Virus record (IMG/VR): IMGVR_UViG_3300009285_002354 | Location: 64,001-106,595 of that record | DNA: 42,595 bases | Strand: one strand, 5' to 3' | Source of the DNA: a virus | Taxonomy: Duplodnaviria > Heunggongvirae > Uroviricota > Caudoviricetes | Part shown: positions 1 to 42,595 of the stretch, piece after piece | How positions within the stretch are numbered: the stretch's first letter is position 1 | How the letters are laid out: every line of letters begins with the position of its first letter | Position numbers and translations under genes: made by a program | Notes under the pieces: model-generated | What the model saw: the letters and a program-made list of their open reading frames with translations, nothing else | Databases searched by the model: none | Told to the model about the DNA's origin: nothing

Positions 1-474
1 GTACAGCGACAGGCCGGCCTCTACGGCGTCCGCAAGGCTGATCCCATCCTCAACGGAGGCGACGTATTCAACCCCGGCCACGAGAGCTTCGGCCAGCGAG
101 ATCCCATCCGCCACTTCCGCCAGCAGCAGGGGCATCTCAAGCTCGGCGGCATCGGCAACCCCAATCGCCTCGGCAACTGCCGCCAGAAGCGGATTCATCT
201 CTACCGCCGTAGCCTCCGCAACGGCCAGGCCATCGGAGACTTCCAGGACGACATTCGCCTCCGTCCCGAGCGATTCGGCGAGGGACAGACCGTCGGCGAC
301 TGCGGCCTCGAACGCATCCAAGGCTGCGCCCGCGGCGTCGCCAACGTCCAGTGAATCCGCAACCGAGACGAGGCACGACGCGGACTCAAAAAGGACGAAC
401 GGCAAGCCCAGGACCCATTCATAGGTCGTATAGGTCTGAACGGGCTGTCCGAGAATCCATTCCTGTTTGGCCAT
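1..474 (-). CDS. Acidic repeat-containing putative virion protein (partial, runs off the left edge)
   Basis: Hand translation MAKQEWILGQP...; ATG at 474 overlaps the upstream TGA; ~20-aa repeats of V(A/S/E)(D/E)G(L/I)S(L/V)A(E/D); no stop in the window, so absent from the ORF track. Confidence 0.75.
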   Translation of the reverse strand, partial: MAKQEWILGQPVQTYTTYEWVLGLPFVLFESASCLVSVADSLDVGDAAGAALDAFEAAVADGLSLAESLGTEANVVLEVSDGLAVAEATAVEMNPLLAAVAEAIGVADAAELEMPLLLAEVADGISLAEALVAGVEYVASVEDGISLADAVEAGLSLY

Positions 475-2123
475 CAGCTAACCACGGGCAAGATATCCAC
501 GTCCACGTATTCCGTCGCGTCCTCGAACTCCTCCAGATGGAACCACAGATAGACCCATCCTTCTCGGGCGGGCGTGAAAGTCACGGTGAACGCGGTCCAC
601 GTCGTATCGTTGGCGATCTGCTGAGTCGATGTGACCTCCGTCCTCGCGGCAGATGCCCCGTTGCTCAGATAAGACGCCTTGAGGTACGCTTCTGCGGCCG
701 TCAAGGCGGAGTCCCACGCCGATGCCACTCTCGCGTAGACCGTGACCGTCTTTTCCACGCCGCTGCCGAGCCATATGGCTGAAAAGCCCGCCATACCCAT
801 CCCGAGCACCAGCGGATCGCCCGGACCGCAGTTCGAATTCGGGGACATTCGGGCGTAAGAGTCCGCACCCCCTGACCGAGGACTGCTCGTGCCGCGCTCT
901 ATCGTACCTTCGAACATGAACGTGATCTGGGACTCGAATGTCCCATCGTGATCTTCGGAGTAGATGAACCCGCCGGAATAGGAGTTGATGAGCATGGTCG
1001 AGTTCACGCCAAAGCTGCAATTCCGCAGGTAAACAGCCGTACCCCATCGCACGTAAATGTTCGCTCCGCCCGTGAATCCGTTCGTCGGGCAGAAAGAGCA
1101 GCTATCGCAATAGGCGATACCGCCGTATATCGCGTACAATCCGTATATGGTGCCCCGGACGGACCCTGCATCAATGGTGCAGTCCTTCATGTGGAGAATG
1201 GCTTGAGTCATGGCAATCGCAATGTTCCAGCCATCCTCGAAGGTGCAGCCGTCACACCATACGACGGCTCCGCTGAATACGGCGAGCAATTCCGCAGACG
1301 ACGCTCCGCTGTCCTTGAAATCACAGTCCACCAGGTGCCATCCACGAGAGCCTTGGATAGAGAAGGCCCCGGCGAGATCGGCGCTTTGCTTGATGAGGAG
1401 CCGTTCGACCCACCAGAACTCGTCGCCATTGACGTCGAATTGGTACGCGGCGTCCGCGAAGTCGATGATCGGCTTCACATCGGAGTCGTCCGCCCAGGGA
1501 TCGTTCGTCGTGGCGTCGCAGCCGATGATGCTGATATAGGCATCGACCGTGCCATCCTCATCGAACGTGATATCGGCCGCGTTGTAGGTGTGCGTCTGGT
1601 TCGCCCGGACGAACAGTCGGTCTCCGGCCGTCCGAACCGTGACCGAAGTATATTTGCCAAGAGTCTTCCAGGCATTGCCGGCACCCGTACCGAGTCCGTC
1701 GTTGGTGTCGTTTCCGTTCGTGTAATCGCAGTAGTAGTCGGTATGGTGGGGGAACCGAACGACGACTCCGCTCTTGCGAAACTCCTGCTCCTTGAGGCAA
1801 CAGGCGAGTTTGTTCATCAGACGGCCTTCCTTGTCCGTGATCTTGCCCAACTCCTCCACGAGCTGCCGGCCCATCTCCTCGACGGTCCGCCGCTTTCCGT
1901 CCTCGCGGACCGGGTGGATCGTCACGCTCCAGTCGCCGTCGAGCCGCTCGCGGATCATCGAGACCTTGCGCGCGTACTGTTTCACGAGGACCGCCAGATC
2001 TTCATCAAACTTGGCGTCCACCGTCAGCCGGCGGATCTCGGAGTCCCACGCTGCCGGATCGCGGCCAATGAAGCGTTCGTCCGACTTGATTTCTTCGGCC
2101 AGAACGACACTAGATATCATCAT
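474..2123 (-). CDS. Pectin-lyase-like beta-helix protein, probable virion/tail-associated
   Basis: YYCDYTNGNDTNDG...AWKTL motif typical of DUF1565-like beta-helix N-caps, followed by repetitive C/D-x-x-F beta-strand pattern; lies downstream of connector genes. Confidence 0.65.
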   Translation of the reverse strand: MMISSVVLAEEIKSDERFIGRDPAAWDSEIRRLTVDAKFDEDLAVLVKQYARKVSMIRERLDGDWSVTIHPVREDGKRRTVEEMGRQLVEELGKITDKEGRLMNKLACCLKEQEFRKSGVVVRFPHHTDYYCDYTNGNDTNDGLGTGAGNAWKTLGKYTSVTVRTAGDRLFVRANQTHTYNAADITFDEDGTVDAYISIIGCDATTNDPWADDSDVKPIIDFADAAYQFDVNGDEFWWVERLLIKQSADLAGAFSIQGSRGWHLVDCDFKDSGASSAELLAVFSGAVVWCDGCTFEDGWNIAIAMTQAILHMKDCTIDAGSVRGTIYGLYAIYGGIAYCDSCSFCPTNGFTGGANIYVRWGTAVYLRNCSFGVNSTMLINSYSGGFIYSEDHDGTFESQITFMFEGTIERGTSSPRSGGADSYARMSPNSNCGPGDPLVLGMGMAGFSAIWLGSGVEKTVTVYARVASAWDSALTAAEAYLKASYLSNGASAARTEVTSTQQIANDTTWTAFTVTFTPAREGWVYLWFHLEEFEDATEYVDVDILPVVS

Positions 2124-2149
2124 GGCAAAACCCCTGACAATTCAATGTC

Positions 2150-3304
2150 CTAATGCTGCTCGATATCACAGGCAAGACCCACATACTCGATCCATCGCGT
2201 TCCATCTATGTAGCACTTGTACTCCTGACAATACGGCGGCGGGTAAGGGATCGAATAGCAGTGCTCCCAGACCGTTTGGACCGTGTAATACTCGGCAGTA
2301 CACGTAAACACCCAATTGCTGACATATCTACACGGATGCCAGTGTATGCCCTGCGCCACCCACCCGTAGCAAGATGGGCTACAGCACCCGTTGTGGAAAA
2401 AGGCCGGATAGCCGGCAGAGTCACAAGAATACTGGTGAAGCACCATCAATTTGCGATGCTGTGACATTACGGAATCCGCACGACTTGACAGCGCACGTAC
2501 GAAACCATCTGCCGATACCTCAAGCACCCTGACCCCTTCGGATGGAACGATCGCCAACTCTTCGTTGGATGGATTGCCTGGATTGAAATGAAGTTTCATG
2601 TAGGACAACTGTTCCCCTCCCGTTGTGTTTTCACGAACCATTATATCCTGCGGCAGCCATTTCCCATCAATCTGCACATGCCGTGACATCTCATGCGTTT
2701 GCTCGTAGTCCTTTCGATATTGAGTCAACGACACGATTCTATCGTCGCCGTCCTTGGTGATCTTCCAAGTAATACCGGGGCTCACGTCCGCTTGGAGAAC
2801 GTTCCCGAGCAGATTCGAGTTCGTTTCATCTACGCTCGACAATAACGCCGCCGTCAAAACGCCTCCGTTCAAAATAGAGAAGTTGTCTGCCTTAATCAGA
2901 CCGTCCCTACGAACTAGCACGGCAGATGAGCCGGAGTTGTAGGACGCATAGCTGTCCGGGCCCACAGATGCGAACATATCCCTGCCCAGACGAAGCTCAT
3001 CGGGGGATGGAGCAATAACAGCGCCTGGGACTTTCGGCTTGAGCGGTTCGCCGTTGACTATGTGGCGCTCGAACAGGGCATGATCCTTATTGAAACTAAG
3101 CGTGCCGGACATGGTGTACGAATACTGCTCGTCATGCCCGTTGCAGATCTGGTCTATCGTGAACTCGATCATTCCCGACGGCATCCACCGGTCCTGCGGG
3201 TTCGCCGCCTTGATCTTGTCGAGGAACTCCATCGTAACCGTCTGGCCCATGACAGCACCCGCCAGACAAGACAAAACGAACAGAGATACGATCACCTTCT
3301 TCAT
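2150..3304 (-). CDS. Secreted protein with Cys-rich C-terminus (cargo/moron)
   Basis: AAAGGAG RBS before MKKVIVSLFVLSCLAGAVMG (Sec signal peptide); 10 Cys in the last ~95 aa. Confidence 0.75.
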   Translation of the reverse strand: MKKVIVSLFVLSCLAGAVMGQTVTMEFLDKIKAANPQDRWMPSGMIEFTIDQICNGHDEQYSYTMSGTLSFNKDHALFERHIVNGEPLKPKVPGAVIAPSPDELRLGRDMFASVGPDSYASYNSGSSAVLVRRDGLIKADNFSILNGGVLTAALLSSVDETNSNLLGNVLQADVSPGITWKITKDGDDRIVSLTQYRKDYEQTHEMSRHVQIDGKWLPQDIMVRENTTGGEQLSYMKLHFNPGNPSNEELAIVPSEGVRVLEVSADGFVRALSSRADSVMSQHRKLMVLHQYSCDSAGYPAFFHNGCCSPSCYGWVAQGIHWHPCRYVSNWVFTCTAEYYTVQTVWEHCYSIPYPPPYCQEYKCYIDGTRWIEYVGLACDIEQH

Positions 3305-3362
3305 AAATTCTCCTTTCATCTACTTGCCCTTATTTCCATGCCCCCGAACGTTCCTTACCGTC

Positions 3363-3572
3363 TCACTTCGCCCACGTGCCCGGATTCTTGATCCAGCGAT
3401 CGAAATAGTCTTGCAGGGTTTCCACCTGCCGAGCCGTGATGAATTCACGTTCGCCGCTGCACTTCTCCCGCACGTCGTCCGCGTCGGCTAGAATGTTCGC
3501 CAACGCCAGGAACAGCGTCATGCAGCAGTGACCGCAGCGGAGACAATTCAGTTGACCGTTCGTTTCCGTCAT
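3363..3572 (-). CDS. Short CxxCxxCC (YkgJ-like) protein, probably truncated
   Basis: CLRCGHCC motif present; the downstream C-x-F-L and C-x-I-Y-x-x-R-P motifs of YkgJ proteins are missing. Confidence 0.45.
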   Translation of the reverse strand: MTETNGQLNCLRCGHCCMTLFLALANILADADDVREKCSGEREFITARQVETLQDYFDRWIKNPGTWAK

Positions 3573-3611
3573 CTTGGTTTCGCTGCCTCAGCGGTTTCTT
3601 TCTTGATACGC

Positions 3612-3641
3612 TTTACATGTATACCGTAGGCGGGTTAGAAT
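3612..3641 (+). promoter_or_regulatory. sigma70-like promoter for HNH1
   Basis: TTTACA (3612-3617), 18-nt spacer, TAGAAT (3636-3641). Confidence 0.55.
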
Positions 3642-3646
3642 AAGTT

Positions 3647-3678
3647 GAGCGACCGACGGATGTAGCCGCCAGTCGCTC
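3647..3678 (+). promoter_or_regulatory. 5' leader hairpin of HNH1
   Basis: GAGCGAC/GTCGCTC stem with inner CGG/CCG pairs. Confidence 0.55.
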
Positions 3679-3710
3679 GTAACACGGTCTTGAGATTGAA
3701 AGGATAGACC

Positions 3711-4469
3711 ATGCTGAAGCCCATTATAACCCCACATCGCCGAGGCGGCAAGCCTGCGTATGACGTTACTGGCATGCGTTTTGGCAAGCTCATGGCACTT
3801 TATGAAGTCTCCAGAAGCCCTAATGGCTCCCACAGATGGCTTTGCCAGTGCGACTGTGGGAAACGGTTGGTTGTCGTAGGACACAGTTTGTGGCGAGCGA
3901 AGAATGGTGCCCACAGTTGTGGCTGCCTGAGAAAAGAGCGGGCCAGTGCCGCACTTTTCCGTCACGGGTACAGCAAAACCCACATCTACAACGTCTGGTG
4001 CAAAATGAGGTTGCGATGTTGTGACCCCACAGATCCCAGTTACCACAACTACGGCGACAGAGGAATTACGGTGTGTGACCGCTGGATGGGGTCTTTTGGG
4101 AACTTTCTTGAGGACATGGGACCATCCTATAAGCAAGGACACACACTTGAACGCATGAACAACGAGCTTGGTTACTTTCCCGAGAACTGCCGTTGGGCGA
4201 CACGCGCGGAGCAAGCAAACAATACCCGGCAAAATCGCAACATCACTTACAATGGCAGGACAATGAACATGACCCAGTGGGCCAGAGAGTTTAACCTGAG
4301 CCCCCTGCTCGTCCGAGACCGCCTTGATCGCGGATGGACGATTGAGGAGGCTCTGACTTTGCCCAAAGTGAGGCGCGGTTACAACAAAGGAGGGACGGCG
4401 ATAGGACAGATTCATTCGGTCGCCTCCCGTGCACCTGGAGCACAACCTGCTATGGACCTCTTGAAGTAG
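3711..4469 (+). CDS. HNH homing endonuclease-like protein (HNH1), antisense to the late operon
   Basis: GMRFGKL..WLCQCDCG..SCGC..YGDRGITVCDRW..TLERMNN..NCRWAT..QANN signature of phage HNH endonucleases; AAAGGA RBS. Confidence 0.9.
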   Translation: MLKPIITPHRRGGKPAYDVTGMRFGKLMALYEVSRSPNGSHRWLCQCDCGKRLVVVGHSLWRAKNGAHSCGCLRKERASAALFRHGYSKTHIYNVWCKMRLRCCDPTDPSYHNYGDRGITVCDRWMGSFGNFLEDMGPSYKQGHTLERMNNELGYFPENCRWATRAEQANNTRQNRNITYNGRTMNMTQWAREFNLSPLLVRDRLDRGWTIEEALTLPKVRRGYNKGGTAIGQIHSVASRAPGAQPAMDLLK

Positions 4470-4840
4470 TCTATGTTCGCAACTACTGCAGGCCAAATAA
4501 ATGGATACCGCTCTTCAACATACGCAGCGTAATTAAGGGGGGTTCCAGGCGCAGTCGCCGCCACACCGAACAGACCCACAACTCTATCTTCGCTCAACTC
4601 CTCCCACTGCATAGCCCGTCCACTCGCACCACCCGGAAACAGACTTCCGGTTAGATTCGCTGTCTGATTTTCATAGCGATCACGCGCGTGCGGGTTGCTC
4701 CCGTGTTCGTGCCCTGCTTTTGCATGGTTAGCCATCCTAACGCTGGTTTTCTCTACGGCTTCGACGACGCGACGGAAAATCTGGCTCTTGAGCGACAAGA
4801 GATTCCTGATGACCTCGACATCTCCGGTCACTACGCTCAC
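4412..4840 (-). CDS. HK97 gp10-like head-tail/tail completion protein
   Basis: Size, position after head closure gene, T-x-N-L-x-x-S and Y-A-x-Y-V-E motifs. Confidence 0.6.
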   Translation of the reverse strand: MSVVTGDVEVIRNLLSLKSQIFRRVVEAVEKTSVRMANHAKAGHEHGSNPHARDRYENQTANLTGSLFPGGASGRAMQWEELSEDRVVGLFGVAATAPGTPLNYAAYVEERYPFIWPAVVANIDYFKRSIAGCAPGAREATE

Positions 4841-5190
4841 TGTTGGATCTCCTTGGCTACGTAGATGATCTTGTGATCTTCATGATCCCTGGTACTGTTC
4901 ACGCGGTAGGTCACTCCGTCTCGTACTACGCGATCATGCGATGTGACATCCACGTCGTATTCGGCCTCGATCTTGTACTCGCTGTGATGCTCCAATCTCG
5001 CTTCAGCTTCGATCTCACGGCCGGACATGGTCTGGAAGTCCCCAGTGAACGACAGCGATGCGGACCAGGACTCCGCGGCCATTCCCTTAGCATCAAAGTC
5101 TGCTGCCGCCCGTCGCCGCAGCAAGGGCTCGCCCCACTGAATGAGATACCAGTCCATGTCATTTCTGGCCTGTTCGAGCAACGTGGTCAT
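4837..5190 (-). CDS. Head closure protein (SPP1 gp16-like)
   Basis: 117 aa beta-rich protein with DRVVRDGVTYRV motif; synteny. Confidence 0.7.
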   Translation of the reverse strand: MTTLLEQARNDMDWYLIQWGEPLLRRRAAADFDAKGMAAESWSASLSFTGDFQTMSGREIEAEARLEHHSEYKIEAEYDVDVTSHDRVVRDGVTYRVNSTRDHEDHKIIYVAKEIQQ

Positions 5191-5217
5191 TTGACTACGG
5201 TTTCCTATGGAATCGTA

Positions 5218-5246
5218 TTGACATCATGCTGCGGCCCTCATAAAAT
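5218..5246 (+). promoter_or_regulatory. Near-consensus sigma70 promoter for HNH2
   Basis: TTGACA (5218-5223), 17-nt spacer, TAAAAT (5241-5246). Confidence 0.8.
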
Positions 5247-5248
5247 GC

Positions 5249-5286
5249 GAACGACCGCTCGGGATTACGGCCCGAAACGGTCGCTC
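5249..5286 (+). promoter_or_regulatory. 5' leader hairpin of HNH2
   Basis: CGACCG/CGGTCG outer stem and TCGGG/CCCGA inner stem; ends in GTCGCTC like the HNH1 leader. Confidence 0.6.
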
Positions 5287-5316
5287 TGAACACAGTGTTT
5301 TACAAGGAGAAACACC

Positions 5317-6012
5317 ATGTCTGAGGGCATTTTGCCATACAGCGGCGGCAGACGCAACCGTCTTAATCTCTCCGGGCAAGCGTTTGGTTGCCTTGTCGTT
5401 CTCAATGAGGTTGATCCAAGAAGACACCCCAACCAGAGGCTGACCAGATATTGGTCGTGTAGATGCGCCTGTGGCAATGTGATAGAGGTGTCCCAGGATA
5501 ATCTCAGGCACGGGCATACTGCCAGTTGCGGATGTAATAAGAAAGCTGCCATATCGCTCGCGAATAGAACGCACGGCCAAAGGAAGTCTCGCACTTATAA
5601 GTCTTGGCTCTGCATGAAACAACGGTGTAGTAACCCTAACAATGCGGCATTCAAGGACTATGGGGCCCGTGGAATTACGATCTGCAAGGCTTGGGAGCAT
5701 TCTTTTGAACAGTTTTTCGCTGACATGGGACAGTGTCCGCCCGGGCATGGCATAGACAGGATCGACAACAGTCAGGGATACTCGAAAGGTAATTGTCGGT
5801 GGGCAACACATAAACAACAGAACAACAACCGCAGAACCACTCTCGTGCTCACGTTTGCGGGCAGAACCCAGACTCTGTTGGAGTGGTCTGAGGAGTCTGC
5901 CCTTCAACGCAGTACGCTCTGGAATCGTCTCATGGCACTGAAATGGCCCGTCGAACGCGCCTTGACTGAACCTGTTCATACTCGACCTCATCATAAAGGG
6001 ATCGACGTCTGA
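5317..6012 (+). CDS. HNH homing endonuclease-like protein (HNH2), antisense
   Basis: LSGQAFGCL..CRCACG..SCGC..YGARGITIC..IDRIDN..NCRWAT; same family as HNH1; AAGGAG RBS. Confidence 0.9.
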   Translation: MSEGILPYSGGRRNRLNLSGQAFGCLVVLNEVDPRRHPNQRLTRYWSCRCACGNVIEVSQDNLRHGHTASCGCNKKAAISLANRTHGQRKSRTYKSWLCMKQRCSNPNNAAFKDYGARGITICKAWEHSFEQFFADMGQCPPGHGIDRIDNSQGYSKGNCRWATHKQQNNNRRTTLVLTFAGRTQTLLEWSEESALQRSTLWNRLMALKWPVERALTEPVHTRPHHKGIDV

Positions 6013-6227
6013 CCAGAATCGTGCCCACTCAGCTCAATACCCTGCGAGTCAAAGGTCAGAAGCTCCAGTGCAACCTCTGGCACTTCAGCGAGATTCCGAC
6101 GTAGTTCCATCAATTGCCTGATGAGATCGCCGCTACTAAATGACTTATCCCCAACGCTGTAATTTTGCATCGGATTGGTCACCAGGGTATTGATCGCAAC
6201 ATCCAGGGCTGCTATGTCGATAGCCAT
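5991..6227 (-). CDS. Head-tail adaptor, lambda gpW-like
   Basis: 78 aa, YSVGDKSF...L.QL pattern, directly after the capsid gene. Confidence 0.55.
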   Translation of the reverse strand: MAIDIAALDVAINTLVTNPMQNYSVGDKSFSSGDLIRQLMELRRNLAEVPEVALELLTFDSQGIELSGHDSGQTSIPL

Positions 6228-6235
6228 GCTTCACC

Positions 6236-6275
6236 TAAGAAAATAGGGGCGGGCGGACAAATCCGCGCCGCCCCT
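6236..6275 (-). terminator. Intrinsic terminator-like hairpin after the major capsid gene
   Basis: AGGGGCGG..GCGGA/TCCGC..CCGCCCCT stem at 6245-6275 followed by ATTTTCTT on the minus strand. Confidence 0.6.
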
Positions 6276-6333
6276 CGACCTGAAACACCGCCGGAACCCG
6301 ACCGGTCATCAGGATTCGACGGATTGATTACTG

Positions 6334-7473
6334 TCAACCGCCGCCGGTGCTCTTGCCGACGAAGACATAGTCCGTTGCGCGGACCAAGGAGTCGTAGCGG
6401 ACCTTCCAGCTCGCCACGATGTCCTTCCGCCAGCCGTCCTCGTTGTTGTCGCTCATGCCCCGGGTGACGACCTGCGGGGGAATCACGACCTTCTCCAGGA
6501 ACTGCCGCTTGAAGTCACCGAGATACCACGCCGTGGTGCTCTGGGCATCCAGGTCAGGATGGTCGATGACGGTAAAGGCGTTCGCGAAGGGGTTGGCGAT
6601 TCCCTGTACCGTGCCGGCGAAGATGAACGTGTTGTTGATGATGTTCCTCGCAGTCACCGACAGAGTCACCGGTACGAGCAACTGAGTGGGCCGGATGTCG
6701 ATCGGGTCTCCGTTCTCGTCCTTCATCAGCCGCATGAGGGTCCACAGGGCGTTGATGTCCGTGTAGTCCGTCAGCACGTCCGTCACCAGGTTATCGTAGG
6801 TGTGGGTCGCGCTGCCTGCCGCGTTCTGATACAGGTCCTCCTGGGAACCGGAGGGATACCACGCCTTGAAGCTAGTCACATCCTGAATGAGCTTCATGAA
6901 CCGGCTCTCCCGATCTCGACCCATGCGCTCGCCGAGTTTGCCGGCTTCCCGCATGACCAGACCGGTTCGGTCAAAGCGAACGGACTCATCCGTGATGTCC
7001 AGGATGAGGCCCCGCTTCCCATGGCCGATCTCGACGTACTTCTCTTTGATGTCCGCCGTGTGAGGGTATTCGGCGCCTTCGCTGACATCCTCCAGGCTGC
7101 CCGTGATATAGGCCCCGGGGACTTTGTCCGTCTCCATAGTGGAGGTGAACTTGGTCACAAGCTGGTCGATGACCTTGGTGAATGGCGCGTAGGCCGCCAT
7201 GACGATGTCGCTGACGAGGACGCCCACGATCGTGGCGAACTGACTGGCCGACACCGCTTCCGTGAACACCGGAAGCCGGGAGTACGGGTCCATATTCCCG
7301 CCCAGGCCCTCGGCGATCTGCCGGAAAGAGAAATTGTCCGGCGTGAGCGCGTTCTCGTTCTCAGGCGGCAGGTGAAGCCGTTTTTGAATGACTGATTCCA
7401 TCAAGGCGTAGTTGTTGCCGCAACTCTTGGCGAACGCCCTGATCACATCACGATGCAAAACTCCGACTTTCAT
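6334..7473 (-). CDS. Major capsid protein (HK97 fold, Mu gpT-like)
   Basis: 379 aa, EGAEYP...KRGLILDIT.E.VRFD.TG..P-x-x-LLVP..WYLGDFK motifs; follows protease and decoration genes. Confidence 0.9.
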   Translation of the reverse strand: MKVGVLHRDVIRAFAKSCGNNYALMESVIQKRLHLPPENENALTPDNFSFRQIAEGLGGNMDPYSRLPVFTEAVSASQFATIVGVLVSDIVMAAYAPFTKVIDQLVTKFTSTMETDKVPGAYITGSLEDVSEGAEYPHTADIKEKYVEIGHGKRGLILDITDESVRFDRTGLVMREAGKLGERMGRDRESRFMKLIQDVTSFKAWYPSGSQEDLYQNAAGSATHTYDNLVTDVLTDYTDINALWTLMRLMKDENGDPIDIRPTQLLVPVTLSVTARNIINNTFIFAGTVQGIANPFANAFTVIDHPDLDAQSTTAWYLGDFKRQFLEKVVIPPQVVTRGMSDNNEDGWRKDIVASWKVRYDSLVRATDYVFVGKSTGGG

Positions 7474-7496
7474 AGTCGTTTCCTTTCAATCAGGGG

Positions 7497-7970
7497 TTAC
7501 GTTTGCGGGTTCGCCCGATGCAGTCGGACCTGGGGCAGGAGCTTCGCCTTGATGTCCGTACCGCTGGAAATACTCTCCGCTGCCACGGCGACCTTGGAGG
7601 TCGTCCCCGCAACGAACTGGTAGGCGCTCGGCGCGGTGGCGGTGGCGTAGATTTCCAGTGCGGCCCCGAACGACAGCGAGGCTGCCGCCTGGAGCTCCAG
7701 TTGGAAGATCGCTCCGCACGACACATCGACGGTGATCTTGCCGGCCGCATCTCCGCTACCATGGGCCGTCTCGGCAATGCCGAGGAGGAGGTCGGCCCCG
7801 TTCTCACGGTTGGCTGCGGCATCGCCCGCGTCACCCAAACTCGAACCAGGAACCGCATAGCCCCCATCGAAGTAGACGAGATCACCCTTCTGGATGACCG
7901 TGTCGGCAGCAATGGGGACTTCCACGAGTTCTCGCGGTCCCGAAACGTACCGCTCTCTGTTCTGTCCCAT
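7497..7970 (-). CDS. Capsid decoration/cement protein (DUF2190-like)
   Basis: IQKGDLVY..LLGIA..A small beta protein between protease and capsid genes. Confidence 0.7.
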   Translation of the reverse strand: MGQNRERYVSGPRELVEVPIAADTVIQKGDLVYFDGGYAVPGSSLGDAGDAAANRENGADLLLGIAETAHGSGDAAGKITVDVSCGAIFQLELQAAASLSFGAALEIYATATAPSAYQFVAGTTSKVAVAAESISSGTDIKAKLLPQVRLHRANPQT

Positions 7971-8021
7971 AGGGATTCCTTTCCGCTGATACTACGGATT
8001 ACTGTGATTTCGTAGACACAT

Positions 8022-9707
8022 TTACAGCGTCAGGGCCTTGTCCGCCTCGGCCTCACTGACCGTGGTGGATCGATGCTGTTCCCCGCCCATGCCGCGGACC
8101 CCGGTCTGCTCGCAGAGCGTCTTGCGGTCCTTCACCAGGTCGGCGATCTTGGCCTCGAAAATCTTCATATCGAAGCCGTTCGTGCCGGTGGTGACGGACA
8201 TGCAGATGTCTTTGAACGTCTGGGTGCGGGCTTGCTCGGGCAGATCAGAGAGTGCTTTGGTCACGACCGCTTCTTTCTGGCGCGTCGCTTCCTGGACTTG
8301 CATCTCATCGACCTTGGCCTGAAGCTGCTTTTTCTCTTCGGTGATGCTCGCCACGCTCTTAGTGAGAGCTTCCTTTTCGGCGACGAGGGCCTGATTCTTC
8401 GTAGCCATCTCCTGCTTTTCACGGATCAGGGCTTGGACTTCCTCGTCTCGGGAGGCGGCTCCCTCGTGAATCAGAGTGCGAGCGATTTCGGGTCGTGCGG
8501 TCTTCAGGTCTTCGGCCTTCATGTCTTTGACGTCCATGGATTTGTCCTCCGGGGGAGTCTCCCCCTCGAAAACGTTTCTGGTAGTGGCCCCCTGAACAAC
8601 AAGGTCCACGGAATGTACTTTGGTGATCTCTTCCACGTACTGCTTGCCGTCCTGACCCCGAACGAGCTTTCCATCGGCGACGTGGGAGCAGCCGGCAGCC
8701 TCCGGCATGGTCTTTGCGATGTCCCAGAACTTGCGGCCGTAGGCGTCATCGAGCAGATGCGCATCCCCTCGGACCTTCCCGTCCTCGTGGCGGGGATTGC
8801 GGAACACACCCGCCAGATGCATCAGGTCCCGCTTCTGACCAGGGTCCGTGTGATTGATGAAGATTCTCACACCCTCATAGAGACCCCCTTTGACGGCCTT
8901 GGCCATCCCCTCCTGCTTGTACTCGTAGCCATGCGAAGAAACTTGGCCAAGCATCGCCACGTTCTTGACGATCCGCTTGCCATCCTCTTCGATGAACTCG
9001 GCGCCGTCGAACTTCATCGCCTCAATCAGCCTGGACTCGCTGGATCCCTCCTGCAGATCGGGCGCGTGGTAAACCTCATATCGCTGCTCACTGAATTGTC
9101 TGAGCAGGAAAGCCACCCGGGCCCTGACGGACGCCGGGGCCTTCTTCTGCCCCTGCGCAAGCCGCAGGGCATTGAGGTTGATCTCGCCTCTCTCTCTGAA
9201 CAAACCGTTTTTCGGATCGATCCCGCCGGCGCCCTCGTAGACGGGTAGCCGCCATGTCTCCCTCTTGGAAGGATCATCCACCCAGAGGAAACACTCCATG
9301 GGTAGTCTCGATTTATCGACCTTGGACCAGTCCGAGGTGGACGCCTCGGAAATCATTGCATCGGCCGGATGGACAGACTCGTACCGGCTGTTCCAGGCGG
9401 TGAAGCACATCGCAGAGGCTTCGTCATCCGCGATCGTGCTATTGCGGTCCTTCACCTCTTTGATGCACCGGGCGATGAATTCATACTGCTTCTCGCGGGG
9501 CGCACCCGGCTCGATGACGGCTGGACCCGTAGAGACTCTCGGCTGCGGCAAAGACTCGGAAACAGATTCTTTCGCTTTCCCCCGCCATGCCGCATAACAC
9601 ATGGCATTGGCTTGATCCTCATCCATGCCCTTCTCACCCACGGCCGCCTTCATGCAGCGGCTGTGGAAGTCGCTCTGCTTCTCACCTGGCGTCGGTTTAC
9701 ATGGCAT
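8022..9707 (-). CDS. Prohead protease-scaffold fusion with repeated N-terminal domains
   Basis: Central GVRIFINH..RDL..GVF..VRGDAHLL..CSH protease-like core, coiled-coil C-terminus, two N-terminal repeats. Confidence 0.75.
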   Translation of the reverse strand: MPCKPTPGEKQSDFHSRCMKAAVGEKGMDEDQANAMCYAAWRGKAKESVSESLPQPRVSTGPAVIEPGAPREKQYEFIARCIKEVKDRNSTIADDEASAMCFTAWNSRYESVHPADAMISEASTSDWSKVDKSRLPMECFLWVDDPSKRETWRLPVYEGAGGIDPKNGLFRERGEINLNALRLAQGQKKAPASVRARVAFLLRQFSEQRYEVYHAPDLQEGSSESRLIEAMKFDGAEFIEEDGKRIVKNVAMLGQVSSHGYEYKQEGMAKAVKGGLYEGVRIFINHTDPGQKRDLMHLAGVFRNPRHEDGKVRGDAHLLDDAYGRKFWDIAKTMPEAAGCSHVADGKLVRGQDGKQYVEEITKVHSVDLVVQGATTRNVFEGETPPEDKSMDVKDMKAEDLKTARPEIARTLIHEGAASRDEEVQALIREKQEMATKNQALVAEKEALTKSVASITEEKKQLQAKVDEMQVQEATRQKEAVVTKALSDLPEQARTQTFKDICMSVTTGTNGFDMKIFEAKIADLVKDRKTLCEQTGVRGMGGEQHRSTTVSEAEADKALTL

Positions 9708-9721
9708 GTCGTTCTCCGCGC

Positions 9722-9836
9722 ATAAAAAAAGGGCCTGCTCACAAGCACTCTCGCGAGTACCTATGAGCAGGCCCCTGTCTTACAGTAGGTCGCTACTCGA
9801 TATTCAGTTTTTCAAGCCCCCGTTTCCGGTAGGCTT
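9722..9836 (-). promoter_or_regulatory. Structured leader ending in a strong intrinsic terminator just upstream of the head genes
   Basis: Minus strand: CCG-GAAA-CGG hairpin, GTAG-CGAC-CTAC hairpin, then 11-bp GGGCCTGCTCA/TGAGCAGGCCC stem capped by a GCGA loop and followed by 7 U. Confidence 0.75.
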
Positions 9837-10015
9837 CAATCAGCAATCAGGGTCTCATGCTGCGAAATCACTTCCGCTCTCACGATGTGCCCCCCATCGA
9901 CAATCAGGTCGATACTGAGGCGACCGTGCTGCAAATCCACAGCGCGAGCCTTGAGCTTCGACCATAGCTTGTCAGCCTTCTGGCTGGAAGTCAAGGATTT
10001 TTCGGATTCAGTCAT
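9836..10015 (-). CDS. Small protein, DUF2292/YezD-like (59 aa)
   Basis: Hand translation MTESEK...DLQHGRLSIDLIVDGGHIVRAEVISQHETLIAD; below the ORF-track size cutoff. Confidence 0.55.
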   Translation of the reverse strand: MTESEKSLTSSQKADKLWSKLKARAVDLQHGRLSIDLIVDGGHIVRAEVISQHETLIAD

Positions 10016-10046
10016 AAGATTTACTGTGGATGTTTTTTCACCAGAA

Positions 10047-10187
10047 TTATTTCTTCATGCGCCTGAGTTCCCAGCGATCATATAGGATTTGTGCTACATA
10101 CAAAAAGACAGCCCAAAGCAATCCGAGAATACTGGCCAGGGCTATCACAATAGAGACCAGACATACCAGAATGCCCACATCGTTCAT
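10047..10187 (-). CDS. Small single-pass membrane protein
   Basis: GAGG RBS; hydrophobic stretch followed by basic tail. Confidence 0.45.
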   Translation of the reverse strand: MNDVGILVCLVSIVIALASILGLLWAVFLYVAQILYDRWELRRMKK

Positions 10188-10207
10188 GGTGCCAACCTCG
10201 ATTCCTT

Positions 10208-10405
10208 TCAGGCCATACAGCAGTGTTTGAACTTCTTCTGACTTCCGCACAGACAAGGATCGTTCCGTCCCACTTTGGCGACATTCACCAACTGGACGCC
10301 CGGGCGGTTTCGAGTACGGTCGTAGTCCCTCGGACGCTTCTGGGCCTCTGATTCGGTGAAGGCGGCTTTGGCTTTCTTCTTATCGAGCACCGTGCCATCG
10401 TCCAT
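10208..10405 (-). CDS. SEC-C motif protein
   Basis: [20 protein letters not shown] at the C-terminus. Confidence 0.85.
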
Positions 10406-10416
10406 TGCGGTCCCTT

Positions 10417-10611
10417 TCAGGTCTCCTTGAATCTGCATTCCTTCTCGTATTCAGAGTACACCCGCAAGCACTCAGGGCATCTGTGGGAGATACGCAGCCA
10501 GTTCGACAGGACGGTCAATCCTTCGAGCGTGTGGATGTAGTAGTACTGCTTACCGCACCATGTGCGCCAACCCCGTTGCCCTCGAATCAGAAGGTGAATG
10601 CCTTCGGCCAC
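10417..10611 (-). CDS. Hypothetical protein with Cys pairs
   Basis: GTG start abutting the upstream TGA; TWCG and CPEC motifs. Confidence 0.5.
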
Positions 10612-10893
10612 TCACTTCTCATTGGCGAGTCCGGCCAGTTCCCCTAGGACCCAAACCCCATGCTCAGATAGTTTCTTGCCGTACAACTTGAGGGCCTCTT
10701 TCGCCTCGGCCGCGCAGGCTTTCAGCCACTCGGAATCGACCTCTTCTTCGTTCAGGTCCACGATCCCGAAGATGTGAGGGAATTCCTTCTCATCCTTCAC
10801 GGCGAGTTGCGCCAACTCCTGCTGGAAATTCAGAAACTCCAGCGTCGGGCCCAAGTCATAATCATCCTTCGGTGTTCGGAGCATCATGGTCAT
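10612..10893 (-). CDS. Acidic hypothetical protein (candidate immunity protein)
   Basis: 93 aa, ATGA-coupled to the upstream ORF, downstream of the effector genes. Confidence 0.6.
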   Translation of the reverse strand: MTMMLRTPKDDYDLGPTLEFLNFQQELAQLAVKDEKEFPHIFGIVDLNEEEVDSEWLKACAAEAKEALKLYGKKLSEHGVWVLGELAGLANEK

Positions 10894-11030
10894 TCGTCGT
10901 CCTCCTCATTGCCTTCGTTCTCATCATGGTCCTCATCCTTGTCCGGCTTGCCCTTTTTGATGGTGAAGTCATCTTCCAGATCGTCCGAACCGTACCGCTG
11001 AATTCTCTTTTTGTTTTTCTCTTCGTCCAT
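10890..11030 (-). CDS. Very acidic 46-aa peptide
   Basis: MDEEKNKKRIQRYGSDDLEDDF...EEDDE; AGGTG RBS; starts 2 nt after the ART stop. Confidence 0.5.
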   Translation of the reverse strand: MDEEKNKKRIQRYGSDDLEDDFTIKKGKPDKDEDHDENEGNEEDDE

Positions 11031-11032
11031 AA

Positions 11033-12028
11033 TCACACCTCAGTAGCCTCGATCATGATATGCTGAAACTCATCTTTGCCGATCTTCATCACTTTCAATT
11101 TAGTGCCCTTCAAGAGCACATGCTCCTTCTCGTCTGGATATCGGCTGTATGCCGAGACGTTCCTGGTGCTCTTGGCCTTGATCTTCAACACGACCCCGAC
11201 TTTGGGTGATTGCTGACTGCGCTGAGTGGTCCTCGCGTACATCTGGGCCATTCCCTGATCCATAGTAAAAGACGACGCATGGCGCAGATCCAGCACGGAA
11301 CCCGTAGCTAAGGCGTCGATTTGCTCTTGGCTCCATGCGGTGCCACGAAAAACGGTGGCATCGACCGTGGGCAGCTTCTGGATGCCGGCGTAAAACTGCT
11401 TGTGTCGCTCCGTGTCGCCCCCCGAGCCGGTGTCAGCACTTGAAATGTCCTTCCAGCCCTCAGAGGCCCAATGGGTAAGGGCCTCTTTCTCTGAGTCACT
11501 GATAGGGCCGGCTTTGCCACTATCGGGCCCCGACGCCTTCTTGCCTCCGCCGGATTTGGAGGATTTGCTCTTGCTGTCGCCGCCAGGCCCGAATTTCTTT
11601 CTGAGGGCTGACGCCTTGCTTTGTCCGGGCTCGACGTGAACACGTGTTCCTGTATCCGTGGTGAACCAGTAGTCCCCGCCTTTGTCCGGCTCGTGCGTTT
11701 CATGGAGTTCGCCTTGGATTTGGCGGCCCCTAATCCGCACACTCTCAACCTCAGCGCTGCGCCGCTCGCTCATCTTGACGTGAACGGCAGTGACTTCGAA
11801 CTGTATGTCATCAACATCCCCCTCCACAGCGATTTCCATGCGCGCCAGAACCCCTGGGGTAGTTCGCGGTACAACCCGCGTCACACGCAGCACGTTTCCG
11901 ACTGATACGGATCGGGCCAGCGACGAACTCATGCCGGTGTGGATCACCTTGAGCTCTCGCTGCTCCCTATCTTGTATGTGGTTCTCTGCTGCCTTCGCTT
12001 CAAACGTGAGTATCCAACCTGTCTCCAT
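11033..12028 (-). CDS. R-S-E clade ADP-ribosyltransferase with N-terminal extension
   Basis: VFRG, ASSFT and DEKEHVLL catalytic motifs; start taken as METGW just after the MuF stop. Confidence 0.85.
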   Translation of the reverse strand: METGWILTFEAKAAENHIQDREQRELKVIHTGMSSSLARSVSVGNVLRVTRVVPRTTPGVLARMEIAVEGDVDDIQFEVTAVHVKMSERRSAEVESVRIRGRQIQGELHETHEPDKGGDYWFTTDTGTRVHVEPGQSKASALRKKFGPGGDSKSKSSKSGGGKKASGPDSGKAGPISDSEKEALTHWASEGWKDISSADTGSGGDTERHKQFYAGIQKLPTVDATVFRGTAWSQEQIDALATGSVLDLRHASSFTMDQGMAQMYARTTQRSQQSPKVGVVLKIKAKSTRNVSAYSRYPDEKEHVLLKGTKLKVMKIGKDEFQHIMIEATEV

Positions 12029-12030
12029 AT

Positions 12031-13557
12031 TCAATCCTCTCCGGTGAGCCGTATCTTCCCCATGAAAGTCCACTCTTTATTCAGCCGGTAGTTGCCGATG
12101 CCCTGTCTCTTGTAGGCATACCCGGTCTTTGTCTTGGTGTCCACGATGAGCATTATCATTCCGGCCTTGTACCCGTTCTTCTTCGCGTAGGCCAGCTTGC
12201 TCTCGACCTCATGCGCCTTCATCTTGATCTTGTACTCTTTGGCGTCCGTGGTGATCGTCTTGATCTCGTAGGCTTCTTTGGAGCCGTCCCATCTTGCATC
12301 GAGGGGATTCTGACGCTTGCCCGCCGGCAAGAGGGAGTTCATGCCCATCTGCTTGACCATGAGCCGCTCGCCCAGGTCGCCAAGAGAAGTGTTCGTGTTG
12401 CCGGTCGCCGTCAAACCACCTTTGATGCCGGGGTCGCGGCCTTTACCAGGCTCAGGCGGATCTTCCCAATTGGCCTCGGGAGACTTCCCAGGCGCCTTCC
12501 CACCACCGGGGGCGCTTCCACCGACTTCACCCGGCCTACCGGCGTGGGCAAAGTACCCCGAGCCAGGACCGCCCTCATCCATGCCCCCCAGATCATCCAC
12601 GCCAGCCGCGATCCCCTTCACGAATCCCTTCTGGCCTGGCATGGGGTCGCCGGATATATGTAATTCTGGATAACACAGGCAATGCGGATGTGCCGGAATC
12701 CCCGGCGGATCATCCTTATCAAAGAAGTGATCCCTGTTCGGTAGGCACAATTCCGGGCATGGACTGACCGCGCCCGCGCGCCAGACATACCCGTCGATCC
12801 ACGCCTTCTGCTTCGCATATCGGAAAGTTCCTTCTGAGAACGCCCGATTCAATTCCGTCCGCGCCAGCCGCATGGCGTTCTTGTAGGCGCTTTTGTAGAC
12901 TCCGGCGCCAGGCTCCAGCGCAGCCAGTGCCTTGCCTCTGAGGGTCAACGGCTGCGCGAGGTACTGCCTGATCTCTCTACTGAGCGTGGCCGCGGACTTG
13001 CCCTCCATCACTCCAGTCTGAATGATGGACATCATGCGCTTCTGCGTCTGCCAGGTGATATCCCAGACCCGATCTGAGAATGCGATGCCCCCCGGTTTCC
13101 AAGCCATGACCGCATTGACTGCGTTCGTGTTCATGCGCGACCAGGCGCTCTGCAGGAAGGTCTCCTTCGCCGCGTTCCACCTCACGACTTGGCCATCCTT
13201 GCCGATGAATGAGCTTCCGAGTTGGATGATCTTGTTCGCGATGCCGCCCGCATTGAGTGAGAGAATCTGCGCCTTGAAGGCATAGTCCACGGAGTTCGAG
13301 ATGCCCCGCTGAATAGAGCCGCTGATCGCCTTACGAAATTCGGGAATGCTGTCCTTGACGTAGCCGGTGAGCCGATTCGTTCTCTCCGTTGGAATCTTAC
13401 CCCCTTTCTCCTGCTTCGCCAGGACATCTGCCGTTTGGTCCGCGTACTTGGAGTAGAGATCAAAGAGTTGGCGCTGCTGGAGGGCGAGGTACGCCTCCCA
13501 CGAGGCTCGGGCCTTCTCTGTGGCAGTTCGGATTATTTGGGCGCGGTCAGGAGGCAA
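12031..13557 (-). CDS. MuF (SPP1 gp7-like) minor head protein with C-terminal PD-(D/E)xK-like domain
   Basis: RLARTE..C..C..HPHCLC MuF motifs; GGPGSG linker; GDLGE..PLD..YEIK tail. Confidence 0.85.
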   Translation of the reverse strand: MPPDRAQIIRTATEKARASWEAYLALQQRQLFDLYSKYADQTADVLAKQEKGGKIPTERTNRLTGYVKDSIPEFRKAISGSIQRGISNSVDYAFKAQILSLNAGGIANKIIQLGSSFIGKDGQVVRWNAAKETFLQSAWSRMNTNAVNAVMAWKPGGIAFSDRVWDITWQTQKRMMSIIQTGVMEGKSAATLSREIRQYLAQPLTLRGKALAALEPGAGVYKSAYKNAMRLARTELNRAFSEGTFRYAKQKAWIDGYVWRAGAVSPCPELCLPNRDHFFDKDDPPGIPAHPHCLCYPELHISGDPMPGQKGFVKGIAAGVDDLGGMDEGGPGSGYFAHAGRPGEVGGSAPGGGKAPGKSPEANWEDPPEPGKGRDPGIKGGLTATGNTNTSLGDLGERLMVKQMGMNSLLPAGKRQNPLDARWDGSKEAYEIKTITTDAKEYKIKMKAHEVESKLAYAKKNGYKAGMIMLIVDTKTKTGYAYKRQGIGNYRLNKEWTFMGKIRLTGED

Positions 13558-13575
13558 GCATATATCCTTTATGGA

Positions 13576-13881
13576 CTACCGTGGTGCCCTCTCCGTGTTG
13601 GTGTATCGAATCTGGATAACGTTCTTCTCGTCGGCTGGAAATGGATATGCCTTGCCGTCAACGCCGATGTAGCACATCTCACCCTTCTGAATGAACGTCC
13701 CGGCATGCACCTTGCGCACCCATCCATTCGGGAGAATTGTTTCACCGGGCTTCAAGGGGAAAGGGCTGTCCAGCTTGACGTCTGGACGATGGGCAATGCC
13801 CATGTTGGCTTTTCTCAGCGGCCACATAGCGAAGGCCGCGACACTACCGCATAGAGTTTTGATGAAGTCACGTCTGAGCAT
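13576..13881 (-). CDS. Small protein with twin-arginine signal
   Basis: MLRRDFIKTLCGSVAAFA after AGGGG RBS. Confidence 0.6.
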   Translation of the reverse strand: MLRRDFIKTLCGSVAAFAMWPLRKANMGIAHRPDVKLDSPFPLKPGETILPNGWVRKVHAGTFIQKGEMCYIGVDGKAYPFPADEKNVIQIRYTNTERAPR

Positions 13882-14167
13882 GAGATGCCCCCTTGACTTC
13901 CGGTGATTCAGGTTCACAGTTGAAATGCAGAAGCATTTTACCTCGTAAGAAGTGCTGGCATAATTCACTACATTCAACCCGCTCGGCACCCTCTGGCAGT
14001 GGATGTTGCTCTGTTGCTTCGCGCAACCACTGACAGTATTGATCCCAAACTGCCTTCTTTTGCTCGGGTAGGTGTGCCGTGTCATCCAATTCAATTTGCG
14101 AGATCACCTCCTCACGCATAGTCATGGAGGTCGGGTCCTTGAATAAATAGTGCAACTGGTACAGCAT
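13868..14167 (-). CDS. Hypothetical protein
   Basis: GGGAG RBS; 99-aa ORF in operon. Confidence 0.55.
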   Translation of the reverse strand: MLYQLHYLFKDPTSMTMREEVISQIELDDTAHLPEQKKAVWDQYCQWLREATEQHPLPEGAERVECSELCQHFLRGKMLLHFNCEPESPEVKGASHAQT

Positions 14168-14234
14168 GTTGTCTCCCTATTCCAGTTCCCCCTTGCTCTG
14201 GCAATCGATCTTTGACATTGATCCATTCGCACAT
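14112..14234 (-). pseudogene. DUF551-like N-terminal stub
   Basis: MCEWINVKDRLPE matches the W-I-x-V-K-D-R-L-P-E start of DUF551 proteins, then unrelated sequence. Confidence 0.45.
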
Positions 14235-14306
14235 CACGAACTTCCCATTACTATTCCCTACGTTTTCGTAACACGCGGGGCCAGAAGAGCGAGCGCGAGT
14301 CCTCGC

Positions 14307-14525
14307 CTATTGAAGCTCTCTGGCACCAAGCTCTGATACAATCAGACAGGCCATCGTGCGTATCAAGACACCCTGATACACCTGAGATTCTTCGTCCTCG
14401 GCCTGGGGCAGCCCGTGCTCGGCGATGATCTGGATGTCCACCTTGTACTGGCGGATCTCTGCCCACATCTGGTCCAGGTTCGCGAGGCTCACGGCCCTGG
14501 CTTGATCTTCCCGGCTCTGGCCCAT
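14307..14525 (-). CDS. Hypothetical protein
   Basis: AAAGGGG RBS; operon context. Confidence 0.5.
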   Translation of the reverse strand: MGQSREDQARAVSLANLDQMWAEIRQYKVDIQIIAEHGLPQAEDEESQVYQGVLIRTMACLIVSELGARELQ

Positions 14526-14573
14526 ACCGTGCCCCTTTCAAGGGTACAGTATACACTCTTCCGCTGAGCAAAT

Positions 14574-14990
14574 CTACTTGCTGAGTCTGCGGTAGGCGGC
14601 TTCGGCAATGGTCCTACCGGCCTCAATCACTTTCCCCTCTTGAACAAAGACGGCCTTCCGGTCCTTACCCCTCACTCCCGTGTAGAGCCACTCACGCAAC
14701 ACCATACGGGGTTTCTCTTGGCTTCCGTGGTTGCGGATCTCGACCCCTTGGAACTCGGCGCCCTCGGCAATGAGGGATTTGCAGTGCTCGCTGTGTACGT
14801 AGTTCTTGATCTTCTCCGGCCTGGGCTCGCCTGTCTCGTTCTGGGCTTCAGGTTCGGTCTTCGTCAGCAGTGCTTGCAGCCGCACGAGGTCCTTCTTGTC
14901 TGCATCCGGCCGCACAGTCTCCCCGTCCTTGTCCATGCACTTGACGTAGAGCTTGCCGAGTTCCTTACGTTCCTGTGATGTCAATGCCAT
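14574..14990 (-). CDS. Hypothetical protein
   Basis: AAGGA RBS; 138-aa ORF after portal. Confidence 0.65.
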   Translation of the reverse strand: MALTSQERKELGKLYVKCMDKDGETVRPDADKKDLVRLQALLTKTEPEAQNETGEPRPEKIKNYVHSEHCKSLIAEGAEFQGVEIRNHGSQEKPRMVLREWLYTGVRGKDRKAVFVQEGKVIEAGRTIAEAAYRRLSK

Positions 14991-15049
14991 GTTCAGTTTT
15001 CCTTATGTAGGGTTCCGATATGGCCGAGCCATGACGCCATGACTCGGGA

Positions 15050-16684
15050 TCAACTCCAATTCGCTTTGTCCGTTTGTTTGGCGAGATCGGTTTCGTCAGC
15101 CTCGTCCTTCTCGATTTCCTTCTTCTCTTGGTCGTAGTCATACCCCATCGTCGCACTGCAGGTCTGTCGAGATGCCCATTTGCGGTCCTGATGAATTGCC
15201 AGCGCGCTCGTCTCCTGGAGGATGTCCCTGTGGATCAGGGGCGGGAACTCCACCTGGCACTCGGTGCTCGTGAGGACTTCCTCCTTCTTCGGCTCGGGAA
15301 TGACCTTCACTGGCTTGGGTTGCTTCGGTTCATCCTTCGGATCATCAGGTTCATCTTTCTGCTTGAGCAACTTGGCGATGTCGCCAGCAATGTCCTCAAC
15401 CAGATGGATCCGGCCTTCCCGCAAAGCGTTGTTGTATCTGCGCCTGGCGTTGCGCAACTGGCCCTCGATGGTCTTGGTGCTATTGCCTGACAGGTCGCCG
15501 GTCGCGATTCCATGCTTGATGACCCGAGCGAAGACTGTCTCAATCATGTGCCGCACGAAGTCCTGATACTTCTCGAACATCTTGACCATGGGGGACTCGG
15601 CGACCATCGTTGAGCTGAAGTTGGCGTTCGAGGCGTCGCCTCGCACTACATACTCCGCAAGTCCAGTCCCCGCACAGATCATCAATTGAATGTTGCGGCC
15701 ATCCTCGGCGGCATCGGAGGCGTTTATGTTCAGGGCGTCCATCTCCCAATCAATGCCCTTCTGTATCCACACCATAGGAGCAGACGGCATTTTCTTGGGC
15801 GTACCTTCGCCGCTGTTGGTTTTTCCTGTGGTATCTGCGAACTTGTTCTTGATGGACGTGATGTCATTGGCCCCGACGCCTTTGACGTTGCCCTTGACGG
15901 CCCAGAGAGTTCGCAGGCGATTCAACTGGATGCGGAAGTCCAACCACTGCTCGTGCAGCCGGAGGTACTTCGCCACACCCATGAGCCAGGACAGGCCCCG
16001 CTTGACGTTGGAATCGACCCCATGCTTGAAGTGGTCGATCTCAGCGGCAGGAATCCACTCTTCCTTCTGGATAGCCCCCCGCATGTACCAGCGGTGGTAC
16101 TCCTGCACCTTCTCGATGTCATCCGGGTCGGTCTTGATCCCGAAGGCGTACGTCTGATCGGGGTCACTCGAAGGTGCCTTGATTTCGTCGGGCTCAATGA
16201 ACCGAGTCAAGAGATATTTCTTGCCGTCAAGGCCGTTGATCTCAGGCGGTTTGAACCACCGGAAGAACACTTCTCCATCCCGCAAGAATCGGCGGAATGC
16301 TTCTTTGCACCGCATTTCCCATTTGCTCACCTTGGCCCAGTTGTCCCAGTATTCTTGAACATCGGGGTTCTCGTCCTGCACGATCACCTTCACGGATTCG
16401 CCGATGACGAAACTCTCCATCGTGTCGAGCAGCCCGCGCCCCCCAGCATGATAGGAGAGCTCCAGTGCTGCTGTCCACATCTCCGACAAGTCAGACTCGG
16501 TGTAACCCAGCGGTTGCCGTCCCGTGCCGGACGTTTTCCACTGGTCCTCATCTGTGTCTTTGGCAAACACAGGAATCGCTTCACCGATAGCCTCTGCCGC
16601 TTTGCGACTGGTGATCTCCTCGGCAATGAGTCTCTGCGTCCGTTCTCGGCGCAACTGGATGGATGGGAAGATACGTTCAAGCAT
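15050..16684 (-). CDS. Portal protein
   Basis: RDGEVF..RFIEPDEI..HFK..KRGLS..RGDASNANFSS; follows TerL; start taken at MLERIFP. Confidence 0.9.
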   Translation of the reverse strand: MLERIFPSIQLRRERTQRLIAEEITSRKAAEAIGEAIPVFAKDTDEDQWKTSGTGRQPLGYTESDLSEMWTAALELSYHAGGRGLLDTMESFVIGESVKVIVQDENPDVQEYWDNWAKVSKWEMRCKEAFRRFLRDGEVFFRWFKPPEINGLDGKKYLLTRFIEPDEIKAPSSDPDQTYAFGIKTDPDDIEKVQEYHRWYMRGAIQKEEWIPAAEIDHFKHGVDSNVKRGLSWLMGVAKYLRLHEQWLDFRIQLNRLRTLWAVKGNVKGVGANDITSIKNKFADTTGKTNSGEGTPKKMPSAPMVWIQKGIDWEMDALNINASDAAEDGRNIQLMICAGTGLAEYVVRGDASNANFSSTMVAESPMVKMFEKYQDFVRHMIETVFARVIKHGIATGDLSGNSTKTIEGQLRNARRRYNNALREGRIHLVEDIAGDIAKLLKQKDEPDDPKDEPKQPKPVKVIPEPKKEEVLTSTECQVEFPPLIHRDILQETSALAIHQDRKWASRQTCSATMGYDYDQEKKEIEKDEADETDLAKQTDKANWS

Positions 16685-16695
16685 AGTCAAACCCT

Positions 16696-17985
16696 TTACC
16701 CTGCGTTCATCAGCTCTCTCTTGAGCCAACTTGGAATTTGAAGCACTTCAGTCACAGCGGGTTCAGGTCTTGACCCTACGTAGTATCGAACTGCGTCCAA
16801 AGCATGGTCGCGAAACTTCAAAGGCTCATCCAGGACGTCGCCGCCCTTGGACTGGCGCCACTTGTATTGCCCGATCTCTTCGATGAGATTGACGGACTCC
16901 GCATGGATATGAATCCGGTGTCGCTTCACCCGATCGATGCCAGTTCTCACGAATGATGCGTTGCCCTGCCCCCCGCTCTTCACACAGGGATAGACGTTCC
17001 AGCCGGCGGCGGCGATTTCATCGATATAAGCCGGCTCGGCACTGTCCGCTACGATCATATCGTTTCTGGTGATCCCAATTCCAGGGAGCTTGTCGATCAG
17101 GTCCTGGTTGTGCAGATGCGTTTCGTAGATCACCTCTCGCAGGTACAGGTCTGTTTCGTCCTTGACTCCGCACCATACCATGGCGGTCGGATTCGCGTAC
17201 CCGAAGTCCAGCCCGTACCCGTAGTCGTCGATCTCAGGGAACGTCTCCACGACGTCATAGTTGTCATAGATGATGTTGGTGGGCGTAGCCCATTCGCCCA
17301 GGCGGTAAATCTTGTTGTACTCAGCGTCGGAATCCACCAAACCTTCAATCGTGGCCCGCTCCTCCGGCGCCAGGAAGGGATTGTCCTTGTAGGTGAGCAT
17401 CAGGACACGGATCGGACGCTGGAGATAGGTTCCTTCCGGCGCCAGTTTGGTCATGTCCCGCAGCCACTGGTTTCGAATCGGGTCAACTGGGTTGAACGTC
17501 AGGAAGATGCAGTTGTTCTCATGTGGATTTTTACCGCGGCATCGAATATGGAGCTGCCAGAGATCGTGCTCCTGAATCTCCGTCGCCTCCTCAATCCAGA
17601 CGTAGTTGATACCCTCAATCGACTTGAGCTTCTCGGGATCATCAAGCCCCACGAACTGCATGAACGAGCCGTTGGGGGCCCAGATCATACGGCTGGTGTT
17701 GTTCACCCGGCACTTGCGCAGCAGATCCAGTTCCGAAAGCCAGTGAATCATCAGCCGCCAGCAGCTTATCGCCACAGACGGTTGCGTCTTGCGAACAATC
17801 AAGATGCCCACCCCAGGCAGTTTCCAGAACTTCTCGACGGCCAGATACATCGCCATCGACCAGCTCTTGGCACTGGATGCGCCACCATAGAGCACGTGGA
17901 AGCGTGCCTTCTGACTCTCCGACAGCCAGCGGTAGGCCCGCTTAGCTACTCGGAGGCGAATCTCTTGTGGGATCTGCGTCACCAT
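16696..17985 (-). CDS. Terminase large subunit, PBSX family
   Basis: YGGASSAKS Walker A, WIEEATE Walker B, TFNP, GLDFGY and DHALDAVRY nuclease motifs. Confidence 0.95.
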   Translation of the reverse strand: MVTQIPQEIRLRVAKRAYRWLSESQKARFHVLYGGASSAKSWSMAMYLAVEKFWKLPGVGILIVRKTQPSVAISCWRLMIHWLSELDLLRKCRVNNTSRMIWAPNGSFMQFVGLDDPEKLKSIEGINYVWIEEATEIQEHDLWQLHIRCRGKNPHENNCIFLTFNPVDPIRNQWLRDMTKLAPEGTYLQRPIRVLMLTYKDNPFLAPEERATIEGLVDSDAEYNKIYRLGEWATPTNIIYDNYDVVETFPEIDDYGYGLDFGYANPTAMVWCGVKDETDLYLREVIYETHLHNQDLIDKLPGIGITRNDMIVADSAEPAYIDEIAAAGWNVYPCVKSGGQGNASFVRTGIDRVKRHRIHIHAESVNLIEEIGQYKWRQSKGGDVLDEPLKFRDHALDAVRYYVGSRPEPAVTEVLQIPSWLKRELMNAG

Positions 17986-18394
17986 CTACCAACTCGATTA
18001 CGATCTTCTGCTGTGTGATTTCCCCAGGCTCGCCGGCTGCTTCGCGCTCAATCTTCACACCCATCTGGTAGGCACTGATCGCGTTCTGGACCGTGTCGAT
18101 TCCAGTCTCTCTGACAAGTTCCAGTGCTTTCCCTTGAAAGAATTTGGCCCCCATGATGTGTCTCGCCCGCCGGTCGGCTGCGTCAGTGTCCGCCTTCTTG
18201 TTGGCTTTCTCCTTGATCTTGGCCAGTCGATCATCCCAGTTGTCGATCTCGCGGTATCTGGCAGCAGTGACCCATTGGACTCCGCACTTTGTTCGGACGT
18301 ATTCCGTACTCGGCTTCTCCTGCCAAGCAGTGAACATATCCTCGCGTTTCTGGTCCGTGATTCTGGGTGCTCGTTTTTGCTTCGCTTTTGCCAT
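17942..18394 (-). CDS. Terminase small subunit
   Basis: N-terminal HTH-like region, helical core, overlaps the TerL start. Confidence 0.7.
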   Translation of the reverse strand: MAKAKQKRAPRITDQKREDMFTAWQEKPSTEYVRTKCGVQWVTAARYREIDNWDDRLAKIKEKANKKADTDAADRRARHIMGAKFFQGKALELVRETGIDTVQNAISAYQMGVKIEREAAGEPGEITQQKIVIELVDGDADPTRDSPPSS

Positions 18395-18405
18395 AAGCTC
18401 AATAT

Positions 18406-18567
18406 CTACCGTGAGTTAGTGTGTCGTTTTTGCATTTCTACCACGCAGGTCGGGCTGGGAGTCCAAAGATATTCTATCGCCTTGTCCTGCAAGAGTTTAG
18501 CCATCGCGATATGCCTCGCCCTCATTTCTGCTGGTTCGATCTTGGCGTGGTTCTGCATTTTCTGCAT
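18406..18567 (-). pseudogene. TerS-like fragment (53 aa)
   Basis: EMRARHIAMAKLLQDKAIEYL resembles DRRARHIMGAKFFQGKALELV in the adjacent TerS. Confidence 0.6.
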
Positions 18568-18578
18568 TTTCACACCCC

Positions 18579-19790
18579 TCAACTAGGAAAAGTGGCGATA
18601 GCTTGCTGACAATCCACACTGCGGTCGCGATCGATATAACGATCAACAGTGATTCTGACATCGGCATGCCGCAGTCGCTTCTGTATCTCTACTGGATGAA
18701 CACCACGATTTAGCAGCATGGTGCCGAGTTGTGTACGCAATGCATGAAAATCGAAATAGTAGTTGCTGCTCAAACAATACGGGATGCCAGCAGTTTCCAA
18801 GTCAGCTTCGATCATTTCTGAGGTTCTTCCTGTCAATTTGGAATTACCACCGAAGACCCTATCCCGCAGTCCCCTCCCTCCACAAAGGGTTTTTAGTTTC
18901 TCCACAGCATCGGGCCGGATAGTTACAGTGTCCTCCTCTCTATGCTTACTCTCCATTGGGCCTACCGTGACTGTGAAGGCATCAAAATTGAACGAGGAAA
19001 CGGTCAATGTGCGAAGTTCGTTGGCCCTCAGACCAGTCTCCAAGGCGAACTGATAGAGATCAGCCCGTTGAGGACCGGTCATCCCAAATCTCTTTGGTCC
19101 ACTCCGCGTAACTCGTAGGAGCCTCGTCCACTCCTCATCGGCCAAGGCTCTTCTGTGCCTGCGACGATCGGATTCAGCATCAAATCTATTCAATGCCTCC
19201 ACGGGAGACATCGTGGCATATCCCTCAGAGGCAAACCAACTGCAGAACTGCTTTATCGCAGCCAAATATGCATTCAATGTCTGCGCAGACAGCCCTTGCT
19301 TTCTCAAGTCTTCAAGGCATGCTGAGATCTTGTCCGCTGCAATATCTGACCACACTGTGAGTTCACAACTACCCATGATCTTCTTAAGTTGTGCCATCAC
19401 GCCGTGTATCTGCTTCGGCGTATCACCTTTTTGCAGCAAGAATTGGTGAAATCCATTCAGATGATCGCGCAGGGTCCTCTTGTCCGCTATCTGTGCTTTA
19501 TCCACAAGACCAACATCCTGCAGTCGAGAGAATAATTTGGCTGGGATGCGATCAAGCCAACCCCTCAATAATGGATCAAGTTCAAGACCGAGTTTTCTGC
19601 AATCCCGAAGTTTGACAATCCATTGACCGAATTCCCTTGTCTGGCTTTCGTCCCGCGTACCAGCAAAACGCCTGACGTTGCCCGTGTGGTCCCGAATCTC
19701 AATCCAGAAGACACTCACCGATCGCTTGCTACCACGTCCATCGGTGTAGCATGGCCGAAATACACGAAATGGCTTCTTCTGATCGGTCAT
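18579..19790 (-). CDS. int: Tyrosine recombinase/integrase
   Basis: TGLRANE, SKH, FHALR, LRHAD and terminal DRY catalytic motifs. Confidence 0.92.
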   Translation of the reverse strand: MTDQKKPFRVFRPCYTDGRGSKRSVSVFWIEIRDHTGNVRRFAGTRDESQTREFGQWIVKLRDCRKLGLELDPLLRGWLDRIPAKLFSRLQDVGLVDKAQIADKRTLRDHLNGFHQFLLQKGDTPKQIHGVMAQLKKIMGSCELTVWSDIAADKISACLEDLRKQGLSAQTLNAYLAAIKQFCSWFASEGYATMSPVEALNRFDAESDRRRHRRALADEEWTRLLRVTRSGPKRFGMTGPQRADLYQFALETGLRANELRTLTVSSFNFDAFTVTVGPMESKHREEDTVTIRPDAVEKLKTLCGGRGLRDRVFGGNSKLTGRTSEMIEADLETAGIPYCLSSNYYFDFHALRTQLGTMLLNRGVHPVEIQKRLRHADVRITVDRYIDRDRSVDCQQAIATFPS

Positions 19791-19918
19791 TTGTTTCTCC
19801 GTGCCCCCCGGGTGTCGTCGTATTCGTCCTGAGTCTCAGGAGTGTCTATCAGTAGAGATAAGTATCGGCGGCACAAGCCTTTGCATTTCCGGCAGGGAGA
19901 TTTACGATTCTTGCTCAT
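19787..19918 (-). pseudogene. YkgJ-family N-terminal stub coupled between sigma factor and integrase
   Basis: CRKCKGLCRRYLSLLIDTPETQDEYDD resembles the start of YkgJ proteins; ATGA overlaps at both ends. Confidence 0.5.
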
Positions 19919-20439
19919 GCCGTCATCCCCAACTGCTCCTGTTGTCCGCCGAACTTCCCCCGAAGCCATGCGAGAATGCTCTTGTGCATCTGCGACACCC
20001 TCGACTCCGTGATTCCGATCACGCGGCCCGTTTCTCTCGTGCTAAGCCCGGCTCTGTACAGCAGGTTGATTGTGAGCTTCTGCCGTCGCGAAAGACCTTG
20101 CAGGATCACGTCCCACCAGTCCTTGTTGCTCAGTGTCTGGGGCACAGCGAGTATCTCTTGCATGGGCTCCCAGTCATCCACGAAGGTCAACAGAATGGGA
20201 TGTGAACGCCCCCGCTGCTTCCTGATATGGTCGTGGATGGCTCCCCTGATTCGTGGCGTGGCATACGTCATAAGGGCATGCCTCCCGTCCCACCGATCCA
20301 CAGCTTCAGCCAGCCCGACAAGGCCTGCCGAAATGTACTCTTCCCGTTTGGATCGATGCCGGGTGAGGCGACTGGCGACAACCTCGACAGTACGAAGGCC
20401 AGCGGCAAGGGCCTGATCCGATGGGATAGGCTTTTTCAT
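19915..20439 (-). CDS. sigma70-family factor, FliA/WhiG-like regions 2 and 4
   Basis: SAGLVGLAEAVDRWD..TYATPRIRGAIHDHIR (region 2) and LSTRETGRVIGITESRVSQMH (region 4). Confidence 0.9.
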   Translation of the reverse strand: MKKPIPSDQALAAGLRTVEVVASRLTRHRSKREEYISAGLVGLAEAVDRWDGRHALMTYATPRIRGAIHDHIRKQRGRSHPILLTFVDDWEPMQEILAVPQTLSNKDWWDVILQGLSRRQKLTINLLYRAGLSTRETGRVIGITESRVSQMHKSILAWLRGKFGGQQEQLGMTA

Positions 20440-20621
20440 TCGGCCCCCTCCACGTACTTCACCACCCTCACGAATACCTGATACCCTCTCTGCTGACCGG
20501 GCCTGCCTCGCACCAGGAACCCAGCCTCCTCTTCTGTTTCGATCTTCTCATCATTCTTTTCCATCGTCTTGCGGGCCCGCTCGAAGGCCCTGAGAATTGA
20601 GTTTGCGCTAGCGGTTTCCAA
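20436..20621 (-). CDS. Hypothetical protein
   Basis: TTG start after AGGA; ATGA-coupled to the sigma gene. Confidence 0.45.
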   Translation of the reverse strand: METASANSILRAFERARKTMEKNDEKIETEEEAGFLVRGRPGQQRGYQVFVRVVKYVEGAE

Positions 20622-20734
20622 GTTCCTACCCTTTCAAGGATGGCGACTCAGGCAGCTCTACCTCCACCCGATTCCGGCAGACGGCCACAAGGAGGTTTTC
20701 GGCACCGGCATCGCCGATCCCAGTCCCAAGGCAA

Positions 20735-21079
20735 TCAAGGTGTGCGAATGCTGGTCAAAACCTCATCGATCCGCTTGCACGCCTCTACCCCTGCACCTTG
20801 CTCGATGTAACCCTTTGCCGATTCCAGCTTCTGCAGTAGTGACCCATCTTCAATCGGCCCGAAGTGATACCAGTAGGCGAAGTCACCACCCAGATCGTCC
20901 AGGGGATTCGGCGTCGCCGCGGTCTTTTCCCTCAGAGGAAGGACCCCATGATCCCAGATCCATCGCCGGCTTTTCAGGGCGTGGACTCTCGGATCGTACT
21001 TGTTCTTGAACGCCTTGGCGCCGACCTTCATCGCCCAGCCGATCAATAGTGGGAATAGCCATCTTGCTAAGACCTGCAT
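20735..21079 (-). CDS. Hypothetical protein with hydrophobic N-terminus
   Basis: GAAGGAG RBS. Confidence 0.6.
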   Translation of the reverse strand: MQVLARWLFPLLIGWAMKVGAKAFKNKYDPRVHALKSRRWIWDHGVLPLREKTAATPNPLDDLGGDFAYWYHFGPIEDGSLLQKLESAKGYIEQGAGVEACKRIDEVLTSIRTP

Positions 21080-21092
21080 GATGTCGCTCCTT

Positions 21093-21129
21093 CAAAAGTG
21101 GGCGGGCCGGGGGTTTGAACCGACCCGCC
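21093..21129 (-). terminator. GC-rich hairpin with short U tract
   Basis: GGCGGGTCGG/CCGGCCCGCC stem then CACTTTT on the minus strand. Confidence 0.5.
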
Positions 21130-21168
21130 TCCCGGAAAGCAAAGACCCAGCGTGCGCTGGGCTGTCAG

Positions 21169-21672
21169 TCAGTGCCGGTATATGGCGCCGAAGGTCGTCA
21201 GAACGCCCTCATCCAAGTCCTCTGCGCTACCCTCCGGCGTGGAGCGTTCGACGGCTACGTAGGGGTGAACTGGCGATTTCAGTAGAAATTCCGTCCTGAT
21301 ACCCGGCAAGAACAGGAAGTCGGCATCGCGAGTCTCCCACAAGAAGGCCAGCGTGCCATAGACCTTCACGGGGGCATTCTGCAGCGATCCCCAGTCACCC
21401 GGCACGATATGATCCGCGACCGCCAGGGCAATATCGCTCAGTGCAAATTCCAACGCAGGCCCGACTGCTACGTTCGACTCCGTGTCCTCAGGGATCACCG
21501 AATCAGTCATCACGCGCACCCCAATCCCGCCGTTCGGGTCCGGGCTGTACATCACCGCGAGTTGCGAGGTTTCGTAGTTGCTGCCCCCCGATACCGCCCA
21601 TTCGCCCGTCTGGCAGCCCGCCAGAAGCACAATGAGACCCATCGCGATGAACATGAGAATTGACTTTGCCAT
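21169..21672 (-). CDS. Lipoprotein
   Basis: MAKSILMFIAMGLIVLLAGC lipobox; AAAGGAG RBS; beta-strand-rich body. Confidence 0.75.
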   Translation of the reverse strand: MAKSILMFIAMGLIVLLAGCQTGEWAVSGGSNYETSQLAVMYSPDPNGGIGVRVMTDSVIPEDTESNVAVGPALEFALSDIALAVADHIVPGDWGSLQNAPVKVYGTLAFLWETRDADFLFLPGIRTEFLLKSPVHPYVAVERSTPEGSAEDLDEGVLTTFGAIYRH

Positions 21673-21721
21673 GACTTGACTCCTTTCAAAAAGGGGTAGT
21701 GTCCTATTTTCTTCTTTTTTC

Positions 21722-21913
21722 TTGACCGTTCCCAAAGACCTTTCGGTCTGTATCCATAAATGCACTCACTGCGGCCTTGTACTTGGCCGTGACGAAAATG
21801 CGGCACGGAACATTCTGAACCGCGCCCTTCAAGCAGCACCCGGCCCCGGTAGGGAGATCGGTAACGCTCGCGGAGCGCCGATAAGCCCCGTTGCGGTTTC
21901 CGCAGCGGGCTGA
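21722..21913 (+). pseudogene. tnpB: tnpB C-terminal remnant
   Basis: KDLSVCIHKCTHCGLVLGRDENAARNIL = second Zn-ribbon CxxC plus RuvC-III D-x-N-A-A-x-N-I motif. Confidence 0.88.
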
Positions 21914-21945
21914 CGTGTTGAAACGAGAAGTCCTCATTTTAGGAC
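21856..21945 (+). ncRNA. Putative omega-RNA (reRNA)-like scaffold
   Basis: Stems ATCGG/CCGAT enclosing CGCTC/GAGCG, hairpin 21885-21910, terminal GTCCT/AGGAC hairpin; overlaps the tnpB 3' end as TnpB RNAs do. Confidence 0.5.
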
Positions 21946-22039
21946 ACTACCCAAAAAGGTATCCTACGGTTGACTATGCTTTAGTAGTAGCCGCCGTCAA
22001 GAGTAAAGTCAACAATAAGAGCAAACAAAATTCGCGCGA

Positions 22040-23101
22040 TCAGATTCCGACGTACTGGTAGCTCGCGAGAATGACCCCGCTCCTGGCCTTGAATTTCCCA
22101 CTGGAATGCTGCGACGATCCATTTCCGTAAAAACCGCTGCATCGCCAGCGAGAGTCGTGTTTTAGCCCCTTGATGATCGCTGGGTGACTCGATGTGATAC
22201 TCAATTTCAGCCCCTGCGCCTTGAGATAATCTCCCATCATTCCCAGTGTCGCCCTGCCTATCCCCACTCCCTGATATTCCGGCAGTACGACGATTCGATG
22301 CACCCGCCGGCAGCCCTTGAATCCGTACAGTGGCATCAGGGCGCAGAATGCGACGAGCTCCGAACCCCAGAAACACCCGTAAGACTGCGCCCCTAGCGCC
22401 AGGGCTGCGTTCAGATAGTGATGCTTCGCAAACATTCGCCACGCTTCGCGCGCAATGCCTCTAAGCTCAAGATTGATTTCGGGTCGCCGAAGATGCCTCC
22501 GCACAAAGGTGTCATCCTTCAAATCCAGTATCCAGTCCGGTTCCAGCCACTCCACAATATCGTAATGACAGGAGAGTGCAATCATCTGGCCCCCGCGGCG
22601 CCGAATCGTCTTGCTCACCGCGGCCGATCCGATCTTCGCCACTGTGCGATCGACCACCGATGTGAACTCGTCCACGACGAGCAGCCCCTCGACCTCTATC
22701 ATCGCCCTGGCAAGCTCAGCACGGAACTTCTCTCCGTTACTCAGAACATTGAAGGGCTTGCACCAGCTCGGAGGGCTCGAAAATCCAACTGAGGACAACA
22801 CCTCAATAATCTCTTGAATCGGCACGCCGGACCGGAACCCTTCCACCACTGCTTTGTTCTTCGGCCAGTCGAAGCCCACATGAATCCGATCCCCGAATAT
22901 CTTCCTGGCAATCGTGCTCTTGCCGGATCCACTCGGGCCCACGATTAGCCCCACATTCCACTGCCACCCCTCAATCGGAAGTTGTAGCTTCCATTCGTGC
23001 CTCAGTTTGTCCTTCAGAGGCAGATCGAACATGCCCTTGATCTGGGCCACGCGGAATGTCTCTATGATGGGAGAATCCACTACAACGTCAACAATCGGCA
23101 T
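22040..23101 (-). CDS. ABC-type ATPase fused to GNAT acetyltransferase
   Basis: GPSGSGKS, LSNGE signature, VVDEF Walker B, SCH H-loop; RIVVLPEYQGVGIG acetyl-CoA motif. Confidence 0.88.
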   Translation of the reverse strand: MPIVDVVVDSPIIETFRVAQIKGMFDLPLKDKLRHEWKLQLPIEGWQWNVGLIVGPSGSGKSTIARKIFGDRIHVGFDWPKNKAVVEGFRSGVPIQEIIEVLSSVGFSSPPSWCKPFNVLSNGEKFRAELARAMIEVEGLLVVDEFTSVVDRTVAKIGSAAVSKTIRRRGGQMIALSCHYDIVEWLEPDWILDLKDDTFVRRHLRRPEINLELRGIAREAWRMFAKHHYLNAALALGAQSYGCFWGSELVAFCALMPLYGFKGCRRVHRIVVLPEYQGVGIGRATLGMMGDYLKAQGLKLSITSSHPAIIKGLKHDSRWRCSGFYGNGSSQHSSGKFKARSGVILASYQYVGI

Positions 23102-23688
23102 TTCAGTCCTTCCCCCTGAAATCGCTCGAAGAGCGTCTGCTGCTGTGCCTCGTCCTCACACTCGATGATGATGCTGTGCTGCTGCTCCGGGATCTGTATA
23201 TTCGCCTCGGATGCCGGCTCCTCATCCTGTAGGAACGCCTTTTCAAAGAGCTTCCAGTTGAAGTCCGGCAGGTCCAGGGTCGTCAGATCGAGCGACTCCG
23301 CGGAATGGATGAACTCGTACAACCCGTCCTCGCTGAGTTTGCCATACTGGGAGACATAGCCCAACAGTCTGTCCTTCGCATCGTTCAGACTCGTCGCTTT
23401 GATGTCACAGACAGGGATTTTGCCGTTCGGTAGTTTCCACCCCTTCTTGACCATCTCTCGCAGGACGCGCACTCTCTGCGTCCCATCAAGGATTTTGTCC
23501 CCCCAGACAAAGATAGGAGCATCAAAGCCCTTCTCCTCAATTCGCTTGCGGAGTTTTCCGTAGTTCTGCTCGCTTAGTTCCTTGAGATCGTCCTGAATGA
23601 TCTCAAGTCCATCAAGCCGGGCCGTGCGTGAGCCTTTGCAGGCGATGCGAATTTGCTTTGCTTTCGCGCTCACGCGGGATTTCGACAT
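23080..23688 (-). CDS. ParB/sulfiredoxin-like N-terminal domain protein
   Basis: IEEKGFDAPIFVW..ILDGTQRV motif; start taken at MSKSRV. Confidence 0.75.
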   Translation of the reverse strand: MSKSRVSAKAKQIRIACKGSRTARLDGLEIIQDDLKELSEQNYGKLRKRIEEKGFDAPIFVWGDKILDGTQRVRVLREMVKKGWKLPNGKIPVCDIKATSLNDAKDRLLGYVSQYGKLSEDGLYEFIHSAESLDLTTLDLPDFNWKLFEKAFLQDEEPASEANIQIPEQQHSIIIECEDEAQQQTLFERFQGEGLKCRLLTL

Positions 23689-23789
23689 AAGTATTGCTTT
23701 CAAGCTATACGACAGACTACGCAGGCGTAGTATATCTCGCTCCGGCAATGATGCAAAGGAAAATCTCCATTTCGGACGTGCCCCCCTCA

Positions 23790-24152
23790 TCAAAGAATCA
23801 ATCGATCATCAATCTCAAAGAACATCAGCCGGCCGGGCAGTCTGACGAACCTACATGGTCTCGGGTTCCGCAACACATGGCCGAACGGTCCCGAGAACCA
23901 GGGCGAGGACGATTCTTCCACCGTCCCGCAATGCTCCACCGTCCCGACGATCCCGCCGTAGTCGAATTGCTCGGGCATCTTGATCTGAGGGAAGTTCGCT
24001 TGAACGCACTCGTATCCTTCCCGATCGAAGGTTCTAGCTGCATGGATTGCGATGCGGCCTTGGGGCGTAGATCGCCAGACTCGATTCTCCATAGGCTTGA
24101 AGCCGTGGACAATCAGCCAGGCCCAGGGCTGGCGCACGCTCAATGCCTTCAT
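23790..24152 (-). CDS. ASCH domain protein
   Basis: MKALSVRQPWAWLIVHGFKPMENR..IAIHA. Confidence 0.9.
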   Translation of the reverse strand: MKALSVRQPWAWLIVHGFKPMENRVWRSTPQGRIAIHAARTFDREGYECVQANFPQIKMPEQFDYGGIVGTVEHCGTVEESSSPWFSGPFGHVLRNPRPCRFVRLPGRLMFFEIDDRLIL

Positions 24153-24163
24153 GCTATTCTCCT

Positions 24164-24511
24164 TCATATTGCGATTCCCAGTCTAGCTGAGATTCGCTCG
24201 GCCATCTGCATTGCCGACAGCTTCGCAGCTTTCGGATTGACTCTCGGGCATTGAAGCTCCGGGATTTCCCCGAAGGCTCTACACACATAGGGTCTATCAT
24301 CGTAGATGACGCACACCTGATCATGCCTCGACAAGAAGGGGCACATGCCATCATTAGTGAGCGGCATCGTGTACTCTTCGTCGATAAGCATGTACCCACA
24401 GGGAACCTGGAGCCGATCTGCGTACCGCTCAAAGAGTTCTGTCGGCAAAGGATAGGCCCCACAGCAGGAGTCGGTGCAGCCTCGGCAGATCGCCGACCAA
24501 TCACGCTTCAT
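24164..24511 (-). CDS. YkgJ family Cys-cluster protein
   Basis: CRGCTDSCC..DGMCPFL..CVIYDDRPYVCRAF complete motif set. Confidence 0.85.
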   Translation of the reverse strand: MKRDWSAICRGCTDSCCGAYPLPTELFERYADRLQVPCGYMLIDEEYTMPLTNDGMCPFLSRHDQVCVIYDDRPYVCRAFGEIPELQCPRVNPKAAKLSAMQMAERISARLGIAI

Positions 24512-25062
24512 GGAGACTCCTTTCTCTCTACTTGGATCAGCCAGCACCAGGGATTGTTGCCGCGCGGCAGATTCGGGTAGAGGAATTCCCAATAGCTCTG
24601 CCAGATGTCCTCGATGCACTCGCAGGATGAGGCCCATGAAGCCCAGGTGGGCGGGGCACCCTGTACGTGGTCCCAATAGGCGAACATGGCCCCTTCGTCC
24701 GAGGGACTCCCACCTTCGGCATAGTCCCAACCGAAGGCATCCAGGCCAGCGGCCAGCATCTCCTCCGGTGTCAGATCATCGAGTTGCTTGCACTCCACGG
24801 ATTTGCAGAGTAGTCGGTCATGCTTACCCTTCAAGATGATTTGGCGGTGCGGCTTGAAGGGACGGCGCGGATCGTTCGCAAGTGGGCAAGGCTCATTCAG
24901 CGACCACGGCACCGGTCCATAGGGCGGCCCATCATCCGTATACCATGCCCAAGCTCTATCATCATGGATGGGCTGGGGCTCGACGGGGATCACCAATACC
25001 GTGATCATTCCATCATATAGGGCCGCGGCCTCCTGGTCAGTCTTTGCGATGTAAGTCTTCAT
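24508..25062 (-). CDS. ASCH/PUA-like phage protein
   Basis: VECKQLDDLTPEEMLAAG and W..L...NNPWCWLI motifs. Confidence 0.6.
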   Translation of the reverse strand: MKTYIAKTDQEAAALYDGMITVLVIPVEPQPIHDDRAWAWYTDDGPPYGPVPWSLNEPCPLANDPRRPFKPHRQIILKGKHDRLLCKSVECKQLDDLTPEEMLAAGLDAFGWDYAEGGSPSDEGAMFAYWDHVQGAPPTWASWASSCECIEDIWQSYWEFLYPNLPRGNNPWCWLIQVERKESP

Positions 25063-25369
25063 TTTGCTCCTTTCCCTCTTCCTCTTCGTCCCCGAACGCT
25101 TCATCGGCCGCTTTGAGGGCCCTGCCGAATTCAGGATGTTCTCTCGCCTTGTCCATCCACTTGCACACCTTGTCGATCGTCGGCCCGCGATTGCTTCGCC
25201 AAGGGATGTGCAAGTCAGTCAGATCGACTCCCCACAAGAACAGCAGGGCCAGGCGTATCCTCTGCCATAAAGTGTAGTCGCGGCCGTCGCCGTCGAAAGT
25301 CCGCAGAGAATCATCGTGCTGTTGTCGCCATTCGGCGTGGGTCTTGAAGCCGAGATTTCGCAGTCTCAT
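25037..25369 (-). CDS. Hypothetical protein
   Basis: GGAG RBS; operon packing. Confidence 0.55.
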   Translation of the reverse strand: MRLRNLGFKTHAEWRQQHDDSLRTFDGDGRDYTLWQRIRLALLFLWGVDLTDLHIPWRSNRGPTIDKVCKWMDKAREHPEFGRALKAADEAFGDEEEEGKEQNEDLHRKD

Positions 25370-25749
25370 GTTTTCTCCTTTCCATGCACTTCGTCTAGAT
25401 GCCGAGCCCATGCGTCAATGGCGATCATGGCCAGTTTTTGTGAGACTTCTTCATCTGGAGGCTCGGTGAGCAATGCGACGCGCACGATTCGGTCCTTGTT
25501 TTCTGATGCCCATGCATAGAGCTGGTCACGGTGAGCTTCAAATGCCGGGTCGCGAGGCTTGTCCTTCGCGGTCGATTTCCGCACCCGCAGGTTTGCGTGC
25601 AGCGTATCGGCAACACCGGCTGCGAATGCAAAGACGAACACGCCGACGAAGAAGCTATCTGCCGAGGGATGCGTCTGCTCCGTGGTCACCCAGAGCCCGT
25701 GCGAGCAGACCACAAAGCAGAGAAAGAAGAACCCCTTGAGGATTCTCAT
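25366..25749 (-). CDS. Hypothetical membrane protein
   Basis: Two hydrophobic segments; ATGA coupling. Confidence 0.55.
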   Translation of the reverse strand: MRILKGFFFLCFVVCSHGLWVTTEQTHPSADSFFVGVFVFAFAAGVADTLHANLRVRKSTAKDKPRDPAFEAHRDQLYAWASENKDRIVRVALLTEPPDEEVSQKLAMIAIDAWARHLDEVHGKEKT

Positions 25750-26084
25750 GAGTCACCTCTCTGTTCCTTCATTTTCTTGGCGATCAGGGCCGCTACAATG
25801 AAATGCTTTGGCTGGGCACAGTGCAGCATCCACCAGTACACACTCGCTGCAATTACGTTATCCGATGCGGGACCAAATACTTTGTAGTGAACCAGCTTGG
25901 ACGCTACCGCAAACGGCGAAACCACCATCCCTTGAGTCCCCGCGACGGCCTCGTCTCTCAGCCGAAAGACCAAGTCGGCCCAATGCTCATCTGTGCCGAT
26001 GAATAGATTTTCCCTTGCTGCGTATTGGTGGAATGCCAAGTCATCATCCAGCAACGCCAGCAGGTTTTCGATTTCGAGGTTCAT
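25746..26084 (-). CDS. Hypothetical protein
   Basis: AAAGGAG RBS before MNLEIE. Confidence 0.55.
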   Translation of the reverse strand: MNLEIENLLALLDDDLAFHQYAARENLFIGTDEHWADLVFRLRDEAVAGTQGMVVSPFAVASKLVHYKVFGPASDNVIAASVYWWMLHCAQPKHFIVAALIAKKMKEQRGDS

Positions 26085-26097
26085 ACGCCATCTCCTT

Positions 26098-26271
26098 TCA
26101 TGCATAGAAGACTTTGATTTTGACCGCGCCGATGACAAACAGGATGGATGCCACGATCCCCAACAGATAAGCGGGGATCGCATAGCTCTCCTGGTAGCAG
26201 ATCAGCGCCACAGGCCCGACGACCGGTATGCTGAACAAGTAGAACGCCGGGAAGTCTACGTGTCGTCTCAT
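26098..26271 (-). CDS. Small membrane protein
   Basis: Two hydrophobic stretches; ATGA coupling. Confidence 0.5.
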   Translation of the reverse strand: MRRHVDFPAFYLFSIPVVGPVALICYQESYAIPAYLLGIVASILFVIGAVKIKVFYA

Positions 26272-27047
26272 GGTCTCACCACCCTTCTGGTGTCGGTGTT
26301 GTGGAACGTCACGCCAGACAGATGTTTGGCGAGATCGTCCTTGATGTAATAGGGCCTGCCGTACTTCTCGCACAGGGCGATAGCCTCCATGCCGAAGGCT
26401 CGCCAGTCAATCTCCTTCTCACGGGCTGTGTCATGGTTGAGTTTGCCGATCTTGTAGAGTCGCACGGCGTGATGCGTGGCACAGATCAGCCTGAGCGACT
26501 CTTCCGGGTCTAGGACCGGCTCCAGGCTCACCCACGTCTCAATGCCACGGCCATAGGCTACTTCAATCGCGTGAATACGATCGTCCGGCAGGGCGGCCCC
26601 AGGCTCTTCGCGACGGCTGCACTCGGTATCCATGTACGTCAGCGTCGTGGCGAAGGCATCGTTCAGCCCGTATAGGTCAAAGTCCGCAACCGCTCGCATT
26701 CCGCCCTTGGTCAAGACCTGAAACGGCACATTGAACGCACGGAAGATTCCGAGGATCAGCCGGCCAATCCCTGTCGCGACAGCTTCGGGGCTGTACATAT
26801 CCCCGGCGAAGCAGCAGAGAACGCGCTCGTTCGTCCCTGATAACTCCTGGGTATCCCGGCGCACGAGTTTCACGATGTTCTTGCGCGGGGCGAAGGGGAC
26901 CTGCCGCCATCGCTCATGCGTCTTACGGCACATGCCCGGAACGTAACAGTAGCTGCAATCGTGAGAGCACCAACTATACCCCCATGGATTCAAAGCCAGC
27001 AGGCTGTATTCAAGGGCTCTGCCCTTCGGTTTGTAAATCGCTTGCAT
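26268..27047 (-). CDS. Radical SAM protein (spore photoproduct lyase-like family)
   Basis: CSHDCSYC motif, GDMY, QVLTK, WVSLEP; start MQAIYKPKG after AAGGAG. Confidence 0.85.
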   Translation of the reverse strand: MQAIYKPKGRALEYSLLALNPWGYSWCSHDCSYCYVPGMCRKTHERWRQVPFAPRKNIVKLVRRDTQELSGTNERVLCCFAGDMYSPEAVATGIGRLILGIFRAFNVPFQVLTKGGMRAVADFDLYGLNDAFATTLTYMDTECSRREEPGAALPDDRIHAIEVAYGRGIETWVSLEPVLDPEESLRLICATHHAVRLYKIGKLNHDTAREKEIDWRAFGMEAIALCEKYGRPYYIKDDLAKHLSGVTFHNTDTRRVVRP

Positions 27048-27051
27048 AACG

Positions 27052-27219
27052 TCACTCCTTTCGCAGGATGGCCCCAAGGCACTTGTCTCTGTTGTTGCAT
27101 TTGCAACAGCAAATTTCCTTCCGGTCGCAGTAGTCGCACTCCAACAGATTGCCGGGATGCTTCCACTTGACCTCATGGGGATTCCGTTGGTTCTTGATTT
27201 TGGACTTATTCCGACTCAT
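27052..27219 (-). CDS. Small Cys-rich protein
   Basis: CDYC..CCCKC..C; AAAGGAG RBS. Confidence 0.5.
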   Translation of the reverse strand: MSRNKSKIKNQRNPHEVKWKHPGNLLECDYCDRKEICCCKCNNRDKCLGAILRKE

Positions 27220-27229
27220 ATCTTCTCCT

Positions 27230-27874
27230 TTATCGCCGCATGTCGCCGGCTTCCACATATTGAAGCATCATGCGCAGGTTATTGTTACACTTCGTCGCCA
27301 ACTCCATGTAGTCTTTGAGTGGCCGGCCGTCCAGCTTCTCCCACTTGGCGATCTGCTTGCACCACTTGGCAAAGGGTTTCGTGAGGTACTTGTTGCTCAG
27401 TTCGAGATGGATGCACCGGCTCAACAATGGTGAGGCATCTACGTTCCCATCGAAGAGATGCAACTGTCCTTCCGCGGTTGTAGTGAAGATGAATACGACA
27501 TGACTTGGCAGTCGCTCCAGAAGACCGAGCAGGCGACGAACCACCCATGCTCTCAGCCCGTGGGCCTCGTTCACTATGATACATCTGCCGCCCTTGCCCC
27601 AGGCTGTATAGTGCATTGAGTCTTCAATGTCATTCACGGCGTCTGTCGTCAATTCGTGTCCACTGTCAAACTCTGCGATGAAGAAATCGTCGGCACCCAT
27701 CCTCGCAAGAATCCTGGCAATCGTGGTCTTGCCGCACCCGGAGGGCCCAGAAATCCAGTACGTTTTTCCGCCCTATCCGAATTCCAAGGCGCACTTGATC
27801 TGCTTCTTGGCTACTGTCTGACCGATCACTTGACTCATACATGTTGGTCGATAGAACTCATAAAGCTGTGGCAT
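27230..27874 (-). pseudogene. Clamp-loader/RarA-like AAA+ ATPase interrupted by one in-frame TAG
   Basis: MPQLYEFYRP..VIGQ..FG[TAG at 27773-27775]GGKTYWISGPSGCGKTT..IVNEAH..LSRC in one frame. Confidence 0.85.
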
Positions 27875-28787
27875 GTTTCTTCCCTTTCGATTGTGTTCGG
27901 ACATCTGCGAACAGAGTCCGAATGTTCGTTGTGGTGATGTCTTTCCGCTGGCTCGTGGATGAAACGGCGTACTGCCGCTTGACGGCGTCGATGTACATCG
28001 TGAACTCGCCGTCGTCGCCCTGATAGAGCGTTTCCCATTGCTCTGCGGGAATGAGGCCCTTGACGTCCAGTTGCTTCAAGGCGAGGTTGTCGAACCCGAT
28101 GTGAACTCCCGGATACTTCAACAACGGCGGTAATTTGCGCCGCCATTCATTCAGGCATTGCTCGACTTCGCTGCTGCACTCTACCCCGTAGTGTTCTCCC
28201 CGGCCGTATCGCTTATAGCCGAGAATCAGGGCCTTCGGGCATATCTGGAGTGCGTGGACCACATCTTCCGGCTTGTGGATGCCCGCGATAAAGTGGATGA
28301 CCGTGTTGGCGTCCGCGATCCCACCGATGGCTTCAATATACTCAGGGACATAAGATATGCCCAACCCGCGAATCCATCCGAAGTGCCGCGCCATGCGAAT
28401 CACATTTGGTTTGATGTGCCGCGCATTGACAGTCACGTTGACGACCAGACCATGCAGCCACAGATTATTGATGATTGTGGCGAATCGCGGATGACGCAGA
28501 GGATCCCCGCCGCCTATGGCGATCTCCGCACCATGCGGGAGTCCAGCCAGAACATTCAGGAGGAACTCCGGATCGGCGTGCTCGCCATCAGGGGTAGCTT
28601 CTTCGTGGCACCAGGGACATCCTGCATCACATCGGTTCGTGATCTTCAAGTCGATGGACACAGGGAACTCCGGCGCTGCTGGCGGTTCATAGTCGATGAT
28701 CCGCGTCCCATCATCAAAAATCTGGACGGCGCAGTTGCCGTTCTGGTACTGTGCGAGTGATATGGGCTCCTTATTCATGATTGTCAT
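27858..28787 (-). CDS. Radical SAM protein
   Basis: ITNRCDAGCPWCHE (CxxxCxxC), IAIGGGDP, NVTVN. Confidence 0.92.
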   Translation of the reverse strand: MTIMNKEPISLAQYQNGNCAVQIFDDGTRIIDYEPPAAPEFPVSIDLKITNRCDAGCPWCHEEATPDGEHADPEFLLNVLAGLPHGAEIAIGGGDPLRHPRFATIINNLWLHGLVVNVTVNARHIKPNVIRMARHFGWIRGLGISYVPEYIEAIGGIADANTVIHFIAGIHKPEDVVHALQICPKALILGYKRYGRGEHYGVECSSEVEQCLNEWRRKLPPLLKYPGVHIGFDNLALKQLDVKGLIPAEQWETLYQGDDGEFTMYIDAVKRQYAVSSTSQRKDITTTNIRTLFADVRTQSKGKKHATAL

Positions 28788-29220
28788 TGTCAGTCCTTAA
28801 GATGCTTTCCCGGTTGAAGATGAACTGCCGCAGTGCTGTTTCTGATTCAAATGCCGGGCCACAGACATCGCTATCGTCGATGCTCTGGTGGTCGATGTGG
28901 CCCCACTCATCGCCATAGTCGCTGTCGGGATGGAGCGCCTCAAAGGCGACGCTTTTTGCTCCGACCTGCTCCTTGATGACTTTCCGTAACATTTTCAAGA
29001 GCTTCCCCCTCTTGGTTTGCATGGCATAGGTCAGGCAATATGACGCCTTTGTCTCAGCATCCTTGTAAGTCTCGACTTCCCACCCGAAGTCGCCAGGGCG
29101 GATTGTCACGGCGCCGTTGACGTTCACCGCGAGCTTCGCTGTACACACTCCGGGGTGAATCGTGATGGAGTGAGTGCTTGAGCTATTGGTCTCGAACATG
29201 CCTTGTCTAATCTTTCTCAT
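28771..29220 (-). CDS. Conserved phage protein with N-terminal FETNSSSTHS motif
   Basis: MRKIRQGMFETNSSSTHSI..GHIDHQS..F..IFN..S.L..DNDN; overlaps the radical SAM start. Confidence 0.75.
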   Translation of the reverse strand: MRKIRQGMFETNSSSTHSITIHPGVCTAKLAVNVNGAVTIRPGDFGWEVETYKDAETKASYCLTYAMQTKRGKLLKMLRKVIKEQVGAKSVAFEALHPDSDYGDEWGHIDHQSIDDSDVCGPAFESETALRQFIFNRESILRTDNDNHE

Positions 29221-29600
29221 GGTTTTCTCCTTCTGGTAGTGGTTGACATGAGTTTCGCGAGCGTTCCCTCGCCCGCTTCACATATCTGGCGGTGGAAGAC
29301 TCTGGCTACTCTATAGAGGGACTCCGGCTCGGCTGGAATAATCATGGGCCCATCCACGGCTTCGATGATCTGCAGCCAGGTGATGTCATTGGGATCGCGA
29401 TTGAGACAGTATCCCCCGCCGGAGCCACGGAATATCCGGACGATATCGGCGATCGCGAGCAGCTTCAATACCGCCAGGCTCTTGTGATGGGGCAGCCCCA
29501 ACGTGCTGAACATCGTCCATATATCGTCGGCCTTCTGTCGCTCCGTCGTCATGTGCGGCAGGAGCGTGAAAGCTATTCTTGCTTCTTGCGATAGGTTCAT
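29217..29600 (-). CDS. Rrf2 family transcriptional regulator
   Basis: RGSGGGYCLNRDPNDITWLQIIEAVDG winged-helix signature. Confidence 0.85.
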   Translation of the reverse strand: MNLSQEARIAFTLLPHMTTERQKADDIWTMFSTLGLPHHKSLAVLKLLAIADIVRIFRGSGGGYCLNRDPNDITWLQIIEAVDGPMIIPAEPESLYRVARVFHRQICEAGEGTLAKLMSTTTRRRKP

Positions 29601-29628
29601 GGGTTTTTCCTCACTATGTTCTTCTCGA

Positions 29629-30879
29629 TCATTCGCAGCGCCTTGGCGTCGCTTCTACTGGATTCCCATCGATGGATACGACCTCTCCATCTTGAATGTA
29701 CACACCCACCCTCCCGGTTTCGTCTTGCTGTTCTATCCAGAGTTGGAAGTCTCGCTTGTCGGCCATATCACAGACGGCTTTCATGGTCGTGCCGTCCAAG
29801 CCGTTCCCATTGATGAGCATGACCTTGAGCATCGGGTTCAGGGCCATCTGGATCGCCATCGAAATCTCAACCTGCTTTGCGTGATTTACCTGGGGCAGCG
29901 GGATTCCTTTGTAGAGCACGCCGGTTTCGTCCACCGACAATCCATCAAGGGGCATCAGACAGCCCGCCAGTGCGTCCGCCTTGTCGGCCTCCGCCTGCTT
30001 GATCTGCTGGAAGTCGGCGTTGACCTGCTCTGCCAGCTTGTCGATTCCACCTTGCGCCTTCGTGTGCTGCTGATTCTCGCGGACTTTGCGGTTCGTGGCC
30101 TCGATCTCACCGGCCTGCTTCTCGATCTCGGCTGTGTCGATCCTCTCCATCGTTGCGAGCCTGGCCTGAGTCCCCTGAATGTCGCTTTCCGCTACAGCCA
30201 GTGCCGCCTTGAGCCGCTGCATCTGGTCCTGGAGGTCAGTCAATACCAGCAACTGCTGGTCTGCCTTCTGCCGCAGAGCGTCGTGTTCCTTGTTGGCGGC
30301 GTTCGCCTTGTTCAACTGCGCCAAGAGTGAGGCCATCGAAACTTCTTCTGCCGGAGCATCCTCATGTTTGGGCATCCGGCCCAGGTCGATCTCTGCCGTC
30401 TTCTTCTGCTGCATGAGTCCCTTGCGGTGCTCCGTCAGTGCGGCGATCTTCTTGTCGTGGGCGCCTAGATCAACACCCATAAGCTCGATCAGGACTTGAC
30501 GCTGCTCTCTCGGGTCTTTCTCGATGAACGCCAGGGGATCGAATGCGATGGCGCCAACGAGCTTATCCAGAACCGCCTGGGGGCTCTTGGCCACGAAACC
30601 TTCCTTGTTCGTCACTTCCAGATAGGAACCGCTGGCGGTAAACTTCCGCGTCACGGTCAGTTCCTCCGTCTGGACGACGATGATGGCCTTCTCTTCGCCT
30701 TCGCGGATGGGCTTGCGCGGCGCGGAGTTCTTGCCTCCCATCGCCGCTACAATTGAGTTGATAACCGAGGTCTTACCTGACCCATTGACACCAGTAATCT
30801 TGACAACATTCCCCGTTGGTTCGATCTCGACGGCTACAAGCCGCATGAAATTGTTTGCAGATAACTTGAGAATCTTCAT
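29629..30879 (-). CDS. SbcC/Rad50-like coiled-coil ATPase
   Basis: NFMR, GVNGSGKTS Walker A, long coiled coil, degenerate C-terminal signature. Confidence 0.85.
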   Translation of the reverse strand: MKILKLSANNFMRLVAVEIEPTGNVVKITGVNGSGKTSVINSIVAAMGGKNSAPRKPIREGEEKAIIVVQTEELTVTRKFTASGSYLEVTNKEGFVAKSPQAVLDKLVGAIAFDPLAFIEKDPREQRQVLIELMGVDLGAHDKKIAALTEHRKGLMQQKKTAEIDLGRMPKHEDAPAEEVSMASLLAQLNKANAANKEHDALRQKADQQLLVLTDLQDQMQRLKAALAVAESDIQGTQARLATMERIDTAEIEKQAGEIEATNRKVRENQQHTKAQGGIDKLAEQVNADFQQIKQAEADKADALAGCLMPLDGLSVDETGVLYKGIPLPQVNHAKQVEISMAIQMALNPMLKVMLINGNGLDGTTMKAVCDMADKRDFQLWIEQQDETGRVGVYIQDGEVVSIDGNPVEATPRRCE

Positions 30880-30881
30880 CG

Positions 30882-31472
30882 CTATTCTCCTATAGTAAGT
30901 GTCCTTTTCCTGTTTATCTCTCTCGCAGCAGCCAATCGCTTCCTCTTCGCTCTTTGATACGCCGCATCATAAATGCGTCTGCACGTAAGGCAGACGCGGC
31001 GACCATTCTTCGGCCTCTTGAGATTCCCTCCAGACAGAGGATGGCCGTGTTTACAAAACGCCTTACACGGGTGTTTGATATCCTTAGCATGAATCCTGCT
31101 GTGTTCGGCTTGGTTTGGTAATACCTCCAAATTCTCAGCAGCATTGTTTTGTCTATTGCCGTCCTTGTGATGCACAATCTCTCCTATGGTAAGTGGGCGC
31201 ATAACAACTTGCTCTTCGGCGACAATTCTATGCATGTGGCGACCATTCAACTTGGCATAGGACTTTCCTTCACCCCGGCCCCTCTGTGTCTCCGCCTGCT
31301 TCTTGTGGGCCTCTGGTGTCATTGCTGCCGCACGCACTATGCCCCCGATCTCAGAGAAGGCACATGAGTGACTACAGCATCTTTGCTCCTGTGACGGCTT
31401 CTTAACCAAAAAACTATTGAGACAGACAGGACATATGCGCGTGCGTTCTTCTATGGTAGCTTTCCGTGTCAT
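30882..31472 (-). CDS. HNH endonuclease (HNH3)
   Basis: HRIVAE..IVHHKDGNRQNN..NLE HNH core, N-terminal CxxC and C-terminal CKHGH..CLTC domain. Confidence 0.9.
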   Translation of the reverse strand: MTRKATIEERTRICPVCLNSFLVKKPSQEQRCCSHSCAFSEIGGIVRAAAMTPEAHKKQAETQRGRGEGKSYAKLNGRHMHRIVAEEQVVMRPLTIGEIVHHKDGNRQNNAAENLEVLPNQAEHSRIHAKDIKHPCKAFCKHGHPLSGGNLKRPKNGRRVCLTCRRIYDAAYQRAKRKRLAAAREINRKRTLTIGE

Positions 31473-31507
31473 GGCATAGAACCCCTACAGAGCTTCAGGA
31501 TTTTCAT
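31469..31507 (-). pseudogene. Mini-ORF MKILKLCRGSMP: orphaned 5' end of the SbcC-like gene
   Basis: AAAGGAG RBS; first six residues identical to the ATPase at 30879; ATGA overlap with HNH3. Confidence 0.8.
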
Positions 31508-31552
31508 AAAGTATCTCCTTTGGAAAAAGTGTGATTGGGACGGCGCGTGCCG

Positions 31553-31939
31553 TCATTTCTTCGGTGTCGATGTTAGATGTGACAGGGCCGCTACAAGGCT
31601 TGCCCTTGCTTCTTTGTGGGATGATTTGAGCATTCTGATTTCTTGGCGCACCGCGGCCAGATTCTTGCGAAGATCAGTCTCTCTGGAGGATGGGGCGTCC
31701 TGGTTGTCAATCCACACAGCCACGACATGACGATGCTTGTCACAGACCAGTGCGTTGATGTACACGACGTTCGGCGACACATCGATGCCACCGTCAATTG
31801 TCAGCAGAGTTTCCACTTGTTCCATGACATCAGGCTCGAAGGGCTCCTGATCGGGAATGAATTCCGTGATCGTCTGTAAGCAGAACGCCAGCCTGCCGCC
31901 ACATTCAGGACAGATGCCTCGGTTCTCAGGTTTCTTCAT
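31553..31939 (-). CDS. Zn-ribbon hypothetical protein
   Basis: CPECGG motif; RBS. Confidence 0.6.
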   Translation of the reverse strand: MKKPENRGICPECGGRLAFCLQTITEFIPDQEPFEPDVMEQVETLLTIDGGIDVSPNVVYINALVCDKHRHVVAVWIDNQDAPSSRETDLRKNLAAVRQEIRMLKSSHKEARASLVAALSHLTSTPKK

Positions 31940-32727
31940 GGGGTTTCTCCTTTCCTATTGAGCCATGTTTCGGCGATGTGAACGCATAGGGCGTTGATCT
32001 TGTCTCGATCTGGCGCATCAGGTAGCTTGGACGCAATCAGCGCGTCGTGGGCCTTGCTGAATAGCGACTCAGCCTCGCGCTGCACCCGTTCAAGGGACCA
32101 TTCCCCACGCTTGATTTCGAGCAACTCCTGTGCGTCGGGACGTTTGACCCGCAACCTTCCGGTCGCAAGGAATTCAATGCCCATGCGCAGGAGCCGGATC
32201 AGATGCGATCCGTTCTTGCAGTCAAAGCCGAACTTCTCCACGAGTGTTTTACGCTTTTCGCCCATGTATCCCTCGTAGGCCCCGTGAGTCATTCGGTGAA
32301 GCTGGCCGTGCGCATAACCAACGAAACTGTGGTAGACATGCTTGCCGACGAACAACTCACGATTGTCGATCAGCAGTTGACCTGCCGGTGTAACCATGAT
32401 GTAATCCTGCTGCTCCAGCCACAGGATTCCAAGCACATTGGGATTCCCGCCGGCAAGCATCCTCATAGCTTTCCGTAACTCGAACAGGACAATGTCCCAG
32501 GGGCCCTCCTTGATCTCCTTGGTGCCGCGCGAGCCGAATTCCTTCAGGCCGTAGTAATACTCCATCGGCGGGATGCAGATGCCCATGACATCCTTGTCGT
32601 CGATGGACATAGGATCAGCGGGACCAACATACATCCCATGCGCAATACTGCCGCGATAGGCCAACAATATTGACCAGTCGTGAAGCATGTTGTGGTACTT
32701 CTCAGTGACGCTTCTATCTATTGGCAT
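31936..32727 (-). CDS. Pol-beta-superfamily nucleotidyltransferase (PF10127-like)
   Basis: GSIAHG..DDKDVMG catalytic motif, GNPNVL, FDCKNGSHLIRLL. Confidence 0.88.
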   Translation of the reverse strand: MPIDRSVTEKYHNMLHDWSILLAYRGSIAHGMYVGPADPMSIDDKDVMGICIPPMEYYYGLKEFGSRGTKEIKEGPWDIVLFELRKAMRMLAGGNPNVLGILWLEQQDYIMVTPAGQLLIDNRELFVGKHVYHSFVGYAHGQLHRMTHGAYEGYMGEKRKTLVEKFGFDCKNGSHLIRLLRMGIEFLATGRLRVKRPDAQELLEIKRGEWSLERVQREAESLFSKAHDALIASKLPDAPDRDKINALCVHIAETWLNRKGETP

Positions 32728-33065
32728 GAGTGTTCTCCTTTCTGTAGTTCAGCAACCTGCTCACTGACAGGTTCCCATGTGAAGCCCTTGTTTTGATATT
32801 GCCTCTTCTTCATAGCCTCGAACGACCTCGCCCACTTGAGTAACGATGGGACGGTATTGATCTTGGGGTCCGGGATATTCTCAAAGACCACATCATCCTT
32901 CTTGCCCAAGAGAAACAGCAGGTGGTAGAACTCATAGGCCGCATGATTGAAGAACAGGATGCAGTAGTCGGTGCGCTCTGAGCCATAGTCCGTGGTGAGC
33001 TTCATCAGCGAGGGCCATGCGCGTTCGGCGTACATAAAACGATTCCACAGCGTCTTTCTCAGCAC
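32718..33065 (-). CDS. Hypothetical protein
   Basis: Operon packing. Confidence 0.5.
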   Translation of the reverse strand: MLRKTLWNRFMYAERAWPSLMKLTTDYGSERTDYCILFFNHAAYEFYHLLFLLGKKDDVVFENIPDPKINTVPSLLKWARSFEAMKKRQYQNKGFTWEPVSEQVAELQKGEHSCQ

Positions 33066-33081
33066 GTACTTCTCCGCCGCC

Positions 33082-33387
33082 CTAATTGCATCCGATCGTC
33101 ACAGGTGGGCGCGGGAGATCGAACGACCGCGAACCCCCGAATCCCTGTCTTCGCTCTCGGCGAAGAGCCGTCGCTTCCGGGCTGTAATGGAAGTGCTGAT
33201 AGTAGTCCACCGGGAACTTGACAACGGTGATTCGAGAGGCCTCAATCGCCGGAACGCTTTGCAACCAGCGTTCATCCCACATCCACGACACAACCTGCTC
33301 TGGCTTACCTTTTTCGGCGATGATACAAAACGCCGGTCGGCCTTTGGTCTCTGTAGATTCTTTGAGTAGAGTGTTGATGGTTGTCAT
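33082..33387 (-). CDS. Hypothetical protein
   Basis: GGAG RBS. Confidence 0.55.
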   Translation of the reverse strand: MTTINTLLKESTETKGRPAFCIIAEKGKPEQVVSWMWDERWLQSVPAIEASRITVVKFPVDYYQHFHYSPEATALRRERRQGFGGSRSFDLPRPPVTIGCN

Positions 33388-33390
33388 GGG

Positions 33391-33915
33391 TCAGTCTCCT
33401 TCCTCTTTGGCGAGTTCAGCCAAAGCCTTGTGGTCGATCCCGATGCCTGCGTATATGAACGGCTCGACGGGATGCTTGATCTCTGCGTCGGGCACGTTGC
33501 CAATCGCATTGATGAATACATCGCGCACGTTCGTGGGGACAAGCAGATCCTCCATTGTGGCCTGTAGAGCTGTAATGACGGCGCGTTTCCCGGATAGCTC
33601 CTCTCGGACCGTATCGACATGCTTTCCATTGACGCCATATCCGAAGCTGTACTTCGCCCCCGAGGGTCTCGGTGATACCCACAGGATCACGTCGGGGTCC
33701 GGAGTCGTGAGATACCAGCAGGCGATTTCCTTATGGGGGTCACTCCCTTCTTCTGGGGGCCCGAATCGTCTGAACAAGTAGGCGAATAGGGGCCCATATT
33801 CCATCCTCAGTGCATCGGGCGAGACAAATTCGTCCCGCATTAGCAATCCGGCGCCCTCGACTTCCCATTCTTCATTCTCTGGCCATTGCCATGTCTTTGT
33901 GTGCCACATTCTCAT
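33391..33915 (-). CDS. Hypothetical protein
   Basis: ATGA coupling; 174 aa. Confidence 0.65.
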   Translation of the reverse strand: MRMWHTKTWQWPENEEWEVEGAGLLMRDEFVSPDALRMEYGPLFAYLFRRFGPPEEGSDPHKEIACWYLTTPDPDVILWVSPRPSGAKYSFGYGVNGKHVDTVREELSGKRAVITALQATMEDLLVPTNVRDVFINAIGNVPDAEIKHPVEPFIYAGIGIDHKALAELAKEEGD

Positions 33916-34328
33916 TCTCCTTTCTGCTCACTCAGATGGTCCGCGACCTTGACGCGCAGCTCAGATTCCAACTGGGGCCACATATCATCGAGCCACGTGC
34001 TGATGTCGTCGTGGTCGATGTCATTCGCGCGGGCGTAGGCAGTCACGTCGTCGATGTCCATCCTCTGCACGAATTCCTCGATCTGGTCGAGACTATCAAG
34101 GTCTTTCAGAAGCCGCTCCATCGCGGCATTCATGGCCCAGTCAGTGTATTTGTCTACTTCCCTTGCGGCCGAACGCAGGCGATTCCGGATCCTAAGACGC
34201 ATCTTCACGACTTGGTCGGAATCCATGCCTGGGTGAAGCATGACGGCAATCTCATTGCATAGAAGTCTCAGTTGGCCGTAGGCGGATAGGGCCGCCTGCA
34301 AACCAGGATTCGTTGCTTTTTCAATCAT
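33912..34328 (-). CDS. Hypothetical protein
   Basis: AAAGGAG RBS. Confidence 0.65.
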   Translation of the reverse strand: MIEKATNPGLQAALSAYGQLRLLCNEIAVMLHPGMDSDQVVKMRLRIRNRLRSAAREVDKYTDWAMNAAMERLLKDLDSLDQIEEFVQRMDIDDVTAYARANDIDHDDISTWLDDMWPQLESELRVKVADHLSEQKGE

Positions 34329-34340
34329 GGGGTTCTCCTT

Positions 34341-34559
34341 TCACAGAACTTGCATGAATGTGCGACCTCGCGTCGGATGGCGGCGCAGGCTGTCTCGAAT
34401 GATCTTCTTGACCTTCTCATTCAGCATGGTTATCGCCTCACCGGATACTTGTGTCGGTATCCAGCCGGGGCGCACGATCTCAGCGGCTTCCTTCACGTAG
34501 TCCTTCACATGACTGACATTGAGCAGCATGTGGGGACTGGGTTTGGCTCTCTTGTTCAT
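34341..34559 (-). CDS. Candidate bacterial-type histone-fold protein
   Basis: LLNVSHVKDYVKE..VSGEAITMLNEKVKKIIRDS..GRTFM pattern of alpha1-L1-alpha2-L2. Confidence 0.6.
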   Translation of the reverse strand: MNKRAKPSPHMLLNVSHVKDYVKEAAEIVRPGWIPTQVSGEAITMLNEKVKKIIRDSLRRHPTRGRTFMQVL

Positions 34560-34570
34560 GGTGCTCTCCT

Positions 34571-34978
34571 TTATGCATTGTCGATCAGGCCCTTAATATG
34601 ATCGTAGCACTTGCGGCATACTACTTTCCGCCGCATATCGAGCTGAACGTACTTGTCCCATTCCTCATCGGAGACACGGAAGAAGGACGGCCAGACCTTG
34701 CCGCAATAGGCACAGAGCACAGGCCATCGAATGTAAGGGATGCGGCCCTTCTTCTCCAGTAATGCGAGCCACTGCTTCTCTTGTTCTTCGGTGAGGCCGT
34801 GCTCGTAAGTCCATGTGCCCGGACTCACGTCTATACTCAACTGCTTGTAGACGCAACCACAAGCAATGAGCTGATTGCCACACTCGGGACAACGCTCCAT
34901 ATCGCAGCCTAATTCATGTATTTCGCCTTCCTTGCAGCCACAATCATGACAAGTGACGGGGGTTTGTTTCTCAGGCAT
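34571..34978 (-). CDS. Cys-rich zinc-finger protein
   Basis: CHDC, H..GC, CPEC, CGC, CAYC, CRKC. Confidence 0.7.
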   Translation of the reverse strand: MPEKQTPVTCHDCGCKEGEIHELGCDMERCPECGNQLIACGCVYKQLSIDVSPGTWTYEHGLTEEQEKQWLALLEKKGRIPYIRWPVLCAYCGKVWPSFFRVSDEEWDKYVQLDMRRKVVCRKCYDHIKGLIDNA

Positions 34979-35000
34979 AGGGCTCCTTTCTGTAGGAATG

Positions 35001-35025
35001 AAAAGGGCCCGGAACGACCGGGCCC
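35001..35025 (-). terminator. Intrinsic terminator
   Basis: GGGCCCGG/CCGGGCCC stem followed by TTTT. Confidence 0.7.
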
Positions 35026-35071
35026 CCGGACATGCAAGCGAGCTACTAGCTCGGTTGCTCATGCACTTGTT

Positions 35072-35152
35072 TCACTCTTCTCCATCGTCTTCGATGATCT
35101 CGACATCCTTCTCTTCGGGGACGTCGCCGGGGTCTTGCTGATGGTCACACAT
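35072..35152 (-). CDS. 26-aa acidic peptide
   Basis: MCDHQQDPGDVPEEKDVEIIEDDGEE; overlaps the upstream stop. Confidence 0.35.
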   Translation of the reverse strand: MCDHQQDPGDVPEEKDVEIIEDDGEE

Positions 35153-35420
35153 GCTCTTTCTCCTTTCCCTGTATTTCCTGTAGATACGAGCCCTCGACAG
35201 GCTCAAAGCCCTCGATCTTGTCGCGCCGCACCAGCCCTAAGAAGTCGAAGTAGTTGCACCAGAGCAGCGCGCGTGAACGCATGATGCACCAGACTTGGCC
35301 GTCACAGACCCACCATTCATCCTCACCTGTTTTACCCAAGAGCAGGCCGAACTTGTGGCACATGCGCCATACGTTGTCGTGCTTGAGCTTCGAGTCTTTA
35401 CGCTCAGCTACAGTTTGCAT
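35145..35420 (-). CDS. Hypothetical protein
   Basis: AGGAGG RBS. Confidence 0.55.
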   Translation of the reverse strand: MQTVAERKDSKLKHDNVWRMCHKFGLLLGKTGEDEWWVCDGQVWCIMRSRALLWCNYFDFLGLVRRDKIEGFEPVEGSYLQEIQGKEKEHV

Positions 35421-37143
35421 GGGGGCCTCCTTCTCCTGCCGTGAGTAGTTTGCACTCGGACGGCGCGAAAATCCTGTTCGTGTTGAAGTGCTTCTCTGCG
35501 GTCTCGAAGTCGATGTCCATTTCTTCGCAGGCTTCGCGCGGCGACTTGATCCAGCCCAACAGGCGGCTCGCCTCTACATTCAGGGCCTTGATGAAACCCT
35601 GATGGAATTGGATATGCAGGTTGCCGTTACAGAACGCCTTGGCCCGCATAAGGATTTCCTCGCTGCCGCTCAGGTAGAAGAGTTCGGGACTACCAGAATC
35701 CCATCCATGTCCCATGCTGGAATCGTAGCAGGAGAAGCCAAGGTTGTTTGCCACAGTGATGATGTCATTGAGCGTGTCGTGGCAATCCCGGTAGAGTCCG
35801 TTCGGGTAGTCATTATCACTGATGTATTCTCTCTTCTTCGATGTGCGCTTGATGCCCAGATGCTGCTGAGTGATGATCCGGTATTCGAGCATGTAGTGAG
35901 TATGTGGCGGCTCTCTGTTGTAGTAGCTGTTGTATCGCCAGCCGTTGCGGTCCCACGTCTTTTGGTTGCTCTTGTAGTTTCTGATGTTCTCAGGGCCACT
36001 GAGCTTCTTGAACAGGTCAACCAACTGCGAATTGATGTAGAGGTTCGCATTCTTGAGCACCCACAGCACGACGGCGTAGGCGTTCTCTGCTGTGAAGTCA
36101 ACGTGGACGGCAGAGGCCATTTTCTTGAGGATCACTTCCCGCGAGGCACAGGTCAGCCGCTTATTGATCTTGTCCAGGTGGTTGAAAAGCTCTTGCCAAT
36201 AGAGGTTCTTCATGCCGGCGATCTTCTGGCGCAGCCCCTTTTTGACTTCCGCCACTTCGACACCGACGGTTTTCAGCAGGGCCGGGTCTATCTGGCACAG
36301 CGCCCGGTAAGAGGCGTGCATCTTCTTCATTTCTTCCTGATAGAGCTCGGCCAGTCTGTCCACGAGGTTGCAGCCCGTGAGAAGATCATTGCTGATCTTG
36401 TCCGGCGCGGTCTCGTCTTTCAAGGTGTCGATAACCTCGACTTGCGGGAAGGTCTCATGGAACCACGTCTCGAAGGGGTCTTTCTTTTCGTCACGGCGAT
36501 ACCGATCATTGCCCTCTTGCCTCATGGAGACGTGGACTATATCGACTACGGCGCGTGCCTGTCGCTCGGCGTGAGTGAAATCGCCATGCCATATCGTCTT
36601 GGCTTTTAAGCTGCGCGATTCCAGAGCCAGCTTGATACGCGGTGATTCGGCCCACCGCTGAGGCAGAATCAGGTAGGCGTCATTGCACAGACCCTCTTTG
36701 ATGATCTTGACCGCCCAGTCTTCGTACTCCGAATAGGGCGGATTGCAGAAAATCACGTCCACATCCTTGTCAATCAGCGTCTGATAGTGAAAGTCCGTGC
36801 CCACTACGGCGATATTCGCCGGCATGTTCTCCAGCAATGGCGCAGCTTTCTCAATGGCGTAGAGGTCCGAAACGCTGCACGCTTCGGCTAGTGCCGTGAG
36901 CACCCTCCCGTCGCCTGCGCCAATGTCGAGGACGGAGCTCAGGTTGGGCTTCTCGCCGGGTCTGCCGAATCGGTCGCGCTTCCCAATGTGGCGCACTACG
37001 GCAGTAATCATTTCATCGGTGGTCGGATACCACTCGAAGTCCTGGCCTGATCCTTTCAGGGCCCCTACCACGGCCGGAGTGGTAATCTTACCCACTCTCT
37101 TCGCGCGTACCTTACGCGGTTTCGCAAATAGACTCATTTCCAT
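35404..37143 (-). CDS. N6-adenine DNA methyltransferase with DUF4942-like C-terminus
   Basis: EWYPT, VLDIGAGDG (motif I), FCNPPYS (motif IV), KAFCNGNLHI. Confidence 0.88.
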   Translation of the reverse strand: MEMSLFAKPRKVRAKRVGKITTPAVVGALKGSGQDFEWYPTTDEMITAVVRHIGKRDRFGRPGEKPNLSSVLDIGAGDGRVLTALAEACSVSDLYAIEKAAPLLENMPANIAVVGTDFHYQTLIDKDVDVIFCNPPYSEYEDWAVKIIKEGLCNDAYLILPQRWAESPRIKLALESRSLKAKTIWHGDFTHAERQARAVVDIVHVSMRQEGNDRYRRDEKKDPFETWFHETFPQVEVIDTLKDETAPDKISNDLLTGCNLVDRLAELYQEEMKKMHASYRALCQIDPALLKTVGVEVAEVKKGLRQKIAGMKNLYWQELFNHLDKINKRLTCASREVILKKMASAVHVDFTAENAYAVVLWVLKNANLYINSQLVDLFKKLSGPENIRNYKSNQKTWDRNGWRYNSYYNREPPHTHYMLEYRIITQQHLGIKRTSKKREYISDNDYPNGLYRDCHDTLNDIITVANNLGFSCYDSSMGHGWDSGSPELFYLSGSEEILMRAKAFCNGNLHIQFHQGFIKALNVEASRLLGWIKSPREACEEMDIDFETAEKHFNTNRIFAPSECKLLTAGEGGPHANCS

Positions 37144-37168
37144 TGTCTTTCCCTTTCACATTGACTGG

Positions 37169-37312
37169 TTACTTTCTCCTGATTTCCGATGGCACTTTGC
37201 CGGCGCGTAGAATCTTCGCCGCATAGTCGCACTTGTCCCGCACCGGGCAGATGGGGCATGGAGCCTTGCCGCCCTCGATGCACTCGGGAATGGATTGTGG
37301 TCGCGTAGTCAT
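37169..37312 (-). CDS. 47-aa Cys-containing protein
   Basis: Hand translation MTTRPQSIPEC..CPICPVRDKC..; ATGA coupling. Confidence 0.45.
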   Translation of the reverse strand: MTTRPQSIPECIEGGKAPCPICPVRDKCDYAAKILRAGKVPSEIRRK

Positions 37313-37617
37313 GGGTTCATCCGTCCTTTCTGTCGCTTGTTCGTCTCATACTTGTACTGCCGGGGCTCGTCCCACCATGCGGTCCAGCGAGTCACCGACT
37401 TCTTCTTGGCGCTCGCCCAGGCGATCGGTGAATCATCTTCTATCGCGTTCTCTTTGTCGCTCGGCTTCATGCGCCATAGGGCCCATGAGTGCTCGGGCCA
37501 TCCGGAGACGGCTTCGTTGAAAGCCTCCATGTCACCTTCGGCTTTGAAGCATTCCAAGATTGCGGCTTCATCGGGGTCCAACACGCCGCGCTCATCGTAG
37601 AGGATGTAGTCGATCAT
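37309..37617 (-). CDS. Hypothetical protein
   Basis: ATGA coupling. Confidence 0.6.
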   Translation of the reverse strand: MIDYILYDERGVLDPDEAAILECFKAEGDMEAFNEAVSGWPEHSWALWRMKPSDKENAIEDDSPIAWASAKKKSVTRWTAWWDEPRQYKYETNKRQKGRMNP

Positions 37618-37886
37618 GCTCGGCCCCTATCAACTGTCACACCGGCGTCCTTGATGATCTGCCCGATGTCGATTTTTCCACTCTTGATGCCGGCGCGGAT
37701 CGCTTGAAGGTCGGCCTCGTGGCCGATCTTCTTCTCGATCAGAGAGTCCCATCCGTAGTGCGCGCCGCGACTCGACAAGAGGTACGGTTGTCCGATCCTG
37801 TTGTAGTTGAAGATGATGCACGGGCCCGCTATCAGTAAGCGGTTGTTCTTCTTCATCTGGACGATATCCCCAGGTTGGTACTGCAT
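37614..37886 (-). CDS. Hypothetical protein (KOW/SH3-like start)
   Basis: MQYQPGDIVQMK. Confidence 0.55.
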   Translation of the reverse strand: MQYQPGDIVQMKKNNRLLIAGPCIIFNYNRIGQPYLLSSRGAHYGWDSLIEKKIGHEADLQAIRAGIKSGKIDIGQIIKDAGVTVDRGRA

Positions 37887-37935
37887 GTTCTTCCTTTCCA
37901 GTAGTACGTTTCAGGTTGAACTCGTAGAGGTCAGT

Positions 37936-38466
37936 TCATTCATTGGTGATTGTGAAGAGCGGCGTATCGGCCATGACAGGAGTAGCTTTCTCGACAAGCC
38001 TCGCCGGTTGCCCTTGTGGGGGTACGTGATATTTCCGCTTGCCCGGCTGCATGGCAAACAGCTTGTCGCCGATCATCCGCACATTGAGCCGAAGGATGGA
38101 TTCACCCATGAGGCCGTCAAGGGCAACCTCGATATTGGCCTTGGCCGTGTAGGCCCTCCGCAAGAGTTCGTCAGTGAAGGGCTCGAATCCCTCTGCCACA
38201 AGTCGCATATGTCTCCGGTAGCCCTGGCTCGCGTAAACCACGCCATACAGATTGGAGCCTTCGCGCTGCTCGGGTATCCCAATCCGCAGGGCGACCATCC
38301 TTGCTACATAGCTGTTGTATGGGAACTTACCGGTTGCCACGATCTTGTCGATCTCATCAACTACGATGTCGCTGGCAGTATAAATGTCGTCTCGATCATC
38401 GAGCCCGAGCGAATAGGTCCGCAATTCATCTTCGCCGTGCAGGATTCGTTTCGTGCTGTTCTTCAT
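37936..38466 (-). CDS. Hypothetical protein
   Basis: AAAGGG RBS before MKNSTKR. Confidence 0.65.
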   Translation of the reverse strand: MKNSTKRILHGEDELRTYSLGLDDRDDIYTASDIVVDEIDKIVATGKFPYNSYVARMVALRIGIPEQREGSNLYGVVYASQGYRRHMRLVAEGFEPFTDELLRRAYTAKANIEVALDGLMGESILRLNVRMIGDKLFAMQPGKRKYHVPPQGQPARLVEKATPVMADTPLFTITNE

Positions 38467-38492
38467 CGGTTTTCCCTTTCCGGGCGTAGCGG

Positions 38493-38615
38493 TCACGTCC
38501 CTATCGTTTCCATCAGGTGCAAGCCCGTCATAACGACGGGCACGATCTCTCTCAACATGCTCGCCAGCAGCGCAAACAGGGTGAGCGGAACAGCGATACT
38601 CAGTAGGGTTCTCAT
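38493..38615 (-). CDS. 40-aa hydrophobic peptide
   Basis: MRTLLSIAVPLTLFALLASMLRE..; AAGGAG RBS; ATGA coupling. Confidence 0.5.
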   Translation of the reverse strand: MRTLLSIAVPLTLFALLASMLREIVPVVMTGLHLMETIGT

Positions 38616-38941
38616 GGGGTTTCTCCTTCTTCATCGGTTTCGGGGAAGGGTCGCTGCTCGTGAATCGCACAGAGTAGCTCGAACAGGCCCGTCAGCATGT
38701 CGTACTCGTAATCACCAGATGCATTCTCGATTCTGTGAGCCAAAACCTTGATCTGCTTATCCAGCAGGTCGTAATCGACAGCGATCTCCTGGGCCTTGAA
38801 CAGCTCTTTGGTCAGTCGCAGGATCGTGCGACGCTGTTGCTCTTGGCGCTCTCGGATGTACGCCGCACATCGCTCGGGGTCGTCGACATACTCAGACCCG
38901 CACGGCGTAAGGCTTTCGAGGATTTTCATTGGGTCACTCAT
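38612..38941 (-). CDS. Hypothetical protein
   Basis: AAGGAG RBS. Confidence 0.6.
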   Translation of the reverse strand: MSDPMKILESLTPCGSEYVDDPERCAAYIRERQEQQRRTILRLTKELFKAQEIAVDYDLLDKQIKVLAHRIENASGDYEYDMLTGLFELLCAIHEQRPFPETDEEGETP

Positions 38942-38953
38942 GGGATTCTCCTT

Positions 38954-38987
38954 GAAAATGAGGGGCAGGAGTCACGGCCCCTGCCCC
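38954..38987 (-). terminator. Terminator-like hairpin
   Basis: GGGGCAGG/CCTGCCCC stem then TCATTTT. Confidence 0.55.
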
Positions 38988-39035
38988 AATGAAAGGGAAA
39001 TTCAATTGAGATTCACAGCAGACCCGATTACTCTC

Positions 39036-39251
39036 TCACGGTCGGGCCTGCTCTTTCAGATACACCCGGCACGTCACGCCGGTCTTGAACAGCAGGTGCT
39101 TCTTTGAATCGATGGGCTCGCGCGGCTCTTCCAAACGGCTCGGACTCGGAATGATCTCCTTGCCGTCGTCCGTCCAGCCGAGCCAGTGCTTCTTGCAATC
39201 ATAGTGGCCTCCGCATACGGGACACTTGAATTCGGGCAGGTCTGATCTCAT
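39036..39251 (-). CDS. Small Zn-ribbon protein
   Basis: CPVCGG motif. Confidence 0.5.
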   Translation of the reverse strand: MRSDLPEFKCPVCGGHYDCKKHWLGWTDDGKEIIPSPSRLEEPREPIDSKKHLLFKTGVTCRVYLKEQARP

Positions 39252-39263
39252 GTCGATTTCCTT

Positions 39264-39638
39264 TCACTGCACACTGGTGGCCTCGGCGATTAAGGCGCGA
39301 GCGCACTTGAGCAGATCATCTTCCTCCATATCGGCGTCTGCTTCCACGTATCGCTGCAAACAGTCCAGCAGGTCCGCATTGACCTTGACGGCATCCGGCG
39401 CAGGCTTCGCTTGTCTGACGTGGGTTACTCCCTCTTTGTCCGTCCATTGCATACTCGTGTGGACCTCCTCGAAGGTCACGCACCACGTCTGTTCGCACTC
39501 CATGCAAACGTAGGTGTAGCACCCCTCATCCAGCTCGCAGTCGGCATCATCGCTGCCGCAGCACGGGCACTTCTCCGAGTACAGTTCGACGTCGTCCACC
39601 AGATGCTCGATCACTTTCGGTTCTACGTTCATTTCCAT
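39264..39638 (-). CDS. Zn-ribbon hypothetical protein
   Basis: CPCC and CMEC motifs. Confidence 0.6.
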   Translation of the reverse strand: MEMNVEPKVIEHLVDDVELYSEKCPCCGSDDADCELDEGCYTYVCMECEQTWCVTFEEVHTSMQWTDKEGVTHVRQAKPAPDAVKVNADLLDCLQRYVEADADMEEDDLLKCARALIAEATSVQ

Positions 39639-39725
39639 TGTTCGTACCTTTCAATTCAGAGTTTCGGTTTCAAGTTCGGGCATCCGTGCCCAACGGGTCC
39701 ATCCATGTCAGAAGGGGTGGAAGTT

Positions 39726-40025
39726 TTACGGCGTTGCCTTTTCAATCTCGACTTGAGTCTGTATCAGCGCGTCATAGTATCGGTTCGTTCGGATGCTTCC
39801 GATGTGTCCCCATGCCTTCATTTCCCCCCGCGCGGCTTCGGATAGTTCACGAAGGGCTCCCAGTAAGCCCGGCGCGGCGGCGAGTAGTATGCCATTTGGG
39901 ATCGTCTCGTTGTCCGCATTGCCCCACCCTGTTACCTCAGCAATGTCTCCGTACTCACTGACGATTGCGCCGCGGTCAAGATCAAAACTCCACGGTCCTG
40001 GTGTGTTATGCTCTTGCTTACTCAT
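39726..40025 (-). CDS. Common phage early protein of the TPGPW...AAAP.LL type
   Basis: TPGPW start and ILLAAAPGLLGAL motif. Confidence 0.65.
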   Translation of the reverse strand: MSKQEHNTPGPWSFDLDRGAIVSEYGDIAEVTGWGNADNETIPNGILLAAAPGLLGALRELSEAARGEMKAWGHIGSIRTNRYYDALIQTQVEIEKATP

Positions 40026-40037
40026 GTCTTGGTCCTT

Positions 40038-40430
40038 TCACTTTGGCAGGTGCTTCGTCACCCGCTCGTAATAGGGTTTCGTACAACGCTTCTTCATTCC
40101 GTTCGGGCCGCCGTTGTGGATCCTGGCGTATGTCTCCGGTGTCGCCGGATATCCTTGCTGGTAGTGCATCAGGTAGGCCCTCACGACCGCCCTTGATTTC
40201 TGTGGGTCGCTGGCGTCCTCATACGGCCAGTTCACGCCGAGTAGCCGTGCTCCGTCCATCCAGTAGGCCTCGTGAATCTGGTACATACCCAATGCTTTGC
40301 CGGCGTCGCCTATCGCGTTGGGGTCGCCGCCACTCTCGACAACGGCTATCGCATCGAGAACAGATTCAAGCATGATGTGTTCGGCGGCGCCGTGGAGCAG
40401 GACGAACAGGAATGCACATTGAAGGATCAT
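40038..40430 (-). CDS. Lysozyme-like protein (destabilase/i-type or SLT-like)
   Basis: AIAVVESGG catalytic Glu, GMYQI..YW.D, ARIHNGGP; hydrophobic N-terminus. Confidence 0.8.
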   Translation of the reverse strand: MILQCAFLFVLLHGAAEHIMLESVLDAIAVVESGGDPNAIGDAGKALGMYQIHEAYWMDGARLLGVNWPYEDASDPQKSRAVVRAYLMHYQQGYPATPETYARIHNGGPNGMKKRCTKPYYERVTKHLPK

Positions 40431-40723
40431 CGTGTGGCCTTTCTTACTAATCGCATGTTCTCCTGGACCCGGTCGTCCCACCCATTGACTCTCCGGACTT
40501 CGGACGGCAACAAGCAGAGCCGCACGCCGCGGTCAAAGATGACTGCGAGATTCTCTTCGGCGCGGGCGTAAACGGTCCCCTGCCGTCCAGCGTACTCGCG
40601 GATTGCAAATGCACTGTGTTCGGTAGGAGTCACAACTACGCTGTCCAACAGATTGATGGTCATAGTCTTTCCCTTTCTGAATCGGGCATCAGCCCTACGG
40701 TGTTCACCGAAATCGTAGTTCAA
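40427..40723 (-). CDS. Hypothetical protein
   Basis: ATGA coupling. Confidence 0.5.
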   Translation of the reverse strand: MNYDFGEHRRADARFRKGKTMTINLLDSVVVTPTEHSAFAIREYAGRQGTVYARAEENLAVIFDRGVRLCLLPSEVRRVNGWDDRVQENMRLVRKATR

Positions 40724-41076
40724 CGAAACTCCAACGGTTCTCCGTTCGCGGCGGCCTCCTCCATCCCGTCTGCGAGAAGGAGGGCGTTCTTCTTGTCGTA
40801 CATGACCATGTAGTCACTGTCCGACCACTCACTGACGATCTTCCGCAGCCGGGGCGCGATGATCTTGCACTGCTCTGGCGTCAACTCGCCGTCGCAGTCG
40901 CTGTGGTTCAAGAGGTCGATGATCGGCTCTGTCAATGGAGGCGACCACTCACCATCACCACCGAAGCCCTCCATCATATCCAAGTCGATGCCGGTGCATT
41001 CCGCAAGGTGCGTGCGGAATTTCATGAATCCGCTATAGCTCCAATGTGCATCTGAATGACTGAAATCCAGTCCCAT
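40720..41076 (-). CDS. Conserved phage hypothetical protein (HSDCDG motif)
   Basis: WSYSGF..FR and LLNHSDCDGEL. Confidence 0.7.
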   Translation of the reverse strand: MGLDFSHSDAHWSYSGFMKFRTHLAECTGIDLDMMEGFGGDGEWSPPLTEPIIDLLNHSDCDGELTPEQCKIIAPRLRKIVSEWSDSDYMVMYDKKNALLLADGMEEAAANGEPLEFR

Positions 41077-41118
41077 AGATTCTCCTTTCGATTGTTGGGT
41101 CGAAGCCCCAGTTAGGGG

Positions 41119-41340
41119 TCAGCTATAATCTGCCCATCCGTGGTCCGAGTCCCACTTCATCCTCATGTAGTGGTCCTCGGTCCCGATGAATGGGTTCTGC
41201 TCCGGCCCCGGATAACCGTAGCCTCTGTGTACGACGTCGGGCGGCACTCGATTCTCCGGCTTGACGGTTCCATCCTGGGTCGCTTTGGGCATCAGCATCG
41301 TCAGGATGGACACCCACAGGGTTGCGAGTAGACGTTTCAT
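41119..41340 (-). CDS. Hypothetical protein
   Basis: ATGA coupling; hydrophobic N-terminus. Confidence 0.45.
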   Translation of the reverse strand: MKRLLATLWVSILTMLMPKATQDGTVKPENRVPPDVVHRGYGYPGPEQNPFIGTEDHYMRMKWDSDHGWADYS

Positions 41341-41630
41341 TCTTTGCATGATGGCGCCTCCTTCTTTTCGACTTTGGCGATTGCGGCCTGACACTCATGG
41401 AGACGTGCCAAACGATATTCCTGCCCAATGGAATCATCTATGCGCCGTCTCAGTGCGGCCTCAAACTCTCTCACTATGAGCAGCAGGTCCGGCCCGGCGG
41501 CGTAGTCAGAGCGAAGAAACACCTTCACGCGCCCATCCTCGACTTCGACCCGCACCCCACCATCATCAGATATGGCCTGGGTCTCTGTTTCTTCCATCGT
41601 CAACCAGTGAATCATCGGTAGCTTCTTCAT
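41337..41630 (-). CDS. Hypothetical protein
   Basis: AAAGGAG RBS. Confidence 0.55.
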   Translation of the reverse strand: MKKLPMIHWLTMEETETQAISDDGGVRVEVEDGRVKVFLRSDYAAGPDLLLIVREFEAALRRRIDDSIGQEYRLARLHECQAAIAKVEKKEAPSCKE

Positions 41631-41968
41631 TGTTTCGCTCCTTTCGCGACAGTGATGGCTTCACGAAATCTGCGAATCGCCCCACAGTACGCCAACGGAG
41701 AGAGGCTGCTGGCTTCTATCATCTTGGACCCGAGGACCGATTGTAGCTGCTCAATGATAGCTAACACGTCGTCCCCTGACTCCACGAGTTCATCGTGGCA
41801 GTTCCACGACTTCACGATTCGCTGCGCGTCCCTCATGGCGCTATCGGGGCTGTCGCAATTCTCGGCATCGACGGTCGCAACTAGACATTTGCCCATGTCA
41901 TCAGCCACGATCTCGATGTCGCCATCGGAGTTGGTTCCGTCGATCTTTAGTGGGTACTCAGCTTTCAT
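41627..41968 (-). CDS. Hypothetical phage early protein
   Basis: DAQRIVKSWNCHDELV motif; RBS. Confidence 0.6.
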   Translation of the reverse strand: MKAEYPLKIDGTNSDGDIEIVADDMGKCLVATVDAENCDSPDSAMRDAQRIVKSWNCHDELVESGDDVLAIIEQLQSVLGSKMIEASSLSPLAYCGAIRRFREAITVAKGAKQ

Positions 41969-42007
41969 GGATGTTCTCCTTTCCTACTGTATCATACTGT
42001 TTCGTAG

Positions 42008-42289
42008 CTACAATCCTCTGCGTTCGCGTTCTTCTTCCAAGAGCTTCTCGACTTCATGGTCGTGCGGCTCCACGTCGCCCCACATTTCCGTAGAGGCGAA
42101 GCAATTCAGATTCACGCACTTGCCGTCAATCAGGGGCTCATGGCAATCAGGGCACTCATCGGAGAAGAAGTCGGTCGGCTCGCCCGTATGCTCTTGACTG
42201 AAATCCTCGAACATCTTGCGGATATGCTCTCGCATGGTCCGGTTCTCATCTTCTCTAGGCGTAGCGGTGTTCATCGGGTCAGTATTCAC
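42008..42289 (-). CDS. Hypothetical protein with CxxC motifs
   Basis: GTG start after GAAGGAG; CPDC..C. Confidence 0.55.
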   Translation of the reverse strand: MNTDPMNTATPREDENRTMREHIRKMFEDFSQEHTGEPTDFFSDECPDCHEPLIDGKCVNLNCFASTEMWGDVEPHDHEVEKLLEEERERRGL

Positions 42290-42302
42290 GGTGTTTCTCC
42301 TT

Positions 42303-42338
42303 CAAATAAGAAGGGGCGGCCCATGACGGAACCGCCCC
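42303..42338 (-). terminator. Terminator-like hairpin before the first early gene
   Basis: GGGGCGG/CCGCCCC stem then TTCTTATTT. Confidence 0.5.
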
Positions 42339-42368
42339 GAACCAAGGATGGAAGTTTCTATCCCAATG

Positions 42369-42390
42369 AAAAAGCCCGCACTGAGCGGGC
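42369..42390 (-). terminator. Intrinsic terminator
   Basis: GCCCGC/GCGGGC stem followed by TTTTT. Confidence 0.7.
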
Positions 42391-42415
42391 CGTGTTCGGG
42401 GTGCTGCGGAGGGAG

Positions 42416-42595
42416 TTACTTGCGGATCACGGTGAGCAGCGCCCAGACGAACAAGACGGCGAGCCAGAAGCCGGTCGCGATCTGCTGAAAGAGCAGAAGG
42501 AACAAAACGAGCTGCACCCACTCCATGGCGCTGATGCCCTCCGGCAGGAAAGACTTCCAGAGCAGCCAGACGCCCAGGCCGGTCGTGGCGATGAT
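42416..42595 (-). CDS. Partial membrane-protein ORF resembling the N-terminus of OpgH/MdoH, ending early
   Basis: IIATTGLGVWLL..GISAMEWVQLVLFLLLFQQIATGFWLAV..IRK-stop. Confidence 0.4.
   Translation of the reverse strand: MIATTGLGVWLLWKSFLPEGISAMEWVQLVLFLLLFQQIATGFWLAVLFVWALLTVIRK

Follow-up and report, generated by a model that had tools for sequence, protein, structure and literature searches.

A 257-bp phage-borne unit with inverted ends, an abutting direct repeat and an IS605-type guide-RNA module

The window, meaning the whole 42,595-nt stretch of DNA analysed here, makes up the rightmost 42.6 kb of an IMG/VR virus record of 106.6 kb whose completeness is estimated at 89%, and it occurs in public runs of groundwater metagenomes. 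Two minus-strand phage genes in this window flank an intergenic insertion site, where a 257-bp unit (21695-21951) with perfect 12-bp inverted ends is bordered on both sides by the 8-bp direct repeat CAAAAAGG. The element lies 15 nt ahead of the start codon of the lipoprotein gene, counted to the side of the codon that faces the repeat; the gene's ribosome-binding site (AAAGGAG) abuts the left copy of the repeat and was left intact by the insertion. The unit is single-copy in the 106.6-kb record and brackets exactly its only TnpB-like sequence; no tnpB was found elsewhere in the record. The features of the locus are the following.

21169-21672, minus strand: lipoprotein-like phage gene (MAKSILMFIAMGLIVLLAGC...), with its real start at the ATG at 21672-21670
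21687-21694, no strand: direct repeat CAAAAAGG, left copy, a putative target-site duplication (from the sequence and shuffles)
21695-21706, plus strand: left terminal inverted repeat GGTAGTGTCCTA, perfect complement of 21940-21951
21695-21724, plus strand: left-end remnant of 30 nt, T-rich past the inverted end, with the junction at 21724/21725
21725-21913, plus strand: tnpB 3' remnant, 62 codons and a TGA stop, with the second zinc-ribbon CxxC and RuvC-III
21779-21920, plus strand: omega-RNA-type module, homologous to the module of an IS605-type TnpB family and overlapping the tnpB 3' end
21930-21945, plus strand: terminal hairpin GTCCT-CATTTT-AGGAC, with its 3' arm within the right inverted end
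21940-21951, minus strand: right terminal inverted repeat (TAGGACACTACC on the plus strand), read from the sequence
21952-21959, no strand: direct repeat CAAAAAGG, right copy, which would open any right-flank guide
22040-23101, minus strand: phage gene encoding a fusion of ABC-type ATPase and GNAT acetyltransferase, upstream and in the same operon direction

The 12-mer of the inverted ends occurs at two sites only in the window, against 0.04 expected, and two matches were reached in none of 100 shuffles; no further site was found outside the two ends in the window or in the whole virus record. The complementarity can be extended by one position, with GGGTAGTGTCCTA (21694-21706) pairing perfectly with 21940-21952 over 13 nt, or over 12 if its outermost pair is assigned to the flank; this thirteenth pair arises because CAAAAAGG starts with C and ends with G. 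The structure could also be read as 13-bp ends around which the repeat is 6 bp long, although 12 and 8 is the more parsimonious division. An inverted repeat of such size is by itself unremarkable in the window, where 26 pairs of at least 11 nt within 3 kb were counted against a shuffle mean of 26.9. However, only 1 of the 26 pairs is abutted by a direct repeat. An inverted repeat combined with a direct repeat of at least 6 nt appeared in 6 of 200 shuffles, the repeat of the element being 8 nt long, and for an 8-bp repeat directly next to both arms the expectation is about 0.001 per window (27 pairs x 3 registers / 4^8). The perfect 12-bp ends and the 8-bp repeat on both flanks, which the initial annotation had pointed out, were thus read directly from the sequence, and their combination is unique in the window. 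Inverted ends flanked by a short direct repeat are the pattern by which DDE-type IS-derived MITEs are recognised, and the element displays it. In the one insertion seen, the 8-bp repeat would represent a duplication of the target. The right flank at 21957-21967, overlapping the last GG of the repeat, reads GGTATCCTA and looks like GGTAGTGTCCTA with three bases missing, perhaps because a transposase prefers targets similar to its ends, or by chance.

Within the unit, a 63-aa frame (21722-21913) contains the second of the zinc-ribbon CxxC pairs of TnpB (CTHC) and the RuvC-III motif RDENAARNI. From 21725 onwards it translates as T-VPKDLSVCIHKCTHCGLVLGRDENAARNILNRALQ..., a stretch that includes both. 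The frame matches Pfam PF07282 with an E-value of 1.2e-5 and 25.8 bits, for a cut-off of 26.3, and can be aligned codon by codon to the C-termini of TnpBs found in viral contigs, metagenomes and genomes; an exact-protein look-up returned no record for it. The zinc-ribbon/RuvC-III remnant proposed from the letters alone is supported by the second CxxC, RDENAARNI, the PF07282 match and the many TnpB relatives. RuvC-I, RuvC-II, WED and REC, which a complete TnpB would have, are missing, and only the 30-nt left end lies upstream of 21725; judged from its frame, the remnant cannot encode a nuclease.

TnpB relatives of the fragment number in the hundreds among the matches listed, at 50-79% identity, the closest of those listed reaching at most 78% over 36-40 residues. 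The best metagenome and genome matches listed from protein-pattern scans were L039 (78% over 36 aa), L040, L118 and L038, and the inverted ends of the element are absent from all four. Overall, the closest of the matches listed share 54-78% identity over 36-62 residues, and still closer relatives may exist. Accessible relatives are canonical IS605-type elements with right ends that stop at an invariant GGAGUNGUCAC. A Y1 transposase gene (tnpA) lies beside tnpB in L053, a member of a 15-sequence family described below, and in L049, a more distant locus outside that family; these neighbours identify the family as IS605-type. Around the tnpB genes of the fetched loci, no inverted ends with a duplication were found, only IS605-like palindromes (perfect seeds of at least 10 bp). 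Ordinary IS605 ends in full-length relatives had been named beforehand as an outcome speaking against an inverted-end transposon; such ends are indeed seen in the relatives, but they are not decisive, the relatives being distant. This TnpB clade is often observed in phage-like DNA, and one 212-kb viral contig carries two tnpB loci (L004 and L021). On another contig, of 3.7 kb, a tnpB (L281:3190-3680) is accompanied by a DpdA-like gene about 1.5 kb downstream, with five small ORFs in between.

The family comprises 15 sequences (L053, L118, L004, L040, L041, L046, L050, L074, L076, L077, L095, L017, L018, L278 and L281) that share a well-defined omega-RNA. It has three covarying stems, the last of which contains the stop codon of tnpB, and terminates invariably in GGAGUNGUCAC. 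RNAalifold analysis of the 15 relatives gave 28 pairs in the family module, 19 of the 28 with compensatory changes. A covariance model built from them (R1) produced a single match in the window, at 21779-21865 inside the element, with an E-value of 8e-9. The fold of the element contains P3 (21857-21882) and P4 (21884-21911), the latter preceded by AUAAGCC, and the equivalent of P2 is weak; the stop codon of tnpB falls in the 3' arm of P4, in the element as in the relatives. Furthermore, the region 21725-21975 folds better than its shuffles (z -2.47). An omega-RNA-like scaffold overlapping the tnpB 3' end had been suggested, with several stems and a last hairpin reaching into the right inverted end. 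The R1 match and the covariation-supported family stems bear out the former, and the stems and the hairpin are present. Rfam holds no family for the element's version of the omega-RNA. In the minimum-energy fold, an internal GGUAG (21848-21852, in the place of P2) pairs with CUACC at the right end (21947-21951), a helix of 5 bp that may be due to chance.

The resemblance to the family extends up to P4 and no further. In L053, L118, L004, L040, L278 and L281, the TnpB C-terminus is 54-78% identical to that of the element, and the omega-RNA has the same layout (...AAGCC, then P4, with the stop codon in the P4 3' arm). The 3' module of the 15 relatives runs from the RD(E/V)NAA codons to GGAGUNGUCAC, which directly follows P4 in 15/15 of them, ends about 9 nt past P4 and is followed by diverging flanks, without inverted ends and without a duplication. 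In the element, by contrast, P4 is followed by CUGACGUGUUG instead of GGAGUNGUCAC, and the sequence runs on for 42 nt to the end, compared with 9. The roughly 32 extra nucleotides past the canonical end, which include the hairpin and the inverted end, have no counterpart in the relatives, and none of the 15 has an equivalent of the terminal hairpin. The best look-alike of GGAGUNGUCAC, GAAGUCCUCAU at 21927-21937, lies 17 nt further on and matches at 7/10 positions, which is not significant (about 0.16 by chance). The stop codon of the tnpB remnant is 38 nt from the end of the element. Separately, a possible long-range pairing between AAAAUGCGG (21795-21803) and CCUCAUUUU (21932-21940) involves 8/9 positions, with a chance expectation of about 0.04, and is not relied on here. 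The 9-mer CCTCATTTT, found at 21932-21940 in the window, also stands directly after the canonical right end (...GTCAC) of L040 (972-980), with an estimated chance of about 0.05 for such sharing.

The left junction was clarified by a different groundwater sample. In run X5, a 214-nt contig matches 21725-21799 with five differences (about 93% identity) and departs from the element upstream of 21725, where the 30 nt next to the junction read TSQECSRCGE in frame. This is the first zinc-ribbon CxxC, which precedes VPK in all relatives. Because the contig continues into tnpB upstream of 21725, the unit is an internal-deletion derivative, as the initial annotation had supposed, and the in-frame upstream letters indicate that a full-length tnpB about 93% identical to the remnant exists in the X5 community. 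When the left 30 nt were compared with the sequences upstream in 127 relatives, the similarity stayed within the null distribution; they contain no hairpin, unlike the subterminal hairpins of IS605-type ends.

Searches for the parent, for other copies and for an empty site covered several collections. Exact searches with the right-end 22-mer gave zero matches in viral and metagenome contigs; the left-end 20-mer, both ends with a gap of 218-248 nt, the P4 27-mer and the X5 upstream 30-mer likewise gave zero in viral contigs. Neither plasmid nor phage records matched by blastn, and nothing closer than L118 was found in 400 Planctomycetota genomes. A word-based protein search yielded no candidates for the fragment itself; with a 380-residue read-through frame it gave a best match of 74% identity over 54% of the fragment. 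Among 1.84 billion representatives, a profile-free search reached at best about 60-74% identity across about 40 residues. The top match of the representative search, P0001, is a protein of 4,428 residues in which two stretches match fragment residues 17-52 (E 4e-17, 36% identity); a fusion, a repeat protein and a gene-calling error are all conceivable. No parent IS that shares these ends and encodes the transposase was found in the virus record, viral contigs, metagenome contigs or the 400 Planctomycetota genomes. More generally, the predicted arrangement of both inverted ends around a full tnpB and a transposase was not encountered in the viral, metagenome and genome collections or in public runs. 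No intact tnpB member with these ends was present among the metagenome and genome matches listed, nor was a gene-less element with these ends found in viral and metagenome contigs. The expected empty site with a single CAAAAAGG did not turn up via related phages, the closest of which is 55% identical in a neighbouring protein and none of which has the lipoprotein gene; no read joints skipping the element were found.

An identical copy of 21714-21925 is present in X7, a soil run of another study, in a piece whose X7 flanks are not visible. This run contains 0.78 of the words of the element, compared with 0.17 of those of the surrounding 1.1-kb phage region, and on these word counts the unit probably also lives outside the phage. 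No second copy with visible flanks was found. A contig over the left junction in X5/X6 starts at 21691, inside the left repeat, with a depth of 5.5 against 2.6 for the right-junction contig, which may point to more than one context for the element or only to low coverage.

The combination seen here, perfect inverted ends directly flanked by an 8-bp repeat, is the hallmark of DDE-type transposases. We favour, with a probability of roughly 0.55, the reading that the unit is a non-autonomous MITE-like element whose parent was a solo TnpB cassette between the same DDE-type inverted ends. The parent would have belonged to a TnpB lineage that descends from IS605 elements and switched to another vehicle, with the 3' end of its guide RNA remodelled so as to run into the right inverted end. 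One internal deletion would have fused 30 nt of the left end to what is left of tnpB, its final 62 codons, together with the omega-RNA module that overlaps them. A transposase of the DDE kind (cut- or copy-and-paste), coming from elsewhere and probably from the host, would have inserted the 257-bp unit into the phage intergenic region, leaving the 12-bp inverted ends and an 8-bp target duplication. Since the virus record contains no tnpB and no IS1595- or IS6-type transposase (PF13610 gave no match), mobilisation would have taken place in trans. We infer the DDE mechanism and the architecture of the parent; the DDE-type transposon with a recruited TnpB that the initial annotation had envisaged as parent is plausible though unproven, no full-length element with these ends having been found in the viral, metagenome and genome collections or in public runs.

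What counts against the cassette origin, besides the full-length element, the second copy with visible flanks and the empty site that were looked for and not found, is that the accessible relatives are all canonical IS605-type and that the left 30 nt lack recognisable homology to the sequences upstream in relatives. The last two observations also speak for a chimera, in which an IS605-type tnpB (Y1-mobilised or solo) was nested near the right end of an unrelated inverted-repeat element and a deletion then ran from 30 nt inside the left end of this host element to mid-tnpB. The tnpB tail would in that case be captured cargo, and a guide-like RNA would carry fixed host-element sequence, not phage flank. 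The right ends of the relatives about 9 nt past P4, the unmatched stretch of about 32 nt beyond this point with its hairpin and inverted end, and the dissimilarity of the left 30 nt to tnpB upstream regions all agree with such a history, and the finding of IS605-type relatives only may either favour it or mean that the cassette lineage is simply unsampled. Nevertheless, we consider the chimera rather unlikely. The DDE-cassette reading is more parsimonious, because one deletion suffices where the chimera takes three events; moreover, GGAGUNGUCAC would be expected to come along with a nested tnpB, yet it is absent after P4 and its look-alike is not significant, and no gene-less element with these ends was found in viral and metagenome contigs. 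A remodelled right end also fits better than an IS605 end that merely landed there, because GGAGUNGUCAC is missing after P4 and 42 nt lead on to the inverted end.

Site-specific recombination offers a different account of the same ends, with a tyrosine recombinase integrating a circle and the 8-bp repeat serving as crossover core and not as a duplication. The circle would carry TAGGACACTACC-CAAAAAGG-GGTAGTGTCCTA, the layout of lox, FRT and dif (inverted arms around a 6-8-bp core), tyrosine-recombinase-associated TnpBs have been reported (PMC10691335), and the X5 left-junction contig begins inside the repeat. However, low coverage can account for that contig start, the reconstructed phage target ...GACTCCTTT-CAAAAAGG-TATCCTACGG... 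lacks the matching inverted arms that simple recombinase sites need, and no recombinase gene travels with the unit, which makes this account very improbable. Least credible of all is the view that the unit is what remains of a canonical IS200/IS605 or IS607 element, with inverted ends and a repeat that arose by chance or target preference. The tnpB and the omega-RNA module of an IS605-type family would fit it, as would the ordinariness of a 12-bp inverted repeat alone in this window, but the abutting 8-bp repeat has the expectation of about 0.001 given above, a subterminal hairpin is missing from the left end and the canonical motif from the right. To our knowledge, IS200/IS605 elements have neither inverted ends nor target duplications, and the relatives studied here agree. 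IS607 elements likewise have neither inverted ends nor duplications, according to PMC6188088.

The element can be set beside known systems. Meers et al. (2023) reportedly described Geobacillus PATEs, which derive from IS200/IS605 elements and have lost the genes but not the guide-RNA module. Like these and other stand-alone omega-RNAs, the element shows an internal deletion with both ends and the RNA module kept, and has neither a nuclease nor a transposase gene. Those units have asymmetric ends with subterminal hairpins and no duplication, whereas here the inverted ends are perfect and accompanied by an 8-bp repeat. Activity in trans has been demonstrated for them; for the element it would be possible in principle. 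In the case of DDE-associated TnpBs, each of the six branches (DDE-1 to DDE-6) is bounded by inverted terminal repeats, tnpB ends within 250 bp of the transposon end on its 3' side, and solo TnpBs with the same ends occur (Altae-Tran et al. 2023, PNAS, PMC10691335). That TnpB can reside in transposons with inverted ends, an uncommon arrangement, has therefore been reported before. The element resembles them in the inverted repeats around tnpB, in the closeness of its 3' end to one end (here with the stop 38 nt away) and in a mobilisation that would occur in trans. It differs in being a gene-less remnant for which no transposase or full-length member was found, and in a module that resembles the Y1/IS605-type family and not a known DDE branch, as far as 62 residues allow this to be judged.

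Regarding the family of the ends, IS6/IS26 elements have a 14-bp consensus, GGTTCTGTTGCAAA, with conserved G1, G2, G7 and G10, and generate 8-bp duplications (Harmer and Hall 2019, PMC6807381). Of the IS6 kinship suggested earlier, the shared G1, G2 and G7 (GGnnnTG; GGTAGTG in the element) and the 8-bp repeat stand. Against it, G10 is absent, only 7/12 positions match GGTTCTGTTGCAAA, and GGnnnTG is common to IS1. In addition, IS26-type elements move by cointegrates, and no transposase was found for the element.

In the phage, the operon runs through the unit in antisense to the scaffold. No plus-strand promoter was predicted in or before the unit, and no RNA runs were present among the listed public runs holding the element. 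Read on the minus strand, the terminal hairpin resembles a weak terminator placed upstream of the lipoprotein gene. The element is probably an inert passenger insertion, and any RNA from it would be putative; a right-flank guide, if read, would start CAAAAAGGUAUCC. Donation of a guide in trans would be possible in principle, given that stand-alone omega-RNAs work in trans (Altae-Tran 2021, as cited in PMC10691335), but only if the plus strand were transcribed and a cognate host TnpB were met. A more far-reaching version, which we hold to be improbable, would combine a TnpB of IS605 (Y1) ancestry, housed in a DDE-type vehicle that has GGnnnTG ends and makes an 8-bp duplication, with gene-less phage copies that guide the host TnpB against insertion-free phage genomes, the guide RNA extending across the 12-nt inverted end and on into the target duplication. 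If true, this would amount to a two-part RNA-guided drive or exclusion device.

TnpB in inverted-end transposons and stand-alone guide-RNA elements are both already in the literature, and the one decayed copy described here is a useful example rather than a discovery. New is the appearance, in a phage, of a gene-less unit that joins inverted ends and a putative target duplication to an IS605-type guide-RNA module, which shows that units of this kind reach phage genomes. If the parent was a TnpB cassette between DDE-type ends, an IS605-type guide-RNA module would have been re-fitted to a target-duplicating transposon, which raises the question of how a guide and a target-adjacent motif work with a duplicated-target flank and a scaffold that reads through the inverted end.
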